The notes beneath the pieces are model-generated. The model was given only the letters and a program-made list of their open reading frames with translations. It made no database searches and was not told the DNA's origin. Below, one piece after another: positions 1 through 20,031 of a DNA stretch of 20,031 nt. Within the stretch, counting starts at the first letter, position 1. The number at the start of each line of letters is the position of its first letter. A program made the translations under genes and the position numbers. Source of the stretch: a bacterium (GTDB lineage Bacteria > JADJOY01); assembly GCA_046331705.1 (NCBI GenBank), contig JAXLQJ010000033.1:62001-82031 (forward strand), in the 5' to 3' direction.

Positions 1-3000
1 GATCCCAACCCCGCCGCAATCCTCGCCCTCAAAGGTCCTCGACCCCGCGATGGGGAGCGGTCACTTCCTCGTTGAAGCCTGCCGCTTCCTCGGAGAGAAG
101 CTCTACGAAGCCTGCCGCCTCTTGCGACGAGAGAGCTCGGGAAGCCGAAGCGCGAGCCGAGACGGCCATCGACCCGGACCGCGAAACCGCCCGAACCGGC
201 CGGCCCGCAATGGCGTGCCCGCCTCCTCGGCCCCTCCCGGACCCCAACGACGAGCTCGCCTATCCTCCCGACCCACGCAATCGAAGACACCGCGAGAGGC
301 ACTTCCGGAGCGGAAGGCTCCCCGCCTCGCCGCCGGCTCGTCGCTGTGCACTGCCTGTACGGCGTCGACAAGAACCCACTCGCTGTCGAACTGGGCGAAG
401 CTCTCGCCAGCCTCGAATCCCACGCCGAGGGTCTACCCTCACGTTTCTCGATCATCGACTGGTGCTCGGCGACGCGTTGACCGGCCCGTTCTTCGAGCAC
501 CTACTGACATTCCCGGGAACCCAACAGCCGCTCGACGACCTGTTCACCAAGGGCCTGCGAGAGCAGCTCACCAAAGTGCTCGCCGCCGCCCTCGTCCACG
601 TCCGTGAGCTGGAAGCCACCGTCGGCGTCACCCTCGCCGACCTCCTCGCAAAACAGGCGGCGATGGCGAAGCTGAACGCGGCGCTCGCGCCCTTCCACAC
701 TCTCGCCGCTGTCTGGGCCGGCGGCGTGATGCTCGGTGGCCGCGCCTGCGACGACGTCGGCTACGGGGACCTCACACGCTCCATCGCGGACCACGGCGTT
801 GCAGACCCGGCGGCCCTCTCGCACCCCACCATGGGCCGGATGCTCGCAACCGGCATTGGCGCAACTGGAGGCGCCCAGGCAGGCCCAGACGCGCCCCGCG
901 CTCTCCCCTACGACCTCACCTTTCCCGAAGTCTTCTTCCCCACCGGCTCAGCCGTCGCCAAACGTGGATTCGACGTCGTGCTGGGCAACCCACCGTGGGA
1001 CGCGATTCAGTTCAAGTCCAAGGAATTCTTCGCCGCGTTCGACTTCGAAATCTTGAGCGCACCCACGAAGCGTGAACGTGAGCGAATGGAGGTAGAAGCC
1101 CTCCAGGCCCCAGCAGTGCGAGCCCTGCTCGAGCACTACAAGGAGGACTTCGAGCAGCAGAAGCGGGCCAACGACGTCCTCTACCGCTACCAGAAGGTCC
1201 AGATCGAAGGCGACCTCGCTGGGCGGCAGCTTGATGCGTTCCGGGTGTTCATGGAACGGAATGCGCAGCTTCTCGCACCGACCGGGTGCTTGACCGGTGT
1301 CGTTGTCCTATCCGCCTTCCACGCCAACGAGGGTGCAACTGGCGTTCGGCGGCTGTATCTCGAAGAAATGGGCCTACGCTGCTGCTACTCGTTTGAGAAC
1401 CGGCGGAAACTCTTCGAGATCGACTCGCGGTTCAAGTTTGCGATCATCCTTGCATCGCGAACGGGACCGACCCTCGAGTTCCCATGCGCATTCTACCTTC
1501 ATGACGACGAGTGGCTCTTCCAACCGAGGGCAGCGATCCGATACAGCTTGGCGTTCGTACGTCGCACTGGCGGACCTCACTTGAGCATCATTGAACTTCG
1601 CTGCCGAATGGATCAGATGATTGCGAATCAAATGCATCAATGCGCACAATCGTTTGTCGGCGTTACGAGCCGGCTGGGTGTGCGGCTTCAAAAGAGTCCT
1701 GCCGCTCTGGACATATCCAAGTACAGCCGACGCTTTGAAGAGGCTCCACGGCATACTCATAAGCATGAGCATCCCGTCCGTGGATCTGCCCTCCTGGAAG
1801 ATTGGTGGTACACGAAGGCAAGACATTTCGCGATTTCGGACGACAGATGGGGATCACATCCTCGCTATTTGCTTCCATTAGCAAAGGCGAACGACTTGCC
1901 GCTTCACGTGGAGCGAGCATGTGACTATCAAATTGCAATTAAAGAAAAATTTCTGCTCAACAAATGAGCGCACAATCATCGCATCCCTTATGCCTCCTGG
2001 CGTCGTATTCGTAGATAGCTGCCTGGTGGATGCCAACGTAAGGGCGTCTACCCGCGCTTGTCGACTATTTCTTTTGTCAATCCTTAATACCTTTGCATTT
2101 GACTGGATTGCACGACAATACATCGCGTCAAACGTCAACCTCTTCATACTTGAATGCTTGCCGACCCCAGCGGTTGAGTCTCAAATCGCCTTCTTGTCTC
2201 GGGCAGCCCTACGACTGTCCTGCAACCACGCGAGCTATGCGCCGCTCTGGCACGAGCAGGTCGGTGACGCTTGGCATGAACCCACGCCGCCACTTTCGTG
2301 GCCGGTGCTCCCCAGCAACGACGACCGCTGTCACGTCCGTGCCGCCATCGACGCCGAGGTGGCGAACGCTTACGGCTCTCCCGCGAGCAGTACGCCCACG
2401 TGCTCTCGACGTTCACCCACAAGAGCTATCCGAAGGCGCCCGCCCTGTGCCTCGCCAAGTTCGACGAGTTGAAGTCGACCGGGTTGGAGGCCTTCACCCG
2501 TAAGTACGACCCCTACTGGGATATCCCCCTCAACGAGAACCTCCCCCAACCCGTCATCGATCTGCCGGTTCCCGCCGACGCCGACGCGTCATCGCCCGGC
2601 GCCACGCACCCCACCCTCGACCTCGTGGGTGGTTCTTCGTCGCCGCGACGCAAGCAGCGACGAGATGCTGCCGCCGGCGAAGGCGGGTCTGCCGCACCTC
2701 GCCAACCAGCCGGGCAAGACGCACACGGCGAGGTCAGTGGCTCGACGAATGGCGCGCTTCCGCTGGCAGCCGAAACCACACCGCATTCCGCTGAACGTCT
2801 ATCCACACCCGACCTGTGGAATTCGCCGAGTGCCGGTGACATTTCTCGTCACTCTTCCGCGGAAAACACCGGCGGGGGACGAGCCCCTGCCCTACGGCAA
2901 CGCACGCGCCGGATGAACGCCGCGAACGGTGTCGATCCAGAGGCCTTCGATCGGGTGAAGGCGCTCCTCGCCGAGCGCCAAGTCATTACCAGCGCCGACG

Positions 3001-3131
3001 TCCAGTACCTCCTCGCCACCAACGCCTCCGGCGCTCGCCCCTACCTCCACGCCCTCATAACCCAAGGCCTGGCCGTTACCGAAGGCCAACGCAGGGGATT
3101 GCGATATCGCGCTACTGGGGTAGCGTCGTGA
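1..3131 (+). CDS. Large N6-adenine DNA methyltransferase with target-recognition region (Type IIG/Eco57I/DrmMI-like); 5'-partial, interrupted by several apparent frameshifts
   Basis: Motif [13 protein letters not shown] at 35-70 (frame 2). [13 protein letters not shown] at ~355-393 (frame 1). Catalytic motif [13 protein letters not shown], with NPPW at 987-998 (frame 3), followed by [19 protein letters not shown]-flank motifs LVVHEGKTF (1802, frame 2) and [13 protein letters not shown]...[11 protein letters not shown] (frame 1). C-terminal [13 protein letters not shown]...[15 protein letters not shown] in frame 3, open to TGA 3131. Motifs are in the expected order but in shifting frames. Confidence 0.85.
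2913..3131 (+). CDS. Winged-helix (wHTH) domain: either the C-terminal tail of the methyltransferase or a separate 72-aa gene from ATG 2913
   Basis: [54 protein letters not shown] has a wHTH pattern ending in a G-x-x-R-G-x-x-Y wing. It is in frame with the MTase C-terminus after a low-complexity linker. Its stop overlaps the next GTG start (GTGA, 3128-3131). No clear RBS before 2913. Confidence 0.45.
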
Positions 3132-4171
3132 ACTCGACTGTTAGCGGGAGGGCGCGCGGACACGCGGGCTTGGGCGCAGACCTGGATGTCGATGTGTGCC
3201 CGACGCCACGTTACGTCTTGTTCGATACGAACATCTTCCTCGACGTTGCCAATGGAAGAATCGGCCCGAACGAGTGCCGTCAGGCAGAACAAGCCCTGCG
3301 TCCTGATGGCTTGGGACGGGTGAGCACGCTCTCCGTAATCGAACTAGGTTGCGGGCTCAACGATCAGCAGAAGTGGCATCGCTACGCGCTGGCCTTTCAA
3401 GCCGTTGTCGCACTGTGCTCTCGTGCGCTGCCCGATCCCAGCTTCTTCTTCCGCCGCGAGATCTTGAAACTCGAAACGTGCACTCCGGCTTTCGAGTCGG
3501 ACGGCGCTTGGCGTCTCTGTGAGCATGTGGCCGCGGTGGATTCGCACGCGTCACTATGCGAATGGGTTCGACGAAAGGATCAACAGGGTCGCGACCTCAT
3601 CGAGCGAGCCGCACTCGTGGCTCTGCCCGACGTCCGAGCGAGCTACGAGTCCAGCTACATCGCGCGAGTTGGCCGGCTGCGAGAGCTCTTGCTCAATCGA
3701 ACCGGAACTATCTCGGCGCCGTCCGGAAAGCCGGTAGCCCGACCCGGACCTACCAGAGAGCGCTGGCTTCAGGAACTGGATTCCAACGACTTCGGTTTCG
3801 TGTTTCTCGCGCTCGAGGCGCATGCGATCGGTGTACCACTCATCGGACAACGGGTTGACCGCGACGCTGATGCCGTCGCTCTAATCACGCCATTTCTCGA
3901 TGCGCTGCGAAGCCTGCTTCGTGCTGCCGTCGTATCTGACTACAACATCGAAAAGCATAAAAACGATTTTGTCGACATTCTGTTATTGCTCCACCTCGCG
4001 GACGAGCGCGTGCTGTTCGTCACCAACGATCGGCGATTGCGCGAGCGAATCCCGTCCGACGCCACGTACGGGCATCGAATCGTTGACTTCAAGGGATGGC
4101 TTGCGCAAACGAGCAGGCAGACCGACCAAACGCCTGGCAGCCGCCGAATCCGCAACAATGAACGTCACTGA
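3128..4171 (+). CDS. Large PIN-domain protein (putative RNase), 347 aa
   Basis: PIN catalytic pattern: N-terminal [10 protein letters not shown], then STLSVIEL, and C-terminal NDFVDILLL...[10 protein letters not shown]. The start overlaps the upstream stop (GTGA) and the stop overlaps the next gene's ATG at 4158. Confidence 0.75.
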
Positions 4172-5882
4172 AGCCGTCCTCCGCCGGTGGCTCACCGATC
4201 CCGAGGGGGAGCGGCTCGAGCTCAAGTCGACGCTGCTGTCGCGGAAGGAGATCGCCGAGTACGCGGTGGCGATCGGAAACGAGGGGGGCGGTTGGCTGGT
4301 GATGGGAGTCACCAACCGACCACCGCGCCGAGTGGTGGGCGTGGATCCACCGAGCGCCGCGCAGTCGCAGACCATCCAGAACAGCGTGCTCGACGCGACT
4401 GGCATCCGGGTCGAGATCGGGCAGATCGCGACTGAAGAAGGAACGGTGGTCGCCATCCGCATTCCCGGTCGACCGCGGGGCCAAGTCTTCTCGACCCGAT
4501 CCGGGAAGTACCTGATGCGGGCTGGTGAGACGCTTCGCGGAATGACGCTGGCCGAAATCGACCGGCTTCGTGCGGGCGAGCTGGCGCGCCCGGATTTCAC
4601 GGCTGAGTCGCTGGATCTCGACTGGCGCGAGGCGCTCGATCCGGTCGAGCTCAGCAGGCTGAGGCAGTTCCTGCGCGACCAGGCGGACCGCGGATCCGGT
4701 CGTCGCGAGCTTGCCGGGTTGAAAGACCCCGAGCTCCTCCGCGCGCTCGAGCTGGTGGTGACATCGGGCCGACGTACACGGCTGGTCCGCGCCGCAGTGC
4801 TGATCGTCGGCACGAGGGCGGCCATTCGGGAGGCGATACCGAACCACGAGGTCAAGATCCTCCGCTTCGGACGTGACGATCTCACTCCGGATCTCACCGA
4901 GGACACGCGCGCGCCTCTCCTTGCCGTGGCGCAGCGAGCCGAGGAGATCGTCGAAGCCGTGAACACCGTCGAGTCGTACCAGGCGGGACTCTTCCGCGTG
5001 GACATCCCCAAATTCCCGCCAGCCGCGTATCGCGAGGCCATCGCGAACGCGCTGATTCACCGCGACTACCAGCAGTCGGGGAACGTGGCGGTGCGGGTGT
5101 ATCGAGACCGTCTCGAGGTCGGTAGCCCCGGGGGATGGTTCGGCACCATCAACGAGAGCAACATCCTCGTCACCGAATCGCAGCGTCGCAACGAGCGCCT
5201 GGCCGAGGCACTGCAGAAGATCGGGCTCGCCGAGCGCGCCGCCCTGGGCGTGCGGCGCATGTTCACCGCGATGCTGCGCGCGGGGAAGCTGCCACCCAGC
5301 TACAGGTCCACTGCACGGACGGTGACGGTCACACTCGTAGATGGATCGTTCGATCGCGAGTTCGTCGCGCTCGCCCGGCGGCTAGGTGAACGGGGCGAGG
5401 ACTTGTCGGTCTTCGATCTCCTCCTTCTGTCACACGTGAGGCGACACCGCGAGATCACGGTGAAGGACGCGGCGGTGCTCTGCCAGCGATCGGATACCGA
5501 GGCGCGGCGCCTTCTCGACGACCTCCGAAACCAGGAGCTACTCGAACGGGTCGGCGAAGGGCGAGGCCGCAAGTACGTCCTTGGACCAGTGGCCTACGAG
5601 GACCTGGGGCTCACCGGTCAACGACCGCGCGACCTCGGTCTGTCTGAGAAGACCTTCGAGGGTCTGCTCATCGACGAGTTGGAACGTAAGGGCACGAAGG
5701 GCCTCACGGCCCGAGAGATCCGCGAGTGGTCGCGACACGGGAAGGCGCAGACCACTCGCTTGCTCCAGTCGCTCCAGCGCCGGGGCGTGATCGCCGCCTC
5801 CGGGAAACGAGGCCTGGGAAGCCGATATTGGCTCATCAAGCATGCACCGGCCGGCGTGCCGATTCGACAGAATCATGCGTGA
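4158..5882 (+). CDS. AlbA_2 (Schlafen-like) + HATPase_c_4 ('RecG C-terminal-like') + tandem wHTH protein, 574 aa
   Basis: N-terminal EGERLELKS...EYAVAIGNEGGGWLVMGV (AlbA_2). YREAIANALIHRDY...YRDRLEVGSPGG...RRNERLAEALQKIGLAERAALGV (HATPase_c_4). Two C-terminal wHTH repeats ending GEGRGRKY and GKRGLGSRY. ATG 4158 is preferred over the ORF-track start 3900, which lies inside the PIN gene. Confidence 0.9.
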   Translation: MNVTEAVLRRWLTDPEGERLELKSTLLSRKEIAEYAVAIGNEGGGWLVMGVTNRPPRRVVGVDPPSAAQSQTIQNSVLDATGIRVEIGQIATEEGTVVAIRIPGRPRGQVFSTRSGKYLMRAGETLRGMTLAEIDRLRAGELARPDFTAESLDLDWREALDPVELSRLRQFLRDQADRGSGRRELAGLKDPELLRALELVVTSGRRTRLVRAAVLIVGTRAAIREAIPNHEVKILRFGRDDLTPDLTEDTRAPLLAVAQRAEEIVEAVNTVESYQAGLFRVDIPKFPPAAYREAIANALIHRDYQQSGNVAVRVYRDRLEVGSPGGWFGTINESNILVTESQRRNERLAEALQKIGLAERAALGVRRMFTAMLRAGKLPPSYRSTARTVTVTLVDGSFDREFVALARRLGERGEDLSVFDLLLLSHVRRHREITVKDAAVLCQRSDTEARRLLDDLRNQELLERVGEGRGRKYVLGPVAYEDLGLTGQRPRDLGLSEKTFEGLLIDELERKGTKGLTAREIREWSRHGKAQTTRLLQSLQRRGVIAASGKRGLGSRYWLIKHAPAGVPIRQNHA

Positions 5883-6063
5883 GGTCGGTAACTTGGAAGA
5901 CTACGGGCAGGTCGCATTGGCTCATTCGTGGCGCTGCATTGGCTCATGATTGGCTCATTCCGGAACGGGCGTCCCGAGCAGCGCTACGGATCCAGCACAA
6001 TCGCAATCCGAAGAAGCCTCGTGATTCCAGGGCCTTCTCTCGCATTGCGCCACTCATTGCGCC
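5827..6063 (+). repeat. Direct-repeat cluster: ATTGGCTCAT x4 and CATTGCGCC x2
   Basis: ATTGGCTCAT at 5827-5836, 5916-5925, 5938-5947 and 5949-5958. CATTGCGCC at 6043-6051 and 6055-6063. Confidence 0.85.
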
Positions 6064-6090
6064 TCCTTTGACCGATAGCAGGTGCCGAGC

Positions 6091-9000
6091 GTGACGCTGA
6101 ATCCCATCCGCATCGTCGATCGGGTAATCGACGAGTACCGGGATTACGTCCGGACCGAGTTCCGAGCCAAGGATCCCGGGCTCCGAGAGGCACTCGAAAG
6201 AGAACTCGGTCGGCCGCTCTTCCTGGCGCAGGAGCCCTTCTATCAGGCCCATCGCCCGTTCAAGAGCGGGAAGCGCTGGAAGGACCTAGCACTGGATCCC
6301 AAGCTCGCGCGGGTGATGGAGCGGCGGTCGGGCTCGGAGTGCGCGTACATCCATCAGTCGGATGCGATCGACCGACTGCTCGGCTCAGGCGCGGGTCCAC
6401 TGGTCGTCACCACGGGCACCGGGAGCGGCAAGACAGAGTGTTTCTTGCTGCCGGTGATCCAGAACGCGCTGGAGGATGCGGCTCGGTTCAGGAAGGCGGG
6501 GCTCACGGCGATCCTCGTGTACCCGATGAACGCGCTCGCCAACGACCAGCAGGCGCGGATCGAGGAGTACCTGCGGGACGCTGGCATGAGCGGCGCCGTC
6601 GAGGTGGCGCGCTACGACCGCGGCACCACACAGGCCCAGCGTCAGGCGCTGAGACGCAACCCGCCCCACATCCTGCTCACCAACTACATGATGCTCGAGT
6701 ACCTGTTGGTGCGCCCCGCGGACCGCGACGACATATTCGCCAATCACCGGTGCCGCTTCCTGGTCCTCGATGAGGTTCACACCTATCGCGGGACGCTGGG
6801 CGCCAACATCGCCCTCCTGATCCGACGCCTGCGGGCGCACCTACGGCGGGCACGCCAGGACTGGGGCGCGGATGCCGCGGGTCCCGAGAAGGGTCGGCGG
6901 TTTCCCACGCTGCTCACGATAGGAACGTCGGCCACGATCAAGAGTGTCGCCGGTGACGAGGTTCCGCCCGAGGAGCGGACCCGACTGCGTGACGAGGCGG
7001 TACAGGGGTTCTTCGGCAAGATCGCCGGCGAGGATCCCGGCTCGATCCGTGTTCTCGGCGAGCAGATCGAGGAGATCCGGGAGCCGGCCGATGCCGCCAT
7101 GGCATCCGGCGTCAGCAACTTCCCGCAACTCAACATCGCGGACCTCGGATCACTTCAGTCGGGGCTCGCGGCGCTCGCGGGCGTTCCGACGAGCACGCCC
7201 CTGGCCGAGGCGGCGAGTCGGGCACGGATCCTTTGGCTGCTCAACCGCTGGCTGGTGCGAGCACCCATGTCGGTTTCGCAGATGGTCGACCGCCTTCGGA
7301 CCGAGGTGCCTGAGCGCCGCGAGACCGATACCGACGCGCTTCGCAGCGAGGTCGAGGCGGCGCTGTTGATCGGGTCGGCGTTACCCGAGGGGACCCCCGG
7401 TGCGCTTCGGCTCCGCGCCCATCGCCTTCTCCGCGGCGGGTGGGCCTTCCATCGGTGCGTGGATCCGGATTGTGGCCGCGTCTACCCGATGGGTGAAAGC
7501 AAGTGCGACTGCGGACGATCAACCGCTCCGCTCATGCTGTGCCGCAACTGCGGCGCGGACTACCTGCGTCTCGCTGGCGAGCCAGCCAGCGCTCCGCTCC
7601 GCCCCTGGGCGGCCGGCACCGAGGCGCAGGAGTGGCTTCTCTACGAGCCGACTCGGTTCACAACACCGATCATCGAGCCAGACGACGAGGAAACGGAAGA
7701 GGACGACGAGCCGCCCACGCGGCGAACCCGTGCCGCACCCACCGTGACGGTTCCTGCCGCGCTGGCCGGTTCATTCGACCCGTCATCGCTGGCGTTCAGC
7801 GTCGACCCAACCGATTACCGAACGCCGGTCACCCTTTCGCCGACTCGAACCAAGTGCCTCTGCTGCGGAGGCACCGCGGGCAACCGGCCAGTCATCACCC
7901 CGGTCTCGCTCGGAACCTCAGCTGCAGTGAAGGTGATCGGCGAAGGGCTCATCGAAGCTCTCGCGGACGCCAACCGCGACCGCCCCGGACATGACGGGAA
8001 GGAGCGATTGCTGGTCTTCGCCGACAGTCGGCAGGACGCCTCCCACCAAGCGCGGTTCATTCTGTCTGCCAGCCGGTATGACCGGATGCGCCGAAGGGTG
8101 GTCCAGATCCTCGGCGAGTCGGGCCCCATCGGAATTCAGCGGCTCGTCGAGCTCTTGGGCGATCGAGCCGTCGCGATGCACGACAACCCGCACGTACCGT
8201 CGGGCTCTCGCCGGCTCATGCCCGAGGAGACCGCTCGCATCCGCGCCTGGGAAGAAGCGCCTCTCCTCGACGATATCGCGGTCACATCGGGTTACCGCGG
8301 GACCTTGCTCAACCTCGGGCTCGTCGGCGTTCGCTATCAGGCGCTCGAAGCGGAGGTCGGTGTACGTGGGAAAGCGCTGGCGGGTGCCCTCGGGCTGAGC
8401 ACCACCGATCTCGCCTACGTTGCGCGATGCCTCCTCGACGAGATGCGACGGCGGATTGCGCTTGGCCGCGACATGCTTCGCTACAACCCGGCTCACGCCT
8501 CCTGCCCGTCCTACGTCGACAGCGCGCAGTGGGAGCGCAGAATCCGACGACCTGCCGGCTACGCCCTGTCGCGTGAAGGGACGATCGTGACGTGGCTCGA
8601 TCCAGCGCGCGTGCCGGACGGCATCAAGGCCGAGAACGCTTGGCGACGCGATGGGAAGGGCGGACGCGACCCGAGCCTGGCCCGCATCCTCAAGCATCTC
8701 GTGCGTGCTCTCGGCGGTGGGGATGTCGATGCCGACGACATGGTCGCGTTGCTCGAGCTCCTGGCCGACGCTGGTGCGGTGGTTCCGTTCGACCTCTTCG
8801 GCTTCCGCGAGCGCTACGCGCTTCTGCAGGTGAATCCTGCGGCGGTGGTCCTAGAGCTCACCGCCGAAGAGACTCGCCTTCGATGCGAGGTCTGCGGCGC
8901 CGCGAGCCCATTCGCGCCGCTTAACGCACCGTGTCCACGATGCCACGGCCGTCTCATCCGCTGGCCCGATGCCGCCCTCGCAACCAATCGATCCGTGCGC

Positions 9001-11400
9001 CGGATCCGGTCCGGAACGGCCGTGCCGCTGGTCGCGGGCGAACACACAGCCCAGGTTCCAAACGACCGGCGCCTCGAGCTCGAAGAGGCGTTCAAGGCTT
9101 CGCCGAAGATCTCCCCCGTGAACGTGCTCGCTTGCTCGCCAACACTCGAGATGGGTATCGACGTCGGCGGCCTCGACGCGATCTTGCTGCGGAACGTCCC
9201 GCCACGACCAGACAACTACGCGCAGCGCGGAGGCCGCGCCGGCCGCCGGACGCGGGTCGGCCTAGTGATCGGCTATGCACGGCGTCGTCCCCACGACCAG
9301 TACTTCTATGAACGCCCCGCGGAGATGATCTCTGGCGAAGTTCCCGCACCGGCATTGGCCCTCGGAAACCGAGACGTGATCCACCGGCACGTCAACGCGA
9401 TCGTTTTCGGCGCAGCCGAACCGGGGCTCTCAGGGCGAATGGTCGACTACGTCACCCCGACCGGCGGTGTGAACGAGGAAAAGCTGAAGGCGTTCATCGA
9501 CGCAGCACGAGCGAAGGTTGGCGAAGCGCTCGACCTAGCGGTCGACGCCTTCGGTCCCGACGTCATCCCCGCTGCCGGCCTCAGCCGAGACGATCTCGAG
9601 CGAAGCCTCACCGAGCTTCCCGACCGGATCCGAGACGTGGTCGAGCGCACGGCTCGCCAGGTCCACGACCTTCATCAGACGATCAGGGCCTGGGCAACCG
9701 ACCTGCTGGGCGCGCGAGCTAGTCAGCGAGCAGGTGAGCTGATCCGTCGCATCCTCGGCATGGCGTCCGAGCGCGGGGCGAACCAGCCGGAAGCCGACGA
9801 TCGGTCAGCCGGATATCCGATGCGCCGGTTCGCCGAGTTCGGAATCTTGCCCGGATACGAGTTCCCGAGTGAGCCCGCCGCACTCCGCCTGCTCGGCGAC
9901 GATCGCGAAGAGGAGCCGGTCACAGTTGCGCGTCGATTCGGGCTCTCGCAGTTTCAGCCAGAGGCTCTGGTCTACGCGCGGTCACGTCGGTGGAAGGTGA
10001 TCGGGCTCGACTCGTCCTCACCGTGGAATCCGCAGGCCGACGTAGCACCCGCGCACTACCGAATCTGTCGCGAATGTGATCTCCGGTACCGCTCGGATCT
10101 GCCACGGTGTGGAAGATGCGGGACCGAGGCGCTAGGGCTACCGATTCCAGCCGCCGAGTACGGCGGGTTCCTTGCGAAGCGCGACGAGCATTCGATCCTG
10201 GACGAAGAAGACCGCCTGGCCGCTGCGGACGCCGTGTCCACCGAGCCGCAGTGGGACGGAGACGTCGTTGGGCGCTGGCTCACCGCCGCCGGTTGGTCGC
10301 TCCGGCTCAGCCGAGGCGAGGAGATCCAGTGGATCAACGAGGGATTACCACCCAGCAAGCCTGACATCGAGGCAGGTCACTACCTCCATCCCGAGGCGAA
10401 GGGGTTCTCACTCTGCCCCGCGTGCGGGGCGATGCTCACGATCCCCCCCGATGAAAAGGCGACCAAGGGCAAGAGCAGGCGGGCGCCCCGAACCTCGGCC
10501 TACCGAGAGGATCGCTACGGCCACCGGAAGGAATGCAACCAGGCCGGGAGCCCCCCCAAGCCCGTTGCGATCTCGACGTCCAGCAAGGCCGAGGTGCTCA
10601 GGCTGCTCGTGCCGGTGCCGTCCGAGCTCCAGGGAACGGAGGCCCGGAGCTGGGGGCTGTCACTCGGCTACGCACTTCGGATCGGCATGCGTCACCTCTA
10701 CATGCTCGACGGACCCGAGATCGAGTTTGAACTAGAGGGGCCCTGGACCAAGAAAAGCGACGGGGGCGAGATCCAGCTCGCGTCGCTCTCGTTCATCGAC
10801 CCGAGCCTCGGCGGAACCGGCTACGCCTCGCGGATCGCGGCCGAGTTTCACCTGGTCGCGCGGCGCGCGATCGATCACCTGGAACACGCCGGCTGCGAGA
10901 CTGCCTGCTATCGATGCCTCAAGTCGTACGCGAACCAGCGGTTCCACGACCTCCTTCGCTGGCCGCTCGCCCTACCCTCGCTCGAGTCGCTTGCAGCCGA
11001 TAAGCCCGTTACACGGCCGCTCGAGACCGGCGATCTCGACGACCCGCGCCCCTGGCTCGAAGCCTTCGCCGCCGGCGTCGGCTCCCCTCTCGAGCTCAAG
11101 TTCCTTCGGCTCTTCGAGAAGCACGGCTTCCATCCGCAGAAGCAGGTTCCTGTGGCCGTTCGGGACGGAGACGCAGCGATCTCGATCGCCGACTTCGCCG
11201 TCCCCGAGAGACGACTCGCGATCTACATCGACGGGGCGTCGTTCCACGTCGGTGCGAATCTTCGGCGTGATCGCCAGATCCGTGAGCGGCTTCGGAATGG
11301 CGATCCGCCGTGGCGGATCGAGGAGCTCCGCGTGAGCGATCTCGCGCTCGGTGCGGAGCTGTTGAGGCGGCTCGGCGCCGAGCCTCACCCCACCCAGTAG
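6091..11400 (+). CDS. Large SF2 DEAD/DEAH-box helicase with Zn ribbons, DUF1998-type domain and C-terminal Vsr/DUF559-like endonuclease (DruE-like / fused DrmAB-like), ~1769 aa
   Basis: Q motif YIHQSDAI, Walker A TGTGSGKTE, YPMNALANDQ, LLTNYMMLEYLL, DEVH, SAT, LVFADSRQDA, EHTAQV, CSPTLEMGIDVG, NYAQRGGRAGR. Many CxxC pairs. DUF1998-like FIDPSLGGTGY...CETACYRCLKSYANQ. C-terminal SPLE...ADF...AIYIDGASFH...RDRQIRERL. GTG 6091 follows an AGGTG RBS-like sequence; GTG 6082 is an alternative start. Confidence 0.92.
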   Translation: MTLNPIRIVDRVIDEYRDYVRTEFRAKDPGLREALERELGRPLFLAQEPFYQAHRPFKSGKRWKDLALDPKLARVMERRSGSECAYIHQSDAIDRLLGSGAGPLVVTTGTGSGKTECFLLPVIQNALEDAARFRKAGLTAILVYPMNALANDQQARIEEYLRDAGMSGAVEVARYDRGTTQAQRQALRRNPPHILLTNYMMLEYLLVRPADRDDIFANHRCRFLVLDEVHTYRGTLGANIALLIRRLRAHLRRARQDWGADAAGPEKGRRFPTLLTIGTSATIKSVAGDEVPPEERTRLRDEAVQGFFGKIAGEDPGSIRVLGEQIEEIREPADAAMASGVSNFPQLNIADLGSLQSGLAALAGVPTSTPLAEAASRARILWLLNRWLVRAPMSVSQMVDRLRTEVPERRETDTDALRSEVEAALLIGSALPEGTPGALRLRAHRLLRGGWAFHRCVDPDCGRVYPMGESKCDCGRSTAPLMLCRNCGADYLRLAGEPASAPLRPWAAGTEAQEWLLYEPTRFTTPIIEPDDEETEEDDEPPTRRTRAAPTVTVPAALAGSFDPSSLAFSVDPTDYRTPVTLSPTRTKCLCCGGTAGNRPVITPVSLGTSAAVKVIGEGLIEALADANRDRPGHDGKERLLVFADSRQDASHQARFILSASRYDRMRRRVVQILGESGPIGIQRLVELLGDRAVAMHDNPHVPSGSRRLMPEETARIRAWEEAPLLDDIAVTSGYRGTLLNLGLVGVRYQALEAEVGVRGKALAGALGLSTTDLAYVARCLLDEMRRRIALGRDMLRYNPAHASCPSYVDSAQWERRIRRPAGYALSREGTIVTWLDPARVPDGIKAENAWRRDGKGGRDPSLARILKHLVRALGGGDVDADDMVALLELLADAGAVVPFDLFGFRERYALLQVNPAAVVLELTAEETRLRCEVCGAASPFAPLNAPCPRCHGRLIRWPDAALATNRSVRRIRSGTAVPLVAGEHTAQVPNDRRLELEEAFKASPKISPVNVLACSPTLEMGIDVGGLDAILLRNVPPRPDNYAQRGGRAGRRTRVGLVIGYARRRPHDQYFYERPAEMISGEVPAPALALGNRDVIHRHVNAIVFGAAEPGLSGRMVDYVTPTGGVNEEKLKAFIDAARAKVGEALDLAVDAFGPDVIPAAGLSRDDLERSLTELPDRIRDVVERTARQVHDLHQTIRAWATDLLGARASQRAGELIRRILGMASERGANQPEADDRSAGYPMRRFAEFGILPGYEFPSEPAALRLLGDDREEEPVTVARRFGLSQFQPEALVYARSRRWKVIGLDSSSPWNPQADVAPAHYRICRECDLRYRSDLPRCGRCGTEALGLPIPAAEYGGFLAKRDEHSILDEEDRLAAADAVSTEPQWDGDVVGRWLTAAGWSLRLSRGEEIQWINEGLPPSKPDIEAGHYLHPEAKGFSLCPACGAMLTIPPDEKATKGKSRRAPRTSAYREDRYGHRKECNQAGSPPKPVAISTSSKAEVLRLLVPVPSELQGTEARSWGLSLGYALRIGMRHLYMLDGPEIEFELEGPWTKKSDGGEIQLASLSFIDPSLGGTGYASRIAAEFHLVARRAIDHLEHAGCETACYRCLKSYANQRFHDLLRWPLALPSLESLAADKPVTRPLETGDLDDPRPWLEAFAAGVGSPLELKFLRLFEKHGFHPQKQVPVAVRDGDAAISIADFAVPERRLAIYIDGASFHVGANLRRDRQIRERLRNGDPPWRIEELRVSDLALGAELLRRLGAEPHPTQ

Positions 11401-11741
11401 AGGATTCGGCCGCAGTGGCCGCAGGTCTTGACCGAGAGGTTCTGGCGGATGTTCTGCACCCACGCCGTGGGGATCATCATGAAGCAGCCGAGGCAGATGC
11501 CGCCGTCGATGGGGACGATGGCCTCGCCGTAGCGGTCCTTGAGGCCCTGGTAGTGGGCGAGGACCTCGGGATCGAGCTGAGAAGCGCGCTTCGAGCGCAG
11601 CTCGATCAGCTGCTGACGGCGCTCGGGCTGCCACTGGAACCCCAGCTTCTCGAATTGCTGGACGTTGTCCGGAACGTCCAGCTCGGCGAGGCGCTGATCG
11701 ATGTGCTGGATCTCGAGCAAGATGTGAAGCGTTTCGTCCAA
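11385..11741 (-). CDS. Short C4-type zinc-ribbon protein (zf-RING_7/DUF164, CT398/HP0958-like), 118 aa
   Basis: N-terminal LLEIQHIDQRLAEL and C-terminal ICLGCFMMIP...TCGHCGRILY. TTG start preceded by a GGAGA RBS. The 3' end overlaps the convergent helicase gene by 16 bp. Confidence 0.85.
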   Translation of the reverse strand: MDETLHILLEIQHIDQRLAELDVPDNVQQFEKLGFQWQPERRQQLIELRSKRASQLDPEVLAHYQGLKDRYGEAIVPIDGGICLGCFMMIPTAWVQNIRQNLSVKTCGHCGRILYWVG

Positions 11742-11778
11742 GCCTGATTCTCCCGACGGCGGGCCGCGATCCCGTCCG

Positions 11779-12309
11779 TCACGTGGTGGCCGCGAGGGCC
11801 TCGACGAACTGCTCGAACGTTTCGATCTCCATCAGCTTGTCGCGGTTGGGCTTGGCGCGAACCAGCTCCACGAGCTTGCCGAGCGTGGGCAGATAGACGT
11901 TGCCGCGATCCTGGAAAGGCGCCACCACCAGGAAGATCAGGTTGACCGGCTCGCCATCGCGCGCGCCGTAGTCGATGCCGGTCTTCGAGCGCCCGAACAC
12001 GACGCGCAGGTGACGAGTGAGAAGCGTGCGTCCGTGCGGGATCGCGACGCCGCGGCCGATGCCCGTGGTGCCGAGCATCTCGCGATGGTGCAGCATGCTC
12101 AGCAGGGTCTGCTTGTTCTGCTTGCCGAGGGTCGTGCAGAGCGCATCGACCATCTCCTCGAACGCCTCGGCCTTGTTGCGCGACTTGAGATCCGGGAGGA
12201 ACAGCGCTTCGTCGAAGAATGCGGCGAGCCCGGTGAGCTGGGGCTTGGCCACGGGCTTCGCGGACGCCGACTTGGCGCCTTTCGACGGCGTTTTCTTGGC
12301 GGTTGGCAT
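11779..12309 (-). CDS. PTS sugar transporter subunit IIA / nitrogen-regulatory EIIA (PtsN-like), 176 aa
   Basis: HREMLGTTGIGRGVAIPHGR (phospho-His motif) and GIDYGARDGEPVNLIFLVVAP. ATG at 12309 is preceded by a GAGGT RBS. The longer ORF-track extension to 12972 overlaps the hydrolase gene and is spurious. Confidence 0.9.
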   Translation of the reverse strand: MPTAKKTPSKGAKSASAKPVAKPQLTGLAAFFDEALFLPDLKSRNKAEAFEEMVDALCTTLGKQNKQTLLSMLHHREMLGTTGIGRGVAIPHGRTLLTRHLRVVFGRSKTGIDYGARDGEPVNLIFLVVAPFQDRGNVYLPTLGKLVELVRAKPNRDKLMEIETFEQFVEALAATT

Positions 12310-12337
12310 GCGACCTCGATGACGAGCGGATCCAGCG

Positions 12338-12366
12338 ATCCTAACGCGCTGCGTTGCGGCCAGCAA
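12338..12366 (-). promoter_or_regulatory. Putative sigma70-type promoter for the EIIA / zinc-ribbon pair
   Basis: Minus strand TTGCTG (12366-12361), 17-bp spacer, TAGGAT (12343-12338), about 30 nt upstream of ATG 12309. Confidence 0.55.
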
Positions 12367-12398
12367 CCACCACGAATCTACGCAATTCTCGGCGGATT

Positions 12399-13427
12399 TC
12401 AGTGCTCCGCCAGGAACGCGTCGACGGCCTCCCAGAAGGCCAGATGGTTGCGCTCCACCGTGATGTAGTGGGTGCCGTTGGGCACCTCGACCAGCGCCTT
12501 GTCGGCGCTGCCGAGCGCCTCGAGCAGCAGATTCGCGCCGCGCGTGTTGGTCTCGGGATCGTCGCTGCCGCGGATGACGAGCGCGGGGGCCGTCACTCGC
12601 GATGGGTCGTAGGGCGGATGGCCGAGGAGAACCTCGTAGCTGTCGGCGAGCATCCCGTTGGGCACGCGCACCGACGCGGGGTCGCGCGTCGCCGCGCTCT
12701 CGTCCGACGCCAGGAAGTCCCGCACCCACGTGTCGAAGACCTCGGGATCGCGGTAGGCCGACTTGTCCTCCACGGGGATCATCCGGTCCCAGCGCTCGGC
12801 GACGTCCGCTGCCGACGTGAGCCGGTAGGCGCCCACCAGATTGGTGATCGACCCGTCGGGGTCGAAGGGCGGCAACCCGAGCGAGGAGAGCGGCCCGAAC
12901 GTCGCGCCGTAGAGCACGAGCGCTTGGACCCGCTCGGGCCGCTTGGCGGCGAACGCGAGCGCCGGCGCGCATCCCGCGGACCAGCAGATCACGTGCAGCC
13001 GCTCGTCACCGGTGCGCGCCGCGACGTCGTCGGCCACCAGCTCCGCCTGCGGCTCGACCACCACGGTGCGCGTGAGCGGGTGGTTCCGATTCGCCGCCTC
13101 GTCGAGCTCGGGCGGGTCCGAGGATTCGCCGTATCCGGTCGGGTCCCAGCGGAAGACCCGGTAGCCCTCGGCGGCCAGGTGCTCGCTCCACGAGTAGCCC
13201 GGCACGGCGAGATCGAACGCCACCGCCGCCGGCGTGGTGGCTCCCATGAAGAAGAGCACCACCTCGCCGCCGGCGCGCGCGACGCCGTGCGCTTGCGCGC
13301 CCACGAGCTGGTAGCTCCCATCGGCGGGCGCCCAGGTGAGCCGCTCGTCGACCACGTCCCCGCTCGGCTGCGAGCGGGCGCAGCCGGCCACGATCGCCGA
13401 GAGCAGCAGGAACAGGCGCGCGCGCAT
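12399..13427 (-). CDS. Alpha/beta-fold hydrolase, predicted lipoprotein, 342 aa
   Basis: Signal peptide and lipobox MRARLFLLLSAIVAG-C. LAAEGYRVFRWDPTGYGES, nucleophile elbow CWSAG, ALVIRGSDD (acid) and VPNGTHY (His). Confidence 0.88.
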   Translation of the reverse strand: MRARLFLLLSAIVAGCARSQPSGDVVDERLTWAPADGSYQLVGAQAHGVARAGGEVVLFFMGATTPAAVAFDLAVPGYSWSEHLAAEGYRVFRWDPTGYGESSDPPELDEAANRNHPLTRTVVVEPQAELVADDVAARTGDERLHVICWSAGCAPALAFAAKRPERVQALVLYGATFGPLSSLGLPPFDPDGSITNLVGAYRLTSAADVAERWDRMIPVEDKSAYRDPEVFDTWVRDFLASDESAATRDPASVRVPNGMLADSYEVLLGHPPYDPSRVTAPALVIRGSDDPETNTRGANLLLEALGSADKALVEVPNGTHYITVERNHLAFWEAVDAFLAEH

Positions 13428-13457
13428 CGATCGCTCGTGCTTCGCCGTGAGCACGCG

Positions 13458-13509
13458 AACCATAGCAGCAGCGCGCGGGACACGGGGGCGACGGCCCCTT
13501 TGCTATGTT
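13458..13509. promoter_or_regulatory. Divergent pair of extended -10 promoter elements
   Basis: Minus strand TGCTATGGT (13467-13459) faces the hydrolase. Plus strand TGCTATGTT (13501-13509) lies 6 nt before GTG 13516 of the SNF2 gene. Both fit TGnTAnnnT. Confidence 0.5.
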
Positions 13510-13515
13510 CCCCGC

Positions 13516-16113
13516 GTGAGCCTGAGACGGATCCCGCCACGATCGCGCGGCGCTCCCAGCTCCGCGCCCGCCGAGAGCGCGGCGGCGCTCGTGCCGCCTG
13601 GCGATTGGCAGGTGATGACGCCCGGCGACGAGCGGCGCTTCCATCCGCTCTACGTCTCGCTCCACGAGGGAGCGCTGAAGCTCGCCTTCGGGCGCGCGTT
13701 CGACGAGCGCGCCTGGGTCCGCACCAAGGATGCGGTGAAAGCATCGGGGGCGCGTTTCGCGCGCGACGTCGAGGCCTGGCTGCTGCCGATCGGCGACTTC
13801 GCGCTCGATCGGATCGTGGGGCTCACGGTGTTGGCCGAGCCGGACGCGCGCGCAGCGATCGACGCGGCACGCCACGCGCTGCGCCACCGCTTCGATCACC
13901 TCCCGCCCGCCGCGCGTCAGTTCCGGCCCGGCATCCGCCAGCTCACGCCCGACGAGATCCGCGCCCATCCGTCGCTCAGCGAGTCCGAGAAGACCTTCGC
14001 GTGCGACGTGCGCAACACCCGCCCCGCGGATCTCTCGCCACGCCAGCGCGACTGGCTGAAGCGCATCGACGCACGGCACCGCGCGCGGCTCGACGAGGAT
14101 CCGGCGTTGGTCGAGGCGCTGTTCCGGGCGCGCGCCGAGCGGCTCATGAGCACGGCGGTCACGCGCGGCGGCGCCAGTGCGGCACGCCCCGAGCCCGAGC
14201 CCGCGGCGCCCCGCAGGCCGCGGCGCGAGGCGCCCGCGCTCTCGGCCCCCGAGGCCCGTCGCAAGCGAGCCGCCGCCAAGCCCGCCGTCGAGGCGGTTTC
14301 GCCGCCGGCCGCGCCCGCGCCGCCCGACGACGCCGAGCTGGTGCTCTTCCAGCCGCGCATCGAGGACCTGGCACGGGAGGACCTGCGCCGCCTGCCGATC
14401 TTCCAGCCCGACGATCGCATCGAGCTCAGGAAGATCCTCACCGGCGGGACGTCGATCTGGGCGAACGAGCTTCAGCTGCGCCTCGACTCGTATCTCGAGG
14501 CGCATCCCGAGGCGCGCATGGCGCTCTTCCAGGCACACGCGGCGCGGCGCCTCGCGGCGGAGGCCGACCAACGGGCGCGGGAGCGGATCGAGCGAGCGAA
14601 GGACGACGATCGCTTCGCGCTGCCGCGCGGCTTCCGCCGCGAGAACCTCGCCGCCGGTGACCTTCACGGCTATCAGCGCAAGGGAGTCCAGTGGTTGCTG
14701 ACCGTGCGCCGCGGCATCCTCGCCCACGACGTCGGCCTGGGTAAGACGGTGCAGGCGATCGCCGCGGCGGCGGCGCTCATGGATCGCGGCGAGGCGAAGC
14801 GCGCGCTGATCGTGGTGCCGAAGCCGCGCCTGGTCGGCTGGGAGCGCGAGATCCGCCGCTTCACCGATCGGGGCGTGATCGCCGTCTTCGGAGATCGCGA
14901 CGCCCGTCTGGCGGCGTATCGCCGCGCGGCCCGGGTGCCGTTCGTGATCGTCGGCTATCACGCGCTCCAGCGCGAGGTTCCCGAGCTCGTCGGTCTGGAC
15001 GCGGACGTGCTGATCGTCGACGAGGCGCACCGACTGAAGGGCTCGAAGACGCTCGCGTCCGTGGGGTTTCGGCAGCTCGCCAGCGCGCCCTACGCGTTCT
15101 TCCTCACGGCGACGCCCATGCCCAACCGCCCCGAAGAGCTACACGCGCTCCTCGGCCATCTCCATCCCAAGCTGCTGGGGTCGCTGTGGGGCGACTTCGC
15201 GCCGCGCTACGCGATCGTCGAGCGGCTCAAGCTGCGCGGGCGGCGCCGCCCCGTCTTCCACATCAAGGGCTATCGCAACCTCGACGAGCTCCGGCGACGG
15301 ATCTCGCCCTACGTCTTCCTGAAGAGCGCCACCGATGCCGATGTGTCGCTCGACCTGCCGCCGCTGCGCGAGCTGGTGATCGAGCTGGGGCTCGCCGCCG
15401 AGCAAGAGGAGCTCTACCGCAATCTGCGCCAGGACGCGGCCAAGACGCTCGCCGCCATCGATCCACGGCGCTTCGGCCCGCGCGAGCGCGCCAGCTTGCT
15501 CACCCACATCCTCAGGCTCGAGCAGGTCGCGATCTCGCCGCTGCTCGTCGATCACGGCTACCGCGGCGCCAGCCCGAAGATCGACGAGACGGTGGAGCTG
15601 GTCATGGAGCGGCTGGAGCGCGAAGCGGCCGGAACGATCGTGTTCTGCCGATTCCTCGACGTGCTGGCGGCCCTGCGCCGGGCGCTGGAACACCGCGGCG
15701 TGAGCCCGGCGAGCATCGCGTCCATCGAGGGCAACGTGCCGGCCACCGAGATCGACGCCATCGAGCAGGGCTTTCGCGCGGGGCGCTTCCGGGTGCTGCT
15801 GGCGAGCGACGCCGCCAAGGAAGGGCTCAACCTGCAGGGCTGCGCCGACCTGCTGATCCACCTCGACGTCCCGTGGGTTCCGAACGTGGTGCACCAGCGG
15901 AACGGTCGGATCTACCGCCAGGGTCAGCACCGACCCGTGACGATCATGCACTTTCGCGTCCCGAGGACGATCGAGGAACGCAAGGCGGCGACGCTCGAGC
16001 GCAAGAGCGGCTGGATCGCCGAGGTGCTGGGCACGGGCGTCGCCAGCGTGGAGACCGCGCTCAACCTCGAGGATCTGCGGGCGCTGCTCGCCGACGACGC
16101 CGCCGCCGAGTGA
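13516..16113 (+). CDS. SNF2-family helicase/ATPase with an N-terminal extension, ~865 aa
   Basis: LHGYQRKGVQWL, GILAHDVGLGKT, IVDEAH, LTATPMPNRPEEL, SPKID, IVFCRF, DAAKEGLNLQ, DVPWVP, QRNGRIYRQGQ. The start is uncertain: GTG 13516 preferred, ATG 13615 possible. The ORF-track start 13336 overlaps the divergent hydrolase gene. Confidence 0.9.
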   Translation: MSLRRIPPRSRGAPSSAPAESAAALVPPGDWQVMTPGDERRFHPLYVSLHEGALKLAFGRAFDERAWVRTKDAVKASGARFARDVEAWLLPIGDFALDRIVGLTVLAEPDARAAIDAARHALRHRFDHLPPAARQFRPGIRQLTPDEIRAHPSLSESEKTFACDVRNTRPADLSPRQRDWLKRIDARHRARLDEDPALVEALFRARAERLMSTAVTRGGASAARPEPEPAAPRRPRREAPALSAPEARRKRAAAKPAVEAVSPPAAPAPPDDAELVLFQPRIEDLAREDLRRLPIFQPDDRIELRKILTGGTSIWANELQLRLDSYLEAHPEARMALFQAHAARRLAAEADQRARERIERAKDDDRFALPRGFRRENLAAGDLHGYQRKGVQWLLTVRRGILAHDVGLGKTVQAIAAAAALMDRGEAKRALIVVPKPRLVGWEREIRRFTDRGVIAVFGDRDARLAAYRRAARVPFVIVGYHALQREVPELVGLDADVLIVDEAHRLKGSKTLASVGFRQLASAPYAFFLTATPMPNRPEELHALLGHLHPKLLGSLWGDFAPRYAIVERLKLRGRRRPVFHIKGYRNLDELRRRISPYVFLKSATDADVSLDLPPLRELVIELGLAAEQEELYRNLRQDAAKTLAAIDPRRFGPRERASLLTHILRLEQVAISPLLVDHGYRGASPKIDETVELVMERLEREAAGTIVFCRFLDVLAALRRALEHRGVSPASIASIEGNVPATEIDAIEQGFRAGRFRVLLASDAAKEGLNLQGCADLLIHLDVPWVPNVVHQRNGRIYRQGQHRPVTIMHFRVPRTIEERKAATLERKSGWIAEVLGTGVASVETALNLEDLRALLADDAAAE

Positions 16114-16430
16114 GCATCCGCACCGCGCCCGAGCCGCCGGAACGCTCGCGCGAGGCGAACGCCCGCCTGGAGTCTCGCAAGCCCCGAGACGCAGGACGCA
16201 ACACGCTTGCAACTCGCGCGAGGGCGAGGCAGCGCGCGCCTCGTTCTCGCGGCTCGATCCGCGCGAATCGGCTAGCGCGCGGGATTTCCCGCCGTGCCGT
16301 GCGCCTGGTGCCGTGACGCCGATGGGTATGTTTCTTGAAGAGATAGGTGCCGAAGACTGCTACGCTGCACCGCCCGCGTCGGTCCGCGCTTCGACCGCGC
16401 GCGACGCGTCGCGCGCTTCCCGCCTCTTTC

Positions 16431-18905
16431 ATGGACTTCGTCTTTCCACTCGGCGAGCTCTGGCATCTCGCCGGACATCCGACGCTCGACGCCTACGCGG
16501 TCGTGACCGCGATCGTGCCGATCCTCGGCACGCTGGTCGTCACCGTGGTCTCGGCAGCGCTGTTCGTGGTGATGCTGGGCTTCGGCATCACCGTGACCGG
16601 CCGCTTCCTCTACTCGTCGGTGCTCTTCGTCGTGGTGTTCGGGCTGGTGGCGGGCGGGCTTCGGTTGAACGCGGCGCTGCGCCGGCGCATGCGGCCGCCG
16701 TTGGTGACCCCGCTCGCGTCCGTCGGCAGCATCGGCTGGTCGGCGCGAGACGTGGGTCACAAGGCGGCGAATCTCGCGGGCTTCGCCGCAGCCGGCGCGC
16801 GCGTGCCGATGGGCTGGGTGGTCACGGCGGATGCGTTCGAGCGGTTCTTGCGCCACAACCGGCTCACGCCGACGAGTGACGAGGATCCGAGCTTCGCGGA
16901 CCGGATTCGCGGCGGCACGGTGCCGCGCCGATTGCTGCGCCGCCTGGAGCGCACGCTGGTGTCCTCGGCTGCGCGCCACTTCCTGCTGCGCTCGTCGTTC
17001 GCCGACGAGGATCGCGGCGACCGAGCGTTTCCCGGCGTCTACGAGTCGGTCCCGTGGGACGCGAGCGCGGGTCGCGCAGCGCTCGGGACCGCGCTCAAGG
17101 AGGTCTGGGCCTCCTACTGGTCGGAGCGCGCCGTGGAGTACCGCACCGCGGCCGGTCCCGGCGCGCCGCCGCTGCGCCGCCTCGCGGTGCTCGCCAACGT
17201 CCGGGTAGCGCACGACGATCTCGGGTTCGGCTCGTCCGCCGACGTGCGCAGCGGCTTCACCGAGCGGCACCTGGTGGAGCGAGCCACCGAGGGTCGCGAG
17301 CACACCTCCATGCACGCGCTGCTACCCAACGTGGTCACCGAGCTGGCCGGCGCGCCGGGATCGGCGCTGGACGGCGGGCTGGTGCGCCAGATCTCCCAGC
17401 TCGCCGGACGCGCGGAGCTCTTGCTCGGCCGCCCGGTCGAGATCGAATGGGGCTCGGCGGACGGACGCGTGCTCATCTACCAGATCCGCCCGCTCACCTC
17501 GCTGCCGCGGCGCAAGACGTACACCAACTCGTACGTCGCCGACACACCGCGCTACGCGCTCACGCCGCTCTCCTGGTGGTTCGTGTTCGGCGACGAGCCC
17601 CCTGCGCGGCTGGTGAGCGCGGGGCTCGAGCGCCTCGGGCTCGGTGGCCTCGCCGACGACGACGTCCGCGTCCATCACGGCGTTCTCTACCTGCGCTGGG
17701 AGCGCTTCAAGCCGCTCTTCGTCGGCCATCAGCTCTCCGACATGCCCACCAGCACCGCGCTCAAGGTGCTGGTCGTGCTCGCGCGCGCCGGAGCGCGCCG
17801 GCGCCAGAGCCTCGCGCCGCCGCCGATCCCGAGCGCGCCGCCGGCGCAGCTCGACGCCGCGGCGCTGCTCGCGCGCATCGAGCGGCTGCGCGAGGAACGA
17901 TTGCTGCCGCTCACCCGCGCGCAGGCGCTCGCGGTGCAGGCGGCGGCGATCGTGGACGGGCTGCTGCGCCAGATCCTGGGCGCCGGCGCCGTTCCCGCGC
18001 CGCGGGTGGCGACGCCGCTCACCGAGCTGGCGCGAGCCGAGCCCGCCTCCAGCGATGCAGCCGAGCGCATCCGAACGGTCTGGTTCATCGCCGATCGCGA
18101 GGCGGAGATCTCCGCGATGCGCGCCATCGACTTCCCGGAAGCGTTCCTGATGCGCGTCGGCCTCGAGGGTGACGGCGCGAGCGCTGGGCTCTCGACCCCG
18201 GCTCACCAGGCGACGCCTCGCGCTCCGCTCAAGCGCCCGGTGCGATTCCTGGTCCGATTGCGCGACCGGCTGCTCACCGAGCGCGAGTGGATCAACGCCC
18301 ACATCAACGCCCTCGACTACGAGGCGCGGCTGATCGCCGAGCGGCTCTCCGCGCGCGTCGCGGAGAGCGTCGACACCTGGGAGCCGAGCGACGTCTATTA
18401 CCTCACGCCGCCCGAGATCCGATCGCTCCTCGCGCAACGCGTCGACCTCGCGGGAATCCGCCACACGATCCGGCAGCGGCGCGCGGTGCACGCGCGCGAA
18501 TCGAGCTTCGACCATCCGGCGGTGATCCACGTCGACGAGCGCGGCACGGTGGTCACCGAGCCGCCGCTGGCCTTCGGCCCCGACGTGCTCACGATCGGCA
18601 TCCCGCTCGGCGGGGGGACGGTGCGGGCACCGGTGCGCGTGCTGCGCAGCGGCGCGCTGGTGTCGCCGCAGAGCGTCGTGGGCCAGATCGTGGTGTTGCC
18701 CGATCCCGCGGCGATCTGGACCGGCGTGGCGTCCCGGGCCGCCGGGCTGCTCTTCGCCCGCGGCGGGCCGCTCTCGCACCTGGCGATCTGGTGCCGCGAG
18801 CGCGGCATTCCCACGATCGTGGCGCCGCGACGCATCTACGAGCTGGTTCGCGACGGCGACATGCTCTCGATCGACGCCGATCGCGGCGAGGTGCGGCGTG
18901 CTTGA
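16431..18905 (+). CDS. PEP/pyruvate-binding (ATP-grasp) + PEP-utilizing phospho-His swivel protein (rifampin-phosphotransferase-like architecture) with N-terminal transmembrane segments, ~824 aa
   Basis: VGHKAANLA...VPMGWVVTADAF, LRSSFADED...AFPGVYES and EIEWG...IYQIRPLT (PPDK N-domain). C-terminal GGPLSHLAIWCRERGIPTIV...DGDMLSIDADRGEV, with the His codon at 18777. Hydrophobic N-terminus. Start ATG 16431, or GTG 16347. Confidence 0.85.
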   Translation: MDFVFPLGELWHLAGHPTLDAYAVVTAIVPILGTLVVTVVSAALFVVMLGFGITVTGRFLYSSVLFVVVFGLVAGGLRLNAALRRRMRPPLVTPLASVGSIGWSARDVGHKAANLAGFAAAGARVPMGWVVTADAFERFLRHNRLTPTSDEDPSFADRIRGGTVPRRLLRRLERTLVSSAARHFLLRSSFADEDRGDRAFPGVYESVPWDASAGRAALGTALKEVWASYWSERAVEYRTAAGPGAPPLRRLAVLANVRVAHDDLGFGSSADVRSGFTERHLVERATEGREHTSMHALLPNVVTELAGAPGSALDGGLVRQISQLAGRAELLLGRPVEIEWGSADGRVLIYQIRPLTSLPRRKTYTNSYVADTPRYALTPLSWWFVFGDEPPARLVSAGLERLGLGGLADDDVRVHHGVLYLRWERFKPLFVGHQLSDMPTSTALKVLVVLARAGARRRQSLAPPPIPSAPPAQLDAAALLARIERLREERLLPLTRAQALAVQAAAIVDGLLRQILGAGAVPAPRVATPLTELARAEPASSDAAERIRTVWFIADREAEISAMRAIDFPEAFLMRVGLEGDGASAGLSTPAHQATPRAPLKRPVRFLVRLRDRLLTEREWINAHINALDYEARLIAERLSARVAESVDTWEPSDVYYLTPPEIRSLLAQRVDLAGIRHTIRQRRAVHARESSFDHPAVIHVDERGTVVTEPPLAFGPDVLTIGIPLGGGTVRAPVRVLRSGALVSPQSVVGQIVVLPDPAAIWTGVASRAAGLLFARGGPLSHLAIWCRERGIPTIVAPRRIYELVRDGDMLSIDADRGEVRRA

Positions 18906-20031
18906 TGCCGCGAGCCTGGCACTGCTCTTGATCGTGCTGCTGCCCGAGCGCGCGCTCGCGGCCGCGTTTCGCAATCGCAAGCGCTGGCGCATTCTCCACG
19001 CGACGATCGTCGGCGTCTCGTTCCCGGTGTTGTTCGTCCATCAGACACCGGCCGGCATCGATCGCACCGTCGGGCCGCTGCTGCTCGCCACCGTGCTCTC
19101 GACGTTCGTGTGGCTCTTCGCCGAGCTGGTGTGGCGCTGGGCCGAGCATCCGGGCTCGGCGCGCACGGCGACGCTGTGGGGCGCGGTGGCAGCGGTGTGG
19201 AGCCTGCCGATCGGCGTCGTGCCGCTCGCTCGCGACCCCGATCACGTGCCGTTCTGGCTGATCGACATCTTCGACAAGTTCTTCTTCGGCGCGCCCATGC
19301 CGTTGCTCGCTCGCCTGCACCTGGAAGCGGGCGCCGGACCGGCGCTCGAGCAACTGACCCCCATGCTCTTGTTCCTCTCGCGCAGCATGGTCGGGATCGC
19401 GTTCGCCGGGAATCTGGCGCTCGTGGCGCTCGCCTACGAGGTGCTGCGCGGCAAGGTCCCGAGCCTGCCGCCGCGCGTGTCGCAGATCGAAGGCCGCGTG
19501 CCGGCGCCGTTCGCGCTGCTGTGGCCCATCGCCACCGCGTACGAGCTGTGGTTCGGTCGCATTCCGGCATGGACGGCGTGTCAGCAGATCGGCCAAGCGC
19601 TGTGCGGCATCTCGGGCATCTGGATCCTCTACTTGTTCTCGGCGAGCCGGCGCCGGCTGCGCATCGCGTTCTGGTCGATGGCCGCCGTGCACGTGCTGAT
19701 CCCGGAGCTCTTCTGGATCCCCTGCTCGGTGGGCTGCATCAACGCGTTCGCCCGGCTGACCCAGTTCGCGCGGCTTTACACCCGGGTCCACGAATCCGTC
19801 GGCGAACGGATCGAGCGCTTCCTCTCCTTCGTCCGCAGCATGACCCGGCCGCTGCCCGTGATCGCGTGTCTCGTGCTGGTGCACGCGCCGCGGCTCTATT
19901 TCCTGGACGACGTGTGGGTGGGACGCTTGAAGCGACCGGCGCCGAGCCCCGCCGCCGCCAGCGCGACACCCGCCGACATGGTGAGGATCGACTGCGAGGG
20001 GACTTCCTTCGACATCGACCGCTACGAGTTC
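18898..20031 (+). CDS. Polytopic membrane protein, 3'-partial, ending at the start of a probable FGE-sulfatase/SUMF1-like domain
   Basis: Absent from the ORF track because it has no stop. I translated frame 1 from GTG 18898 (8-bp overlap with the upstream gene): it stays open for 378 codons to the window end. MLDAASLALLLIVLLPE... carries many hydrophobic helices, then a Pro/Ala linker and PADMVRIDCEGTSFDIDRYEF. Confidence 0.8.
   Translation, partial: MLDAASLALLLIVLLPERALAAAFRNRKRWRILHATIVGVSFPVLFVHQTPAGIDRTVGPLLLATVLSTFVWLFAELVWRWAEHPGSARTATLWGAVAAVWSLPIGVVPLARDPDHVPFWLIDIFDKFFFGAPMPLLARLHLEAGAGPALEQLTPMLLFLSRSMVGIAFAGNLALVALAYEVLRGKVPSLPPRVSQIEGRVPAPFALLWPIATAYELWFGRIPAWTACQQIGQALCGISGIWILYLFSASRRRLRIAFWSMAAVHVLIPELFWIPCSVGCINAFARLTQFARLYTRVHESVGERIERFLSFVRSMTRPLPVIACLVLVHAPRLYFLDDVWVGRLKRPAPSPAAASATPADMVRIDCEGTSFDIDRYEF

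Follow-up and report, generated by a model that had tools for sequence, protein, structure and literature searches.

The closest described systems are those named ARMADA, which, as defined by Bell et al. (2025, PMC12458937), combine an SNF2 helicase (ArmA), a PglX-like methylase (ArmB) and a YprA-like helicase (ArmC). In that paper, ArmC is placed nearest to the Druantia helicases and carries a C-terminal Vsr nuclease of the active type, different from the PLD nuclease of Druantia III and the inactive Vsr of Druantia I and II. The order ArmA-ArmB-ArmC, called "reversed," is reported there to occur in Type I, in many cyanobacteria and archaea. The experimental data presented for the ARMADA types concern Type II only, a system made of ArmA-D from E. 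coli NCTC 12900 and ATCC 8739, which protected against 13 of 80 phages in a non-abortive way and needed all of its genes, as well as the ATPase and methylase motifs, for protection (PMC12458937).

Gene content and relation to described systems

We analyzed a stretch of bacterial DNA of 20,031 nucleotides (the window), in which four co-oriented coding regions occupy the plus strand within positions 1 to 11400; the first 4.9 kb of the locus precede the window (Table 1). ORF and domain scans confirmed the gene order proposed in the initial annotation, namely, methylase, PIN, Schlafen-HATPase-wHTH and helicase, and the DrmD-like SNF2 gene expected farther upstream was indeed found, intact and directly before the methylase gene. 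Since the trio formed by the SNF2 protein, the PglX/DrmMI-like methylase and the DruE-like helicase matches the definition of Bell et al., we regard the region as very likely an ARMADA Type I anti-phage locus with the "reversed" gene order and two extra genes inside. The core, which had first been taken for a previously unmatched layout, is thus a further example of an already named system and not a new one.

Table 1. Coordinates and assignment of the features of the locus (window numbering; negative values lie upstream of the window)
Feature	Assignment	Position	Strand	Basis
armA	BrxHII/DrmD-like SNF2 translocase, 1079 aa, intact	about -4907..-1668 (L001:13093-16332)		PADLOC, NCBIfam
armB	PglX/DrmMI-like m6A methyltransferase	about -1655..3131 (start L001:16345 = G000:C33:60345); 3' three quarters inside the window	+	PADLOC, Pfam
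armB segments	six, in alternating frames; last frame open to stop 3131	-1664..-1020, -1000..-356, -359..447, 429..1946, 1963..2376, 2379..2567		alignment of homologues
cargo gene 1	PIN-like nuclease, large helical insertion	3128..4171	+	acidic residues, fold search
cargo gene 2	pSlfn: SLFN_AlbA_2 + HATPase_c_4 (GHKL-like) + MarR-type wHTH, 574 aa	4158..5882	+	Pfam
armC	YprA/DruE-like SF2 helicase, OB-CON-DUF1998 (MZB), putative C-terminal Vsr-like nuclease, 1772 aa, intact	6082..11400	+	

The helicase gave the most direct link to Type I. Its single ORF contains the DEAD, Helicase_C and MZB/DUF1998 domains (Pfam), and its strongest PADLOC matches are DruE1 (4.2e-117) and DruE3 (1.2e-113), with DrmA (4e-14) far weaker; the Walker A motif GSGKT at residue 114 and the DEVH box at residue 230 both fall in invariant alignment columns. 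Over its full length, ArmC is 56 to 63% identical to 119 database proteins. In particular, it shares 61% identity over 99% of the query with WP_011142730.1 (P0006) from Gloeobacter, which is entered as "ARMADA Type I helicase" in Supplementary Table S1 of PMC12458937, and on the basis of this identity ArmC can be predicted to belong with the Type I helicases. The last approximately 100 residues yielded a weak, sub-threshold match to REase_MTES_1575/Vsr-like domains (E 7e-4). The same C-terminal match was obtained for 10 of 13 ArmC homologues (best 2.2e-4, all under the Pfam cut-off), with D67, D80 and H85 of this domain invariant in alignment A4, while a profile search of the domain against the PDB returned nothing at E<=1.

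Of the other two core proteins, ArmA, with the motifs GLGKT and DEAH, matched the PADLOC profiles DrmD (7.6e-109) and BrxHII (2.6e-72) and the NCBIfam family RapA (3.8e-50), and ArmB matched REase_MTase_IIG (1.8e-22) and DrmMI (6.7e-13) in PADLOC and Eco57I (1e-7) in Pfam. Thus, the locus has the same three proteins as the ARMADA Type I described by Bell et al., even though the Vsr-type end is weak by sequence, and the same ArmA-ArmB-ArmC order; different from that description, it carries PIN-like and Schlafen genes between armB and armC, and its armB is broken in frame in the assembly.

The arrangement of the core is widely shared. In 30 of the 33 related loci having 10 kb of sequence upstream of the helicase, armB and armC share a strand, with armB upstream, so that the conserved methylase-helicase linkage sought in the initial annotation does exist, and armA directly precedes armB in the related loci; such an arrangement is far beyond chance. 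According to the record titles, loci with the same order belong to Planctomycetota, Myxococcota, Verrucomicrobiota, Chloroflexota, Acidobacteriota and Thermodesulfobacteriota, so that this order extends to many more phyla than cyanobacteria.

Other labels were considered as well. ArmA, ArmB and ArmC occur in the same order in ARMADA Type II, where, according to Bell et al., ArmD (RelE-like plus a UvrD/GajB-like helicase) comes after ArmC and ArmC often bears inactive EEP/Vsr extras, whereas the ArmC of the window stops right after the Vsr-like domain and a convergent Zn-ribbon gene follows it. An ArmD-like query had no match in the window or in the contig, the only match in the genome being a weak one of 95 aa on contig C10; without an ArmD gene after ArmC, the Type II label was discarded. 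In five related loci, an ArmD-like gene is found before ArmC rather than after it.

The view that the locus has neither the DISARM nor the Druantia layout held when it was compared with the PADLOC and profile definitions of both systems. With class 1 DISARM the locus shares an SNF2 helicase and a large adenine methyltransferase that belong to the same families, together with a YprA-family helicase with DUF1998. However, the helicase and MZB/DUF1998 domains are joined in one ORF instead of being distributed between separate DrmA and DrmB proteins, the helicase scores far higher on DruE than on DrmA profiles, and the SNF2 protein reaches 390.7 bits on NCBIfam DISARM_DrmD, under the curated cut-off of 610 and hence below equivalog level. 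The putative nuclease is a fused Vsr-like domain and not a separate PLD protein (DrmC), and neither Pfam nor PADLOC detected a PLD domain in any ORF of the island; DrmC is described as optional in some DISARM loci. As regards Druantia types I to III, the giant helicase is DruE-like, but the partner proteins (DruA-D, DruM/F/G and DruH) had no PADLOC match among 8 ORFs of the window and 8 upstream ORFs, their place being taken by the SNF2 helicase and the adenine methylase.

The G+C content is 0.556 to 0.631 at positions 1001 to 4000, compared to 0.65 to 0.68 elsewhere in the island and 0.69 to 0.745 in the flanks; the lower values can be attributed to the cargo region plus the 3' half of armB. 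No tRNA gene was detected in the 18 kb upstream, one doubtful tRNA-Ala lies 2.8 kb downstream, and no integrase domain was found among the ORFs scanned; with neither a firm border tRNA nor an integrase, the status of the island as a mobile element is not established. A search of five genomes of the same genus and family did not detect the locus, the ArmC query giving only matches of 30 to 35% identity in two of them (G002 and G005).

The broken reading frame of armB

The methylase gene starts well upstream of the window, and in this assembly it is not a single ORF, its homologues aligning with six segments in alternating frames (Table 1). Window positions 1 to about 430 lie in another frame than the one previously chosen. 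Methylase motif I (DPAMGSG, window position 41) and motif IV (NPPW, window position 987) lie in different frames. In 12 of 13 related loci, by comparison, armB is a single ORF coding for 1425 to 1544 aa. The C-terminal part of ArmB consists of a low-complexity linker and a wHTH-like tail (2574-3131), which had no match in Pfam and no NCBIfam family but could be aligned with the C terminus of the ArmB of another locus, L053 (43% identity over 246 aa).

Two explanations can be considered for these breaks. One is that armB is a true pseudogene of a decaying, inactive ARMADA locus, in which restriction has ceased and only the cargo might still act. The methylase is required for defense in Type II, where deletion of any gene or mutation of NPPW abolished protection in E. 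coli (PMC12458937), and therefore a broken armB would put an end to restriction. Moreover, the gene contains at least five frame changes, and no second copy of armB or armC is present in the genome. The other explanation is that the breaks are indel errors of the assembly. When armB was compared with contigs of four runs from four metagenome studies, 44 indel places were counted over 4.9 kb, and for the 12 of them covered in detail the four independent assemblies concur against the window, three of these indels being common to all four runs. Once the 12 indels were applied, a stretch of 33% identity became one in-frame block of 162 aa, 69 to 71% identical to the ArmB of three related loci (L039, L047 and L034). 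A frame change nevertheless persists after this edit between positions 5904 and 5927 of L076, and none of the five mapped junctions is resolved directly by it.

The nature of the differences also speaks against decay. Gaps between the contig pieces and the assembly are about as numerous as substitutions (17 versus 12 in 1243 nt, for example), which is unlike what we would expect from natural decay between near-identical sequences, and most of the armB deletions sit in short homopolymers. A near-identical intact ArmB was sought with window positions 1963 to 2376, and the best match was 62% identical. Among the related ArmC genes, seven are broken as well, and the loci labeled "MFD" among these are presumably of long-read origin. 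Since the indels seen in the contigs of the four independent studies bring back a single conserved frame wherever this could be tested, the breaks are probably assembly errors rather than gene decay, and armB is probably intact in the population. On the other hand, such errors would be oddly local, because armA, armC and the open frames of rpoB (1410 aa) and dnaE (1192 aa) in the same genome are unbroken; a true decay of armB in this strain, although unlikely, therefore keeps some weight.

The interval between armB and armC

The interval separating the methylase from the helicase had been suspected of being a site of variable cargo, and a survey of the neighborhoods of 35 related loci bears this out. 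The armB-armC gap ranges from 90 bp to 8.9 kb, and in seven loci the slot is empty (<0.8 kb). According to Pfam, the 94 ORFs found in the slots include GmrSD_N proteins (seven loci) and UvrD-like helicases (four loci), together with TIR, NACHT/STAND, AbiEi/AbiEii, HipA, MqsA plus ImmA, HEPN-RES, PIN, DUF3644, ParB-MTase-YhcG and AAA plus S8 peptidase, whereas proteins of the SLFN-HATPase type occur in two loci only (L043 and L073). This range of gap lengths and the diversity of defense genes support the idea of a cargo slot: the interval is a recombination hotspot that holds varied stand-alone defense modules in different genomes. A term search of the main text of PMC12458937 returned no mention of a variable armB-armC slot.

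In the locus examined here, the first cargo gene codes for 347 aa if read from the GTG at 3128, or for 333 aa from the TTG at 3170, which is where a stored homologue (P0176) begins, at residue 15 of the longer ORF. It had been suggested that the first three genes overlap end to start. This holds for the two cargo genes, because the stop codon of the first (4169-4171) and the ATG of the second (4158) produce an overlap of 14 nt; for armB and the first cargo gene it holds only with the GTG start, which gives an overlap of 4 nt, while the TTG start leaves a gap of 38 nt after the methylase. The PIN assignment is sustained by the acidic residues of the nuclease active site, which are kept, and by the fold, the Pfam match being sub-threshold (E 0.0014, 19.7 bits versus a cut-off of 23.6). 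A Foldseek search of the structural model against the PDB returned no match at E<=1e-3, with weak rows for VapC and SMG6 only, and a wider VIA-align fold search was then used; conserved residues and fold search together identify a PIN fold with acidic active-site residues, interrupted by a helical insertion of about 170 to 180 aa. No NCBIfam family was assigned to the protein. Its family is rare (51 representatives among 1.84 billion proteins), and the gene had no match in 57 related loci (tblastn, E<=1e-5). A metagenome scan with alignment A3 retrieved seven PIN-like loci, three or four of them with usable context, in which the homologues stand alone, with OmpA, methyltransferase or DUF5677 genes nearby or within an operon for the liv transporter, and have neither Schlafen nor ARMADA genes beside them.

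For the second cargo gene, the proposed AlbA_2/Schlafen-HATPase-wHTH architecture was recovered in full. With the ORF read from 3900, Pfam identified SLFN_AlbA_2 (2.7e-12; 47.7 bits, above the cut-off of 25.3), HATPase_c_4 (1.9e-18) and a MarR-type wHTH (2e-7), and the motif E16-x4-E21-x-K23 corresponds to the catalytic Ex4(E/D)xK motif of prokaryotic Schlafens, or pSlfn (PMC13056530). By domain and motif, the product is thus a prokaryotic Schlafen. The protein has no NCBIfam family; its relative in the PDB is an uncharacterized protein (3LMM, 2.3e-17), and a homologue with 62% identity is encoded upstream of ArmC in a related locus, L060. We infer that its HATPase_c_4 domain corresponds to the "HisKinase" class of PMC13056530. 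With the HisKinase-HTH proteins of that paper it shares the Ex4(E/D)xK Schlafen/AlbA_2 domain, the GHKL-type ATPase, the HTH and the location in a defense island; different from the passages on that class, which give no such placement, it lies inside an ARMADA operon. In the same study, 69.6% of pSlfn genes were found within 10 kb of a known defense gene, and those Schlafen fusions of the HisKinase type that were tested failed to protect E. coli against the phage panel.

The latter result, together with the C-terminal MarR-type wHTH and the spacing of about 200 nt before armC, which could house a promoter or an operator, would agree with a protein that is not an effector but a transcriptional regulator of the defense operon, like the HTH regulators of BREX and other islands. 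We consider this highly improbable, given that the catalytic motif is unbroken, that the architecture is counted with the predicted effector Schlafens in PMC13056530, and that such a protein is missing from most ARMADA loci, from which it follows that regulation of the core does not depend on it.

Both cargo genes are in the orientation of the core and inside its operon, and both proteins retain the residues of a nuclease active site. Their mutual overlap points to co-translation, as would be expected of a functional pair more than of independent passengers, and Schlafen-type proteins recur in the slot or upstream of ArmC in other loci. Nested second layers of defense also have precedents in loci of the restriction-modification type, such as PrrC in EcoprrI and BrxU in BREX. 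On these grounds, the two proteins might be integrated back-up effectors that fire, in the manner of PrrC, when a phage disables the core, as the initial annotation had it. However, the two genes do not form a conserved pair, the PIN-like gene being absent from all of the related loci searched and solitary elsewhere, and Schlafen-type genes being found in 2 of 35 slots, so that the data lend no support to a PrrC-like coupling with the core. Furthermore, the diversity of the slot contents and the existence of empty slots imply that the core works without any particular cargo. In addition, the other slots contain unrelated defense modules, and ARMADA Type II, as reported by Bell et al., acts directly and not through abortive infection. 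We therefore regard integrated back-up effectors as very unlikely; it is probable that the PIN-like and Schlafen proteins came in as passengers and work as autonomous effectors.

Proposed mechanism and significance

To judge from the domains of the core proteins and the experiments on ARMADA Type II, ArmB would probably mark host DNA at a sequence motif, and ArmA and ArmC would probably engage unmarked incoming DNA through ATP-driven translocation and unwinding, with the putative nuclease of ArmC cutting it. Since the incoming DNA itself would be cut, defense is proposed to be direct and not abortive. The Schlafen is predicted to act as a tRNA/RNA nuclease restrained by its ATPase-HTH sensor part. 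A bolder proposal, to which we give little credence, is that the slot is a built-in "expansion port," whose PIN-like and Schlafen guards would sense the loss or inhibition of ArmB or ArmC, or DNA intermediates of ArmC, and then cleave RNA. If this were true, the locus would combine two layers, direct restriction plus an abortive back-up, and the PIN family, rare and bearing a large insertion, would count as a new class of effectors.

For genome scans, the case of armB is a caution, in that what looks like a pseudogene in a metagenome-assembled genome can be an artifact of local indels, a matter that public reads can decide. What had appeared to be a hybrid of DISARM and Druantia is now placed in ARMADA Type I, a widespread branch, and in 35 loci from many phyla defense genes are exchanged at a hotspot that separates the methylase from the helicase-nuclease, which makes the armB-armC slot a practical hunting ground for new ones.

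Core genes and their assignment to a named system

The start of the locus lies outside the window, in 18 kb of upstream DNA that we also read (L001), where an intact SNF2 helicase gene, armA, precedes the methylase gene armB with a gap of 12 nt. In PADLOC, its product matched the DrmD (7.6e-109) and BrxHII (2.6e-72) profiles, in Pfam it matched SNF2-rel_dom, ResIII and Helicase_C, and the GLGKT and DEAH motifs are both present. This is the SNF2 gene that the initial annotation had predicted upstream; that description was largely right, but it missed the 5' part of the locus and misjudged the integrity and the frame of the methylase.

The helicase ArmC matched the DruE profiles of PADLOC at 1e-113 to 1e-117, versus only 4e-14 for DrmA. 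Its best 119 database relatives listed are 56 to 63% identical at full length (about 1720 to 1930 aa) and come from Gloeobacter, other cyanobacteria, Thermoguttaceae, Binatia, Thermodesulfobacteriota and Verrucomicrobiota. In particular, the Gloeobacter violaceus homologue WP_011142730.1 (P0006), 61% identical to the window helicase over 99% of the query, is entered as "ARMADA Type I helicase" in Supplementary Table S1 of Bell et al. (2025, PMC12458937). As described there, ARMADA is defined by a YprA-like helicase, a BrxHII/RapA-like helicase and a PglX-like methyltransferase, the order BrxHII-like, PglX-like, YprA-like is found as Type I in many archaea and cyanobacteria, the Druantia helicases are the closest to those of ARMADA, and ArmC of both Type I and Type II carries a C-terminal Vsr-type nuclease. 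The C-terminal 135 residues of ArmC gave sub-threshold nuclease matches (of 13 homologues, 10 match MTES_1575 and 2 match Vsr) and no sequence match in the PDB; a D, a second D and an H are invariant in this domain. Since the trio is present as defined and a homologue is listed as Type I, the core is, as predicted from sequence, an ARMADA Type I system, and the earlier reading as a new layout gives way to a system that already has a name.

Three other systems were considered. DISARM class 1 was rejected on the three features tested, namely the split DrmA/DrmB, the PLD nuclease and the DrmD cut-off, armA scoring 390.7 bits against the required 610. Druantia was rejected as no partner protein was seen beside the DruE-like helicase. 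The hallmark of ARMADA Type II is ArmD following ArmC (PMC12458937), and no ArmD-like gene occurs at the locus, which is therefore not Type II; in two related loci (L023, L069) a UvrD-like helicase with a ParE/RelE-like N terminus resembles ArmD, but precedes ArmC.

The ArmC frame, read from about position 10001 of each locus, stops early in 7 of 21 related loci (L027, L032, L034, L035, L039, L052 and L058), after 313 to 1653 codons versus about 1760 expected, yet the tblastn matches continue; the likely cause is that those assemblies contain frameshift errors or decayed genes. In L073, ArmC is longer (1887 codons).

Features of the locus, its flanks and the related loci (window coordinates unless a locus is named; negative values lie upstream of the window)
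Feature	Coordinates	Strand	Details
PEBP-family gene	upstream of island		host flank
armA, SNF2 helicase	-4907..-1668 (L001:13093-16332)	+	intact, 1079 aa; PADLOC, Pfam
armB segment	-1664..-1020		62% identity to L039
armB segment	-1000..-356		58% identity to L039
armB segment	-359..447		33% identity to L039
armB segment	429..1946		45% identity to L039
armB segment	1963..2376		41% identity to L039
armB segment	2379..2567		83% identity to L039
PIN-like gene	3128-4171	+	PIN Pfam match below cut-off
Schlafen gene	4158-5882	+	SLFN_AlbA_2, HATPase_c_4, MarR-type wHTH
armC	6082-11400	+	1772 aa; DEAD, Helicase_C, MZB/DUF1998
Zn-ribbon gene, 118 aa	11385-11741	-	C4 zinc ribbon, Pfam Zn_ribbon_9 7.2e-8; convergent on armC
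PTS EIIA gene	downstream of island		host flank
UvrD-like helicase between ArmB and ArmC	L023:5666-7759		ParE/RelE-like N terminus
UvrD-like helicase between ArmB and ArmC	L024:7518-9650
UvrD-like helicase between ArmB and ArmC	L053:7152-9416
UvrD-like helicase between ArmB and ArmC	L059:5251-7398
UvrD-like helicase between ArmB and ArmC	L069:7461-9578		ParE/RelE-like N terminus

Integrity of the methylase gene and limits of the island

The PADLOC DrmMI and type IIG methylase profiles match several ORFs in differing frames, and DPAMGSG (the SAM motif, at window 41) and NPPW (the catalytic motif, at window 987) both occur, in different frames. The armB counterpart is a single ORF of 1425 to 1544 aa in 12 of 13 related loci (902 aa in L057). 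When three related ArmB proteins were aligned back to the contig with tblastn, they matched it in six consecutive segments of alternating frame, the last of which stays open up to a stop at 3131. The rpoB (open frame of 1410 aa), dnaE (1192 aa), armA and armC genes are all unbroken, so the assembly is not generally frameshift-prone.

Part of the DNA under study is present in 20 public runs (13 studies), chiefly metagenomes of sludge and wastewater, and contigs from four runs of four studies were compared with L076:3800-8700. Gaps relative to the window were about as many as substitutions (17 and 12, respectively, in a 1243-nt piece), short homopolymers held most deletions, and there were 44 indel places; the 12 of these that were listed all lie within window -34..393 (L076:5467-5894, 430 bp), at single-base scale, three being common to all four runs. 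Applied by script, the 12 indels turned the stretch of 33% identity into one in-frame block of 162 aa, 69 to 71% identical to ArmB of L039, L047 and L034 (no separate block was printed for L069), and left a frame change between L076 positions 5904 and 5927. Judged from 12 of the 44 indels rather than from each of the five mapped junctions, the breaks in armB are most likely local assembly errors. Assembly quality is bad only locally (window -34..393), the housekeeping genes being intact; a variable locus sampled from mixed strains is one possible reason.

Window 2574-3131 encodes a low-complexity linker and a wHTH-like tail of about 60 aa, for which no Pfam family was found. A similar tail forms the ArmB C terminus in L053 and a small separate ORF in L043 and L050, with more matches in L059 and L073. 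In each of two metagenome runs (X1, X6), one contig departs from the window at 2587 (L076:8088), right after the last conserved ArmB block, and another follows the window sequence; this hints weakly at coexisting strains that differ in the ArmB tail or in the cargo.

Codon-position G+C and the G+C profile delimit an island from about -4900 to 11400, with a third-position G+C of about 0.8, a value that exceeds 0.9 in the flanks. Overall G+C drops to 0.556-0.631 at window 1001-4000, a stretch covering the PIN-like gene as well as the 3' half of armB (0.65-0.68 in the rest of the island, 0.69-0.745 in the flanks), and the third-position signal is nearly gone at 1500-2200. This low G+C fits a swapped segment, as does, more weakly, the divergence at 2587. 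The Zn-ribbon gene shares the last 16 nt of armC, and its product shows a weak CdsZ-like match in NCBIfam (44 bits versus a cut-off of 275). An ARAGORN call of tRNA-Ala(TGC) at 14215-14295 (- strand) may be a false positive; the stretch has coding-like codon-position G+C. The contig ends with the window.

Gene content between armB and armC

Taking one genome per species, we obtained 57 loci around helicase relatives and searched them by tblastn, the proteins of the window serving as queries. Of the 33 loci holding 10 kb of upstream DNA, 30 have fragments of ArmB ahead of ArmC on the same strand (hand tally; the exceptions are L059, L070 and L072), and ArmA directly precedes ArmB in every locus reaching that far. 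ArmC starts 90 to 8873 bp beyond the last conserved block of ArmB (n = 35 loci), a distance below 0.8 kb in 7 loci and above 1.2 kb in 28. A Pfam run on 94 ORFs from these slots revealed GmrSD_N in 7 loci, UvrD-like helicases in 4 (two with a ParE/RelE-like N terminus), TIR, NACHT/STAND-type ATPases, protein kinase, AbiEi/AbiEii, HipA, MqsA with ImmA, HEPN-RES, canonical PIN, DUF3644, ParB-methylase-YhcG, AAA with subtilase, an SbcCD-like pair, DUF559 and, in L043 and L073, SLFN_AlbA_2-HATPase_c_4 proteins; furthermore, a 62%-identical Schlafen lies upstream of ArmC in L060, beside a TIR fragment. The suggestion of a variable cargo site between methylase and helicase is thus borne out by the varying length and content of the slot. 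The five UvrD-bearing loci of the table have a Type-I-like ArmC and belong mostly to cyanobacteria and Chloroflexota; partial UvrD-like helicases occur in L063 and L067. A term search of the main text of PMC12458937 found no mention of the slot.

Cargo proteins and possible mode of action

An exhaustive HMMER search among 1.84 billion proteins retrieved only 51 representatives of the PIN-like family at E<=1e-3, most of about 300 aa and aligning with residues 30 to 326; the ORF is therefore real and intact and belongs to a rare family, and no match to it was found in NCBIfam. D33, N35, E72, D280 and D283 (ORF numbering) are invariant in a 22-member alignment, followed by a "VT.D/E" motif; together these residues make up the acidic signature known from PIN nucleases, which is interrupted here by an insertion of about 170-180 aa. 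AlphaFold2 gave a confident model (pLDDT 87.3, pTM 0.85), which had no significant Foldseek match. On metagenome contigs the homologues stand alone. In L077 the neighbours are OmpA and methyltransferase genes, in L083 there is a DUF5677 gene nearby, and the homologue at L081:1052-1990 lies, as if inserted by itself, in an operon for a branched-chain amino-acid ABC transporter, with one of the two permease genes on either side; none of the three has a Schlafen or ARMADA neighbour.

The Schlafen protein carries E16-x4-E21-x-K23 at its N terminus, and Ex4(E/D)xK is the catalytic motif of Schlafen RNases (PMC13056530). As reported in that source, fusions of pSlfn to HisKinase-HTH, a class to which HATPase_c_4 presumably corresponds, make up 19.2% of 5,930 prokaryotic Schlafens, 69.6% of pSlfn genes have a known defence gene no more than 10 kb away, and defence was shown for DUF262-Slfn and Ig-like-Slfn, not for the HisKinase fusions assayed. 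The PIN-like and Schlafen genes overlap by 14 nt; they are not a conserved pair, and the PrrC-like coupling of both nucleases to the core, as proposed by the initial annotation, finds no support.

Type II ARMADA protects directly, without growth arrest, and depends on every one of its genes, on the NPPW motif in ArmB and on the Walker motifs in both ArmA and ArmC (PMC12458937). For the window locus, where gene content, motifs, linkage of the trio and slot variability are direct observations, ArmB probably marks self DNA; ArmA and ArmC would move along DNA that lacks the mark and unwind it, and the Vsr-like domain of ArmC would cut it. The PIN-like and Schlafen proteins are probably independent RNA-targeting effectors, gained by recombination at the slot. 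Two modest points are new, namely that ARMADA Type I contains a hotspot for defence genes and that a rare PIN family carries a large insertion.
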